The translations under genes and the position numbers were made by a program. The notes beneath the pieces were generated by a model that made no database searches, had not been told where the DNA came from, and worked only from the letters and a program-made list of their open reading frames with translations. Of a DNA stretch of 64,000 bases, positions 1 to 64,000 are shown piece by piece. The DNA comes from Perkinsela sp. CCAP 1560/9. Lineage: Eukaryota; Protista; Euglenozoa: Kinetoplastea. Position 1 is the first letter of the stretch; every line of letters begins with the position of its first letter. The stretch spans positions 186,001-250,000 of the forward strand of contig CBFFSA010000013.1 of assembly GCA_965644495.1 (NCBI GenBank), written 5' to 3'.

Positions 1-453
1 CCTTGTGTTGAGGTGAATAAAGTGGTGGAAGAACATATTCTTCAGCCCCCACATATAAGATGCACAAGAGCAAATGTTCACTCTTTACCCGATCAATACC
101 TGCATCTACCGCTGCACCAAAAAAACGTGATTATCGATGTGGTCTCGAAGAACCCCCCATAATTCATTTGCCAGAACGGACTCGCATTCATGAAGTTTTC
201 GAGTTGTCTTAGGAAAAAATGCAAGAAATTGTGCGGCAGTCACGTTAGGAGGCCACTGCTCCAAAAAAGAGTGAACAAAAGTGATAAATTGCTGTGATGG
301 TGTGCTCATAAGAGCGTGCACACATGGAACTACCCGCGTTGCGTACACCTCCGCATTTTGCCGCATTGTTATCGTGCTGTTTCGTTCCTCCTCTTCCATT
401 CGAACAGTCCGAAGATCACATTCCTTTCTGTGTCGTTGGTAGTGATTTCGAGC

Positions 454-547
454 CTTACTGTAAGACTAAAAATCTAAGTCTCTACGTAGAATTTCTACGT
501 AGAACGCGTAGAATTCTACGTAGACTACCAACTATGCTTACAGTGAG
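454..547. repeat. Palindromic motif cluster: three TCTACGTAGA palindromes inside an 11-bp imperfect inverted repeat
   Basis: TCTACGTAGA at 481-490, 494-503 and 515-524; flanks CTTACTGTAAG (454-464) and CTTACAGTGAG (537-547). Confidence 0.8.
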
Positions 548-917
548 TCTATAATTTATACCAGTATGCACAAGCAACTATACGAGTATGCACATACAAG
601 CACATGTAGAGGTGCTCAGCACAAGTAGGAACATACGAAGTGAAGCAAATCAACACATCTATGAGATATTGTATAGTTGGTGGTCAACGTCTTTGTAGGA
701 GTAGTATCTATATTACTCTTTTGCTACTGATATTTATTGCGAAGTGACCTCAGATGTTTTAATTCCTACGGACCAGGATGCTTGTTTTAAGAAGCTCTGT
801 TCACTGAAGCGCAAGGGCATATAGGTCCGAAGTGTACTGGTACGTTGCTTACCAGGTGCTATCCAACACGCTAAGCGAGTAGTCAACGTTGAAAACATTT
901 TTGAAAAAGTTACCTCT

Positions 918-1652
918 ATGGCAGGAAACGGTAAAACTACCGAGGGCGTACAGAAAATGGAACTTGCGTGCGCAGCTTTGCTATCCGGAAACTTTAGTTC
1001 ACGAAACGTAAGTGATGAGATACTCGTCGCTCTACGAGATGCCGTATTTGAAATTGAAGTAGACTCCAAAAACATGGAAACAAAGGAGCCAACGGAGGAA
1101 AAACCCGCGCATGAGCTTTCCTCTGCGCAGAAGCGCCTAAAGGAGATCCAGGATCAGGTTCGGCCGTATATCGGCACCATGGACGATCCTCGTTGTGGAG
1201 AACTGATCCACAAATGCCTTTTGAACGTGGGGTTCGCCAGTGAAAGTTGGATGACCCCAGAAATTGTTGCAAATGTGCGCAACGTAGTAGGAAAGGCTCC
1301 CTACATGCGATATTATGCGCAGCTCTTCACGAAGCATCCAGCTGGAGACCCACTTCCAGATGTGAGTAACAAGGGAGTTCGCCTGGTAATGTGGAGTCTA
1401 TTATGCAAGCTTGGATCTGTAATGATGTCACACCGGCTGGCGCATCACGGAAAGATCATCGCAGCAGAAAAGATAGAAGAAACACTATTGAACAACGAAC
1501 ACATCAAAGTTGATCATAGTATCGTGGCGGTTATTGCAACTGATGAGAGAGCTACGTCACAGGTGAACCTCAAGAGCTCAGCTCAAAAGTGTTATCGGGA
1601 AATTCGTGATTTTATCACCCGCCTCGTTTCACCCACACCCGGCCAACCATAA
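918..1652 (+). CDS. Hypothetical protein (244 aa), antisense to the gene cluster; probably element-borne, possibly the 3' part of a longer broken ORF
   Basis: Protein-like composition but no motif recognised; the frame stays open upstream to ~705 except for one TAG at 822-824. Confidence 0.4.
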   Translation: MAGNGKTTEGVQKMELACAALLSGNFSSRNVSDEILVALRDAVFEIEVDSKNMETKEPTEEKPAHELSSAQKRLKEIQDQVRPYIGTMDDPRCGELIHKCLLNVGFASESWMTPEIVANVRNVVGKAPYMRYYAQLFTKHPAGDPLPDVSNKGVRLVMWSLLCKLGSVMMSHRLAHHGKIIAAEKIEETLLNNEHIKVDHSIVAVIATDERATSQVNLKSSAQKCYREIRDFITRLVSPTPGQP

Positions 1653-2360
1653 AGACGAATAGGCAGAGGTTGTAAACAACCCCCGCAATTATAAGCACAT
1701 AATCCCAGAATAAGGTCAAGCCGAAAATAAAATTTGGTTTTACGAACGTCTACTTTATGATGAGTCATTTTGCTCCTCTCTTGAATCATTTGATTCAGAA
1801 GAGCCCGAAGGCTGAGTAAGTCTGTAAGAAAGTAAGAGTTGGAGGGATGAGGGAATCCAAAAAGGGGGGATGAGTAAGTCATTCAGTAATTCAGTAAACA
1901 AGACAATGCTTAATTCAGTAACCCGGGGGTCAGGTTACCATTTAAAGGTGGATTACCGTTTAAATTGCAATTTACAGGTAGAGATGTATTTACGAGTCTC
2001 TATTTACAGATAATAACGCATGGGATGGGGCAAGGAATGGGGAATAATAACGCAAGGATGGGGTGTTGTTTTGTGCAGAAATCTTCTAGTGTGCGCATTC
2101 TTGATTTTCTTTGGAATTCGTTGATGTTTAGTTACGTTTCGGGAAATTTTTGAAAAATGTGCAAACTTCGTTCAATCTTGTGGGCTTAAATAGTAAACCT
2201 CATTTTTGTGGAACTAAATGTTTTACGCCACAAGAATATAAATTAAGGTAACTTTAATTAACGTAGCATTAATAAAAGTAAAAAATTTTCTCTCGTCAGA
2301 AATTACGTTAATTAATATTTTTCTTATTTAAAGTCTCACTGGTATACTTACACTTCATTG

Positions 2361-3053
2361 TTACTTCATGCGAGAACGAAGGCCATTTTTCACAACAATA
2401 CGCGTCGCCCTCACATCGTAACTCAACATTTTTTCCAGTTCCTCCACATGTAACGTCCCCTCCAGTCTTGCATTCCCATTAACATACAACTTCATCAAGG
2501 AGGTGGGCATCAACGTAAAATCAACGTTCCCGGAAAACTGATTCTCGCTGATATTCAGCACCTCCAACAACTGTGGAAGGCACGCGAACAACAGCGGCCC
2601 GGTAAACCGATTCCGCGCAATCGACACAAACGTCAACGAGGCTGGCAAAACGTTTTGTTCAAAATTCTCACAAAATGCCCCACATTGGTTATTATTGGGC
2701 AAATATAAAAATACAAGAGTACTGGGGAGGTGGTTCCAAATTAGCGACCCCTCGAGACCGTAGTCCGCCCAATTCATACAAAACACCTCTCCCCGGGGGT
2801 CACACATAACTCCCTCCCAGCCACACCCCGGGGTGTGGGTGTCCCAGGAGGGGCGGGGGTTGGTGATCTCTCGGACAAGCTTGGCTAAAACAAATTCCAG
2901 GGGTAACGCAATCCCAGTGAGTTTGGCTGCACGGGAAGGGTGCGAAATGGATGGGGCATTTTGCGGAAAAGAGGGGGGGGTGCAATCGTCCATGCAGCCC
3001 ACATGGGACATAGCAGTGGGGTAGAAAAGGGACACCATAGCTATCGTGTACAT
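2361..3053 (-). CDS. Short leucine-rich repeat protein with LRRNT-like cap
   Basis: W..GCGWEGVMCD cap followed by LP.xL..L.L..N.F.G repeats; paralogous to 23938-24564 and 62195-62836; start may be a downstream Met. Confidence 0.85.
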   Translation of the reverse strand: MYTIAMVSLFYPTAMSHVGCMDDCTPPSFPQNAPSISHPSRAAKLTGIALPLEFVLAKLVREITNPRPSWDTHTPGCGWEGVMCDPRGEVFCMNWADYGLEGSLIWNHLPSTLVFLYLPNNNQCGAFCENFEQNVLPASLTFVSIARNRFTGPLLFACLPQLLEVLNISENQFSGNVDFTLMPTSLMKLYVNGNARLEGTLHVEELEKMLSYDVRATRIVVKNGLRSRMK

Positions 3054-3062
3054 TGAGATATA

Positions 3063-3929
3063 CTCCTCCTCGCATTGATTTTTATAAATATGTATTATAA
3101 CAAAAAAGAAAATTTATATTTATAATTATTAAAATCAATGAGAATGCTTTCCAAAGATACCGGAGACCCGCCAGTAAACGACCCCCGGTAAGAGAGATTG
3201 GCTTGGGAGGCTGGCTGGTTGGCGGGGCTGAACGGGCGGGGGTTGTTGGACGGGTAAGGGTGGGTGAGCGGGGTGAGGGTTATTGGGAGGGCTGTGGTAC
3301 GAAGTTGTCTGGACAGAAAATGAATGCACACATGAGTAAAAGAGGTCTTAAACAGAGTGGGAATCCGAGTTCAACTCCTTTCGAAGACGTGTGTGCGAAA
3401 CACAACGTGTGTGCGATAAATGTGATATAACGACTACTTGTAGAAGGGGAAGGAGCATTTAATCAAAACAACCCAGGCTAAAGTGGACGACGGAGTTACT
3501 CGTCCTTGCGCCCTCTCCTTCCTCTAAGGTCTTGAGCGTCACACACGTCCAGTGTGTGTTAAATTTGGCCTTTGCAGGTGTATTACTAGAACAGGTTGAA
3601 GATGTATCTAACGAAACCAAAGCGCATACAGGTACATCAGGGCCCAAACTGTCCAAATACGGTCGAGGAGTTAATTTGGGATTCTTTTATTTTCACCCAC
3701 GAATTTTCAGGTTTTCATTTCGAAAACTCACCTGACACAAAATGAGGCCACAAATCGGGCACGACGAATTAACCTACGGTGCCGAGGGAATAGTGCCTCC
3801 CTCTATATTTTCTAGCATGTCGTGAAAGCTTTGTGCGAATATAATCAAATTTATTGATTTCACAATTTTTATAATTTTTTTTTTCGAAAATTCTATCTTG
3901 CCATTTATAAAAATCAATGAGAGACAGAG
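3063..3929. mobile_element. Non-autonomous TA-flanked TIR element (Tc1/mariner-type MITE)
   Basis: TA|CTCCTCCTCGCATTGATTTTTATAAA ... TTTATAAAAATCAATGAGAGACAGAG|TA; the internal G-rich block 3175-3280 resembles 51675-51790 in reverse. Confidence 0.6.
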
Positions 3930-3935
3930 TAGATA

Positions 3936-4235
3936 CCATCCCCCCTATATAATAGGGCTATGTGTCACCCCCCTTTAACAGGGCCATTTTGTCTGGAAGG
4001 CCAAAAAGAGATTTCAGGGAAAGTGCCAAAAAATTGTTGAATGCGCCGCGAAGCGGCGGATTCTTTTTCCGTATCTACCAAAAGTGTATCAAAAGGGAGT
4101 AGGACCTTGTTTCTTAACGATAAAAAAGCCGTGAGGCGGCGCCGATTTGTTTCTTTCATATTATTTTCCATGTCCCCCCATTTATTAAGGCCTTTTGCCC
4201 AAAATCGGAGTCCTATTAAATAGGGGGGGTAGTAG
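3936..4235. mobile_element. ~300-bp pogo-like MITE
   Basis: TA|CCATCCCCCCTATATAATAGG ... CCTATTAAATAGGGGGGGTAGTAG|TA; same terminus type as 51125; internal CGCCGC-GAA-GCGGCG hairpin at 4044-4058. Confidence 0.6.
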
Positions 4236-4361
<126 letters not shown>

Positions 4362-5825
4362 CAGTAACTCAAAAAAGTGTTCAAATGTTTCGACATTTTT
4401 TAATGTTTTAATTTTTTACCAAAGAGAATCAGAGGATAATGCTGTAGTATATGGTAGTAGTGTAGGCTGGGGTAGTGCTTATATCCCCACGTACTTTGAG
4501 TTCATCAACGATCTTACTACGAAAAACTACGAAAAACTATGAAAGATATAATGTCAATCCAACATATGAACACTTTTTTGCCTTTTTTTCGGACACGTTT
4601 TTTTATAGGAAAACGTTCTATTGCTTCACCCTTAATGGGCCAAAATATTTAGACTTAATACTTAGTAAGTCCCCCCTTCGCCCTGATGACTTCCCTCAAA
4701 CGACGGGGCATGCTTTGGACAAGAGGGAGGCATGCACTTGGAGGAACTTTCGCCCATGCTTTTTGGGACCGTTCCCATAACTCGATCATTCCTGAGGGTG
4801 GGTCGGGGTAATCTGCCGTTGCCTTTTTCAATTCAACCCATAGATTTTCTATGGGGTTTAAGTCGGGAGACTGAGGGGGCCAGTCAAGCACACACAGCTC
4901 CTGCAAATTTTAAACATCGCGAGCCTTCTTACTCGTGTGCTTCGGATCGTTATCCTGTTGGAAGACGATCCGATCCTTCGTGAGACTCAGCTTTTGTAGG
5001 AAAGGGGGCAAATTTTGTTGCAGTATTTGAACGTACTGCTCGGCGTTCATATTCCCGTGAACCAGCTCAATGGTTCTCACACCGTGCTCCATCATGCAAC
5101 CCCATATCATGATGGAGCCGCCACCATAATTGAGCGTACCTTGTGTGTTTCGCTCAGACAGCTCCTCCCCAAAGTCTACCCAAACCCACCGGCTACCATC
5201 CGACTCGAAACGGCAGATCTTCGTTTCATCCGTGAAAATTACACGGCCCCAGTCGGCGTGCGTCCAATGCTCGTACTTTCTTGTAAAAGCAAGACGTAGA
5301 GCCTTGTGACGTTTCGTAAGGTAGGGCTTCTTGACCCTCTTCTTTCCCTTCATACCACGCTTACGAAGGGAAACCCGAATGGTTTCCGGGCAAACATCCG
5401 CAATACCTTTGACTCTCAACCTTTTGCTGGCGGCAACTGCGTCTTTTGTGGCGCCGCTAGTGATGAGACGGCGGACGCGCCTACGGCAAGTATCACTCAG
5501 CTTACGTGGGCGACCGGTTGGTTGTCTAGATAGCGACGGAAGATATTTATTTTTAATGCGGCTGACATTTCCTACGCTTAAGTTTAAATCGGCGGCCACT
5601 CTACGAAGTGAAGATCCGTTTTCAAGTTTTTCAATAGCAATCTTTCGTAAATAACTCGGTGTACTGTGCATAAGTAATGTAGTAAATAGAGCAACTTGGT
5701 TTTATTTTCCTATTGTAGATCTTTGTTCTACTATGCACAGTACACCGAGTTATTTCCAAATATTTCCAAAATCAGACAAAATACAAGACCTGTAGGGGGG
5801 GGGTAAAAGAGGCTGAACACCACTG
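4362..5825 (-). mobile_element. Tc1-family DNA transposon (ends TA|CAGT ... ACTG|TA, TIRs poorly matched)
   Basis: Contains a DD34E transposase; both ends begin CAGT and share GTGTTCA; bounded by TAGA arrays. Confidence 0.75.
4655..5671 (-). pseudogene. Tc1 transposase (DD34E) with one in-frame TAA at 4910-4912
   Basis: N-terminal HTH, GRPRKL, VIFTDETK, GGGSIMIWGCM, FQQDNDPKH, WPPQSPDLNPIENLW; exactly 34 codons between D2 and E when read through the stop. Confidence 0.93.
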
Positions 5826-5951
<126 letters not shown>

Positions 5952-6961
5952 CAGGGGCGGTTGTTCGTTCCCCTAAGGAAGAGTTTTTGCCGCCTTTTTT
6001 TCATACAGACCCCCTGGTGCCCCCTGGGTCCAAAAAACTGTTTTTTGGACGTTTTCTGTGTACACACCCGTTTTTTCCCGATAATTTCATGTTTTTGTGG
6101 TTTATTTGAATTTGTGTAAGCTTAAATAGTCTTCTAATTTCTTTATGCTCAAGCAATGTTTCTGTAGAAACATCAATAGCTATTTAATAGAGTTTTTCAA
6201 ACCTCAACAACATGAATACAAGACCGACTAACCCTAAAAGTGGTGAATATGTAGAAGGGTGGAAACTTGGCGAAAACAATGGTAAAACAAATATTTTTTA
6301 AAAATCCTTTCCCCTATTGTACTTTGTTAGTTTGGGACCTATACTCATACCTATGTGCTCTGTGAACACTTATGTGTGTTCAGTGGTTCTATGGTTCAAT
6401 GAACACTTTTATGAACCAATAGAACACTTTTTCGATTTTTTTTCGTGACGTACAAACATTTTTTTTTGAAGCTTTGTTTCATTCAAATGGCCCCAGATGG
6501 TACTACACGACCTAGATCCTCACGTACATGTAGGTACATGGCAGAATAGGTGGTGCGAGTCTGTGCCATCGATATGATTCCAGCGTCAAGGGAGACCACG
6601 AAGAGGCCCCAACCCCCAGTTAGGCTGGCCCGAACACGTGTCAGGCATTTAATCAATTCGGCACACGAACGGTTTTAATGCATATAATGTATTCACAGTG
6701 CAAAAAGAATATTTTGTGGAAATGACGACAACAAAGATGAGGAAAAAAATTCAAGCTTTTTCTTTGGGGAAAAAAGTCCCTTTTCACTTTTTGTGAAACC
6801 CAATTAAAAGTGACCCACCACTTTTTTTCTTCGTACAAGCGTCCGTTTGAGCTGATTTTTGTAGCATTTTGCAGATCTCAACACAAAGGCTTTGAGCGTG
6901 AATAAACGAAACAAAAAGAAGCGAATACGTATATTTTAGAGAAGAACTAACATTTTGTCAC

Positions 6962-7305
6962 TTTTTCACCTGCGATCACAACCTGTACATGATCCAAATA
7001 CAACACCGCTCCCCACCCGTGTAAATGGGCGTGCTGTGGATCATACTTTGGGTCCACTCCTGAAGATCCATCCGAGCGGCATACGGCAGAGGGCTCAGTT
7101 CGTACAAACGTTTTGGATCACGGTTTAAAGCGTTAATGCGCCTTCTTACTAACTTCAAAGTAAAATGATGCTCCGGAATCGATTTCCCCAAAACCAAAGT
7201 TTGGAAATGGGCCAACGCAAGACATTCCTGCATCCAAGCGAGAAGCTGAGGTACGAAGTGTGCTTCGAGGTAAGGTTGCGAGAACTGGCGGTAATAGCAA
7301 ACCGC
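6962..7305 (-). pseudogene. VIPER/TATE-like (tyrosine-recombinase retrotransposon) RT-RNase H relic
   Basis: VLGKSIPEHHFTLKLVRRRINALNR and, after a frameshift or deletion, LHGWGAVLYLDHVQVVIAGEK; these recall the trypanosome VIPER motifs IKAVRRRLSALNRG and DASLHGWGAVF..IAGGKW. Confidence 0.7.
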
Positions 7306-8100
7306 CTAAGTAAGGAAAGAATTGATGGAATTGTAGCTTTGCAAATTTGGAATACCTTGAGGATTATTTGTAGGTTATGGGAAAATTATTGTTTGTTTAT
7401 ACCGTATCAGACACATATAAACTCTGAACTTGGAAGTCATAGATGAAAGCTTTCAAGGTGAAAGTGTTAAGCTTTTCAACTGACTTTAAGTCGATCTTAT
7501 TGCGGTGGTTGTATAACTACCACTCTACCCTCAATTATTGAAAAAAAGTGAACAAAAACAGTGAAATATAAAGAGAAACACACTAATATAATAGAAGAAA
7601 AAAAACGTTTCATATAAAAGAGGGCTCCGGTGGTCCAAAACTGAAAAAAATATTGAAAAAAATGGGGGGTCCAGGGGGAGGGGCATACGTCGCGACTTTT
7701 TTTTCGAATTTTTTGTTTCTCGAGCGCCGGGAAGTGTTAGAGTAGGCCGCGGCGATAATTTTCTGCCCCCCAACCTGGGGGTACCCCCCCCCCTCTGTTA
7801 CGCGCAGGAGGGATCCGACATGGTCAAAGTTTCCGAAATTTTTGGGGTGACCAAGAAAAAAACTTTTTGATAAAAAAAAGGTAAAAATATTATTTTTCCA
7901 AAATCGACTCCTAAAACGTATTTTAAGAGTTTTGGACCTCAGCTACCATTCTACGGCGTTGTTTTCGTCAGATCCGCCTCCTACCCCTACTGGTAAGGCA
8001 TCAAAAACGGCCAAAATTCGGGTTAAAATTTCGAAATTTTTGCTTAAAAATCGGGCTTTTTTACCTAAAAAAGTAGATTATTCATGATCTTTTGGCAATT

Positions 8101-8217
8101 TTTCTATTTTAGGCTCTTCGTTAAACGCGGTGGTAGTTTTCAACGCGAAGTGTGCAGCATGAGTGACTTCCAAGTTGAAAACAACCACCGCGTGTAACGA
8201 AGAGCCTAAAAAGGAAA
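8101..8217. repeat. ~117-bp fold-back element, copy 1
   Basis: Arms TAGGCTCTTCGTTAAACGCGGTGGTAGTTTTCAAC and GTTGAAAACAACCACCGCGTGTAACGAAGAGCCTA. Confidence 0.85.
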
Positions 8218-8848
8218 TTGGATATTGGATTCATTTTTGGATTTGGATTGGTTCCCCAAGTAATCGATTGGGGTGGTTCCCCATTTTTCTTTGACGGGCA
8301 CGAAAGGTTCCTGTGGGACCTCGTCCTCTCATTAGAAATTGTTGAGGGCAATAGATCTGCTTGACCAAATGCGGGAAACAATAGTTTTTTACAACAACAA
8401 CAAAAATATTTTGAAATAAGAAATGCATTACGTTCGGCGAGTACAAAAAAAGCTGCCACGCTTACTAAGAGAGAACCTCATACCGCGGCATTCTAATACT
8501 GTATAGCTAGGGCATGTGTAATCACTTGGATATGCGCAAAACAAAAAAGGTTTATGAAAAATACTCAACATGTTCGTGGGATGTGTACCTCCCCGAAAAG
8601 TGTTCAATGCGTTCTATGTGTTCAATGAACAAAAAAAAGTGTTCATAGAACACATAGGTATGTATACTAGCTTTCTATGCCATTGTTTTCGCAAGATATC
8701 CCTCCTTGTAGCCCTGGTATGCTTCCCAAAATGACCCATTTTTTTGACCAAAAAAGGTGAAAAAATATATTTCGGATCCCAAGGGGTCTTTTTGCGTCGA
8801 AAGAATGGTGTGGTTGGAGTCGAATTCTCTATCCAATACGTTCGGTAG

Positions 8849-8881
8849 GCTTTATAAAGATACAGTTTCTTTACCTTGTTG
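8849..8881 (+). other. Degenerate spliced-leader (mini-exon) relic in spliced form
   Basis: GCTTTATAAAGATACAGTTTCTTTACCTTGTTG; the last 19 nt match the conserved SL 3' end CAGTTTCTGTACTTTATTG at 16/19; not followed by an intron GT. Confidence 0.65.
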
Positions 8882-9156
8882 CCTTAGTTCATCCTTTCTT
8901 TCCCCGGCAACGGGCATACTCTTACTGTATTTTCATGCCTGTTGCCGGCCGGCGCTAAGGCTGGAACTGTCCCCCTTTATCGCTGAAGCAGGGGAAGCGC
9001 CTCCATCCCTTCACCCTTCCCCGACTCACTCCCCTGGAGTGAGTGCTTCTCCCTCTCGGATTCCTTCCTCCCGACCCGTACGTCTCCGAGAGGGCTAGGC
9101 GTCACGGTGGCCTCCCTTGAGGACCACTAGACGCGTCCCTCGCTGCCCGCGTTTAC

Positions 9157-9323
9157 GCCTCTCCGCACCTGACGGTCGCCCAGCTCTCCGCACCTCGGCT
9201 CTGTCGCAGCTCTCTGCACCCGGATTGCCCCCGAAACTGTAATATGGGGATTACGCATCCGGCTCTCTGCACCTGCACATGACAACCGAGCTCTCTGCAC
9301 CTGGGACGTCAGCTCTCTGCACC
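9157..9323. repeat. Six copies of (CAG)CTCTCYGCACC with unrelated spacers
   Basis: Copies near 9157, 9181, 9207, 9260, 9288 and 9310. Confidence 0.75.
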
Positions 9324-9576
9324 CATTCTCCTCCAGCGAGGGCAAATCCTCACGTGATCCACCCGTCGTATGCGGGTAAGGACAATGTGAGACAAATCTC
9401 TGCAATCTAAGTGCATGAATAAACAACAAACAACATGCCTACGAGTGATTTCCCACACGCAAATGTCGGATTTAGTGCTCTGAGAGCAAAACTACCCAAA
9501 AATCACCCCATTTTTACCCCAAAATCGTCTATTTTTGCCTATAGTCCCTCCGTTTTTTTCAGCTTTCGAAGCTAAC

Positions 9577-9694
9577 TTTCCTTTTTTAGGCTCTTCGTTA
9601 AACGCGGTGGTAGTTTTCAACGCGAAGCGCGCAGCATGAGTGACTTCTAAGTTGAAAACAACCACCGCGTTTAACGAAGAGATGCAAAAAGAAA
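9577..9694. repeat. Fold-back element, copy 2 (direct repeat of 8101-8217)
   Basis: Near-identical arms and loop (GCAGCATGAGTGACTTC). Confidence 0.85.
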
Positions 9695-10407
9695 TAATTA
9701 TAATCATAACCTTTGGTGGAATCTCCCTTTTTTCTCCCAAAATTATTTTCAAAAATAAATACTTCAATGTTTTTTCGAGTTCAGCGATTTTGCAATCCTT
9801 CTAGATTGGTATTGACGAAAGAGAAGACTTTGACTTATTTACACCAAGACATTCGGGGACATTTATAAAAAACAAGAGTTCTAGGGCTCAAATTGTGGCA
9901 CACCAGGTTGGGAAAAGGTGTGACACACTTTTAGAGTCCGGTGGAGTATCGATACTGTATGGGCAACACATGAACGAGCGAAATGGGAAATTGAAAGCAC
10001 GAAGGCCTTTATTTCAGCATCAGAAGATGAGCAGATGAAATACGAGTAACTAATTTTAGTATTTGGAGTGCCCTTCAAAACTTCAAAAAACAAATTGGGG
10101 GAAAAAAGGGAGATTTCACCTAACTGTTTTGTATTTATAATTAATTTTTGATCACATGAATCCATTAATTTTTACGAAACTGATTTATACATTAATTTTT
10201 TATTCATTAATTTTTCTCAACATTCATTCAAACTTTATCAATATTAACTTTCCCAACATCAACCTTCTCAACTCCAACCTTCCCAACTTCAACTTTACCA
10301 ACTTGAACTTACTCGACTTCGTTCCCAAAAAAGCGACACCAATTAAAAATACTCCAATTTTTATGACTCGATATTGTACTACACTTACGCTTTTTACGAA
10401 CGCTGTA

Positions 10408-10550
10408 ACACATGAAACGTAACTCTGCGAGAGCTCTCCAATGAGGTGTTTTTTTCCAAAATTGGCCAAGTTATACGGATTTTGACCCCCCCCCTCACAA
10501 TTTCGTGCCCACATCCATAGGGCACCAGTTTGTGTTACTGTATCCCCCTG
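10408..10550. mobile_element. Orphan right end of the CAGGGGG/GAGAGCTCTC MITE family
   Basis: ACATGAAACGTAACTCTGCGAGAGCTCTC...TTTTCCAAAATTGG...TTTTGACCCCCCC...TTTCGTGC aligns with 45008-45113. Confidence 0.7.
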
Positions 10551-10875
10551 TTTGTAATAGCCTCGACCCCTCCCATAAAGTACGGGTAGCCCTTCCATCA
10601 GCTCCACAATCTACCCCATACCAACATTTGTGAATTCTGCAAGTTCGTGTTCCTGCGGCAGTGGTGCTCTTGCCTTGCCAAGACGCGACGAAGTACAGTA
10701 TGTATTTTCATTACGAAAAGCTGTAGATTCTGCACAAAAATAAAGTAACGTGTGTGATAAGGAAATAAATATACTGCAAATCCAGCACATGGCAATTAGG
10801 ATAGTAAGTTACGATTTTTAAGACAAATTTTATAACACGAAACTTTGAAGATACAGGGAAAATAAATGAAAAGAG

Positions 10876-12777
10876 CTACATGCAACCCCAAAGGACCCAA
10901 AGAGTGACTAACACCCCATACACACCCCAGTGCAGTCTTCCTTGCGACAAAACTCCACTGTTTTGGGTGCCTTCTCTAGCGTAGTAGGACGCCTCCGAGA
11001 GATCAGCCCCTTCACTTAACGCCCGGGTGCAGATGTCACTCGCGGGGGGACAGTGAATGATTCCCACATAACCATCCGGGGCGGCAATATCTCCGGCAGA
11101 CCCATTCAGCGGACAGCGTAGCCAATCGGTCGTGTGTGCCACCCGCAACTCCACTCGAGTACCCCCCGGACAACGGGTCTCGAAACACCGCGGTGAGATG
11201 CGATTCGCGTACGTTGAGGGGGCGTGCTGGGAGCGAAACCCGCCCTCTTTCTCCGCCTCCCCCGAGGTCTCGAAACACCGACTTGATACGCTAAAAATGT
11301 TTCCCTTCCCCGAGGTCACGACGCCTAGTTCCTCATTCACACACAACGTGTTGCTATCCCCGACATACGTCGGACAAAAGTCCATGTGGGGAATAACCCC
11401 ACCCTTGTGCGCGTCCCCCGGAAAGTACTGATAACTCTCCGGCAGCGCAAACGGGTAGGAGTGTGTCAGGCAGATCCCCGCCCCCAGGCGGTCGGTGGTA
11501 CACCCAAACGTGTTGTCCTTCCAACAAAAATACCGATCCCGCCCTCCAACCACCGTGTCACAACGTTGCTCAATAAACCCACACCCCGCGGCTCTTCCAT
11601 AACTCAACTCCGCGGGCTCACTACACACCCTGTAATCCACATCATAGTGTCCACTGTCCTCAAAAAAAGCCAACGTCATCGGGGAAAGCCCCAGGGTCAC
11701 ATCGGTGGGACTCGTTGTCCCCGTCATCAGTTCATTCCCCATGACCCGTTTATCCCAATGCGAAAGCGCGGTGGCCCCTCCACCCACATCCTCCATTTCC
11801 AGGAACGTGAGATTGGAGCAGTTAAAATACACCTGGGCCTGGGCCACCACGTGGGGGGTCACCATCCCAATCGTTTGCTTCCCCCGCACCTCGACACTAC
11901 GAAACGGGCTCTGGTTGGGGGGGAGAAACCCAATCCGGGCATAGGGGAAACCAAACCCCAGGGCGTGCAGGATCTCATGCAACGCGACCCGGACGTTCCG
12001 CAGCAGCATGTCGTCGGTGCCCGCAAGCCTTGCGGGGGCGAAGTTCACGTGGCCGACGAGCGGACGACCCCGGGGTCCGATCTCACACGGGAGCGCCCAA
12101 GCGAGGGTGTCGGCGCTGTCCATGGGGACCGCGGTGACGTAGAGCACAAAGTCGGTGTCGGGGACGCCGGTGAGGGAGTGGGAGGGGTTCGTACTGACAT
12201 GGCCGAAACAGGGGCGCTCACTGGTACGGAGGGGGGAGGTGAGGGGGGTGACCCGGAGCGCGGCGTGGATCACGGCCAGGGCTTTGCGCAGGACGGTGTG
12301 GAGGAGGTAGTCTTTTTTAGCCTCGGTAAGGACGTCCTCGGGGGTGCAGGTGACGTTGGAGAATTGGAAGCTGGAGCGTATGTCACCGGGTTGGGTGCAG
12401 TACCGGGCGGGGTTTTCCAGGTCGATGGTGCTGAGCGCGATGCGCATGTTGCGACGACGTGGGGGGTGGGGAGCACGGGCTGCGGGTGGGGGAGTGGGCT
12501 CCCCGGGTTGGAATACGGTGCGTAGGGTGCTGTTGGGGAGGTGGAGGGAGTGGTGGGTGAGGACCTCGTTGTGAATGCAACGGTGGGCGAAGGCTGAGGT
12601 GGGGGTGTCGGCGGTGTGGAACAAGCAGGCTTGTACCAGGAAGGACACGTACAAGAGTAAGGGTTGCATCGCAGGTGTAAGAATATAAGAATGAAAAATG
12701 TTAGAGATTGCTTTTTGTATAATATTCATGAATTTCTCGACCATATTCGAATCATACGATTTAATTTTACCCATCAT
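10876..12777 (-). CDS. GP63: GP63/leishmanolysin (peptidase M8) surface metalloprotease; probable start at 12669
   Basis: Signal peptide MQPLLLYVSF, pro-peptide HRCIH, HEILHALGF, LEMEDVGGGATALSHW, NELM, TLAFFEDSGHY, Cys-rich C-domain, hydrophobic GPI-type tail. Confidence 0.95.
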   Translation of the reverse strand: MMGKIKSYDSNMVEKFMNIIQKAISNIFHSYILTPAMQPLLLYVSFLVQACLFHTADTPTSAFAHRCIHNEVLTHHSLHLPNSTLRTVFQPGEPTPPPAARAPHPPRRRNMRIALSTIDLENPARYCTQPGDIRSSFQFSNVTCTPEDVLTEAKKDYLLHTVLRKALAVIHAALRVTPLTSPLRTSERPCFGHVSTNPSHSLTGVPDTDFVLYVTAVPMDSADTLAWALPCEIGPRGRPLVGHVNFAPARLAGTDDMLLRNVRVALHEILHALGFGFPYARIGFLPPNQSPFRSVEVRGKQTIGMVTPHVVAQAQVYFNCSNLTFLEMEDVGGGATALSHWDKRVMGNELMTGTTSPTDVTLGLSPMTLAFFEDSGHYDVDYRVCSEPAELSYGRAAGCGFIEQRCDTVVGGRDRYFCWKDNTFGCTTDRLGAGICLTHSYPFALPESYQYFPGDAHKGGVIPHMDFCPTYVGDSNTLCVNEELGVVTSGKGNIFSVSSRCFETSGEAEKEGGFRSQHAPSTYANRISPRCFETRCPGGTRVELRVAHTTDWLRCPLNGSAGDIAAPDGYVGIIHCPPASDICTRALSEGADLSEASYYAREGTQNSGVLSQGRLHWGVYGVLVTLWVLWGCM

Positions 12778-12999
12778 GCCTAAACTCTATTGTGTGTATA
12801 AAACCTATTGTATGTATAAAATGTATAAAAAGCAAAAAAATATTGAGTGATGGAAGATGAATGAAAAAGGAGTAAGATCCAGGGGCTGCTAAAATTTCGA
12901 ATAAGTAGAATGCACATCACTATAAACATTTTTCTACTGATCTAGAAACATCTAAAAAAGTTGTACAAGGAAGGCTAGATAGTCCTGCACGCGGCAGAG

Positions 13000-15219
13000 T
13001 TAGGTACCCAATGCGAATATCCAGTCTGTTAGAAAGGTCCATAATCTGTTTCTCCTCGGGGATTCACATTGACCTTGTGTACTGTTCGATTGGACAACTA
13101 GATTAGTGGGTGATACCACACTCTCTTGAATTCCGGGTGCCTCTTGTTGAAATAAGGCACCTGAGCCTTCCGGTAAACTTTGTACGAGAGGTAGATCACC
13201 CTGAAATCCGATATCCTGCGCGATAGGCAAACTCAGCAAATCGGATACGCGTGTCATTCCGTCCTCCATTGCACTATCGTCGATAAGTGGTAAGGACTCT
13301 GGAACTCCAGGTTTGACATTGTCTAAAACATCGGTGCTGTTTCCTGCCTCCTCCACCCCAGTAGAGTTGCTTACTCTCGTTACGTTACCGGTGCCTTCCG
13401 GCACACTATCTGTCACCGTTTCTGAGTTCGTTTGATTGCTTGCACGAGTTTCTGTCACATTGCCCGTGGGATCTGTGCTAAATTCACTTTCCGATTCAGT
13501 GTCTTCCTTAACTTTTTGTAGTTCCTCCTTTACGATATCTTCTGTCACAAATAGTTTCGTAGTACAAACCTCCGATGCCGGAGGGCAGAAAATTTGTCCT
13601 ACATAACCCGGGATCCCGGTGAGTACCCCAGGGGAGCCATCTTCGGGACAGAGCAGCCAGGTAGCGTTCTGCCCAAGCCGAAGCTCCACCCGTCTCCCGC
13701 CCGGGCACCGCGTCTCGAAACAACGAGGTGAGTTGCGGTTCAGCGCGCTCGGGGGCGTTCCCTGGGCATGGAAGCCCCAGGTAAAGTTCGACTCGTTTTC
13801 AGGTTTTCGCGCCCCAGCGGTCTCAAAACAACGACTGGAGGTGGAGAAAAAATTCCCCGACTGCGCGGCATAGCGCTCCGCCTGGTTATTTGGGTTCACA
13901 CAAACCATCTCCGGAATCGCCTTTGGGACGGGGCAGTAATCCATGCTTCGGAAATACCCCCCAATAGTGGGCTCCTTGGGAAAATACTGAAACGCCGTCT
14001 CCAATGGCTCCTCATGGTTAATGATCGCACATACCCCCGCCGCCACGTGGTTCGGCATACACGACAACGTAAACGGGTGCCAGCAAAAATACCGATCCCG
14101 TCCCCCGTCCTCCGTGTTACACCGTTGCTCAATAAACCCACACCCCGCGGCGCGTCCATACCTCAGCTCCCCCGGTTCACTACACACGGCGTAATCCACC
14201 TCGTAGTGCCCGCTGTCCTCAAAAAAAGCCAACGTCATCGGGGAAAGCCCCAGCGCCACATCCGCCGGGCTGACCCCCTCCGTCATCAGCTCCCCATTCA
14301 GGACCCGTCGGGTCCAGTACCCCGTGACATCGAGCTCGAGCGCGTCTAACGAGGAGCAGTTGAAGTAGTCTCTCGCTTTTTCGACAATGCTCGGGGAGGT
14401 GATCCCGAGGGTCTGGTGTTCCCGAACCGTGAGGGCACGCAGCGCGCCCTGGTTCGGGGGGAGGAACCCGTAGAGCGCAAAGTGGAGCGAGAACCCGAGC
14501 GCGCGGAAGAGTTCCCGCGTGACCAGCCGGGTGAGTCGCCCCGGGGGTTGTTGGGGGTCGAGGTACCGTGGACTGAGGTTTAGGACCCCCACGGTGGGAC
14601 GACGGGAGGCGTCGGATTCGCACATGAGCCCCGTGGCCTGGATCTCCATCCCGGGGTAGGGGCGCGCGGTGACGTAGAGAATAAAGTCGGTGTGGGGGAA
14701 GCCGAGCTCCCAGTCGGTGGGGGCTGAGGTGACGTGACCAAAACAGGGGGTAGGGCTGGTGTGGAGAGGGGGACGTGGCCGGGAGACTTTAAGAGCACGA
14801 GAGGCGAGATCGGTGGCCTCGTGGAGCGCGTGGAGGAGGAGGGCTTTCTTCTCCTCCGTGAGCACGTCCGCGGGTCGACAAATCGTGGTGCCGAGATCAA
14901 AGGAGGTGCGCTTGTCTCCGGGGACGGAGCAGAATTTAGAGGGGTCGTCCAAGTCACGTGTGCTGAGGTGAATGCGAAGAGGCTGGCGTGTCGGAGAGGA
15001 GGCTTCGTGCTGGAACGGAGACAGAGGGTTATGTTTAGGAGTTTGCTGCCCCTTTTGCTGAGGTACGGATTTAATTCCTTGCGGGGGGTGTAGAGGGGCA
15101 AAGAGGTCATTTGAGTAAACCGTATCGTGAAGCCATTCGGCGTCGGATTTAGAGTAGGCTCGTCGGGAAGTAGCGAGCTCTGTGAGAGCCACCAGTAAGA
15201 GTGTGTACCGCAGTGTCAT
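13000..15219 (-). CDS. GP63-like paralogue lacking the zinc ligands, with a Ser/Thr/Glu-rich stalk
   Basis: Collinear with the neighbouring GP63, but HExxH reads RELFR and SHW reads GYW; signal peptide present. Confidence 0.9.
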   Translation of the reverse strand: MTLRYTLLLVALTELATSRRAYSKSDAEWLHDTVYSNDLFAPLHPPQGIKSVPQQKGQQTPKHNPLSPFQHEASSPTRQPLRIHLSTRDLDDPSKFCSVPGDKRTSFDLGTTICRPADVLTEEKKALLLHALHEATDLASRALKVSRPRPPLHTSPTPCFGHVTSAPTDWELGFPHTDFILYVTARPYPGMEIQATGLMCESDASRRPTVGVLNLSPRYLDPQQPPGRLTRLVTRELFRALGFSLHFALYGFLPPNQGALRALTVREHQTLGITSPSIVEKARDYFNCSSLDALELDVTGYWTRRVLNGELMTEGVSPADVALGLSPMTLAFFEDSGHYEVDYAVCSEPGELRYGRAAGCGFIEQRCNTEDGGRDRYFCWHPFTLSCMPNHVAAGVCAIINHEEPLETAFQYFPKEPTIGGYFRSMDYCPVPKAIPEMVCVNPNNQAERYAAQSGNFFSTSSRCFETAGARKPENESNFTWGFHAQGTPPSALNRNSPRCFETRCPGGRRVELRLGQNATWLLCPEDGSPGVLTGIPGYVGQIFCPPASEVCTTKLFVTEDIVKEELQKVKEDTESESEFSTDPTGNVTETRASNQTNSETVTDSVPEGTGNVTRVSNSTGVEEAGNSTDVLDNVKPGVPESLPLIDDSAMEDGMTRVSDLLSLPIAQDIGFQGDLPLVQSLPEGSGALFQQEAPGIQESVVSPTNLVVQSNSTQGQCESPRRNRLWTFLTDWIFALGT

Positions 15220-15407
15220 GGGGTAATACTAAACAAGAATAGAAAAGCTAAAGTTTTGATATCACAGACTCTCTTCCAAGAATCATAATATTGTATGTTT
15301 GAAAGAATGTAGATATCTTGAGACTCCAGCTCATCACTCTTGAAAACACTTTTCCAATTGAAAGCAAGCTCAGCCCCTCAGCAGGTCACGCCACATACCT
15401 GTCACAC

Positions 15408-16097
15408 CTACATTTGTGTCAACACCAGGGCGGTAATATTATGCCCCGCGGTGGCAAGCCCGGAACCCACCAGCCACACCACCCCGAGCGGGAGTAACAT
15501 GTAGGGTTGGATCGGGAGCAGTGGGAGCTCCAGCAACCCACGATACACGATATACCCCCAGTAGGAGGAGGCGAGGGCCCAGAGCGTGTTGGCGCAAAGA
15601 CACGCCAGTATCCCGGGCCGTAGCACCAGCCACAGCAGATAGTGCTGCACGACGTAGAGCAGAAGGAACGGGGGGAAGAACGCGCTGGTGGCAATATCCC
15701 AGCAGTACAGCCACTCGACATCACGTCGGACCTCATTGAGATAGGGACGACGGGTACGGATGTATCGATTGCATCCGTACCATAAAAATGTGGTGAACAG
15801 CACGCACCCGGTAAGGTAGAACCCGCAGAGGTGAAGCAACAGCGCGTGAAGAAGATGGGAGAGGGAAACGTGAAAGGTAAGTCCCCAGGCCAGGGAGGCT
15901 GCGGCCAGAAACGCAAGCTGGAGCAACACGAATGCAGGTTCCTCCCGGGCGTAAAAGTTTTTGGTCATTTTTCGCACTTTTGCGGCACGAAAGACCAGGG
16001 AGGGACGGGAAAGGAGTTGTAACATTTGACTAAGAGCGTTGTCGAAATCAAGGCGGTCCAGGCGGGTGGCACGCCTGAGGTAGAGGGAAGGCTTCAT
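15408..16097 (-). CDS. UNC50: UNC-50/Gmh1 family Golgi membrane protein
   Basis: LDFDNALSQM..L..P..VFR, TKNFYAREEPAF, VEWLYCWDI..AFFP; several TM segments. Confidence 0.9.
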   Translation of the reverse strand: MKPSLYLRRATRLDRLDFDNALSQMLQLLSRPSLVFRAAKVRKMTKNFYAREEPAFVLLQLAFLAAASLAWGLTFHVSLSHLLHALLLHLCGFYLTGCVLFTTFLWYGCNRYIRTRRPYLNEVRRDVEWLYCWDIATSAFFPPFLLLYVVQHYLLWLVLRPGILACLCANTLWALASSYWGYIVYRGLLELPLLPIQPYMLLPLGVVWLVGSGLATAGHNITALVLTQM

Positions 16098-16358
16098 GGA
16101 GGGTGGAAGAATTCGTTCTTTTTAAAGTTGTGAAAACGGCACTTTAGAACGAAAATAGCATACAGTTGTATAAATGAACTTTACTGTAAATAACATAAAG
16201 TAGTGCATGAAGCGTATCATATGGAAGTTTCACCCAATAGGCTGAAAACAAGTATAACACACGTCGTCATCCACCATATCTTTGATGGAATATTTCTGTA
16301 CGATGAGGCGTACGATTTCTACCTATCAAAACAACTTGTGATTCTAACCAGCCATTTT

Positions 16359-17429
16359 TCAAACTATCTTCGTTTTTGCCTCTACATTTTCTGCGTACTT
16401 TCTCATTCTTCGTATTCGGTCTAATTTTTCTTTGATCATGCGAATTTTCCTATCATACTTATACAATCGGCCTTTTTCTGAATTTAAGATGCGTAATGAT
16501 ATCATGTTGGCGGTATGCAATTTGTGGTACAAAAGCTTCATCTTGAAAGTCAAGTCCCGATAGCCGTTCGTGAGCAGTTTCAGCTCGTGTGCGTTTTGTG
16601 AAAATTTGCCTTTCATTTCTGGGATTGTAAGTGGGGTCGGGGTTGGCTTCCGAAATGGAGTCAACGCGGTACTTGGAACGCTTGTATCCTTCAACGACAG
16701 TTCTTCACATTCCGCCTTCGAACTGCTTAATTGATTTTTCGCATTGGAAGATTCCTCAATAGTTTCCTCGTCAAGAGAAAATTTATCGAAGGACTCTTCA
16801 GAGGAGCCATCGGGTGCAATACCCGAACCTGCCGCTGTTACCGCTTGAGGATTGATGTTTGGGTTGCTTTCCATGTTGACCGGTGATGCATTCGTGGGAT
16901 CTTGCAAAAGAAGTCGGGCTAAATGCTTCTCCCTATTTTTCCGATGTCTATCCTTGTCACTGGTTTTCGAGCCTTGCGCATTCGCCATAACTTCCGACTC
17001 TTCCTCCTCTAGTACGAACTGCTCTAAATCATTCGGAAGAGATGTGGACACTATTTCTCCTGTAGTCTCTTCAAGGTTGGATGAAGAAAGTGGAGGAAGA
17101 TTTTTTGTTTCTTCATCCGAGTCGTATTCCCGAAGAAAGCTTGGGGTGTAGGAAGATGTTGGAGTTTTAATGACACCGCGACGTTTAGTGCTGATTCGAC
17201 TGCTCGTTTCGCGTAAACGGGAAGCAATAGTTGAAGTAGGAGTCGGTCTGGGAGAAGAGCAGACGTATTCCACTGTCTTTCTTGAACGTGTAATCGCAGG
17301 AATTGATGTTTTAATTTCAATGCGAGACTCTGTTGGCTGAGTAGTGTGTTTGCGAGAGTGTGTTGACCGAGAACGCAGGAAGCGAGTAAAAAAGAAGTGA
17401 TGGCGAAGAAAGGAAAAAGATCGTTCCAT
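16359..17429 (-). CDS. Hypothetical protein with a mitochondrial-presequence-like N-terminus and a C-terminal coiled coil
   Basis: 356-aa ORF on the cluster strand; R/F/S-rich start, acidic middle, basic helical end. Confidence 0.65.
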   Translation of the reverse strand: MERSFSFLRHHFFFTRFLRSRSTHSRKHTTQPTESRIEIKTSIPAITRSRKTVEYVCSSPRPTPTSTIASRLRETSSRISTKRRGVIKTPTSSYTPSFLREYDSDEETKNLPPLSSSNLEETTGEIVSTSLPNDLEQFVLEEEESEVMANAQGSKTSDKDRHRKNREKHLARLLLQDPTNASPVNMESNPNINPQAVTAAGSGIAPDGSSEESFDKFSLDEETIEESSNAKNQLSSSKAECEELSLKDTSVPSTALTPFRKPTPTPLTIPEMKGKFSQNAHELKLLTNGYRDLTFKMKLLYHKLHTANMISLRILNSEKGRLYKYDRKIRMIKEKLDRIRRMRKYAENVEAKTKIV

Positions 17430-17913
17430 GGATGTTCAAACTTCCCCGTTTCTTATTGAACTAGTGAAGTCTTCTCCTTAGGGAACATGTAAGTAGGGAG
17501 CATCGACTAAATGCGTACGAAAGAAAAAAAATTGTAATCCAGTGGAAATATATACTAAAACTTTATATTGTATATGAGATACAAATTTCCATTTTTAGAA
17601 AGCGCAGAAGTCACCGCTTAAAAAAACTTCTAAGAACTTATTTGCATCTTCACAAAAACTTGCAAAAATGCATGTGCAACACCACAAAAAAGAGATTTAA
17701 AAAGAGAAAGTAGAAACACTTATTAAGAACCTGAACAAACGGTTCGCAACAATTGAATTGCAATTGCTGTAGGCATCATACTGGCACGAATATATGAATT
17801 TTTTTTATCCTAATTTTGATACGAAAAAACAGATTTTCGTGTTAAATGCACTACGTTCCATTCTTTTAAAGACTACGTATCGGCCGAAATACGAACTGGA
17901 TCCACATTATCAC

Positions 17914-18513
17914 TTAGGACACTTCACACCATGCATTTTCTTCTCGGATACGTGCTTCTTCTTCCGGTGTAAAGTCGTTCTTGATTCCGAACAAAGTCCG
18001 TATCTCCTCAACAGACTTGCCCCGGATCATTGACGCCACAGATGCACTTGTTAGGTCAATCAAATCTTGGATATGCAAGTAGTTCGCGGCGCTCAAAACA
18101 GCCAACAATGTACCGTGCTTTGATTCATCACCGTTTTCTAGCAACGAATTTGTAAGAAAATTAAAGTCCCATTCCCCAATCACTTCTTTTATTGGGGCAC
18201 GTAGTGGCTTCTCTATGGCCGGGGCCTTTTCCTGTACATGATGCTCCATGTAAGTGATCACATGGACTAACATATCCGCTGGGACACCGGGTACAGGGAC
18301 CACTACAGGAGTAGTTCTTCTGTGTTCTGCGCTGGTATACTTTCCACTTGATACAGATGTGAGCGCTCCGATCAATACAACAGACTGTTTTGTAGCCTCG
18401 CGGGTGATACAAAACTCCTGCGGTGGAGTGTCGTTGCTTTGAAGAACAATGTACTTCCCGAAATCCACGTCGGGATACGGTGCCTGTACGGCCTGCGGTG
18501 TCTTAATTGTCAT
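17914..18513 (-). CDS. SKP1: SKP1 family SCF adaptor
   Basis: AANYLHIQDLIDL, ASMIRGKSVEEIRTLFGIKNDFTPEEEARIREENAW. Confidence 0.96.
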   Translation of the reverse strand: MTIKTPQAVQAPYPDVDFGKYIVLQSNDTPPQEFCITREATKQSVVLIGALTSVSSGKYTSAEHRRTTPVVVPVPGVPADMLVHVITYMEHHVQEKAPAIEKPLRAPIKEVIGEWDFNFLTNSLLENGDESKHGTLLAVLSAANYLHIQDLIDLTSASVASMIRGKSVEEIRTLFGIKNDFTPEEEARIREENAWCEVS

Positions 18514-19279
18514 TAGAACAATATATTGGTAAAATTGGGTTATATCTAGAGATTAAAAATCTAATCAAATTAAAAAAGAAGAAAAAGACCAAAATTCTTT
18601 GTATATTTTTGTACACCAGTTCTATTTTTTTGAAAAAAAGGAAATATTCACCTTGGTCGCATCTGGAATTGAATTCTTGAGAGAACAGAATAAACCATTT
18701 TTAGGTCCAACATATTCACTCAAGTTTATACATAAAACGTATAAATACAATATATAGAATGTATAAATTCTCTCTACTATATACACGTTTGCCGCCATTG
18801 AAACGTGGCGGCCGAAATTATTTGGGCGTTGCCACGTTGTATGGCGATGTCAATGACCATCATAGCATGGCAGAGAAAGCCGTAACTGTCCGAGGTGTAC
18901 CCTCCGCACTTCTGTAGAAATGCGAGTTTCATTTCCGGGAACACCGAATGCAGTAAATGCTAACTAAGTATAGCTTGGCTAGTCCCCGCTCGGGGATCAG
19001 ACACGCGCACTTCCTGTAGGAGGGAAGGTCCGACGTCAACCCTCTCATGCAGCGCGAGTAGTACAGTGTATCTTGTTATCATATCTCTTTTAATATTTTT
19101 TCCACTATCATACATGTATGTTACGGTTTCACGCTGTACAAATATGCATTTAAAAAATGACTTCAGTTTTATTATAAACAAAACTTTTGTACTAACACCC
19201 AGACCTTCTAGTAACACTATTTAGGAATTACCCCTTCCCGATTATGGATCCATCGACACTGCATCATGCGAACCGTAGT

Positions 19280-19512
19280 CTCTGTGCGGCAGAGCCTTTG
19301 GCTCACAGTTTCGTCTCCCTTCGGGGAGTCGGGACTCCGCCTTCTGGGCGGGGGAGCCTCTGGCTTTTTTCATTTCGTTTTTCCCTTCGGGGAGTGGAGG
19401 ATCGTTGGAGTTAGGAGTCCGGAAGTTTTTGCGTAGCCTACTTTTCTCACCTGGCGGTCCCCCAGGTGGATGGATGGCTGAGCATACATGTATGGATCGC
19501 CCCCCGACGGGA
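19280..19512 (+). ncRNA. Unidentified structured-RNA-like element
   Basis: Consecutive hairpins, two cUUCGg loops, G-U pairs favouring the + strand, a duplicated two-hairpin module, T6 run at 19365-19370. Confidence 0.35.
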
Positions 19513-19714
19513 CAAATACTTTATATGAATTATAGAGCAATGATAATTTATATTGTACCCAAAAAAATATTGTTTCCATTTTTCAGTGTCTCGATTATAG
19601 AGCTTTCAATACTTGTTTTTCCTTGGTTTTCCTGACATGTGCACCTGTCCTGACCTTCCTGACCTTCGCTGAGTCCTCAGATGGAAGCATGATGGGGATA
19701 TTCCGCAAGATTTT

Positions 19715-19995
19715 GTGTCCTTCGTAAAGAATCACGGAGTAGTGCTGGATGAACTTTTCCTTAATCATAAGACATCAGGTTCACCACATAAAAGAAATAA
19801 GTTTCTCGGCGTATGTTGGAGAAGGAATGGAAACGCAAAGTGTCGAAAGCGATTAAGCAGTTTGGCTCCTTATTTTTCGGCTCAGCAAAAGATGTCAAAG
19901 ATGAAATTCATATTCTGGATTAAGCTATGTCAGAGGGTCGAAATGTCTAGTATAGCTTCCCAGTGTATGGTCAGCCGGGTGACTGCTTTTTGGCA
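19715..19995 (+). pseudogene. Possible Merlin (ISXO2/IS1016-like) transposase N-terminal fragment
   Basis: C..R....KCRKRLS..F..QKMS..FW..SSIASQCMVSRVTAFW resembles the Zn-ribbon/HTH region of Merlin transposases. Confidence 0.4.
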
Positions 19996-20530
19996 TAATG
20001 GCCACTTTTGGTGTTCATCTACATCTTGGAGGGGGGGCTATGGTGATAGGCAGAATATGGCAGAATGCGGCACAATATGGCAAAATTCAACTGAAACTGA
20101 CTCACTTCAGAGGAAATCGCTGATTGAACCGCGAACAATACCGTTCCCAACGGTTCTGAAATACACACCCTCACGATGCAAGATCGCTTGGAGATTTGTC
20201 GCCCGCCTCTAAGCGTAACACAGATGTGTCCCAAATGCGCAACACCAAAATGGAAGATTATGAGGACTAGGAGTAAAGGTGAAGCTCACTACCATGCATA
20301 GAACGTAAAACGGGGCGGGCGGTGTAAAAAACGGGAGCATGGCTTTAACTTCCAGCGTCAAATAGCTATGGAGGAAGTGAACACTAAAATGGCAGAGGCC
20401 GTGGACGAAATTCTTGAGTGAAAGGTGATACCATCTCACACCTAAAAATCTCACACCTAAAAAACGTAAATCTAGAACACGCGTATGTCAATAAATATTT
20501 TTCACGTAGCAAAGGCAAGAAACGAGCTTT

Positions 20531-23500
20531 TTAAATGAGTTCTCCCGACGTTTTGTTGAAAACTTTCATATTTCCTAATGATTCACCAATCTGAATTTTT
20601 GTGAATAATGGAACTTTCAGATGCATTGTTTGTTCCATGCATACCGCAATTTCTGTTGCCATTGTAATAACGAATGGAGACACGACTGATTCAGCCGGAA
20701 ACGAGATCGACGCGACATTTTCTTCCTTTAGAGCCGCTTCCCAAGGATGCGAACTTTCATCTACTGCGCGTGCTTGGAGCTCCACCACACATTCGGATGC
20801 ACCTTGTTCGGGTACTAAAAACACGAGTTCATCATGAATCTGACCTACAACGCGTATGTCCCCCTTACATTTTCTTAAAATGAGCTCGTTTACTCTTACC
20901 ATTGCTGCTTTCACAAGGTCGGCCGCGGAACCCTGAACTACTGTGTTGATGGCTTGACGCTCTGCAGTGGTACGACGCGTGGGATCAGTTGCATTCATAT
21001 CAGGGAGAAGCCGCCATCGATGAAAAAATGTCCGCACGTGTCCCTTTTCCTGGGCGTGCTTCACTATGCGAGTCATGTAATTTGCAACCCCACAAAACAC
21101 GTCTCGGAAACGAGACAAAAACCGAGTGGCATCCTCAAGTTCCATGCCAGTTTGCTTCGAAAAGGCCTGTGGACCCATACCGTATATTATACCGTACGTA
21201 AGACGCTTGCCCACTTGACGCTCCTCCTGTGACACGGATTCTGGAGACTTATGGTAAATCATAGCTGCTATAGCGCAGTGTACATCTCCTCCGGCATGTA
21301 AGACTCCCAAGAGCTTTTCATCGCAACTGAGATGTGCCAGTACGCGAAGTTCGATTTGCTCGTAGTCAATCGTTACATATAGATACCCCCCAGGAGCACG
21401 AAAAGCACGCCGTACCATTTCCATAGAATCCGAAACTCGAGGTAAATTTTGAATATTCGGCTCCGCGCAAGAAATCCTTCCCGTGTCAGTCGCTTCTTGC
21501 AGAAAGTGAGGATGTAAGTAGTGAACAGTACGATCATCACTTTCCTTGTGTGCCACCGTGCACGTTACGAGTCCATCTACATACGTTTGTATAAGCTTTG
21601 CCTTTTTCCGGTATTGAATAATTACCTGTGGGAGCTCGTGAAGCTGTGCAAGTTCTCGAAGATGTTCCTCATTTGTGGAAATTTTTCCTCCTTTCGTAAC
21701 TGCAGCTCCTTCTGAAGGGAGCTTCAACTCATCAAAAAGAATGCGCCGTATCTCATCCGCACTTTGTAAGTTAAACGTTTTTCCTGCTAGAACATAGGCA
21801 CGCTCTTGCAAATGTGTCATATCATGTCTGACTTCGGAGGTGTTGCTGTGTAGATCTTTCACATCCAACATCATACCATTGATATGCATTTCACAACACA
21901 AGAAAGCAATCTTTCGTTCTATTTCGTTGTGAGCGAATAAGAGCCCATTTTCCCGAAGCTTCGCGGATAGTTGGCGGTGAATCTCCAAAGTCTTGACGAG
22001 CTGATCCCTAACGTCAGAAATATTTTCCTGCGAAAGCTTCTTTCGGCGCATGATTTTCTCTGTACTGCGCGCACTGGGTTCTCCTTCAGTCAAACATTGG
22101 ATCGAATGAAGATCTAAACCGGCGTGTTCGGGTCTCCAAAGCCATGCCATAAGTCGAATGTCGTCCACGGTTCGAGGGAAAAAGGTTTCTACATTTTGCA
22201 GATTTTGTCGCAGAAAATTCACCACTGGTGAACCGCTCTGCGTCGAATCTTCCTTCAATCGACGTCGCAAGTCTAGGAGTGGAAGATACACGGCACTGGC
22301 ATGGTAACATACGACTTGGATATTCGGATGACTGCATACTTCCAAGAGAAAATGTAGTATGGAGGCCGCGAATGCTATTTGATCTGATGCAGGTGAAGTG
22401 ATACAGTCACGTATGGGAAGAATGTAACATTTGTTCGAATAGGCCAATAATACGGTTTGCAGACGGTCAAAGGCTTCCCACGGATCAAGACCGTCTCCTA
22501 GGATTCGATCTTTCTTACCGCCATTGTGGTAATTAGATCCGTTGGCACTTAACGTGGCCAATGCTACAGTGCATGAAGTTGCTTCGTGTGCGGAATACGT
22601 TGAATCCTCTTTAAACTCTGTAAGGGGTTCGTTGCCAACTGTCATCTCTATAGTGGAAGGTGGTAAAATGATTCTTCTCAGTTCTTCGAACTCTGTCTTC
22701 GTGAGCTTGACGAGGTCATTGTGAAAGGTATCAGACACTTGGCCCAGTGATTTGTTGCTTGTACTGTTACCCGAAGTAAAATGCGAAACATCTGGGCCTG
22801 TATTCCCTGTGGGCGAACGTTCTTCGTAGGAATTAATGACGTTCAGTCCATTTTCCGTTTTGCGGTTTGTCGTGACGGACGGAGCAGAACTGGTAAGCTG
22901 ACCTTTGAATTCATTTGTAATTCTTTGCGGCAATATGCTTACCGATGAATCTGATTCACGTGCTTCTGTAGATTGAAGAGCCCGGGAAAAAGAATCAGAG
23001 GAATAGTTTTCTGGTTCGCTATCTACTGTTTTTGGGCTTCTAAAATTGGATAATACAGCATCCGATGATAGTGTATCAATGGGTGGTGTAGTATTCGTAG
23101 TTAAAATCAAAGAATCGGATCGCGTTAATTCTGAGACACGAGTCGCAATGTCTCCAGCCAAAAACACCCTTGAGCCAGAATTAATATTTTGTGGCGCCGT
23201 TTCTCTTGTATTCGTGGGAGGCTGGGGTACCCCGCGGGCTCGCTTGAAAGAAGAAGTGTTGTTCCCTTCCCGAGGCGACGCTCTGTTTTTCTTGTCCATG
23301 ATTGCATGCTTTTGTCGCAAGGCTTGGTTCCTGGCCGCGGTCGATGCGGCAATCGCCTCCTTGGTGTCTTCCACATGCTGTCGTAGTAAACTCTCTTCGG
23401 CTCGCTGCAAGCGATCAAGAATTGTTTCTTCTGTGTCTGTTTCCATTTTTAATGCGTCTTCGGTGGTTAGGTTTCGGACGGAGCTGAAATTATATTCACG

Positions 23501-23650
23501 TCTTGGCCCATGCATGGCAAGGTCCAAGGTACGCGCTTGGATAGGGTCTTGTCGCGTCAAATTCAATGCTTCTGTCACAGTTTGCTTTGCTATCAGTTCG
23601 GACACAGTTGGAATACCTGCATAGGGGTGAAAATGGCCTTCAGAATTCAT
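20531..23650 (-). CDS. Family-A DNA polymerase, Pol theta/nu-like polymerase domain only (PolIE-like)
   Basis: TDTGRISCAEPNIQNLP, motif A DYEQIELRVLAHLS, motif B RQVGKRLTYGIIYG, AERQAINTVVQGSAAD, motif C QIHDEL; no helicase domain. Confidence 0.93.
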   Translation of the reverse strand: MNSEGHFHPYAGIPTVSELIAKQTVTEALNLTRQDPIQARTLDLAMHGPRREYNFSSVRNLTTEDALKMETDTEETILDRLQRAEESLLRQHVEDTKEAIAASTAARNQALRQKHAIMDKKNRASPREGNNTSSFKRARGVPQPPTNTRETAPQNINSGSRVFLAGDIATRVSELTRSDSLILTTNTTPPIDTLSSDAVLSNFRSPKTVDSEPENYSSDSFSRALQSTEARESDSSVSILPQRITNEFKGQLTSSAPSVTTNRKTENGLNVINSYEERSPTGNTGPDVSHFTSGNSTSNKSLGQVSDTFHNDLVKLTKTEFEELRRIILPPSTIEMTVGNEPLTEFKEDSTYSAHEATSCTVALATLSANGSNYHNGGKKDRILGDGLDPWEAFDRLQTVLLAYSNKCYILPIRDCITSPASDQIAFAASILHFLLEVCSHPNIQVVCYHASAVYLPLLDLRRRLKEDSTQSGSPVVNFLRQNLQNVETFFPRTVDDIRLMAWLWRPEHAGLDLHSIQCLTEGEPSARSTEKIMRRKKLSQENISDVRDQLVKTLEIHRQLSAKLRENGLLFAHNEIERKIAFLCCEMHINGMMLDVKDLHSNTSEVRHDMTHLQERAYVLAGKTFNLQSADEIRRILFDELKLPSEGAAVTKGGKISTNEEHLRELAQLHELPQVIIQYRKKAKLIQTYVDGLVTCTVAHKESDDRTVHYLHPHFLQEATDTGRISCAEPNIQNLPRVSDSMEMVRRAFRAPGGYLYVTIDYEQIELRVLAHLSCDEKLLGVLHAGGDVHCAIAAMIYHKSPESVSQEERQVGKRLTYGIIYGMGPQAFSKQTGMELEDATRFLSRFRDVFCGVANYMTRIVKHAQEKGHVRTFFHRWRLLPDMNATDPTRRTTAERQAINTVVQGSAADLVKAAMVRVNELILRKCKGDIRVVGQIHDELVFLVPEQGASECVVELQARAVDESSHPWEAALKEENVASISFPAESVVSPFVITMATEIAVCMEQTMHLKVPLFTKIQIGESLGNMKVFNKTSGELI

Positions 23651-23734
23651 GAGCTACAGAATAACAACTGAGAAATAAGGATAGTATTGCGGGTATTAAT
23701 GTACTTTTTAACGGCTATTATTGTATTTTTTTAG

Positions 23735-23780
23735 AACCTATACAATAGGTTCCAGGGTATAACCCTATAGTATAGGGTTT
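23735..23780. repeat. Two adjacent short palindromes in the intergenic region
   Basis: AACCTATACAATAGGTT and AACCCTATAGTATAGGGTT. Confidence 0.55.
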
Positions 23781-23937
23781 TTCACTACACGTTTCGCTAC
23801 AACTTGCCCGTAAGATAAAAGATAACTTTTACATGTAGCGTAACTTTGTCAAAGCACAGCCCAAAGAGATTGTCGCACAGTACATGTATTTGGTCTTGAC
23901 GCTTTCTGTGCCTACAGGAACTCCACAGTATCCCCAA

Positions 23938-24564
23938 CTAGTCTAAGAATACGTTATCTGGTAATATACAACGGGGCTTCACACATGTCCCTTTCAAATG
24001 TACTGCCTTTAGACTTTGCGGTAGGTTTCTTAAATCCACACTCCCCGCAAAGTCATTGCTACTCAGATCTATGTACTCGATGTGCTCGGGAAGCGAGTCG
24101 AAGTACACCGTTCCGAAAAATTCATTCTCTGCCAAATCCAACGTCACCAAGGCGGGAGGCAACGCCTTCCACGCCACCTGGCTACTAAAATCATTTTCGC
24201 GCAAATTTAGATAGGCCAGACCGCGAGGTAGGTGCTCGAACGGTACCTCCCCTGTGAGCTCATTAGGTTTGTCCTCGCGCGAGGCTAGGTTGATTTCCAT
24301 CACTGTGAAAGGGAGCCAATCCCACTCCAGGGGTCCCGCAAGGCCAAGCCCAACCCAGTGCAGCACTGTCACCACCCCCGGGGCACTGCAGTAGACTCCC
24401 TTCCATGAGCACCCGGAAGTTTGCTCGGACCAGTCAGGGTGGGTGGTACTGAGCGAGGCGGTGAATTTCGCCAGGGCGTACTCGAAGGGGAGGGACGCCT
24501 TGCTGACACGTCCGCGGCGCACGGATGAGCCGGAGGCATCGGACTGGGAGAATCGTAGAAGCAT
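23938..24564 (-). CDS. Short LRR protein (paralogue)
   Basis: HPDW...GCSWKGVYC cap; LP..L..L.L..N.F.G repeats. Confidence 0.88.
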   Translation of the reverse strand: MLLRFSQSDASGSSVRRGRVSKASLPFEYALAKFTASLSTTHPDWSEQTSGCSWKGVYCSAPGVVTVLHWVGLGLAGPLEWDWLPFTVMEINLASREDKPNELTGEVPFEHLPRGLAYLNLRENDFSSQVAWKALPPALVTLDLAENEFFGTVYFDSLPEHIEYIDLSSNDFAGSVDLRNLPQSLKAVHLKGTCVKPRCILPDNVFLD

Positions 24565-24870
24565 GGGGGAAAAGGGGAAGGGGTGGGGCGGAGGGAAGAG
24601 GTAAAATAATCTAGTAGTTCAAGAATATCGAGGTTGATATTGGTGAAAGTAAATCCTACTTCGATTCTAAAATGCTATACACAACAAAATCTTAAATAGA
24701 AATTTACACTTTAAGTCTTGAAGTTTACTAAATTTTATGCCAGTTGTAAATTATTGCTTGCGCCTTTTCATAGTAAATGAAATGAACTTTACGCTCCTTC
24801 TTTGAGTCACATCTTACCAATTTTATTCTTTTACCACAATATCTTTCCTTCACTTCACCTTTCCCCCCAC

Positions 24871-25674
24871 TTAGGCGCGGACCAACGACCGGCTGGCCAA
24901 AAAGTCAGTGTACTCCTGGTACGGATCCTTCTGGTTCACCGTCTTCGGCCACAGATCCGGGGTTAGGAACCCGTACGTCTTCGTCAGTGCCTCGAACGTG
25001 GCCATGGCAAAGTTCCCCGTGGTCTTCGTCTTGCCCTCCGTCGAGGTGTACACATCCTGGATCCCCGCCAGCGTGAGAATCTTTTTCGAGACCGGTGGGG
25101 CGACGATTCCTGTCCCACGAGGGGCAGGAGTCAGCCGGACCCGCACGGAGCCACACTTCCCGGTCGCCTTGGTCGCAATCGTGTGCGGCTCCCCGAGCTT
25201 TGCTCCCCAGTACCCCCGGCGAACGGGGACCATGGCGAGTTTCGCATTGTTCGTTGCGGCACTGATCGCGATTCCTGTCTCCTTGGAGCACTTAGAGCCC
25301 AGCCCTACATGGCCGTTCTCATCTCCAACCACGACGTAGGCCTTGAAACGGTTACGCTGACCCGCACTGGTCGCTTTCTGCACGGGAAACATCGCAAGTA
25401 GCTCGTCTTTAAGGCTGGGAAAGAACCGATCCACAATCTCAGGCTCCTTGATGGGCAGCGAGTAGAGGTAGATCTCCTCAGGTTTTTGGATTTTGCCCTC
25501 CTGGACGAGTTTTCCGAGTTTCGTGGAGGGGCTCCAGCGCTCACCTCCGCCGCCACCTCCACGGCCACCTCGGGACATCCCCCCGCCCCGGCCCCCGGGA
25601 GCTCCACGACCGCCACGACCTCCGGGACCCCCACGGCCTCCTCTACCAGAGGATACCCCACCGCGATTCTCCAT
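24871..25674 (-). CDS. RPS2: 40S ribosomal protein S2 (uS5)
   Basis: RGG-rich N-terminus, [41 protein letters not shown]. Confidence 0.98.
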
Positions 25675-26420
25675 GTTGGGTAGAATAGGTAGTGAGTGCG
25701 TAGAAATGCTAAGTCGTTTAAAAAGGTTGTGATAATAATAGAAAAGGTTTGTAATTTGTTTTTATAAGATTTGTGAAACGTAAAAATCGGACTTTGTTAT
25801 ATAACGTTTGCTCAAGGAGGGTAGGTAAATGTAGGTTGATTGATGGTTGATGTTCATGCGCTCGTTGGCGCAGAGATACAGCCCTTGATGCGACAGCCGA
25901 TATCATCGGCACAATCCGTATTGACGGATGTCGCACCAAGGGGGTTTAGCTCGGACTCTAAATAAGTAAGAGACTCTAAGTAAGAAGAGCTAGGAGTTTG
26001 TACAATGGATAGATTGATTGTGCCTAAAACAAAGAACAATGCTATTTTAGAATACATAAAAAGATATTTCACTAAACTATGCAGAAATTTATTAAGGGAT
26101 TGCGGTGAAAAACTCCTACTGAAACTATTCCAGTTAAGGAACCTACTGCTCTCTCATTTCTCAGTTAGAAATTATCAAGTCATGTGACTCAGTGAGACCA
26201 TAGCTAGGGGTCTCTATAGGACTAAATCTGACTAAAAGACAAATAATATGACGACAGACATCTTATAGATTAACGGAAAATGGTTAATGTACCTAATTTT
26301 ATGTACATTTCTATCTACGAAAAATGCATATCTCTACGAATATGCGCATGGCAAAACTGGACCTGAGTCCACATCAGTTGAAGTGCCGCGATTTCTACTC
26401 ATTTTACTACAACATACTTT

Positions 26421-28070
26421 TCATTTCAAAGGCCCTTTTTTTAAAAGAAAACAGATAGCGTGTTCAAACCGCACATAAAAGCTGTGCAGTGAGAATTGGG
26501 TTTTTGCTCTCATAGCGGCATGGTGCGTCATTACTCGTGTCCGGTGTGGGTCCTCCAGCAAGCCTGACACCGCAAAGGCAAACGCTTCTGGGTCGGGCGA
26601 GGTCAGAATCCCGCACTCACCTGATTGCCCAATCGACTCTTTCGGCCCTCCATTGTCGACGGCTACGACTGGCTTTCCCACTGTCATCGCCTCTAACGGG
26701 GCAATGCCAAAGTGCTCACTGACAGGAGTGTACAAGAACACTGAACAGTGCTGAAGTAACTCGAGCTTTTGCGATTCAGAAACCGAAGTAAGAAAATGTA
26801 CTCGATCGGGGAGATCGAGAGTTGATGCCAATTGTTTCAGTTCCGATAGACAATTGCGGTGGTGTCGTAGACGGACGTCATAACCACCGGCGAGCACAAG
26901 GGACATATTTCCATAGGACTCCTTCATGCCGTGAAGATGCCGAAGTGTCTCAATCGCAAGAGAGAGATTCTTTTGCGGATCAAAGCGGTTAAGAGAGAGA
27001 AGAAAAGGCTTCTTGATCTCCTCGCCATTCGCATTTTTGAGATGTAAAGACGTTAGGCCGCTACCATACTCTTCACGTACGTTGGCGAAACATGAAAAGA
27101 AACTCCGTGGACGAATACGAGAAACGGCACATGACTTTTGTGATTGGAGACGCTCGGGTATTATGGGTGGGTAGACTATGTCGGAGGCGTGTGATGGTGC
27201 GAATATTTTGGTGTCAGATTCTTTAATGTAGTTATCCAGTACTTTGTTTTGCTTTTCAAGTTTGTAACGCAGAGAGGGGAAAGTCTTCAAAGTAGCATAT
27301 CTCGTGAAATCACTGTTGAAGAGTATTAAATCTGCCCACCAAAGACTATATTCTTCTATTTTGTCGAACAGGAGACGATATGGACACTTCAGGCACTTAA
27401 AAAGGAGGCCACGATTGGTGACACCAGTAGAACCCATAGAGCATTTAGAAGGATCACATAACTTGTCAGGGAAGTGACAATAGAAAAGGATTGGAGTTCT
27501 AAACCTCGTCAGAATTTTCAAAAGAAGAATAGGCGTGCTGAGCTGATCAACGACGATGAGATCTGCGCGAGGAGAAAAAAGGCCAACATAAAGAGAGGCG
27601 TACATCAACCGTACTGTTGCGCAAAAAACGTGAGCAATACCAAATAAATTGCGAGGCAATAAAGACCCCACGACTCGAACTTCTACCTTATTGTTTGCGA
27701 TTGCACTCTCCAAGGTTGAGTTATCACTGTCCTTTTCTAAAGGATCATCTTTTGGCTCTTTCAAAGAGAGCGATGCGTTGCTATCCTTCAGTGTAGTCTC
27801 CGGGAAACACCGGTCACGTGCGTAATGAGTAGTATAAATAACCACGTTGTGTTTACCGTAGCATTGCAATCCCAATGCGGCGTCTACAACTAAACGCTCT
27901 GCACCACCCAAGCCTAAATCAGGATGAAGAAACGTAACGGAGAGCGGAAACTTCTCTGTGGAATAAGTCTTGCATCTTCGCAGATGGCGCAGATACCAGT
28001 AGTATACCAGAGACACGAGGAACACAAGAAAGCCCAGTCCCCATTGCAGAGAGACATTGCAGAACACCAT
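26421..28070 (-). CDS. ALG2: Alpha-1,3/1,6-mannosyltransferase (GT4)
   Basis: FLHPDLGLGGAERLVVDAA, LFYCHFPDK, LYTP..EHFGIAPLEAM, GGPKES. Confidence 0.95.
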   Translation of the reverse strand: MVFCNVSLQWGLGFLVFLVSLVYYWYLRHLRRCKTYSTEKFPLSVTFLHPDLGLGGAERLVVDAALGLQCYGKHNVVIYTTHYARDRCFPETTLKDSNASLSLKEPKDDPLEKDSDNSTLESAIANNKVEVRVVGSLLPRNLFGIAHVFCATVRLMYASLYVGLFSPRADLIVVDQLSTPILLLKILTRFRTPILFYCHFPDKLCDPSKCSMGSTGVTNRGLLFKCLKCPYRLLFDKIEEYSLWWADLILFNSDFTRYATLKTFPSLRYKLEKQNKVLDNYIKESDTKIFAPSHASDIVYPPIIPERLQSQKSCAVSRIRPRSFFSCFANVREEYGSGLTSLHLKNANGEEIKKPFLLSLNRFDPQKNLSLAIETLRHLHGMKESYGNMSLVLAGGYDVRLRHHRNCLSELKQLASTLDLPDRVHFLTSVSESQKLELLQHCSVFLYTPVSEHFGIAPLEAMTVGKPVVAVDNGGPKESIGQSGECGILTSPDPEAFAFAVSGLLEDPHRTRVMTHHAAMRAKTQFSLHSFYVRFEHAICFLLKKGPLK

Positions 28071-28282
28071 TTCGGAAAGGGAGCTAAATAAAAGTACTGC
28101 TTGATTACTAGAAGATTACTAAAACTTACTAAAATATTTGTACGAATACATACATATGGAAACTTTGTAGACTTTCAAAAGTAATTGAAAGTGTTCAATT
28201 ATTAGATTAGAAATATTAATAGTCATCAATAAAAATCGCAATGGAAGAAGCCCAATTATGCAAGAAGTTATCCGCCACAACG

Positions 28283-29446
28283 CTATGCTATTAAGTCGGG
28301 AATGCGGTGCTGCATACCGTGTGCTACACACTCTAGTACCCACTGAAGATTGCCAAGCTCCATCTCCTTTAGACGGAGGTAGCTGTAGAAACTGCCATAA
28401 TGGAATTGTCTGGCGAAGCTACGGTGGTGTAGTGCCGCGAGTTGTACCCGGAGCTGTTGTTCCACCCGTGCTTGGAGACTGGTCGCGGACAAGGGGGAGA
28501 GCCCAAAATCGTTTTGGCTTTTGCCGTCCCTTGGCCTGCGAGAAAACTCGGCCAGGTCTGTATTCCCCAGCAATACGGCATACTCGGGAAATGGCTGCAA
28601 CACGTTCCGAAGTTCCCCCTCCGTACGTACACTGGCAATGCTCTCATGCAACGGGAGCAAGTGCCCCAGACAAGGAAACAGCTTGCGACGTTCCTCCGCA
28701 GGAAGCGCACTAGGGTGTGCCATGGCAGAAAGTGTCAACAAGATCACATTCTGGTCGGCTTCGAAGAAGAGAATTTCTTCCATCACCTCCGCTGTGGCGC
28801 CTCCTTGAGTCGCACAGTACGTCGCGAACTGCTCCGTCCAGCTACGCAACAGGGCGTAGTACAAATACTCAACAGAGCACTCGCGTAGGTCATGCACCGT
28901 GGTGTCGTGAAAGAACCGCCCGACGGGGGAATCACGGAGAACAATTTCAAACATCTCTTCCAGCGTCAGAGTTTCACTCTCAGTAAGTAGCGAGAGCCCC
29001 GGGAAGCGTCCCAAGGGGTGACACTGCTGCAGCAATTCCTGACGCGCAGTGGTAGTTTTCTCCGCGCCCCCGGTGTTGCGACCGTGAAGAAGGACTTTTA
29101 AAAGGTTGCGGAGCATGTAGTGGGCCGAGACAAAGTCCAAAAAGGCCCGCAGTTCCGGGCATGCCTCCTCGTAGATCGCGAGAAACTCATTGGTGAAGGC
29201 TTGCTCGAGTCCCTGATGAAGGATACGAGCGCTATTTTGGATCTCATCCTTCGCACCTGGCGGTGAGGATACTACGTCTTTAAATGCCGTTTGTGCACTG
29301 AGATACTGTTTGACATCGGAAACTGATTCGCACTGGGCTAGTGTGTGATAATCCGTGGATTTTAACAAGCTCGCGTATAGTCCGTGAAGATAAGCCTCTA
29401 TCGCTCCACTTTGAATGTTGTGTGTAAGAAGACCCGGCGAACTCAT
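28283..29446 (-). CDS. VMA6: V-type ATPase V0 subunit d
   Basis: Y..LAQCES, CHPLG.F, TAEVM..IL.FEAD, F.RQFHYG.FYSYLRLKE.E..NL.W..EC. Confidence 0.93.
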   Translation of the reverse strand: MSSPGLLTHNIQSGAIEAYLHGLYASLLKSTDYHTLAQCESVSDVKQYLSAQTAFKDVVSSPPGAKDEIQNSARILHQGLEQAFTNEFLAIYEEACPELRAFLDFVSAHYMLRNLLKVLLHGRNTGGAEKTTTARQELLQQCHPLGRFPGLSLLTESETLTLEEMFEIVLRDSPVGRFFHDTTVHDLRECSVEYLYYALLRSWTEQFATYCATQGGATAEVMEEILFFEADQNVILLTLSAMAHPSALPAEERRKLFPCLGHLLPLHESIASVRTEGELRNVLQPFPEYAVLLGNTDLAEFSRRPRDGKSQNDFGLSPLSATSLQARVEQQLRVQLAALHHRSFARQFHYGSFYSYLRLKEMELGNLQWVLECVAHGMQHRIPDLIA

Positions 29447-29851
29447 AAGTACCAGTAAAGTTTCTTAGCAAAATACATAAAACAATTACCGTGGTTTTTT
29501 GACATGATTGGTTATGTACTGTATGAAACGTTGCATTATAAATTACATATACATGTATGAAGCATACGTATACTGTAGCAATGTACTTTATTCAGAACTC
29601 AATGAAGTGACCCAAAGTGTAATCCCTGAGGCTACTATTCACCCCTTTACCAATATTCACGTCCCCGTAACGTTAAGGCCTGTACTATCTGCTCGTCCCC
29701 CTTCTGAATAATGAGTCCAGAATCGTTTAAATTAAATGATTTAATTTATGAACTATTAAATTAAACTATTAAATTACTGTGACCCCCCCTTTATACTTCG
29801 CTGGTCAGACCCCCCCTTTATAATTCGTTTTCCGCGTGCCCGTTACACGGT

Positions 29852-30025
29852 TTAGTGCGGAAGTATATTGTGGACAGCTACCGAACCATAGTTAATACGG
29901 ATGAGTGGCGTGGGTGTGAAGGACTGAGTGCGTTTCGTAATCATCGAACAGTCAATCACAGTAAAAGGTGAAAGAAGCGATTTGTTACAGAAGACGGTGT
30001 GCACACCAACAATGCTGAATCATGA
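29852..30025 (+). pseudogene. Merlin (ISXO2-like DDE) transposase catalytic fragment, not in the ORF track
   Basis: Translates LVRKYIVDSYRTIVNTDEWRGCEGLSAFRNHRTVNHSKR*KKRFVTEDGVHTNNAES*, the TDxW..H.TVNHS..FV..GVHTN..ES signature. Confidence 0.85.
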
Positions 30026-30162
30026 AAGACTGCTGAATCATGAAAAACAATGCTAAATCAAGATGACACGTGAAACATGATACAACAATGCATGTCGTAA
30101 AGCGGAAGCGAGTATACAAGATGAAATCAATATATTTCGTAAAAAAGTGGTCCAAATAATAA

Positions 30163-30204
30163 TTTTGAAAGTGGGTACAATATTATATTGTACCCACTTT
30201 CAAA
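30163..30204. repeat. Perfect ~19-bp-arm hairpin
   Basis: TTTTGAAAGTGGGTACAATATTATATTGTACCCACTTTCAAAA. Confidence 0.85.
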
Positions 30205-30531
30205 AATATTTTTTTCAAAAACTTATATACTGTGCCCCCCACTTATTTGTCACCCCTTTTTCGAAAAAAGGACAAATAAGTAGGGGGGGTGGAGCTATGA
30301 CAATTAAGTGGGGGGGATTACAGTTCGTGCATACTTCAAAAATATCTGCTTACGAATGTTCTTAGGTCAGCGTTAGTACCATCAGTAAGATAGCAGTGCC
30401 AGGGAAGACCACGAGGAGGTCCCGACCTTACTTCCCCGTTTTGGGTTGCGCCCAGAAGCAAGACCACTTTAATTTTGCAATAGTCAAAACTTTGCGATAG
30501 AGAAAAAAGGTTATGGTAGTGGTATCATACA

Positions 30532-30616
30532 TGAAGCGAGTACGGTACTCGTGTACTCACCCGAGTAAGTACAGCGTGTAATCACTCGGAGTACCGTACT
30601 CGCTGTACTCGCTTCC
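30532..30616. repeat. Fold-back cluster of GAGTAC/GTACTC motifs
   Basis: AGCGAGTACGGTACTC ... GAGTACCGTACTCGCT plus further GTACTC copies. Confidence 0.7.
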
Positions 30617-31627
30617 AGCAGGTATGTACTCGCTATACAAGTGAGTTTGGAACAAGTGACGTTATGTTAAGAAATTTCTGGTCGAGCAATTTCTGGTCGA
30701 GGAGGATGTGGGATGTGATAAGGGATGGAATGCGGGGTGTAAATGCGTTTGCAGTACAATCTTGCCGACGCAATCTTGTTACTAATTACAGTAAAGTATT
30801 GTTGACTAATTTGACTCAGACGAGACGTAGTGCCTTCTTATTCATTTCCGAAACGGTGTAACTAGAAACTAAATAGAAACTAAAGCATATGGTAAAAAAC
30901 ACTAAGCAAATTATTGTTTCCATATCATATGACATGCGATAAATTTAGTTTGGTAAATTTGAAATACCTAGCGAGGGTTTGCGAGTCACTAAGTAAAACC
31001 ACAGAATACTTAGATACGACGATTTTCGAGAGTTGATGTAGTGATGGTTTCGTTTTTCATATTGACACAATTTGAGAGAGCGCCGACTCGTGGGGCAGGG
31101 GGGCGTATGGTCACCCAAGCATCAAGGCGACGAGGACGACACGGCAGGGTTGAGGGGGGTTGTGGGGGAGAACCGTTGGGAGGATGAGGCATAGTTGAGG
31201 AGAGTTGTGGGGGAGAACCGTTGGGAGAATGTTGTTCTAAAATTGTTGAAAAACGTATTCAGTTACTATGTTATGAGGTGAAAGACTTAGAGTAGTAAAT
31301 ACAAACGGATATTAAACTTTGATGGTTTGGACTTCTTCACCAGTCAAGTAAAACATTAGAGTATAACATGAGGAAGAAAGACTAGCCTGTCCTGCTCCAT
31401 CAAAAAAAAAAAATTCGGCGCCGCTTCGCGGCGCCCGATCCACTAGGCTTCGTCGAAAAGGACGAATAAGTGGGGGGGATGGAGCTGTGACAAATAAGTG
31501 GGGGGGGCATTAAGTTGTCTGCACCCAAAAATTAATATCAGTGTGAAGAGTTGATGCTGATAGGAGTTGGGGCGTAACCCCAAATTCGGTAAACTGGTAC
31601 CTTCGGGAAGTCTATTGACGATGAAAT

Positions 31628-34600
31628 TCAATATTGGTGAAACGCAGATACATCTTCCGGGCGTATGTTACAGCCCTTCAGCGTATTAAACAGTCGAATA
31701 GAGGTATCAAATCGTCGAGGGTGCGATTGCGGAGTTTTTCTTGCCGAACAAGGAACACCCTTTCCGGTCAAAATCCGGGGTTTGTCACTCATCCATATCC
31801 CTTCTTCGACAAGAAAAGTAAATACGTCTCTCATTGCAACACTAAAACTCACCAGACGTCCTGCAAGAGCTCGTGTGACGCGCAGAGACAGTGCCTCGAC
31901 GTTTGGTAGATCGCCTAAACGCAATCGACGACGAACAATCGCACGCCGATAAGGACTCAGATGTTTCACTTGGAGTTTGCGTATGTATTTCTGTGCGTTT
32001 TGTAATCTGTCAGAAGGAATGGCATTATCGAGAACAAATGGTGACACAGATCTATTGTGATCTCCAGAGTAGTTACTTTGTGAAACATTTTTTGTTGATT
32101 GCGCTTTTGATGGGACACCAAGTGCAGCGTTCATTAATTTGCGAAAATTGGAAAGTCCTTCAAAATCGAAGTCGGAGGATGCAAGGTCTGAAACTAAACA
32201 TCCCAGTGCGCCAGATGGTAAGTCCCCAATTCGCATTGACTTGTAACGCTGTAAGTAGGAAGATAATTCGCGTAATTCGTGCTCACTTTTTGAAAGATTC
32301 AGATGAGTGGAATCTAAACGTTGAAGTAGTGCATTTAATAAAGGCGTCCAGACGTAGTTCACTTTATTTGTTTCGTCATTTACAGAGCCTCGTCGAAGTT
32401 GTGATCTGATACGAGAAGCTAGGTTTAGTGAAACATTCTTCGAAAATCCGGGTAAGTCTGATGACTGAATATCTCTTTCGCTCTCTTGAAAATTAAACGT
32501 CCCGTCACGAAATTGGGTTAGCAGCTGTTCGATGCGACGAAGACGCCGCAGAAGAACGAGCACTGAGGCGCGAGTGCCCTCAACTACATCGTATATCGCC
32601 ACCCCCAATGAAGTATCTTTCGCGCTCAAGGGATTAAAAAAATGAGTTTGTAGAAAATGCGCAACGAGGCTAGTGGACCACGCCTCGGAACTCCTTGGTC
32701 CGTCTTCCCAGGAAACCCATTGCATCCAATGCGTAGAACTAGAGTTGAAATGCGAATTGAGCGCATAAAGCAGAGCATGCAGGCGAGAGGAAATATCTGA
32801 TTTCATGTTCAGTAATGCAACGTCGCTTGAATCACTTTGTTTTCCCCCAATGGCGGCTTCCTCGACAATCAATCTGTATACACCTTCGAGCGTTTCCCCT
32901 GCTAGATCGTTTTGTAAAACACTAGAAATATCTCCGGGAGATGTGATTTGTGACATTCTTTCCACAGAAAAATAAATTTGATCAGAAAGCGTGTTTACAC
33001 TTCGTATCCAAAGTTTTGCCAATAATTGCTTGCGCACTCCTGAGAAGGGTGCTGCATTGGTACGACCTGTATTCAGGTAGAGTAATGGAATCAGTTTTTT
33101 GTGGAAGTTATTTACTGTTTGATCGAATTGCCAACCGCTCAGACTATTCCCTCGGATAAAAGAGCGGTCGAATGCGTTCCATACAGTCAAGCCTGTACAT
33201 GACTCTTCACTTTTTATTGTCTGTAGAAAGGGCTCGATTTTATCGTCTTCGACTGGCCCGATACCATTCAATGATGGATCTATGGTGCTGGGTGCTGTAA
33301 AAAGCCGAAATGGAAGATCCTCTTTGCATAGTTCGAAATAAAAGTTTGAACGTGCATCAGAAATAGCGCGCAATAAATTTGAAATGGCAGCTTGATTAGG
33401 ATATGTTTGCTTTAACTGGCAACTTTCTATCTTGCCACGCGTAATACGTTCCCTGTATACCGGAAGGGCCCTTCGGTTTTGGTAACATGCTGATCTCAAG
33501 AAGTCATGATCTTCTTCCTTTCTTGATTTTCTCCTCGCTTGAGGAATCGTGTTGGCAGGATAAATTCTTGCGTCGGAAGTACGCAAACCACCCTCATCAT
33601 CATCTTCACATCGCATTGCCGAGCTTGAATCGAGTAGGGTTTCAAATTGCCGAATCGCATATTGAATTAAACTCAGCACTGGAGGCAACGTATTAGAAAA
33701 GAGGTCTACTATAGTTTTCGATACCATCTTTTCGCTGCAGCATGTCTGGGCAAGGTAATTTAAACGAACGAGTTCGTTCTCGTATTCACTTTGTAGCGCG
33801 AAGAGATCTTCTGCTACCCACGCCATGCCGGACTCCGAAGATGAATTCTGCATCTCGTAAATAGCAGGGGACGAATCTTGCGGTTCCTCACATAAGCTAC
33901 GGTAATAGTTCACTAACGATCCAGAAATCATGTTCAGAGCATGACGAAAAAACTGTATGCACTCAAAAACATAATCGAATACGACTCCATTACTACAAGC
34001 TGGGATCCGCTGTGACGGAATGTCATACTTATGGTCACGGCTGTCGCGTGCAGTGTCGAGAAGAAAAGAGATTAGATCTTTTCTGCCTCGAGCCGCGTAT
34101 CCGTACTGCAATGTGTGATGTTGTGCTCGACGCGAACTGGCGTCACTGTACCCTTTCTCTCTCATACTTTCTGCGCTATGCTGCAATTTTGCAAAAGCGC
34201 GGTGCAATTCATTCCAATCGGACGGGTCTGATGGGAGTGGATCCTCGAATGGATCTTCGATGTTTCGAAAACCTGGCGGCGTGTTGCCCGAAAGTAACGC
34301 TATCAAAAAGGTCGTACATTTTTCTATCGAACTCATGTGTTGCTTTGTGGTTAATGAATCAATCAGGAGAGAGTAGTCTGCCTGAGCACGTAGTAATTGC
34401 AACGTAAGCTGTACCCGAAGACGGCGCGCAATCTCGAAAGCAACCAAATTTTCTCGAACCATAAATTGTGTGAGAGCGTGGAGCACTATATTATGTGCTG
34501 TCGCAGTCTGGTTAAGCAACTGAGGGTCATCCTCTGCCGAGAGTGAAAATTTCGTGGGAGTTAAGCGAGGAGATATTTCTTCTTTTTCGGAGGCCGATAT

Positions 34601-34864
34601 TGCAATGACGTCCGTTTGATCCCGACAGCTTTCTTCATCAGACGGGGCGAACACAATTGGAAGAAGATACAGCAATCTGCCCTCCAGAATTTCCGTGGAA
34701 ATGGAGTCATCGCTAAGAGCTCTATGGAGTGTACGTAACTGTTGGTGTGAATAAGCAGGCGGAGACTGTCTATGTAACTCCTCGACTGCAGCTACAGATT
34801 CGGCTGAAAATAGAATCACTACCAAGCTTATAAACAGACAGGTACTGCGACACCGAATTATCAT
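31628..34864 (-). CDS. Large hypothetical secreted protein (1078 aa)
   Basis: Long ORF on the cluster strand; signal peptide CLFISLVVILFSAESVA; no known domain recognised. Confidence 0.8.
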   Translation of the reverse strand: MIIRCRSTCLFISLVVILFSAESVAAVEELHRQSPPAYSHQQLRTLHRALSDDSISTEILEGRLLYLLPIVFAPSDEESCRDQTDVIAISASEKEEISPRLTPTKFSLSAEDDPQLLNQTATAHNIVLHALTQFMVRENLVAFEIARRLRVQLTLQLLRAQADYSLLIDSLTTKQHMSSIEKCTTFLIALLSGNTPPGFRNIEDPFEDPLPSDPSDWNELHRAFAKLQHSAESMREKGYSDASSRRAQHHTLQYGYAARGRKDLISFLLDTARDSRDHKYDIPSQRIPACSNGVVFDYVFECIQFFRHALNMISGSLVNYYRSLCEEPQDSSPAIYEMQNSSSESGMAWVAEDLFALQSEYENELVRLNYLAQTCCSEKMVSKTIVDLFSNTLPPVLSLIQYAIRQFETLLDSSSAMRCEDDDEGGLRTSDARIYPANTIPQARRKSRKEEDHDFLRSACYQNRRALPVYRERITRGKIESCQLKQTYPNQAAISNLLRAISDARSNFYFELCKEDLPFRLFTAPSTIDPSLNGIGPVEDDKIEPFLQTIKSEESCTGLTVWNAFDRSFIRGNSLSGWQFDQTVNNFHKKLIPLLYLNTGRTNAAPFSGVRKQLLAKLWIRSVNTLSDQIYFSVERMSQITSPGDISSVLQNDLAGETLEGVYRLIVEEAAIGGKQSDSSDVALLNMKSDISSRLHALLYALNSHFNSSSTHWMQWVSWEDGPRSSEAWSTSLVAHFLQTHFFNPLSAKDTSLGVAIYDVVEGTRASVLVLLRRLRRIEQLLTQFRDGTFNFQESERDIQSSDLPGFSKNVSLNLASRIRSQLRRGSVNDETNKVNYVWTPLLNALLQRLDSTHLNLSKSEHELRELSSYLQRYKSMRIGDLPSGALGCLVSDLASSDFDFEGLSNFRKLMNAALGVPSKAQSTKNVSQSNYSGDHNRSVSPFVLDNAIPSDRLQNAQKYIRKLQVKHLSPYRRAIVRRRLRLGDLPNVEALSLRVTRALAGRLVSFSVAMRDVFTFLVEEGIWMSDKPRILTGKGVPCSARKTPQSHPRRFDTSIRLFNTLKGCNIRPEDVSAFHQY

Positions 34865-35267
34865 GTCGTTAAAAAGTACAGTTAGACATGGTTTGGTGCA
34901 AAATGGATAGAAATAGGGTACAAAGGGACTAATAATTACTCTTGATGCAGTGGTAGTTGAATAGTGCGTATGAGATTATTGATACAGAGCTGATAACAAG
35001 AACAACATCGACGCGATAAAATACGCAGATTAATCGTGTGCGAGCAATTTTCTATAACATGAATTCACCGGGTGCTTACGTAATGTACCTCGCTTTTAAT
35101 AATTTCCATGCGCAAAGCTACGCATCTTTATCCCACAAAAAACAAGAGCTACTTTACTATCTATTTCATACAAAAAAACTGTACAACTACAATATATTCC
35201 TGACTATATTCCTATCGGTGTGTCCACAGACACGATTATTCGCACCGAATTACATACATAACACCTC

Positions 35268-38200
35268 CTAGTCATCATGCACTATAAAAGATCCCGTCAC
35301 GGAAAACGGGGGAGGGGCACTCGACCCGTTACTCGGACCGCCACGGGTTTCATTTTTCTTCTTTTCCTCCCCCTCCTGCACTGCCATAGTGCCTGTGGTA
35401 TCGGAACTTGTTGCGCCCAGCCCAGAGGAAGACACGGGGATGGCCTTGGCCGCACCTGGATGCCGCCGGGCTAAATTTTCCGACCCTGCACGTGGCGTGG
35501 TGGCCACTCGAGACTCCGGATCACACAACAACTCGAGCACTTGTGATTTCCATTTCGGAGTCTGCGGTAAGGGACTCTCGCCCTCGTGGGACGCAATCCC
35601 GAGCGCAAAATGCAGTACAGGGAGAACATGCTCGCGGTAGAATGTATTTCGCAGCGCCACATACCGTGACAGTGCCGGGGAGATGGCATCCGCAATATCC
35701 TCCGCCTGCTGCGCCCCTCCGGCCGACAACGTCGAGGCCTCCACCAAATTCGCGGACAGCAGCGCGGCCTCCCCGACTTTCTTCGCCTCCTGGAGCGCTC
35801 TCACCAACGTAGCTTTCTGCACCCTCATCTGGGACTGCTGCATCACCCCCCGCTTCACGGGGCGAGTCCCTCTCTCCACACTCTCCACCATACGATCCAC
35901 AAACGAGGCAAACTGACCTAAAAACCCTGTCTCTCGCCACAACCCACGTTGAATCACCATCACGTGCCGTAACACTTTCACCTTGGACAGCCCCGACAAA
36001 CTTTGTACCAACCCATGTCGAAACTGGTTTTGTACTTTTTTCGAATCCTCTACCGCTTTTTCCTTGTCTCCTTTTCGTCCTTCTTTTTCCTGTCTTATCC
36101 CCTCCCCCCTGACCACCACCGCCACCGGCAGCGGGATCGCCCCCGCCTCCCCGGCCCACGCGTGGAGCATACACGCCTTGATCTCCAGGTTGCGCCGGTC
36201 CTTGTTCCCGACCCCCACCGGGGGGCGCAGCGCGCGGAAGAGCTCCTCGGTGAGGTGACGACGGAACGGGGCGCCGTCCTTGCTGGGGGCGTTGCGGACT
36301 TCGGTGAGGACCTCGAGAAGGGCACGGAGACGGTGGCGCTCGAGCTGGGGACCGGTGAGAAGAGTGGAGGGGTGGAGGGTGGAGAGGCGGGAGCCCTTGC
36401 GCACGGCCCGGGTACGGCGGGAGGAAGAGGAGGAAGAGATAGAGGGGTTGAACAGATGAGAGGCGGTACGTTTGTGGTGTACAACAGTCGGTTTTTGGGG
36501 GGATTTGAGGTGACTGGGGTATCGGGAGGAGGGGGTTTCGGGGATGTCCTCACTTGCGGAGAGGGGAGTTGAGGAGGGGATTTTGGTGTCGGGTTTTGGG
36601 GTTTTGGATGCTGTTGCTTCTTCCCCTTCTAAGGCGGCATTGGTGTTGAGAGTTTCAAGGGCGACGGCGGTGGTGAGGGATTCTAGGACGGAGGAGACCC
36701 CGAGACGGTGAAAATCCAGAGCCAGGTCGACGACAGCTTCGACCTCAGCGCGAACAATGCTCTCGCGATGGGGTCCGAGTACGGGGGCGAAACGGCGGGC
36801 TTGGAGTAAGGGTGCGCGTAACGTCGCCTCGCTTTCGAATACGATGGGGCCGTCGTAGAGATCTTCCCACTCAAAGGCTTCTTGTAGAATGTTCTCCCGC
36901 AAGAGACGCACGTCCTCTTCTTTCGGGACGGACTCCGATACTCCTGACACGACCGAAATCCCTTGACTGGGTAGCACATTGAGAAAATCCCCCACAGCGG
37001 TGTCCCAGCGCGTATAAACCTGTGTACGACGTCGTTGGACGAGATCTAGTACATGGAGAAGAGAACGCTCATGAACGGGGGCTACTAAGAGCGATTTCCC
37101 TGACTCAATCTGGGCGGGGTTCATTTTGCTTTGTTCCACACGTAGCCGCACGACGACACCCAGGGCGTTTTGCAACTCATTGGTACCGTCCACCAAGGCG
37201 GCTGTGACGGAGTGGTGAAAAGTTTTCGCCGCGTCTCGGATAGGGTCCTCGAAGACGGAGCGCAGCGAGGAGGGGGCCTCCCGCTTCTCCTGCTCTGTTG
37301 CGGTACATATTTTCGTCTTTATAATATCCATGGCATCGTAGGTGTTGATTTCTGTTTTCAGAGCGAGCTCAATTTCAGAAAGGGGGACGCGAAGAAGGTC
37401 GCGCACGTGGGTGGCGGCTTCAAGTTCAGAAGCAGAGCCTGCGTCGTCGGAGGTGAGGGAGCGATCGTTTAGGAATTGCCGCGCTGTTTCGTGTTGGATA
37501 CCTACCCCGGACCACTGCCGAGAGGTTAACATTATTCTTCTCCACCCATTCGTGACTTTTTCAACACTCTCTGTGCGGCTCTCTGCTTTGTGCTGTGATG
37601 ATGCAAGCGACAGGATGTACGATGCCAGGCTTTTGATTTCGGTAAGTTGAGGAGCGAGAGTAAATTCTTCCTGAAACAGGGGTGGGACATCTTGCACATC
37701 AACAGCAGCACGGAGCACAATACTTTCCAACAGAAGCCGTCGTTCAAGGGCTCTGGCTACCCGCTTTCTGGTGCCCATTAAAGAGCGAAAAAATTGAGCC
37801 AAGCGCCTTCGCTTGCGAGCTGCGTTGTCCTCATCATCGTCGGATGCAGGGGAGGAGGAGAGTGAGCCTAGTTTTTCGAAGCCTCGGGGACCAAAAGCCA
37901 CGTAGCGCATCACATCTTGGAGTAAATAAGACTTACCGTCCGGCAACGCCTCTGCGTCGGCAGATTTGGGGCCTTGCTTCGCACAGAAAGCCTCCTCTTT
38001 TTCTGGGGAAATAAAAATTTCTTGTACAGCTTTTAGAGCTTCCTCCTCATTTAGTCGAGAGCCGTGTAGAAAAGCCATAGTTCGTGGGCTCTCCGTTTGC
38101 GATGATGATGGTTCTCCTGGGGATTTTAAATTGATCTTCGAAACAGATGTAAAACCCAAGGCCTGGCCCAAAGATGGAGGTTTAGAACCCTCCACGCCGC

Positions 38201-38594
38201 CTTCGCTGCTTTCGATCACATCGTCCACAACATCTTTCCTCGTATCACCGGGCGAGCAATTCGAAGAAGAAAACGGGAAGCACATGACGGAAGAAATGAT
38301 GCCACAAATTCTCTGAAGCACTTGTACAAAGAATATGAAAATTCGACGAAAAACGCTTACAGAAGGTGGAAAATCTTCCACCGATTCGCCATCGGTGGAA
38401 GATTTAAAGAACTCCTGCTCGTTAGAGACTCCGGAGCCGATGTCGTCAACTTCGGCCTTAGCAGAAACACGTTGAAGTGACGACAGGCTCAGCAGAGATC
38501 CTTTTAACGTTGGCCGAGGTACATCACGCCTAGGCACCAGACAGCACACCAGAAGAGCGACAGCGACATGAAACCAACGGCAACTAAGCTTCAT
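35268..38594 (-). CDS. Large hypothetical secreted or membrane protein (1108 aa)
   Basis: Hydrophobic N-terminus; Cys-containing amphipathic segment ending SSVMCFP. Confidence 0.8.
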   Translation of the reverse strand: MKLSCRWFHVAVALLVCCLVPRRDVPRPTLKGSLLSLSSLQRVSAKAEVDDIGSGVSNEQEFFKSSTDGESVEDFPPSVSVFRRIFIFFVQVLQRICGIISSVMCFPFSSSNCSPGDTRKDVVDDVIESSEGGVEGSKPPSLGQALGFTSVSKINLKSPGEPSSSQTESPRTMAFLHGSRLNEEEALKAVQEIFISPEKEEAFCAKQGPKSADAEALPDGKSYLLQDVMRYVAFGPRGFEKLGSLSSSPASDDDEDNAARKRRRLAQFFRSLMGTRKRVARALERRLLLESIVLRAAVDVQDVPPLFQEEFTLAPQLTEIKSLASYILSLASSQHKAESRTESVEKVTNGWRRIMLTSRQWSGVGIQHETARQFLNDRSLTSDDAGSASELEAATHVRDLLRVPLSEIELALKTEINTYDAMDIIKTKICTATEQEKREAPSSLRSVFEDPIRDAAKTFHHSVTAALVDGTNELQNALGVVVRLRVEQSKMNPAQIESGKSLLVAPVHERSLLHVLDLVQRRRTQVYTRWDTAVGDFLNVLPSQGISVVSGVSESVPKEEDVRLLRENILQEAFEWEDLYDGPIVFESEATLRAPLLQARRFAPVLGPHRESIVRAEVEAVVDLALDFHRLGVSSVLESLTTAVALETLNTNAALEGEEATASKTPKPDTKIPSSTPLSASEDIPETPSSRYPSHLKSPQKPTVVHHKRTASHLFNPSISSSSSSRRTRAVRKGSRLSTLHPSTLLTGPQLERHRLRALLEVLTEVRNAPSKDGAPFRRHLTEELFRALRPPVGVGNKDRRNLEIKACMLHAWAGEAGAIPLPVAVVVRGEGIRQEKEGRKGDKEKAVEDSKKVQNQFRHGLVQSLSGLSKVKVLRHVMVIQRGLWRETGFLGQFASFVDRMVESVERGTRPVKRGVMQQSQMRVQKATLVRALQEAKKVGEAALLSANLVEASTLSAGGAQQAEDIADAISPALSRYVALRNTFYREHVLPVLHFALGIASHEGESPLPQTPKWKSQVLELLCDPESRVATTPRAGSENLARRHPGAAKAIPVSSSGLGATSSDTTGTMAVQEGEEKKKNETRGGPSNGSSAPPPFSVTGSFIVHDD

Positions 38595-38894
38595 AGGATA
38601 ATCTTTGTCTAGGCAAGCAAATATCCTTGATTTTGCTTTAACTGATAGAAAATACTGAGGATAAAAATTACTAAAGAAAGAATAGGCAATGCAGTGGCAT
38701 ACACTATTCTATACAATGCAAGTCATGCCGTTATTAAATTATATAAATTTTAGGTAGTGTGGAACCATTATCCCTTTTACTACAATTGTCTGTACAAAAC
38801 ACATCATCACAACATATTTTATGAGAGGAAGTGGTGAAATAAGAAATAAATGCACGCCTACTGCAGAGTGAAGTGAAGTGCAACCAGCGAACCA

Positions 38895-39965
38895 TTAGTT
38901 CTCTTCTTCAGGATTCGATGATCCGCTTCCGTCACTGGATAGAGCGCTAGTCTCCGTACCTGGGCAGTCCCCGAGTTCTACTTTTGGTTCGACTTCTGAA
39001 GGATCTGTTGAATGAGTTGTACTTTTTTTTATGGATGAAAAATCGAACTGGTGAACCTGTTCCGTCGTTTCTATATTTTCCCCACCAGACGTCGGAGGAT
39101 ACAACTTAAGGCCTTTTTGAGGTTGCTTGGGAGGTGAAAACCCACCCGGGTAATATGAAAAATTGGGTAAAGGAGCTGAAGCATGAGGCTCTAGGTAGTC
39201 CGGAGTCGTTTCTACTTGTGTTCGTGATGCTCCTTCAAATACAGGTTTATCATCTACGAGTGTGGAGCTCTCGTCCCCGTCCGAGTCACTCGTTCTCTGC
39301 ATTTCAGATGGCATTGTACTCTGATTCTTCACCGTAGACGGGGGTTGTTTTTGCGCAAGAGGAGGCTCGGCTTCGGAATACACTTCCCGTATCCCCTCCA
39401 TCATCTGGTTAAATTCAGTAACTAACTCGGTTACACCCTCCACGACACCGTCGAAAATTCCCATCGAGGAGGAAAATACTGTGGAGACGGAGCACACGGG
39501 GAAGCACCCGACACTGGACACGCAACAGCATAGATGGATGAGAAGACTAAGGAAGAAATGGAAAACAGTGCTAAGAATTCCAAGAGGTGGCGGCGGGGGT
39601 TCATCAGGCACGGTACGGTCATACCTTGGCAGGGAGCGCTGGTAGAGCTTCTGTGAGGAATCCGCGTCTGTGTTATATGCAATGTCCGCTACAATACGAT
39701 CCGCTTCAACCGAAGTGATGGAATGAAGTAAGGAAGAGCTTCCAATGATGGGAGATGAAAGTCCAGGGCAGATTGTGAGAAAAAGTACTGTGAAAGTGTG
39801 AAGCGAAGGAAAAAGCATGGAGGTGAATGCGCGTCTAAAGAATATGGAGAAAAACGAAAAGTTACTTGGCAATACGAAAAAGTGGAGTAAAAGGAATCGG
39901 TACATAGCAATCGGCATAAAAATGAGGTAACTTTTGTCCGCTGTGCAGCCGGATAGACACTTCAT
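38895..39965 (-). CDS. Hypothetical secreted or membrane protein; probable start at 39818
   Basis: Signal peptide MLFPSLHTFTVLFLTICPGLSS; segment ending SSVGCFP shared with the neighbour; disordered acidic tail. Confidence 0.7.
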   Translation of the reverse strand: MKCLSGCTADKSYLIFMPIAMYRFLLLHFFVLPSNFSFFSIFFRRAFTSMLFPSLHTFTVLFLTICPGLSSPIIGSSSLLHSITSVEADRIVADIAYNTDADSSQKLYQRSLPRYDRTVPDEPPPPPLGILSTVFHFFLSLLIHLCCCVSSVGCFPVCSVSTVFSSSMGIFDGVVEGVTELVTEFNQMMEGIREVYSEAEPPLAQKQPPSTVKNQSTMPSEMQRTSDSDGDESSTLVDDKPVFEGASRTQVETTPDYLEPHASAPLPNFSYYPGGFSPPKQPQKGLKLYPPTSGGENIETTEQVHQFDFSSIKKSTTHSTDPSEVEPKVELGDCPGTETSALSSDGSGSSNPEEEN

Positions 39966-40248
39966 CCCAAACTGTGCGAGGGAATCGAATAAGTCCCTTT
40001 CTACACTTTATTATGGCTACTACTAACTTCCCGTCCGGGTTAATGTACCCCGCGGTACAATAATTAGCTACAGGTGCAATATAAATTCCGAAAATAGTGC
40101 AAAAAAATCTCAGAATACAATGGAACGCATTTTTTTAGATTTCGTATTTATGCTCCGTACAATGCGTCCGCCTGCTGACGATGAGTTCTTCTAAGATGAA
40201 TTCTCCTCTCCGGGTTCTGAGAAGTACAGTACTGTATGTGGGTGGTAT

Positions 40249-40617
40249 CTAGTATGTGGGTAGATCTCTGAGAAAGTGGGTGGTATTCCAGAGGCGATCC
40301 ACTTTCCTGAAAATGGTGGTATACAAGAGACATTGCCAATAACTGTGGAAGACCTGGGACCCAACGTAACAATGCGTGCATACCTTGATGTTGCCTTCCT
40401 CGGTCCTCCCACACTCGTAAAACGTGCGTATAGGATTTGTTACTGGCAGCATCTGTATACACGAGATAATGGATTTCTAAGTCTCACTCGTTCAAAACAG
40501 CACCGTATACTTCAGACTACAAGAGCGTAGTGTTCAACCTTGTAAAATCATCTGTCTGACCTCTAGAGTTCGTGTTTGCGATTTTGTTAACGGAACCCCG
40601 AGATAATGTACGATCTT
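40249..40617 (-). pseudogene. Degenerate non-LTR retrotransposon relic (L1/Tx1-like RT end plus CCHC finger)
   Basis: One frame with three stops: VHYLGVPLT...IQMLPV...VCTHCYVGSQVFHSYWQC. Confidence 0.45.
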
Positions 40618-41889
40618 CTACCTGATTTCTTCCCGTAAACCTCGAGAGAGAACTCACACAACTGTTGTTGCTGACATCGTCACACAGCGGATCTCGGCGT
40701 TTGTCCCCCGATGCGCGACGATCTTGGGACGGCTGGGCTTCACAGCCGGGACGACTTTTCCGCCTGTTATCCCCTTGAAACCGTTTCGGGGCATATTCCT
40801 TGTTCGCGGCCAGCGTCTGCAGACGAAGTCGTCCCATCGTGCTCAGTCGGATCGTTTTCTCCTGGGGGATATGTGAGCCTTGAGTATGGGGCAGAGTCCA
40901 GGTGCGGCCTACGCGAGCAAGATCACGCACGTCGCTGTGTTTGACACGGCGAAAGGCTTCTTGTACCATTCGCTGGGCAGGGTTGGAGCGGCCGCGGATG
41001 AGATTCCCTCGAACATGACGTCCAATGGCATAGGCCTTGGCAGACATGAACTGTACTGGATTGCGAATGTACATTCGATACGTTCTTGTAAAAAGTAAAA
41101 GTAGTCGCAGAAGTAGTAGAGTTCGTCAAAGACATGCTGCAAAAATTCAGAACCTTCATAAGACATATCTTCATATGAAAAAAAGCTTATGTAAACAACT
41201 GACTGTGCCCCCCCACTTATAGTGCCGCGGTTTTCGACCAAACGGCACTATAAGTCCCGGACCCAACATAGACGCTGCTATCAGAGAGCATGTAAAACCC
41301 GTAAATGTGAGGCACTCCGTATCATTCGTAATGGGAAAAATGGACATTGGTGAAAAAACCTATTTATGAGGATGCAAGAACGTAGATCCAAGAGTGGAAG
41401 GTGAAGGCAACAATACAAAAGTAATAAAAAACAGGAGAAAGAGAAAGATTTTTAGGCAAAACAAAATGCCCATCGAAAAAAAATTCGCCGCTTCGCGGCG
41501 GAAAGGCCGAATAAGACAGCGATCGGCAGAATATGGCAGAATACGGCAGAATAGCCAGTTGCCTCCCCTCTATATTAGGGCCTTATCATAAACACATTAT
41601 CAATGTAAACTATGCGATCGGGGAATCCATAGCTATTGGTTCAGCGAACCCACTGAACTACCAGCGAACCACCAGCGAACCAAGCGAACCACTTTTTGTG
41701 CTAAGCAGTACCACGCAGTAGAAATGGTTTACTCGATGTTACAAAGCAATATTCAACTTATCTTTTTTTCCTTATGTAGTTAGGGTAATTCATCATGGAA
41801 TAATCGTCTTTAAAAAATAGACTCTCTCGAGGTCAACGATGACATGGTATTTAGGACAGTAAATACATGAGTTAATTGACAGCTACGAG

Positions 41890-43561
41890 TTGTTTGGTAT
41901 TGCTTTGGACGGAGGCACGGATCAGGTTCTCGGTGAACACATCATGGTAGCGGTGCTCTATGTAGGTCCTCATCATTGGGTACTTCCGCCTATGTATCAC
42001 GAAAAACATGGCGCATTTAATGGTGTCCAGATCGGTGCACAAATTGTTGATGATCTTCGCCGCCGTTTAGGGGCGCAACGTCTGCGAAAATGGGCCTACT
42101 TCATAGTAGATGGGGCTGCCGTCAATCATGTGGCCCGGCAGGAGGCTGAGAACGAACTTGGCGAATTGTATCGACGATTGGGCATTTTGGGTGAGAGCGA
42201 TTTCTCATCAATGAGGAATGCGGTTCAAGGATCAATTGCTCAACGCACCTTGTACTCAGCGGTTGGCGCTGGTGACATGCATCGGCCATTTTCTCAACCA
42301 AGTTGCGAAGTCGGCACTAAAGAGTTGGAACACTACGAACCTCTTTCTACTTCGTAAACATTTCACTAATACTTTCTATAGTGGAGCGAAAACTTCAGCT
42401 CGGAAAGGTGAATTTCGGGGTATAGCTCTGGACTTGCGTCTTGAAGAACTTGGTGACGACGTCCATAAGGCCGCAAAAACTGTTTAATCCTACTACAGCC
42501 TTTTGGTGGGACATGGTTTAGGAGATGTCGAGAAAGAAAAAAAATTGATTTCTTTGACAAGCGCAGTTTCTCTCTTGAAACGTTTCGTTGAAACTCCCGG
42601 TGTGGAACTTTACAACGCTCTAGTTTCGACTGCAACGTATGAGCAAAAATATGAAGTCTCAAAAGCCCTGGTCCCCGAAATTTTAGAAGGTCTCGACAAG
42701 GCGCACAAAGCTCCTGTTCATGGATCCCCCAAGCTTTGGGGTGTGACTCGATGGGTATTGGACAAGTTTACCTCAATTAGCTACATTGCCAACAAGGCTC
42801 CGACGATAGCCCGACTAGTGGAGGCGCACTGCCGTAAGAGTAAGAAACCGTCTGCTTCAATAGAGCAATGCTGGGAGTGCTTAAAAACCGAAGGATCAAT
42901 CCAGGCTATCATCAATCAGGCTAACGAATTCTTAAAGCAGTGCGCCCCCATAAAAAATGCTTTGGAACTTTTTTCTGACGTCACAGTCACTCCGAGAGTG
43001 CTTAGTGTTTTCCCTGTTATAAACAACCTTCGCAAGCAAATGTCGTATAATGAACAGGTAGTAGAAGCAATTTTGGGCCATCGAGATCGCGTTCGCCGGC
43101 ATCATCTCCGGGATTTTTTTATGAATGTACAATGGTTAAATCCTATGTATATCCAGTGGTCAGTCCGGAACTCTGATGGGTCTTTCTTGACTTCTCTTCC
43201 TAGTACTGAAATAATGAATGCCATGTTGCGAACTGGCACTCCGATGTTTTCGATATCGGATAACGAATTTAATGATTTTCTTACGTGTGAAGATTATGGT
43301 TGGCGCGCTACACCGCAGTACACAGCGGCGACTTGGTGGGAAGAGACAGGAACACTTAGGTACCCGGAAATATATCGCGCAGCACGATGTTACCTCTGGG
43401 TTCGGCCGATAGTTACAGAATGTGATTCAGTGCTTCCCGTAATGGGACAGAAGTACTGCAGTCGACAGACTAGTATGTCTCCGGAAAAGATGGCAGTGTA
43501 TATTTTCGTACACTGCAATATTAAACGTTTGGATCCTCAAATCAATGCAATTGTTGATTGA
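41890..43561 (+). pseudogene. hAT-superfamily transposase, with a frameshift near 42.2 kb and an in-frame TAA at 42485-42487
   Basis: GIALDGGTD, FIVDGAAVN, CIGHFLN (CxxH), VTRW, C-terminal WW...YPEIYRAA..L..P dimerisation motif; CAGCGAACC arrays on both sides (41636-41692, 43893-43967). Confidence 0.85.
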
Positions 43562-44360
43562 GCTTACAATTTTTTTATTAAGATGTATCTTCACTGTTCT
43601 TTTCTTTCTTTGCCAAGGCTCGAGGATAAACTCGACTGACCAAAAAACAAATTAAAAAAAATAAAAAAATCCAGAAGGGTAATTCCCAGATTATTCAGGC
43701 GGCGGTACAAGATTGGTACTGCCGTGGTGTTAGGGGTAGGCTTCCGGTGGGCCTAGGGGGGTGCACAACAAAAAAAATACTTTGGGCGATGAAAACTAAT
43801 GCATGCAAGGAAATAATCCTTTTAGAGATAGAGATACTGTTTCTATAATGCTTTCGACCATCTTGAAGTTTAACACCTGAAGATCCGCGTTAAGTGGTTC
43901 GCTGTGTTCGCTATTTTGTTCACTGAACCAGCGAACACAGCGAACCAGCGAACACACCAGCGAACCAAAAGGTATAGAATCCATCGCCAAACACAAAAAG
44001 AGAATCTATTTACGACTGTCAAACGAATAATTTCAAAGATTACATACATACAATACTTTATGTATACGTGTCCGGGTCTTGTGATATAGGTGGGGTGCCC
44101 TCCCCATTTATCCTATATCAAACTTGTTTTTCATTTTTACTTTTTTTTGTATTTCTTTTTTTTCTTCTTTTTTGTTTTTCTTTTTTTATTGACGACCGCC
44201 CACTTTAGAGTCGCCTCTTGGGTCTCTTTGTTTCTGCTGAACGGTCGTGCCCTCGAGCCGAACAGTTGGGGCTTTAATATAACATATGAATCCTATGGAT
44301 ACCAAGATTCCTTTGCAGTTTTCCGACTAATGACTGGAGTATCACTGGAGAAGAGGTTCA

Positions 44361-45113
44361 TAGGGGGGTGCACGAAAATATGGGTGGGGGGTCAAAATTC
44401 TTATAATTCGGCCAATTTTGGAAAATAATAGCGCATTCGAGAGCTCTCACAGAGTTACGTGTCATGTGATATTACGTTTTACGTAGTTTCCAGGTATATG
44501 CATTCTCCTGAATACCTTAAAAAGGGCAACTGCAAGTTTTTTTTCCGGTAAAAAAAAGTTAGTATCCACAATTTCCACCTTTTTTCTCCAACACAATTTT
44601 TACGTTCGTTGGAATACTCTCTAAAGTCCTCAAAAATACATCGTATTGCGCCCCTTTTAATTTTTCGACCCCAGAAGCGATCGCTCGTCTCAAATCTGTA
44701 CGATTCGTTGGACAAAGCGAGTTTTTATGCTCGTCCATATCAGAATCGAGAATATTTTAACCAAGAGTATCCTGTGAGACGCTCTAAGTTGCCCACAAGG
44801 CGAATAACAAAATCTGCTCCGTTTCTGCACCTTTTTATTATTCGAATATGACCTTTTCTGGGGCATAGTACTGTATTAGGATCAAAAAAGTCAATAAATT
44901 CACAAAAAAAAGCATGTTTTTCAAAAAACTGCAGAATTTTGCACTTTGAAAAATCATGATTTTTTTAAATTGTTTAAAAAATTTAAAAATGCGGGAAACG
45001 CATTATCACATGACACTTAACTCTGTGAGAGCTCTCGAATGCGCTATTATTTTCCAAAATTGGGCGAGTTATAAGAATTTTGACCCCCCCCCATATTTTC
45101 GTGCACCCCCCTG
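44361..45113. mobile_element. MITE with ~110-bp TIRs (Tc1/mariner type)
   Basis: AGGGGGGTGCACGAAAATATGGG...TTCGAGAGCTCTCACAGAGTTA and its inverted copy ending CCCCCCTG|TA. Confidence 0.88.
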
Positions 45114-45115
45114 TA

Positions 45116-45400
45116 TATAAATTATTTACGACGTGCAAAGAACAGTCATTGTTTCCAGGAGCTTGTTGCACGCAATCAACATATGTGACCTGTAGTCGAT
45201 GATATCGTTCGTGCGATAATTTTAAGGTTTCCACAAAGCGATTTAAGTTGTCCATTGCTGCACGAGGAGCGTGTTGTATTAAACTGTCAAAGACTAGAAG
45301 GGTGTTGGAAGAGACCCGAACAAGTGAGCTTCGTAAAGGACCTGAAATCGCCGATCCACGAGTGTGCGCGTTGTCTAGCGTCTCGTTCTCGTTCGAATCG
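45116..45400 (-). pseudogene. Ulp1/SENP-like (C48) cysteine protease fragment cut by the MITE
   Basis: LLVFDSL and CVQQAPGNNDCSLHVVNNL (Q...DC catalytic motif); catalytic His not seen. Confidence 0.55.
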
Positions 45401-45863
45401 ACAGTCTTTGAAAGGATAAAGGGAACTATTAATAAAGTTTCAATGATTTCCATAAAAGAAAATATTACGCTACATTTACTCTACCTTTTTGGTAAAAAAA
45501 ATTGTTCAATTTTTTTTTCGGACAATTTGTTTTCTTCTAAACGGCACTATAAGTGGGGGGGTACCCCGGCACAGTAAATAGAAAAAGAAGTTTCTTATTC
45601 AGCGTTTTTCACTGAGCTTTCGGTCCTTATCTGTACGGCGGAAAACCTAGCTTTATTAACCTTTTGCTTGAAGTACTACATTACGAAAAGCGCAAAATGT
45701 ACATTCACAGAGATCTCCTTAACCGTCTAACGTTAGATGCTTTCTTTGTTGCGTGCTCAACAGAGCATCAAAACACGCAGTCTCTAGTCCCATCTACACT
45801 GTACAAAGAACTGACACCTGTCTACTTTATCGTGTTCCTACACGTATCTGTTCTCCTCTTCCT

Positions 45864-47501
45864 CTACACTTTTTCTTCCTCTTTGCATCCACTTTCTTCC
45901 TCTTCCTCTGCCTCATAGGTAAATCCCAACACCTCCGTGGTACCCGAGCCACTCCGTGACAGTACCACCTCCTCCCTCCACTGCCTCAACCCGGATGCGG
46001 TCATAGGCTCCAGCACTCCCTCCGGTGCTGCTCCGTCCCCCGGTACCCTACTAACTCTACTCAGCCCCTCCCAATCGATGCCCTGAAAAAAAGCATGTTT
46101 TTTCAACAAACTCGCCCCCGTAACCCTTTTCATCGGATTCTTCCGCAGCAACAGTCGTAACAAATCACATGCGGCAGGCGACAACACCCCAATCGGCAGT
46201 GCCACCGGTTCGGCTATAATTTTCGCAAAAACCTCCCCCGGGGTACTTCCCCCAAACGGAGGGGACCCCAGGAGCATTTCATACACCATGACCCCGAGGG
46301 CCCAGTAGTCCACCCCGGACCCATAGCCTTTTCGTCGAATCACCTCCGGCGCGAGATACAGCGGGGTGCCACAGAACGTGTACGCCTGCTGCGCCTCCTC
46401 GAGCAACAGCGTGCGAGCGAGTCCCATGTCCGTAAGCACACAGTGCCCTTCGGAATTAAAAACCACATTGTCGGGTTTAAGATCGCGATAGATAATCCCG
46501 TGGGAGTGGAGATGGGAGAGCGCACAGAGGAGCTGTGCCGCGTAGAGGGCAGTAGTGGGCTCCGGGAGACGTCGATGATGGGTGAGGAAACGGCTAAGGG
46601 AGCCGTTGGGGAGGTAGGGCATGAGGAAACATAATTTTTGGGGCGTCTGGAACGCGGCCTCGAGGCGGATGAGGAAGGGATGACGGAGCTGGAGAAGGAT
46701 TTGCCGTTCGGAGAGAATGAGCTTAAGGTCGAGAGATTCGGATTTGCGGATGATTTTGAGCGCGCTGATGCGGTGTGTGGTTTTGTGTTGAACTTTAAAG
46801 ACTTTTCCAAAGCTGCCTTCGCCTAATATACCGAGGGGTTCGAAATCTTGTAATGAAATTTTGTGACGGCAAGCCGCTTGACTGATTTTATTATTTCTCC
46901 CCAAGCTGTGATGACTAAACGGAGTTAGTGAATGTGTTGGCATGGGTTGCTTCTGGTTAACGCATTCGGTTTTGGAATGAATCGATTCCTCCACTATCTT
47001 AGTTTGACGCATCTCAATTGCTTTTTCAAAGTCAGGGGACGTATGCAAATTTTCATCCCCACTCTGAACGCTATTCTCGTGCATTTGTCCCTGAGAAGGA
47101 AAGTCCAATAAATATAAATTCGAGTCAGCAATTGCGGTTCGGAGAGAGCTGACCCACGAGCACAACAGTGCTTCATCGGTGACCCGTAAGCGGAGCTTTG
47201 ATTTACGCAACGGGACGCATAAGACGAATGTTTTCTCATCTCGGACTGATATGGAAGAGCCAGCCAGAGGAAGCTTTAAATACGGTGTCTTTCCATTCGA
47301 CCCTTTATAAATCTCTAGCGTATTTCTGCGTAGAACGCCCCAATGTGTGTTGTAAGAATTGAAAATTTTCCCGTTATGGATGCGAAGGTGAGAAGAAAAG
47401 CCCGTAAACTCACTGTTTGTTTTAGGAGCAGAAATTGTTCTAGTCTCCTGAGGACGACACTCCCATTTCTGATTCGTGCAAGGTAGAGAACACGCCGCCA
47501 T
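45864..47501 (-). CDS. PH-domain AGC Ser/Thr kinase (Akt/RAC-like)
   Basis: N-terminal PH (W.VL..L..YK, WVSSL), LGEGSFGKV, YRDLKPDN, FCGTPLYLAPE, C-terminal GFTY; DFG reads DMG. Confidence 0.92.
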   Translation of the reverse strand: MAACSLPCTNQKWECRPQETRTISAPKTNSEFTGFSSHLRIHNGKIFNSYNTHWGVLRRNTLEIYKGSNGKTPYLKLPLAGSSISVRDEKTFVLCVPLRKSKLRLRVTDEALLCSWVSSLRTAIADSNLYLLDFPSQGQMHENSVQSGDENLHTSPDFEKAIEMRQTKIVEESIHSKTECVNQKQPMPTHSLTPFSHHSLGRNNKISQAACRHKISLQDFEPLGILGEGSFGKVFKVQHKTTHRISALKIIRKSESLDLKLILSERQILLQLRHPFLIRLEAAFQTPQKLCFLMPYLPNGSLSRFLTHHRRLPEPTTALYAAQLLCALSHLHSHGIIYRDLKPDNVVFNSEGHCVLTDMGLARTLLLEEAQQAYTFCGTPLYLAPEVIRRKGYGSGVDYWALGVMVYEMLLGSPPFGGSTPGEVFAKIIAEPVALPIGVLSPAACDLLRLLLRKNPMKRVTGASLLKKHAFFQGIDWEGLSRVSRVPGDGAAPEGVLEPMTASGLRQWREEVVLSRSGSGTTEVLGFTYEAEEEEESGCKEEEKV

Positions 47502-47719
47502 ATTCGTGATACAACTTACGAGTAGGTGGCGAACACGTCACAACGATCAGACATCAATTTCCTCTCTTCATATAAAAACCAAATATGACATGAATGAACG
47601 AATCATAAAATACGCTAGTTCACCTGATTCTCACTCATTATGAAAAGAAATGAAAAACAAAGAGGAAAATGTTATCTCTCATTACGTACATGCGGTATCA
47701 CCATATATCCCCACCCCTG

Positions 47720-48619
47720 TCACTCCATCTCCCCACACTTCCCCTTCGTATAATCCCTCAACCTTTTATCCAAAAACACCACCAACTTCTTACACGCCAC
47801 CACCGCCGTCTCCCACACCCTCCCCATCTCCCCCTCCCTCCCGCCTCCCCCCATCCGAAAACTCACCCCTTCCGTCGGGGTGTGGCCGTAGCACACGTAC
47901 CACCCCCCGCCCCTTCCCGCCGCGGCCTCCTCCCGGGTCGGGTCCACCACCACCCGCTCCCCGAGCACCACCACGGAGGCCGACACCACGAGGTCCCGCA
48001 TCGGGACCCCGGCGTCCTGGAGCGCCAGCCCCGCGGCGTTCACCACCGCCGCCTCCACCCCCCCTTCCTCCTGGAGCACCTGGATGTGGAGGTCCAGCGT
48101 ACTGTGGGGGTAGGCCCCGCGGAGGATGGCCCCCGCGAGGGTGTCGAGGACCGCCTGGGCCAGCAGCCGGTCTCGGCTACCACTACCACCACTGCTACTC
48201 GTAGTGGAGTACAGCCCCCCACGTGACCCGGTGTTTGCGCGGGAGCTGGCAAAGACAAGGTCACAGGTGAGGAGGAGGGCCCCGGGGGTGGGGGGTTCAT
48301 CCATAGGGGAAGTAGAAGTAGAGGTAGAGGTTGAAGAAGAGGAACCCCCCGCCCGGGGGTGTAGTGCGGCAGGGGGGAGGGTTGTGGTTGCGGTGCTGAC
48401 TACGGCGCCGGAGGCTGCGGCGGAGAGGCTGAGGGGCTCGGTGGCTTTGGGGCCGTAGACGGCGGCGACGACTTTGGTGCCCCCGAGGTCGAGCGCACAG
48501 CTGCCGTCGGCGGTGTGGAGGATGCCGAGGGAGAGGGAGGTGTCGCGCCACTCGGTGAGGCGTCGTCCGTCACGGCGGAGACCGGCGAGGGAGATGTGTT
48601 CGTGGTGGCGGGAGACCAT
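47720..48619 (-). CDS. RRP41: Exosome RNase PH-like subunit (RRP41-like)
   Basis: GLRRDGRR..EWR, ADGS..GGTKVVAAVYGP, YPHS.LD..IQVLQEEG, NAA.LAL.DAGVPMRD. Confidence 0.88.
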   Translation of the reverse strand: MVSRHHEHISLAGLRRDGRRLTEWRDTSLSLGILHTADGSCALDLGGTKVVAAVYGPKATEPLSLSAAASGAVVSTATTTLPPAALHPRAGGSSSSTSTSTSTSPMDEPPTPGALLLTCDLVFASSRANTGSRGGLYSTTSSSGGSGSRDRLLAQAVLDTLAGAILRGAYPHSTLDLHIQVLQEEGGVEAAVVNAAGLALQDAGVPMRDLVVSASVVVLGERVVVDPTREEAAAGRGGGWYVCYGHTPTEGVSFRMGGGGREGEMGRVWETAVVACKKLVVFLDKRLRDYTKGKCGEME

Positions 48620-49088
48620 GGAGGGGTGAGGAAGGATAGAAGGGGTAGAAGAAGAATCTGTAATGGGGACAAAGTTTATTAAGAAAGGTTTTTTGGTTAA
48701 GAAGATTATGCTGCTGCCCGATTTAAAGAGGACACATCAAGAGAGTGTGAAAGAGGCGAACCTATTTAAAAAAACAATAATTTTGTCAACGAAATGCGAA
48801 GCATAAATGGCAGGTGCTGCTATCAGTACGACATCAAAGCGACTTATCTATTTCACAGGCCGGAGTAATCTTTATGCTTTACGCATTACGTTTTCGGGAG
48901 GCAGTAGCGTAGAAAAAAACAAAATAATGTAATCATAAAACGAACTTCTACGGGAAACGTGATCAGTTCTACTGTATTTATAGCAATCGAGAATTTCAGA
49001 AATCACTTTTACTGCACATCAAAAGATGGCATGATAGTCTTCCTTGTTCAGTGCCGTATTTTTTAGACCCTCTTACAATGGAAGTAGA

Positions 49089-49424
49089 TCACGAAGCGGG
49101 CTTTGCGGCCTGTGGATTCTTTACGACAAGAATTACGTTATCACCCCGCACAAAAACTTTAGAAAGGGATCTTCGTTTTGGGACACCTCGAGTACTGCTT
49201 TTATCTCGTTCAACCCAGATTTCTTGAACATTATCCATAATGAGGTTCATGTGTCGGTCAAAGGCGCGTACACGCCCAAGCATTTTGTGATTATCCCGAC
49301 AATATACGAATATTTGCGCGCCGGACTTCAAGCTTGAATCCAAAACACTGAGCGGACCACGTTCGAACTCTTCTCTTTCGGCTTCGTCAGCTGCTTCTCG
49401 GGTCAGCGGCTTGTGTGTTACCAT
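49089..49424 (-). CDS. SMD2: Small nuclear ribonucleoprotein Sm D2
   Basis: EEF..GPLSVL, CRDNHKMLGRVRAFDRHMNLIMDNVQEIW, FVRGDNVILV. Confidence 0.95.
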   Translation of the reverse strand: MVTHKPLTREAADEAEREEFERGPLSVLDSSLKSGAQIFVYCRDNHKMLGRVRAFDRHMNLIMDNVQEIWVERDKSSTRGVPKRRSLSKVFVRGDNVILVVKNPQAAKPAS

Positions 49425-50076
49425 AGTGAGAGTGACAAGTTATAAGAAAGTAAATGATAGCACTATAGGATAAATTAGCAGTTCTTCTGAATCCAAATTT
49501 GTACGCTGTATTTGTTTCACATGAAAGCGAGACAAAGAGTAGAGTATAAATGGGGAGGAAAAGAGCTCAAGGAGGAAGGTTCGCAATATTAAGTACCCTT
49601 GCGACATCTGCTGTCCTAGCAAAAATCGTATGCCGGTATAGGACTATTCACCCGAACAGTGCTATTATACAAAGTGGTGCAATTTTCACTTTAATTTGAT
49701 AAATACAGTATCATGAAGTTTACACTGTAAACTTTACAGTGTAAAATTTATGCTTTATACTATAAATTTTATACTTTATATTACTTTGTTCCAATTTGAA
49801 ATAAGAAAGCTAATGGTTTCCAAGTTTTATTGAAGGGTATCCATACAGTTTCAGATACTAGTCGTGCTTATAGAATGTTTCTTTTCATAAACAGACAGAA
49901 CGCCTGAATTCCAACGGACCGAAACTATTAATCATCATTTAGAGATGTATAACCCTTTTGGCAGGGGAAGCTGAGGTAGAGTTTATTCTATACACAATTC
50001 TATACAGCTTATTCTAAGTACAATGGCACAACCAATAATGATAATAATTCAAATACAATGACCACAAGTCAAATTA

Positions 50077-51125
50077 CTGTACCCCCCCTAGTTATCTGTC
50101 GTTACTTTTCGAGGGGTGCGACAGATAACTTTTTTAAGTCAAGGTTTCTAGATGGGTTCGCTGTTTCGTTCACTGAACCAGCGAACCAGTGAACACCAGC
50201 GGGCCAACGAGTATGAATGATGTGATTGAGGTCTATTTCAGACACGGATGAAGTCACGACAGCCAAGAACGCCTCCAAGGAACCGAAAGAACTGCAGGGC
50301 AGAACGCGAAAAGACAAAACAAAAGCACCTGGCGGAGTACTTGGCAAGTACTTAGTACGTACTATCCGTACTAGGGAGATGTATGACTTGCGGGTTATAA
50401 CCTTGCGTGTCGATCATGATCTTCTCAAAGCACAGCACTACTCGCTTCGAAAAATAGCCTAATTCTGCTTTAAAGGATGAGCATGTTACAGCAATAGTGA
50501 CCTTCAATTTTTAGTTAGCGCATCAAAAGTTTCGATGCGCATGATTTTGATTCAAGTACGCATGATAAGACGCCGAAAATCGCGAAAAATGGCGTGTCAC
50601 TTTACAGAACTACCGCTCTACCCTCGATTATTAATCAAAAATGAGAAATTTAATGAAAAAAAAGTCTAAAAAAAAAATGAAAAACTAAAAAGGATGTGTT
50701 TTGCTGGTCTAGGGGTACCAGGCATTCTCTTTAAAAATTCCCCGCAAAGCTTAGGGTTACATTAACAAGGTTGTTCGTTAAAAAAATTACCCAAAAAAGA
50801 GGAAACAAATAACTTTGTTTCAATATACTGTTTCAATATACTGCGGAGGGGAGAGAAAGAGTGGGGTTGAGGTTACTGTGGTGTGGAGGGGAGAGAGAGT
50901 GGGATTGAGGGATACTGTGACCCATAATGTGCTTCTGCCTCGGAGAACCATGAGGCGGGGTAATCTACACTGTATGTTAAAAACGCAGCTAATCGCAAAA
51001 AAAATCAGCGCCGCTTCGCAACGCCTGTTTTGTCCGACTGACAATTATGTAGGGGGAGGGTGAATTCATCTTTTCTCAGAACTGACAAATAAGTAGGGGG
51101 GTGACAATTATGTAGGGGGGGATGG
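50077..51125. mobile_element. ~1.05-kb pogo-like non-autonomous element
   Basis: TA|CTGTACCCCCCCTAGTTATCTGTC ... GACAATTATGTAGGGGGGGATGG|TA; carries a CAGCGAACC array (50154-50200) and a degenerate CGCCGCTTCGC hairpin (51009). Confidence 0.6.
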
Positions 51126-51326
51126 TACCTTGCTAAGCGAAGCTGCTTCGCATTACCGAAGCTGTACTAAACTTACTGAGCAATTGTACTAAACTCCCGA
51201 TTCGAATATTACTCTAGATATTCAGTGCAGGTCCGTGTGATTTCTCTCATGGTGCTGTCAGAAAGATTGTGATGCTATATTGTATGAGATTCATCATAAA
51301 TGTTGTTAGCACGAACTAAAGACATA

Positions 51327-51445
51327 CAGGGGGTGGCACGGAAAGATGGGGGGTCAAAGGTCGTAAAACTTGGCCGATTTTGGAAAATAGCACCGCATTC
51401 GAGAGCTCTCGAAGAGCTACGTGTTGCCTAATATGCGCATGTTTA
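51327..51445. mobile_element. Orphan left end of the CAGGGGG/GAGAGCTCTC MITE family
   Basis: TA|CAGGGGGTGGCACGGAAA...TTTTGGAAAATAGCACCGCATTCGAGAGCTCTC aligns with 44361-44470. Confidence 0.75.
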
Positions 51446-51908
51446 AAAATGCGCTTCCTGTCTCTTAAACTTTTCATTGTTCACAGAAAAATACGTTTTC
51501 GAAACTTGCAATTTTCCCCCTCCCATCGGATGTGCCAGACGTGCGCTGACTCATCCCGTCGATCATCCCGATCACCGCGGGACAACTCCACTTCTCTTGG
51601 GCGCACCCACATTTGGGTTTTTCATCAGTGCATTGGTTTTCTGCCCAGCTAACCTCGCAATTACGCCATCGGCGCCCGCTCAACCACTATCGGTCCGCTC
51701 AGCCAACCCCACTCTTCCAACACCCCTGCCCCCGTCCAACCAGTCTTCCGAGTCAAATCCTTGTTACTGGGGGATCTGTTTATAGGGGGTTTACGATAAA
51801 TATTTTTTCACGGTTCCAGCGAGGAAAACTCACGGTTTCAGATCCCGCAGTAGCAAGGGTCTTTCCATGTCCCACCTAGACTTGCACTGTGCAAGTTGGG
51901 CATCGCAA

Positions 51909-52553
51909 TTAATCAAGGTTTCGGCGCGCATTAGCGCTTTTTACAGACTGACGTATGTGCCGTCGGGATACCAAAAGAGGGGTAAACAAACTTCGAAGAA
52001 AACAAAATATAAGTACGAATAAAACAACCCCCATAACAAAGGAATAAATATACCCCATCCTGCGTTGCCGCGCAGGTAGGAGTCTCATAAAAAGTCGCAT
52101 ACGTGCAGGATCCCCAGGAACCCGCGTGCCTCGATAATACGCTGACGTTGGGTCTAAGAGTAGTGCCCGAGCCTGCTTAAGCTCAGACGCTCTGGCACGA
52201 CCATGTGGGGAGTTGGGGTCACAAACTGCGGATTTAGTTTTAAAAGACCTTTCAATGTCATCTTTTGTTGCCGTGGCCGCATTTAATCCCAAAACGTGAA
52301 GAGGATCACTGTGGAGAAGAAAAAGTTCCTGCTCGCGTGCTTCGCCCGAGAACGTGTTCGCAGAGTCGTGAGTATGATTAAACATCTCCCAACCTCTTGC
52401 ACTTGAGCTCGCCTGCCGAATATTCGACGTAAAAATGGGAATGGCGGAGTCTATCGTGCCTGATCGGAGAGAACAATGGGAAACTACAGGTGCTGTATGA
52501 CCTCGAAAGCGCTGTGCTAGGTAGCAAATAACGGCCTTTTTGCTACTATTCAT
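51909..52553 (-). CDS. J-domain-like membrane protein, probably mitochondrial
   Basis: Presequence-like start; DPLHVLGL...DDIERSFK...CDPN...LKQARALLLDP; C-terminal TM. Confidence 0.7.
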   Translation of the reverse strand: MNSSKKAVICYLAQRFRGHTAPVVSHCSLRSGTIDSAIPIFTSNIRQASSSARGWEMFNHTHDSANTFSGEAREQELFLLHSDPLHVLGLNAATATKDDIERSFKTKSAVCDPNSPHGRARASELKQARALLLDPTSAYYRGTRVPGDPARMRLFMRLLPARQRRMGYIYSFVMGVVLFVLIFCFLRSLFTPLLVSRRHIRQSVKSANARRNLD

Positions 52554-52744
52554 GAATGAAAAATCTTAAAGTATTTGTGTAGAGGTTTATGACTTAATAT
52601 TTGGTAAATCCAAAACATTCATAAATGCGCTGACCATCAGTCAGGAAACCTAGAATTAGCGCTTTACATTTTTTCTTAACGATTCAGAATAAACTTTGCA
52701 GCCTCCAAGCAAATTGATACATAAAAAGCCCATAGGCACCTTCC

Positions 52745-54547
52745 TTACCCTTCTAAAAGTGCGAACTGAAAATGAACCTGGGAGGCCAGCTTTTCTAAGC
52801 TGTCCCTTGCGGATTGTGGCGTGCAACCACGTGCTGCAATCCAACCCAATGCCGTGCTTCGATGGGGTGGTGGGTGAAGTTCCTGGCCCACAGACCAGTA
52901 CAGCTGATGTCCTACGTAACAAGGGTCATCGAGAACACTCGGTACCACCCATTGATCACGCAAAACTGCTGCCACCGAACATGGAGGGAAGTTTAAAGTA
53001 GCGACATATTGGTTCGCTGAGAGCGTATGCGGATATAAAGCTGGGGTGATAAAGTGAAACGTGTTTGTGTTGTCCGATGATTTGGAAGTTTCAGAGTCTC
53101 CTGCGTTCAAAAGGGGTGTAGTAGGGTGTTCAACGTGAACTGCACTGATAAATTTCACTGTGGGATGCGCGGTGACAGGAAGCGAACAGTTTCGTAAAAA
53201 CGTATTTTCCGCAAGCTTCCAGACATGTTCCTTAATCGGATATGCGGCTTTCGCACGAGCATGAATGGTAGGAGAAAGTCCGCACGCGATGCGACAATAT
53301 TGTACTGCCAGATCAATTCCTGTGACAGCTAAATTCAGCGCGTGCGTTTCCGCAGCACCGAGTCTGAGGTTGACTTCTACAACGTATGCTTTATTTCTGC
53401 GCATGTCATATTTGGCTTCAAAATGCATAACAGTGTTTAATTGCGAGCCATGTATGGCAACAAACTTTCTTGTGAGACAAATGAGCTTCTCCAGCGCCTC
53501 GCTCGGTAGCGCACTTGGGGCTAGTCCTCCCGATTCCACAAAATATGGCGCACTATGCGGAGCGCAATTATCAGAAACCAAGGCATACTGTAAGTCTCCA
53601 TGGTGAATGACGCAGTCAATGTCCACTTCTGGGCCTTCTATGTATTCTTCAATTAGCACAGAGAGTGGTGTACCTAGTGCATTCCAGTGATCTCGTTCCT
53701 TCTCATTGAAAGCAGATTGTGTGTTTGACAAGCAGCGGATAGGAGTCGATGGCGATTGCTCAGTATTCACGCGTTCGGATTCGTCGCTCACGTTTTCTTC
53801 ATAAGGTAAAGTGGGTGGCGTTGGAATGTTTCCGCCATTTGATTTATTGAGAATACCCAATACGTTTTGAGCTGCACACTTGAGTTGTGCATAGTCTTCG
53901 CATTTTTGTACCAAAGCCCCACCAGCACCGGGATTGGGCTTTACAATTAAAGGAAATTGTATCAAGTGCGAGCAGTGCACTGCTCGCATTTTTGTTCCCG
54001 TTTCTATTTTAGACATTCGGTCTGCATCAGTGATTAGCCCGCCTTCATTGTCCGCCAATAAGCGAAGAATTCCTTCTAGTTCGCCCAACGTACGAATGCT
54101 ACGACTCCATGGGGCGCACAACCCTGTGTCGTGGCACCAATTTCTAAATCGAGCTTTGTCATGAGTGCAACGGATTACCTCGACAGGCGCAGGACACGAA
54201 ATTTTACCCAGAGCAGTTGCTAGCGCCGCGGCTGGATAAACCCCATACTCGTCGAAGGAGAGAACACCGTCAATAAGTGCTTCCGATGGGTAACTTCTTA
54301 CTTGTAACGACTCAATTTCCTGTTGCACATGTGCTATCATAGGCTCAACCTTCTGCGTGTCGGTAAGAATCCATTTCCACACGTAAGGAGTCGCCCAACT
54401 TACAACATGGGGGTGTACCATCACTATGCGAACTCCCGATTCGTACAGTGTGCGATAGGCGACGACTCGACTGTCACTACTCGTCCTGACAAACAAGACG
54501 CATTTCCCTTCCAGCTCTTGCCCCTTGATATTCGGTGATGACATCAC
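52745..54547 (-). CDS. ATP-grasp ligase (carnosine synthase / L-amino-acid ligase-like)
   Basis: DGVLSFDE, HDKARFR, FPLIVKP..GAG, IEEYIEGPEVDID, HFEAK, VEVNLRLG. Confidence 0.85.
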   Translation of the reverse strand: MMSSPNIKGQELEGKCVLFVRTSSDSRVVAYRTLYESGVRIVMVHPHVVSWATPYVWKWILTDTQKVEPMIAHVQQEIESLQVRSYPSEALIDGVLSFDEYGVYPAAALATALGKISCPAPVEVIRCTHDKARFRNWCHDTGLCAPWSRSIRTLGELEGILRLLADNEGGLITDADRMSKIETGTKMRAVHCSHLIQFPLIVKPNPGAGGALVQKCEDYAQLKCAAQNVLGILNKSNGGNIPTPPTLPYEENVSDESERVNTEQSPSTPIRCLSNTQSAFNEKERDHWNALGTPLSVLIEEYIEGPEVDIDCVIHHGDLQYALVSDNCAPHSAPYFVESGGLAPSALPSEALEKLICLTRKFVAIHGSQLNTVMHFEAKYDMRRNKAYVVEVNLRLGAAETHALNLAVTGIDLAVQYCRIACGLSPTIHARAKAAYPIKEHVWKLAENTFLRNCSLPVTAHPTVKFISAVHVEHPTTPLLNAGDSETSKSSDNTNTFHFITPALYPHTLSANQYVATLNFPPCSVAAVLRDQWVVPSVLDDPCYVGHQLYWSVGQELHPPPHRSTALGWIAARGCTPQSARDSLEKLASQVHFQFALLEG

Positions 54548-54739
54548 TCATTAAGGAACTTGATACATGAATTTTTCATCTCGCTTGTGCATGTGGTGCG
54601 CGGACGCCATTGTTAGGAAAATTAATTTGATGCAAATGTACGTATGGTTATAGGACGAGAAACACTAAATTATTACTCAGAAAAATCCATAAAAGGACTC
54701 TTGGTTATAGGGTGATATGAATAGGTTGATTCAAAAAAA

Positions 54740-54791
54740 CGGTTGATGTACATGTACATACGAAAAGGTTGATGTACATGTACATGTACAT
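54740..54791. repeat. Tandem GGTTGATGTACATGTACAT duplication with an (ATGTAC)n extension
   Basis: Seen directly in the intergenic DNA. Confidence 0.7.
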
Positions 54792-54934
54792 GGAAGTTCT
54801 ATTTATCGGAACGTGTATGCTACAGCAATTCAAAGTGGGTGGATCAAAGTACCGTCTGAGAGCCATGTGAGAGAATCTGTAAAAATCCTTCCAACGTGTC
54901 GAAGAGCGGAAAATATCGTACAATTTAAATTGTA

Positions 54935-56230
54935 TCATTTCTGCCTATTTTTTCTTTTCGCTCGTTTCCGCTCTTTTCTGATGGCTTTTTTACTTTGATT
55001 CTTGCTCTTAGATTTTCCTCCCCTCATGGCACTTTTACATCCTGGTGTAGGTGTCGGGTATATACCTGCAAAAAGATTTATCACGCCCGGGTTAGCCATT
55101 CCTGGTGTTTGGCGTGCCGATGAGGGAGGCTTCGCAGAGACATGATATTTTGCACTAGAACCTTGAACTACGCTAGGAAACAAGCCCCGCGTAACAGGAT
55201 CAGCGATGTTGAGTATGCCCGGAATCCAGTGCACTTGTAAATGACAATTTTCTTCGAACAGTAAATTTTGCAGTTCCTTGATCCATATCCATTGTCGTTT
55301 TTCTACAAACTGTTCGCGCCTTCGATCCGCCCCTCGCAGTATTAAATCTGCATCTGGTAAGAGGCATTTCTCAAACTTGATTTGTTCCAGTGCACGAACA
55401 AGTCCTATAGCATCACTGAAAACATGCAAGGTCCGCAGTCCAGTAAACGTGGCCAGCGCATGTGTAATTCCATGTACGGCCGCCAAGAGCTCCTCGTCAT
55501 GGGTACCGCGCCTTATAAATTCCAAGCTGTACGCAGCACTTTCGATGGCAAAGCGTGTAGGCGCGAGGTGAACCAGTCCCCAGCCATGACGCGAGGCATC
55601 AATAAAAACCGCAGAGGAACTGACCGGTAGCGGCTCGATGGTATGTTTACGCCTTCGGCAGCTGGCTCGTACTACGTTCCATCCTTCCGTTCCAACACAA
55701 TAAAACAGATCCGTGACCATGTGACGAACCCAGTCCTCCATCTTCCACTGACTAAGAGTGATCAGCACCTTCTGACACATGCTTCGAGACTGCTCTACAA
55801 AGGATGGGTTGCCGCCGGGGTCTGGAGTATTCCGAGAAGCGCGGAAACGCCGTTTCGCTGCACGACTCTCCGCCCTATCTATCTGCCGGAAAACTGCTCT
55901 TCGTACTTGATCGATATGCGCCATTTTACGTATTTGCCGTGTCTCGCTTGAACCTATTTCCCTTTCTAGCTTAAATCGGCTCACTCTGACACCCAAATAC
56001 GGTATATTATTTTGCTCTTGAGCATTTTTTTGAGCGTTTTTCTTTTTGTTTCTTTTTTTCTTCTTAGTTGTGAGTAAAGCAGAGGTTCCGTGAAAACAAC
56101 AAAAACTAAAAGACTGTAACTTGTTTAGAATGGGTGTCGATAAATTTCCGCGCGTAAAGAACTTAGTAGAGGCAACTCCTGCACTCCTAACCATTAGTTT
56201 TCCGATCATCCCTATCATGGACATTCCCAC
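54935..56230 (-). CDS. Retroelement-type (VIPER/DIRS-like) RNase H domain protein with presequence-like N-terminus and basic tails
   Basis: FIDASRHGWG, THDEELLA, HVFSDA, VHWIPGILNIADPVTRG (D-E-D-D); no RT domain in the ORF. Confidence 0.8.
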   Translation of the reverse strand: MGMSMIGMIGKLMVRSAGVASTKFFTRGNLSTPILNKLQSFSFCCFHGTSALLTTKKKKRNKKKNAQKNAQEQNNIPYLGVRVSRFKLEREIGSSETRQIRKMAHIDQVRRAVFRQIDRAESRAAKRRFRASRNTPDPGGNPSFVEQSRSMCQKVLITLSQWKMEDWVRHMVTDLFYCVGTEGWNVVRASCRRRKHTIEPLPVSSSAVFIDASRHGWGLVHLAPTRFAIESAAYSLEFIRRGTHDEELLAAVHGITHALATFTGLRTLHVFSDAIGLVRALEQIKFEKCLLPDADLILRGADRRREQFVEKRQWIWIKELQNLLFEENCHLQVHWIPGILNIADPVTRGLFPSVVQGSSAKYHVSAKPPSSARQTPGMANPGVINLFAGIYPTPTPGCKSAMRGGKSKSKNQSKKAIRKERKRAKRKNRQK

Positions 56231-56699
56231 TTGCTCGACAGCATCTCGAAATATTTACTTGTGTATTCAAGTCAAAACAAGAAAAGATAGAACGTGTAAT
56301 ATTAAAATTCGTACGTTAGACAAAATAAAATTGTAGCACACCCTTTAAAATTTGTATCAAGCGGATATCGGAATCTGCTGGACTATTACAAAGATACAAC
56401 GTATAGCCGCGCAACCTTTGCAAGTATGTATTCACGGAAACCTTAAAAGTACATAAACGCAGAAAAGATTACGTTGGCGTCAGTCAGACAAAGCTGCTGG
56501 TCAGTACTGTCCCAAGGTTCAATAGTGTTTGGGTACATTTAAAATACATTTTTTAATCGATACAAGCTTCATATAATGTTTGCAGAAATATTGAGTATTG
56601 TAGCATTAAAAGCGTAAAAACGTCAAGAATATACTACATTGTGTGGCATGTTATGTAATATAGTAGAGCAGATCGCCGGCGGTGGGGGTACATTTAATA

Positions 56700-57305
56700 T
56701 TAAGTTGTAGCACTAACTGTATCAAATAGTGCCGTTTGCTTTGATAAATTTCCGGGATGTTCCTTTTCCTCGGCTGTGGCTTTCTGCGCGTTTGCCTCAT
56801 TGGCCCGTACCAGATCTTCTGGACATCCCCCGTGGTCGTGTGCCATGCACGCCTCGACAACCCGACCTACACGGAAGTTGCCGCACTGCACACAGGCCTT
56901 CATTACCCAACTCCAGGTCTCACCATTCGACTTGATCTTGTTCCGGTGCTCCATTTCCTCAATGATGTCCAACATCGCACACACTTTACTTTCCCCGGGT
57001 GTTGCATCCTTTTGCTTCTTCTCGCACTCGTAGATTCTTTGAAGCGCGGTGTTGTACGTCGCTAGGTCGGGCGGAGTGTTTTGAAGATTCATTTGCACCA
57101 TTAGATCTCCAGCTTCGTCGTAATATTGCACTTTTTTAATTTTTTCCATCCAGGGTTGGGTGTTGGTGCTCACTTCATATCCAAACAGATCGTATTTCTT
57201 GGTCGAGGTGGCGCAGTGTCGGACAGCTGTAGGGACAACCAATGTACCAACACAGGACACCAAACGGTGAAGTCGGCGCATCAATATGAAGCCAATATTA
57301 AACAA
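56700..57305 (-). CDS. p18: Euglenozoan mitochondrial F1-ATPase subunit p18 (PPR protein); probable start at 57281
   Basis: KKYDLFGYEVSTNTQPW.EKIKK..YYDEAG...PPDLATYN, as in trypanosome p18. Confidence 0.93.
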   Translation of the reverse strand: MFNIGFILMRRLHRLVSCVGTLVVPTAVRHCATSTKKYDLFGYEVSTNTQPWMEKIKKVQYYDEAGDLMVQMNLQNTPPDLATYNTALQRIYECEKKQKDATPGESKVCAMLDIIEEMEHRNKIKSNGETWSWVMKACVQCGNFRVGRVVEACMAHDHGGCPEDLVRANEANAQKATAEEKEHPGNLSKQTALFDTVSATT

Positions 57306-57422
57306 AAAATTGTTTAAGAAATGAACGATCTAAGGTGATCTTGCGATACTACATGAGATCACGCTAGATCATAAAAGATTCTTTAGAATTATGCTAGATG
57401 TTTCTATTTAAAAAGATTTTCT

Positions 57423-59201
57423 TCAGATTTGTGGAGAATTTTCTAATTGCCGGGACTGTCTTTTCCCCTGAACTACGTTCCGAATGAAGAGTTCTCCTGC
57501 CTTGTAGCTGGAACGCACCATGGGACCACTGGCAACATAGAGAAACCCCAAATTCTCGCCGTAAGACTTGTAGTGTTCAAATTCATCGGGGTGAACAAAA
57601 CGCTCGACTTTTTTGCGGCTGCGGTCAGGCTGCAGATATTGACCCAGGGTGAGGAAGTCTACCCCCACGTCTTTGAGATCCCGCATGGACTCTTCCACCT
57701 CGCGCATAGTCTCCCCGAGCCCCACCATGAGACTCGACTTTGTGAATAGCTTTGGGTTTACCGATTTCGCGTACCGCAGCACCTGTAAGGACTGGTCGTA
57801 CGACGCACGACGGTCCCTAATATAGGGAGTAATCCGCCTAACCACTTCCAAGTTGTGGGCATAAACATGCAAACCACTATGTGCGACTTTCTCAATGCTA
57901 CTCTGCTTCCCGCGGAAATCACCCACAAGACATTCAATGAGAAGATCCCGTGAGTCGTCACCCCCTGACACAACACCAGATTCCAATACCTTTTCGCTGT
58001 CCCCTTCGTGCGGCGTAATCTCATGTTCGGTGGAGTTACCCGGCTTCATAACCAAATCCTCCTTTTGTTGGTCACCACCTTCCCCTCTCCCCTCCCTCCT
58101 CCCCCGCAAAATCTCCCCAATCGTCCTCACCACATGCCCCGCCCCCCCATCCGGAAGATCATCCCGGTCCACCATCGTAAGCACGACGTAGGACAGGTTC
58201 AGCCCCCGCAGGGCGTCTCCAATCCGCCGCGGCTCCCCCTCCTCCAGCGGCCTCGGGTCGCGCCGGGTCTGGACGCTACAGAACCGGCACCCCCGGGTGC
58301 ACTCGTGGCCCATCATCATGACGGTGGCGGTGGCGACCCCGGAGTCCCCGCCCCCCCAGCACTCCCCGATGTTGGGGCACCGTGCCTCCTCGCACACCGT
58401 GGACAGGCGGTGGGCGCGCATCTGGGCCTTGAGGCGCAGGTAGTGGGGGTAGGCGCGGGGGCCCTTGGGGAGGGCGAGGCGCAGCCACGGGGGGAGGGGG
58501 GAGCGGCCGCGGGTGGTGGGGGAGGGAATGTTGATAGGGTAGGTCGTGGTGGGGAGGGAGGGGGAGGAGGAAGTAGAAACAGAACTGTTGTGGGGCGTAG
58601 AGATCGTCTCTATAGTCTGTGTGTTGTTGTTGCTGGGAGACATAGAGATGGTCTCTATATTCTGTGTGGTGTTGGTGTTGTTGGGAGGCGTAGAAATGGT
58701 CTCTATATTCTGTGTGGTGGTGTTGTTGTTGTTATTATTGTTGGGAGACGTAGAGATACTCCCCAGAATATCTTGTGTGTTGGTGTTGTTGGGAGGAGTA
58801 AACAGGTCAAAATCTTGAGGTCCGGGCTCGGAGGCGAGTCGGGTACGGAAGTTGGTGAGAAAGGTTTGTTGGGTGGGGGTGAGTTCGGGGTGGGTGGAAT
58901 AGGGATGTGTGGTGGGGGATGTGATAGGGGGAGGGAACGTATGGAGATGGTGGGTGGTGCGAGTCGGGGGGTTGAGCTTTGAGAAGGCTCGTAAAGAGGA
59001 TAGGAGTTGGGTAGAATGCATGGAGAGTACGGAGTAAAATATACAACTTGGTTGAAGTGTATGTTGATAAACACGTAAAGTGGAGTGTGGTTTAGGTGAC
59101 AAAAATGGCGTATGGTAAGGACCCCCTCTGACAGAGGTCCAACCATTTCTGGTATAATTCTTAAAGAGTTCAGTATACCATGTATTAGGGTATACAAACA
59201 C
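57423..59201 (-). CDS. LIAS: Lipoyl synthase (radical SAM); probable start at 59021
   Basis: CEEARCPNIGECW, CTRGCRFC, DRDDLPDGGA, TLGQYLQP, ASGPMVRSSYKAGE. Confidence 0.95.
   Translation of the reverse strand: MFVYPNTWYTELFKNYTRNGWTSVRGGPYHTPFLSPKPHSTLRVYQHTLQPSCIFYSVLSMHSTQLLSSLRAFSKLNPPTRTTHHLHTFPPPITSPTTHPYSTHPELTPTQQTFLTNFRTRLASEPGPQDFDLFTPPNNTNTQDILGSISTSPNNNNNNNTTTQNIETISTPPNNTNTTQNIETISMSPSNNNTQTIETISTPHNSSVSTSSSPSLPTTTYPINIPSPTTRGRSPLPPWLRLALPKGPRAYPHYLRLKAQMRAHRLSTVCEEARCPNIGECWGGGDSGVATATVMMMGHECTRGCRFCSVQTRRDPRPLEEGEPRRIGDALRGLNLSYVVLTMVDRDDLPDGGAGHVVRTIGEILRGRREGRGEGGDQQKEDLVMKPGNSTEHEITPHEGDSEKVLESGVVSGGDDSRDLLIECLVGDFRGKQSSIEKVAHSGLHVYAHNLEVVRRITPYIRDRRASYDQSLQVLRYAKSVNPKLFTKSSLMVGLGETMREVEESMRDLKDVGVDFLTLGQYLQPDRSRKKVERFVHPDEFEHYKSYGENLGFLYVASGPMVRSSYKAGELFIRNVVQGKRQSRQLENSPQI
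58596..58798. repeat. Coding tandem repeat, about four units of (TQNIETIST.PNN)
   Basis: Repeated GTAGARATGGTCTCTATATTCTGTGTG..TTGTTGGGAG in the N-terminal extension of lipoyl synthase. Confidence 0.8.
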
Positions 59202-59410
59202 GAAATATAGAGTAGCACTTTTAGTGGTATAATCGGAATCGGATACGTACTAAGCAGTTAGTAAAAGTTACAGGTCTTTGTTTTGCTCCTACTAATTTCT
59301 GGTAATAATAAATAGTGTTTAAGTTTAGCATTCTGTGTCGAGTCAAAAGAAAGTAAAAAAAGCAATGGGAAAAGCAAATGGTTGCGCAACCTACCAAGAA
59401 GCTAGGCACG

Positions 59411-60643
59411 TTACAATTCGTAGAAAGATGTCTCAGCTCGCTCTTCATCCTTCTTTCGCTGTTCCTCTTCCATCTGTTCCTGTCTCTCCTTGCGACGTTG
59501 CTTTCTTTCTCTTTTTCTCTCACGTTTACGTTCAGCATCCTCCTCCTTGTCACGTATTTCCTCCAGTTCCTTCTCCTTTTCGATTGTTTTCCCCCAGGTT
59601 TCCGCAATGAACGCCTCTACTTCCTCAACACTGTCTGAGACGATAATGTTATCAAACACGGTTCCATTTTTAACGTTCCAGAGCTCAAACCCAACAGAGT
59701 TAAGTGGCTTTCGGCTCCAGTACAAATACGGATCCGGGTGGTATAAAGGATTATGCAGCTGCTGAGGCTGAAAAGGTTTGTAATTCGGATTTTTGATACG
59801 GCCGGGAAACCAGTGCCCCTTGGCATTTTTATTATCTATCAGGGGTGCAGTCCAGTTTCCATCCTCATCGTCATCCCAATCCTCCGGTTTATCCACGTCC
59901 GGGTCCGGTATCTTCTTCGGCTCCTTATCCCAGTCGTCCGGTTTCTTGTCATCCGGGTCCGTGACCCACTCCTCTCCCTCGTCGTAGTCATCCGGGAACT
60001 CATCAGTGGTGTCGTCCAGCGTGGGCTCAGGCAGTAGTTCCCAATCGCGCTCAATTTCTCCACCATCAAAGTATTCGTTATCCACCCGGACCTCATAGGT
60101 GTTATCCGGGCGAATAATCAACGTATACAGGTGGGTGAGTTTATCACGTTTGCATTTTGGCTCCTTCAGCCACGGCACATTCACCCCCTGGTAGTTCCAC
60201 ATAATTTGCACCTTCCACGGACCACAGATGTCGGGTCCAAACATGATAAAATAAGGCGTCTTCCCATCAAACTCCTCCTGGTCGATATCGGGCATCAGTT
60301 TAATGTATCCTCCCCCGCAGTCATGGTCCTGGTCATACTTTACGGTGTACGAAAGAACAAGGGTCTTATTTTTGTTGTCAAAAGGCTTTTTAAATTTCGC
60401 ACTGATAGCGTACTGGTGCTGATCCTCGGCGGTAATCATTCCGCGGTTAATGTTTTCATCTCCATAGGTGGTAGGGAGTCCGAGACGAAAGCGCCCATAG
60501 CTGGCATTCGCCCGGCTCTGTATCCATCGCTTCTCAAAGGGGTCTCCGAAAGGGGTCTCCTCGAAGGTCTCTTTGAAATAGATTTCGGCGCGCAAGGTGG
60601 GGCACAAAGGTGCCAGAAACCCTAGAAGGAATAAGAGAAGCAT
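59411..60643 (-). CDS. CRT: Calreticulin
   Basis: Signal peptide, EIYFKETF, DCGGGYIKL, IMFGPDICG, P-domain repeats DPDDKKPDDWD / KPEDWDDDEDGNW, acidic tail ending FYEL. Confidence 0.97.
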   Translation of the reverse strand: MLLLFLLGFLAPLCPTLRAEIYFKETFEETPFGDPFEKRWIQSRANASYGRFRLGLPTTYGDENINRGMITAEDQHQYAISAKFKKPFDNKNKTLVLSYTVKYDQDHDCGGGYIKLMPDIDQEEFDGKTPYFIMFGPDICGPWKVQIMWNYQGVNVPWLKEPKCKRDKLTHLYTLIIRPDNTYEVRVDNEYFDGGEIERDWELLPEPTLDDTTDEFPDDYDEGEEWVTDPDDKKPDDWDKEPKKIPDPDVDKPEDWDDDEDGNWTAPLIDNKNAKGHWFPGRIKNPNYKPFQPQQLHNPLYHPDPYLYWSRKPLNSVGFELWNVKNGTVFDNIIVSDSVEEVEAFIAETWGKTIEKEKELEEIRDKEEDAERKRERKRERKQRRKERQEQMEEEQRKKDEERAETSFYEL

Positions 60644-60768
60644 TTAAAAAGATAAAAATATTATGACCTAATTTGCTAACCAACTGTTTGCAAAACTTTT
60701 CGTAAAGGGTGGAAAAATTGAATTGTGCTTTGTATTGTAAGTCAGTGAGTAAATTGAAAAAAAAGACA

Positions 60769-60896
60769 TAAAGAGGGGGCTCGTTTATTCAATTTTTTCG
60801 AGCATTTTTTGCTAACAATAATCGAATGTTAACAATCAATGAATTTATCGATTGTTAACAATAAACGAATGCTAACAATAAACGAGCCCCCCTTTA
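60769..60896. mobile_element. ~128-bp MITE-like fold-back
   Basis: TAAAGAGGGGGCTCGTTTATT ... AATAAACGAGCCCCCCTTTA with internal TAACAATAA repeats. Confidence 0.65.
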
Positions 60897-61019
60897 GATT
60901 TTATACACAAGCATTAAGCGTTAAAACAAGTTTTAGTATACTCCCTCACACAACATTGGAACGCACAGATGTGCATTACAATCGCTTCCTAGTTCCCAGA
61001 GTTCACTCTCGCATTCTGC

Positions 61020-61691
61020 CTATTTGTCTCCAGAGAGTCTGCGCTGCATTTGGTCAGCTACGGTGCGAAGACTTTCTTGATCCCACTGACCCATGGGTTC
61101 CCAATACACTCCCAATCCTTCTATACGATTTGGCTTTGGAATAAGATGATAATGCACGTGGGGAACGGCTTGGTGAGCCATTGCTCCGTTGTTCTGTAAA
61201 ACATTATAGTCCTCAGAGGGTAAAAGCCCTCCAACACGACGAAGCATATGGGCAACAGCTTGAGCCGATTCCTCTGCAACTTCATGCATTTTAGTGTAGT
61301 GATTCTTAGGAATAACTAAAGCGTGTCCAACGGCCAAGGGATGAATATCCAGAAAGGCTAAAGCTAAGTCAGTCTCCATTATTTTAACACAAGGAAGCTC
61401 ACCCGAAATTATGCGACAAAAGGGGCAAGAGGGAACGCAAATTAGATTCGTGGATATAATATTGTTAAAATTAGATTGCTGTTGATTCCCACTTTTTGCA
61501 TTCTTGTTTACGGATTTTAGTTGCTTTTTTACTTTCTTGATATTCGATTTACTGGCCAATCGATTCGAGTAGCAATACATGGCGACTTGGGGAACAATAA
61601 AACATGTCCGCGTGCGCAACAAATTAGCAGCAGAACCCTTAATGCAATGAAATTGCCTTTTTTGAAATAACAGAGACAGAGACATACACAA
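61020..61691 (-). CDS. HIT family (Hint-type) nucleotide hydrolase with an N-terminal extension
   Basis: CPFCRII.GELP, AFLDIHPLAVGHALVIPK, QNNG..AHQAVPHVHYHLIP (HxHxH). Confidence 0.93.
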   Translation of the reverse strand: MCMSLSLLFQKRQFHCIKGSAANLLRTRTCFIVPQVAMYCYSNRLASKSNIKKVKKQLKSVNKNAKSGNQQQSNFNNIISTNLICVPSCPFCRIISGELPCVKIMETDLALAFLDIHPLAVGHALVIPKNHYTKMHEVAEESAQAVAHMLRRVGGLLPSEDYNVLQNNGAMAHQAVPHVHYHLIPKPNRIEGLGVYWEPMGQWDQESLRTVADQMQRRLSGDK

Positions 61692-62194
61692 TTAGCTCAA
61701 CGAGTTCATCCCGTAGTTTCGTAGAGCGAGATCAAAATAAGATTCCAATAGAAATACAAAAACATGTTTGTGGCATAAAAAGGTGTACATTGGTGGAGGT
61801 GCCATTTTCTCGCAATCCTATGTTGAATACGATTAATTTTAAAAACTGAAACAAAATACACATAAGAAGTGTTTTTCTCCAAAAAAGGCTATACAAACAG
61901 GAAGCAAAAAACTTTATCCCCAAGAGGAAACAAATGGCTAGATCCCACTGTGATCGTTCGGGAGCTCACCCACACCCTATAACCTTTCCTTTAGATTTCT
62001 ACTTTCACGGCCTAGCTAGCAAGTGAATAAGAAAATGACGCATCTTTTATGAAGATAAAAGAAAGAATCCTTTTCGGCACATGCATTCCGACCCGTAGAA
62101 ACCGGTGTTCAGGTTAATGCAGGTTTATACAGTTTTAAAGATATGATCGCCATGACAATTTTACACGTTACATCCAAGCTCTATAATTTCTTGT

Positions 62195-62836
62195 TCAATA
62201 ATATCTGTACGTTATTCGTCCATCAGCCCAGTTCGTGACGTGCCTCTCTTTCATGTTGTTCCAACATTGAATTTTTGTCCCTGAGAAATCGTACGTCGTG
62301 TGCTCTGGAAGCTCGTGTTCCCCAAGTGTCCCAGTTAGCTCTTCATTTTCCTGAAGCCATAGTGCCGACAGAGTCGTAGGCACCACTTGAAAATACACAT
62401 TCTCAGAAAATTTATTTGACCGCAATCCCAAAACTTGGAGAGTAGAAGGAAGTCCTGAAAGATCGACCCTACCGCTCAGCTGATTGTGATTTACAAAAAA
62501 GTATTCCAATTGTGGCGGTAAGTTAATAAGATCTACTTCGCCCTCAAGACTGTTTGGTGAAACGCTGAAGAATGTCAATGTTCGAGGTAAATGTTGCCAT
62601 AACATGGAGCCATGTAGTTTTAACCAGTCCCAAGTAATGCGATCAACCATGGCTGCATCATTACAAGTAACACCACTCCACCTACACGCATTTGTTGCCG
62701 TTGTCCACGAGGAATGGGTGTTCTCAACATTTCGCACGAGGCGCTCCAATTCATATTCCTGGGAAAATATCATTCCGCGAACCTTGCCTGGCCGAGTACC
62801 TTGCGTCGAGGGATCGACGCACGTAGACGTGTTCAT
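62195..62836 (-). CDS. Short LRR protein (paralogue)
   Basis: HSSW...NACRWSGVTCN cap; LP..L..N.LSG.VDL repeats. Confidence 0.88.
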   Translation of the reverse strand: MNTSTCVDPSTQGTRPGKVRGMIFSQEYELERLVRNVENTHSSWTTATNACRWSGVTCNDAAMVDRITWDWLKLHGSMLWQHLPRTLTFFSVSPNSLEGEVDLINLPPQLEYFFVNHNQLSGRVDLSGLPSTLQVLGLRSNKFSENVYFQVVPTTLSALWLQENEELTGTLGEHELPEHTTYDFSGTKIQCWNNMKERHVTNWADGRITYRYY

Positions 62837-63031
62837 ATAGTGTTGATGATATTGTATACTGCAATAAGGACTACTCTATACTTTTTGTATTGTTCTGCAA
62901 CGATTAAATGTTTGACTAGTATAACTACTCACACGTAAAGAGCTAAAACGGTATAAAATACCTACCTCTCGTTCCATAAAAAAAATCAGGGTTCGACCTA
63001 CAGTAACAGTAGGGCCAGCTGGCCAAAAATT

Positions 63032-64000
63032 TCATTCACTTGGTAATACAGGATCAATTCGCCTCGGACGATTAATGTGTCCCAATGCCCGGACGGCGCT
63101 TTGAGCTTGTTTATGTGCTATTCGACTAGCCGGCTCGTGGATGCGGCTTTGTCGACCGTCTGACCTGACGTATGATTCTGACGGAAGACTTTCAAAATTT
63201 TTCTGCAACAGCTGATCATGACAAGTTACGGATTTGATGTCTCTCGCATCCAGCAGCTGGCGCAGTAGTTCAAGATCACTTGCGTTGCTTTTATGATTGT
63301 CAGCTGCGAGAGGTGTGACATCACGGACAGATACTATGCCGCCTCTTTGAGAAGAAATATTATGTAATTCGTCGTTGCCCTTTAGTGATTCGCTACACGA
63401 ATCAATTGTATCGCATCGTGATGTCTCCTCTGCATGAGACATCTTAAAGTTTTCAAAATTTTGCGATCCAAAACGTCCTTTGCGCAAAATATCCAGAGTT
63501 TCATCATAATCTGAGCCCAACGTAAAGTAATCAGAAAGCTGCTGTCGGTGAATGCCAGTGGTATGAGATTGAACACCAACGTCGGACAAATTGGAGCTCG
63601 CCTTATTAACACGTGTCGATTTCAATACCGTTTCAGTTGAACAGAGTTTCATAATTTGTCGCTCGTAAACTTTTTCTTCAATGGTTCCCGCCGCCAGAAG
63701 ACGATATATTTCCACATCCTTTTTCTGACCGAGACGCCATACTCTTTCACGTGCCTGAATATCAATGTGAGGATTCCAATCAGGATCTATGATGACCACT
63801 CGACTGCATCCAGTAAAATTAATACCAAGGCCCCCAACACGAGTTGTTAGGAGACCAATTGTGATACTGGGATCATTATTAAGAGAATCGATCAGTGTAC
63901 CACGATGTGCAATCGGAGTAAGTCCATCCATACGTATGTAGTCGTACCCCTCATACCGGATGCATTGCTCGATTATGTCAAGCATCATACGTGTTTGAGT
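63032..64000 (-). CDS. SNF2-family helicase, CSB/Rad26/ERCC6-like (C-terminal part; 5' end outside the window)
   Basis: [53 protein letters not shown]. Confidence 0.9.

Follow-up and report, generated by a model that had tools for sequence, protein, structure and literature searches.

The open reading frame (ORF) at positions 54935-56230 of the window, by which we mean the whole 64,000-nucleotide stretch of DNA analysed here, is on balance probably a domesticated host gene that encodes an RNase H of the reverse transcriptase (RT) type. The original prediction, made from the letters of the sequence, had proposed a domesticated retroelement RNase H, and the present analysis upholds that proposal: the gene occupies one locus, has a distant syntenic orthologue, is free of element parts and encodes a domain of the element type.

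An intact ORF with RNase H motifs on the minus strand

The ORF is intact and lies on the minus strand, where it encodes 431 amino acids (aa) when read from a GTG. Candidate in-frame ATG codons are found at residues 3, 5, 8 and 13, and the gene call in the sequence collection starts at residue 5 and gives a protein of 427 aa. All four of the RNase H motifs that had been predicted for a 431-aa ORF are present on this strand, namely IDASRHGWG (containing D211), DEELLA (E247), FSDA (D273) and NIADPVTRG (D344). The acid-free N-terminus and the Lys-rich tracts near both ends (aa 55-70 and 403-431) are also seen as described, and the first acidic residue is at about position 70 when counted from the first ATG. 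The G+C content is 0.47-0.52 within the ORF, compared with 0.37-0.38 in the spacers on either side, and the neighbouring genes are alike in this respect. The features of the gene, with the kind of evidence for each, are the following:

56231..56290, minus strand: upstream region with a pyrimidine tract (~56271-56290), then AG dinucleotides and a 9-codon uORF (sequence)
54935..56230, minus strand: whole ORF; stop codon at 54935-54937, ATG candidates at 56224, 56218, 56209 and 56194
56069..56224, minus strand: acid-free, basic, Ser/Thr-rich and presequence-like N-terminus (crude composition measures only)
56021..56068, minus strand: Lys-rich tract, aa 55-70 (KKKKRNKKK...; sequence)
55625..56020, minus strand: basic region ahead of the RNase H domain, aa 71-202, predicted helical (sequence and model)
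55169..55624, minus strand: RNase H domain, aa 203-354 (tetrad, hhalign and AlphaFold fold)
55598-55600, 55490-55492, 55412-55414 and 55199-55201, minus strand: catalytic codons of D211, E247, D273 and D344, in that order
55295..55384, minus strand: insertion of ~30 aa between helices B and D, aa ~283-312 (low-confidence model)
54938..55024, minus strand: Lys/Arg-rich C-terminal tail, aa 403-431 (sequence)

To judge from the letters, the pyrimidine tract and the AG dinucleotides upstream of the ORF would fit a candidate kinetoplastid trans-splice acceptor.

A single locus among ordinary genes

In the 21-Mb assembly, the gene and its intergenic flanks are found at two places, on contig C13, which holds the window, and on contig C2, and there is no further DNA match of the gene with its spacers elsewhere in the assembly. 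The two copies are 99.46% identical across 4.3 kb including the flanks and remain colinear over ~50 kb, and a relic of an element, located ~50 kb away, is common to both. With this identity and colinearity, the copies are best taken as alleles or as a segmental copy, not as the dispersed copies of an element. The original prediction had named copy number as a point to be checked, and what is found is one locus with a 99.5% colinear copy and not a large set of copies inside full elements. Between the two coding sequences 3 nucleotides differ, two of them synonymous and one causing the change V83E, which is too few for an estimate of dN/dS, and the homologues described below are too diverged for such an estimate.

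The genes that surround the ORF in the window are the following:

56700..57281, minus strand: gene upstream of the ORF, for subunit p18 of the ATP synthase (a PPR protein); serves as synteny anchor (homology)
52745-54547: downstream neighbour, an ORF of 600 aa, putative ATP-grasp protein
51909..52553, minus strand: J-like protein, second gene downstream, after the one for the ATP-grasp protein (homologue in locus L021, described below)

The p18 protein of the window is 56-62% identical to Trypanosoma proteins that are named p18 by their source, and a gene for lipoyl synthase (LIAS) lies further upstream, beyond p18. The flanks of the gene contain no RT, recombinase or terminal repeats, and the only repeats seen there are short and trivial. 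The setting between ordinary genes that had been described is thus borne out, with p18 and the ATP-grasp protein as neighbours and no element parts. Codon usage and GC3 were also considered as a gauge of how long the gene has resided in the genome; in this genome, host genes and retroelement ORFs are not distinguished by these measures, which therefore say nothing on residence time.

Stand-alone relatives in two environmental sequences

The window protein has no match in Pfam (even at an E-value of 10), in NCBIfam or among PDB sequences, and a profile built from three sequences gave no match in the PDB either. Homology searches based on words, started from the protein or from an alignment, returned only the protein itself and one relative, P0003. 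An exhaustive phmmer search against 1.84 billion representative proteins found two stand-alone relatives, P0002 (329 aa, E 4.7e-10) and P0003 (323 aa, E 1.3e-6), which keep the motifs DAS..[GA]WG, E, D[AN] and N.AD..[ST]R. None of the residues D211, E247, D273 and D344 varies among the three stand-alone proteins, at an overall identity of ~30%. Outside the tetrad the three proteins are less uniform: the basic helical region (aa 71-202), with a pI of about 11, is weakly conserved among them, the ~30-aa insertion varies, and a tail like that of aa 403-431 is present in P0003 and missing from P0002. P0002 gives sub-threshold Pfam matches to RT_RNaseH_2 and RT_RNaseH (PF17919/PF17917; E 0.002 and 0.0097), and P0003 weakly matches the model of the hepadnaviral RNase H.

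The gene for P0002 is found on a 3.6-kb contig from a lake metagenome, with an unknown gene on one side and an ANF_receptor gene on the other. The gene for P0003 belongs to locus L021, on an environmental contig of 722 kb in which all genes are on one strand, and its surroundings share with the window the gene order LIAS, p18, RNase H gene, J-like, LSM, RNase PH and kinase. The syntenic proteins of the two loci are 29-58% identical (51% for the p18-like protein), with a few genes inserted or swapped. In L021, the J-like homologue comes directly after the RNase H gene. Synteny in relatives, another of the checks that had been proposed, has thus revealed an orthologue with six shared neighbours in order. 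A tree of p18 places the window and the L021 contig with the prokinetoplastid transcriptome PhM-4 (PMC7859406) and apart from Trypanosoma, with the moderate support that one short protein affords.

No further orthologue was found downstream of p18 in Trypanosoma brucei, in T. cruzi or in eight environmental contigs that bear p18, of which four exceed 5 kb. Some environmental contigs carry tandem copies of p18 instead. A metagenome scan found no further relative beyond the known contig of P0002, a scan of viral contigs found nothing, and a scan of prokaryote genomes found one Ty3/gypsy element, in a metagenome-assembled genome (MAG) labelled Poribacteria, that matched in the C-terminal motif only. 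The synteny with L021 and the absence of the gene beside p18 elsewhere indicate an old gene that has kept its position in some lineages and yet is rare.

Relation to the retroelements of the genome

Retroelements are abundant in this genome, with at least 150 matches to RT_RNaseH and about 147 to RNase_H. A profile of the core region of the three stand-alone proteins, run against the whole genome in six frames, matched about 85 further places, the best of them with an E-value of 6.6e-7 and the weakest at the reporting limit of 1. All of the matches that were examined are at the C-terminal end of long RT-RNase H (RT-RH) ORFs of 564-1404 aa, which also carry RVT_1 and often PF17917, and the six-frame search of the whole genome with this profile matched no locus of the PF00075 type. 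Both halves of the domain match the elements in the correct order, and the ~30-aa insertion is missing from the retroelement domains. Profile-profile comparison with hhalign gave 97% (E 1e-10) to the element L039, with an ORF of 999 aa, and 96% (E 3.6e-9) to the element L041, with an ORF of 1043 aa, over the whole domain in both cases; the L041 domain itself scores 27.2 bits on PF17917, over the cut-off. Among the controls, two PF00075-type domains of this genome gave 0.8% and 2.3%, the strong Ty3/gypsy-like domain of this genome gave 1.8%, and the foreign Ty3/gypsy element from the MAG matched over 36 columns only, those of the C-terminal N.AD..SR motif. The assignment of the protein to the retroelement type of RNase H and not to cellular RNase H1, which had been made on motifs, is in this way strengthened by values of 96-97% for elements and of less than 3% for PF00075-type domains. 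The homology to retroelements is limited to aa 203-354: no homology of the N-terminal 200 aa to the RT or the connection region of the elements was found, and neither these residues nor the tail match anything.

Matches to the tyrosine recombinase model PF00589, many of them over the cut-off, are found in many copies on the strand of the RNase H matches, at a distance of 1.3-1.8 kb (e.g., C9:758536 vs C9:757013, and C4:495450 vs C4:493933). In the element type with the 1043-aa ORF, the PF00589 match falls within the first third of the RT-RH ORF, in a different reading frame. This is also the published layout of VIPER, where the tyrosine recombinase (YR) gene (1510-2517) is nested in the RT/RH gene (1386-4214) and the RT/RH protein has 942 aa (PMC5146736). 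In the element group that comes closest to the gene in the tree described below, a recombinase is only weakly indicated (E 0.015, with near-full coverage of the model), and searches of the PDB and NCBIfam gave no confirmation of it. Taken together, these observations support the view that the nearest detectable relatives of the domain are in retroelements of the tyrosine-recombinase type, the likeness to VIPER being one to its published layout description only.

The window itself contains a fragment of this kind:

6963..7196, minus strand: decayed fragment of a retroelement of the tyrosine-recombinase type, with the start of the RNase H domain (DNA identity)

This relic shares 98% identity with a section of an intact RT-RH ORF of 956 aa on contig C3, and it has kept the motif GWGAVLYLD, whereas the codons for DAS are deleted. 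The original prediction had pointed to a relic near 6962-7305 as a sign that a plausible donor family is present in the genome. It is indeed a real element fragment; it belongs, however, to the second group of elements in the tree described below and not to the one nearest to the gene.

Predicted fold and catalytic residues

An AlphaFold model made from the single sequence was unusable (pLDDT 36). A second model was made on an alignment of 19 sequences, consisting of the three homologues and 16 element domains, and is of moderate confidence, with a pLDDT of 67 (70-90 in the core) and a pTM of 0.65. D211, E247 and D273 are invariant in the 19 aligned sequences, and the column of D344 is at least 90% conserved. 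The modelled order of secondary structure elements, b1-b2-b3-aA-b4-aB-aD-b5-aE, with a five-stranded sheet, is that of the canonical RNase H fold. Foldseek related the model to Escherichia coli RNase HI with an E-value of about 1e-4, and VIA-align gave Z-scores of 11-14 over 110-129 residues against RNase HI enzymes from bacteria and archaea and against the RT RNase H domains of HIV, foamy virus and HERV-K. Among the Atlas models, the closest are polyproteins of eukaryotic retroelements, including clusters in which a Dam methyltransferase is combined with RT_RNaseH, and this combination occurs in DIRS-like elements. It is highly probable that the ORF is a host gene whose product has an RT-type RNase H fold. 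Since tetrad and fold are conserved between syntenic orthologues at ~30% identity, the protein likely still hydrolyses the RNA strand of hybrids, and we would expect it, from these residues, to be a catalytically active RNase H.

Phylogeny of the domain

In a maximum likelihood tree, the three stand-alone proteins group together (support 86/87) and have one group of this genome's elements as their sister (85/88); a second group that bears a recombinase and the Ty3-like copies branch further out, and the PF00075-type domains are the outgroup. The branches are long, and an approximately unbiased (AU) test does not reject a topology in which the family stands outside a single clade of all elements (p 0.27), which leaves the direction of transfer unproven.

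Discussion

The history that we propose for this gene begins with the ancient capture of its core (aa 203-354), most likely from a tyrosine-recombinase retrotransposon of the DIRS order, similar to VIPER. The captured domain would then have been kept as a stand-alone gene at a single locus in at least three kinetoplastid-type genomes and, with its metal-binding carboxylates conserved, the protein has most likely retained the ability to cleave the RNA strand in RNA:DNA hybrids. The basic regions that flank the domain probably serve nucleic-acid binding, targeting, or both, and the basic helical region together with the tails may supply the grip on the substrate that is given by the RT in the parent polyprotein.

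With good confidence, we favour an origin by domestication over the reverse, on grounds of parsimony, since this type of domain is widespread in the retroelements of eukaryotes and the stand-alone form was found in three genomes only. The reverse would be that an old RNase H of a kinetoplastid host was given to the local tyrosine-recombinase retroelements or exchanged with them, and we regard this as improbable. Such a donation would agree with the AU test, which leaves a position of the family outside all element domains unrejected, and with the published observation that the RNase H of VIPER-like elements stands apart from that of other tyrosine-recombinase elements, for which an exchange of domains has been proposed (PMC6681497); the hepadnaviral RNase H, whose model P0003 weakly matches, is a neighbour of VIPER in the same study. 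However, domains with the motifs DAS..GWG and N.AD..SR are found in retroelements across eukaryotes, the 1.84 billion representative proteins yielded the stand-alone form from just three genomes, and the best tree nests the family among the element domains. More improbable still is that the ORF is a leftover or a non-autonomous piece of a retroelement without a function for the host. The genome is certainly full of element fragments, one of them within this very window, but a leftover would hardly be expected as an intact ORF at a unique locus, with ordinary genes at its flanks and neither repeats nor element parts around it, and a syntenic orthologue has kept all catalytic residues at about 30% identity. 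The least probable of the alternatives is a very divergent cellular RNase H1. The bacterial and archaeal RNase HI enzymes did come first in the fold search, but similarity of fold cannot separate the subfamilies, and the window protein matches neither PF00075 nor PF01693, gives less than 3% in hhalign against the two PF00075-type domains of this genome and has motifs of the RT type.

The place where a domesticated RNase H of this kind would act is a separate matter. A mitochondrial location has, in our estimation, slightly less than an even chance, and a nuclear location can be entertained only tentatively. All three homologues can start with a stretch of 24-70 residues that is acid-free, basic and hydroxyl-rich by crude composition measures and begins with M-x-R, provided that Met13 of the window ORF and an in-frame upstream ATG in L021 are used for this shared start. 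These N-termini resemble that of the mitochondrial p18 of the window, which served as control, and are compatible with mitochondrial presequences; the KKKKRNKKK tract and the C-terminal tail look just as much like nuclear signals. A protein of the same origin could thus be nuclear or nucleolar and act in the removal of R-loops, or in the restraint of retroelements through the degradation of template RNA in RNA:cDNA hybrids, a role that we consider doubtful. It would be in keeping with the likeness of KKKKRNKKK (aa 55-63) and of the K/R-rich tails of the window protein and P0003 to classical nuclear signals, with the wealth of retroelement matches in the genome and with the lack of any match in the assembly to PF01693, the hybrid-binding domain, the examined PF00075 loci being multi-copy elements or debris and none of them a cellular RNase H1. 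The presequence-like start that is available to all three homologues speaks against it, as does P0002, which lacks a Lys-rich tract. P0002 has no basic tail of any kind, and this weakens the idea, put forward in the original prediction, that basic tails replace a hybrid-binding domain.

In trypanosomatids, RNase H1 goes to the mitochondrion, and the removal of primers from kinetoplast DNA (kDNA) also involves SSE1 and PIF5 (PMC2743194, PMC10719067); for Crithidia fasciculata RNH1, nuclear and mitochondrial isoforms are reported in work cited in PMC2743194. The trypanosomatid enzyme is a known candidate for primer removal in kDNA, a role that the original prediction had suggested for the window protein, and shares with the window protein the fold and the likely chemistry, but it consists of a PF00075 domain and a hybrid-binding domain, neither of which is matched by the window protein. 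A further step would be to propose that, at an early stage in the history of the kinetoplastids, the RNase H of a retrotransposon was redirected to the kinetoplast and became, in lineages like this one, the main organellar nuclease for hybrids, acting in the removal of kDNA primers or R-loops; we consider this unlikely.

Among known systems, the closest parallel to the domain is the RT/RNase H of the DIRS order, VIPER and TATE (PMC6681497, PMC5146736), whose motifs DAS..GWG, E, DN and N.AD..SR, as found in the elements of this genome, are in register with those of the window domain. One element type here also has its recombinase ORF nested near the 5' end of the RT-RH ORF, which is how VIPER has been described. 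Unlike the RT-RH of such elements, the window domain stands alone at a single syntenic locus, without RT, Gag or recombinase, and is embedded in a protein with unrelated basic ends and with an insertion of ~30 aa between helices B and D. Another parallel is a domesticated gene derived from VIPER in Leishmaniinae (Ludwig and Krieger 2016, PMC5146736), which is restricted to that group, encodes about 980 aa beside a Zn-finger/RanBP gene and is reported to lack conservation of the RT and RH motifs. Both are RT/RH-derived, single-copy and syntenic host genes of kinetoplastids without element parts. The window gene, however, encodes 431 aa at another locus, has the RNase H alone with its full tetrad, and belongs to a lineage that is outside the Trypanosoma clade in the p18 tree. 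In vertebrates, the host genes CGIN1 and NYNRIN derive from a retroviral RNase H and integrase. They provide a precedent for a retroelement RNase H kept by a host, but their source is retroviral, the integrase has been kept and the lineage is another.

Host genes derived from a retroelement RNase H are rare, and the one published domestication of a retroelement in kinetoplastids has lost its catalytic motifs. What we describe here is a compact stand-alone gene with an intact tetrad that is syntenic between distant kinetoplastid-type genomes. The stand-alone family is unnamed and has no Pfam model and, judged by its motifs, would be the first catalytically intact, RNase H-only derivative found for kinetoplastids in the literature searched. 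The family may offer a handle on the odd phylogeny of the VIPER-like RNase H (PMC6681497). If active, the protein would add an unrecognised RNase H to the nucleic-acid metabolism of kinetoplastids and, if it is mitochondrial, it would bear on which enzymes remove the primers in kDNA replication. Retargeting to the kinetoplast, if true, would mean that the enzyme of a selfish element has taken over a core step in the maintenance of an organelle genome.

The 5′ end of the RNase H gene and its neighbours

The start of P0003, the 323-aa stand-alone homologue encoded on the syntenic environmental contig L021, has probably been called too far downstream, judging from the sequence at L021:9785-10000, where its frame stays open for 72 codons above the called start and contains two in-frame ATGs. 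Initiation at these codons would add an Arg-rich, acid-free N-terminus of 43 aa (or 18 aa). In the window, an upstream ORF of nine codons (ATG...TGA; 56231-56260, minus strand) overlaps the earliest of the in-frame ATGs at which the RNase H gene could start. Among the neighbouring genes, p18, the ATP-synthase subunit used as synteny anchor, occurs as two tandem copies in some environmental kinetoplastid contigs (L060:1116-1943 and L050:1170-2411), and the lipoyl synthase ORF (window 57423-59201, minus strand) has a radical-SAM core preceded by a long N-terminal extension of Asn/Thr-rich repeats (NNTNTQ..., 'IETISTP' units).

RNase H sequences elsewhere and mobile element content

At C35:14961-15092 (L003), in the 21-Mb assembly of the source genome, an open frame of 286 aa was matched only by the C-terminal N.AD..SR part of the family profile (E ~1e-3); this frame is probably another element fragment. 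Elsewhere in the assembly, at C45:30000-46500, more than 20 near-identical units lie in tandem at a spacing of ~750 bp, each with an open frame of ~250 aa and a full PF00075 RNase H match (~62 bits).

Among prokaryotic genomes, the RNase H family profile matched at least six contigs (L062-L067) of a 'bacterial' MAG labelled Candidatus Poribacteria. The contig examined, L062, carries a complete Ty3/gypsy-type ORF with protease, RT, RNase H and integrase. Most likely, these are eukaryotic (host) contigs mis-binned into the MAG.

Two further ORFs were recognised as candidates by the look of their translation:

Window 4910-5671, minus strand, candidate Tc1/mariner-like transposase ORF
L068:16-528, minus strand, candidate Tc1/mariner-like transposase ORF

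With these candidate Tc1/mariner-like ORFs and the many retroelements, mobile elements are far more abundant in the source genome than in the trypanosomatid genomes of PMC12278014.
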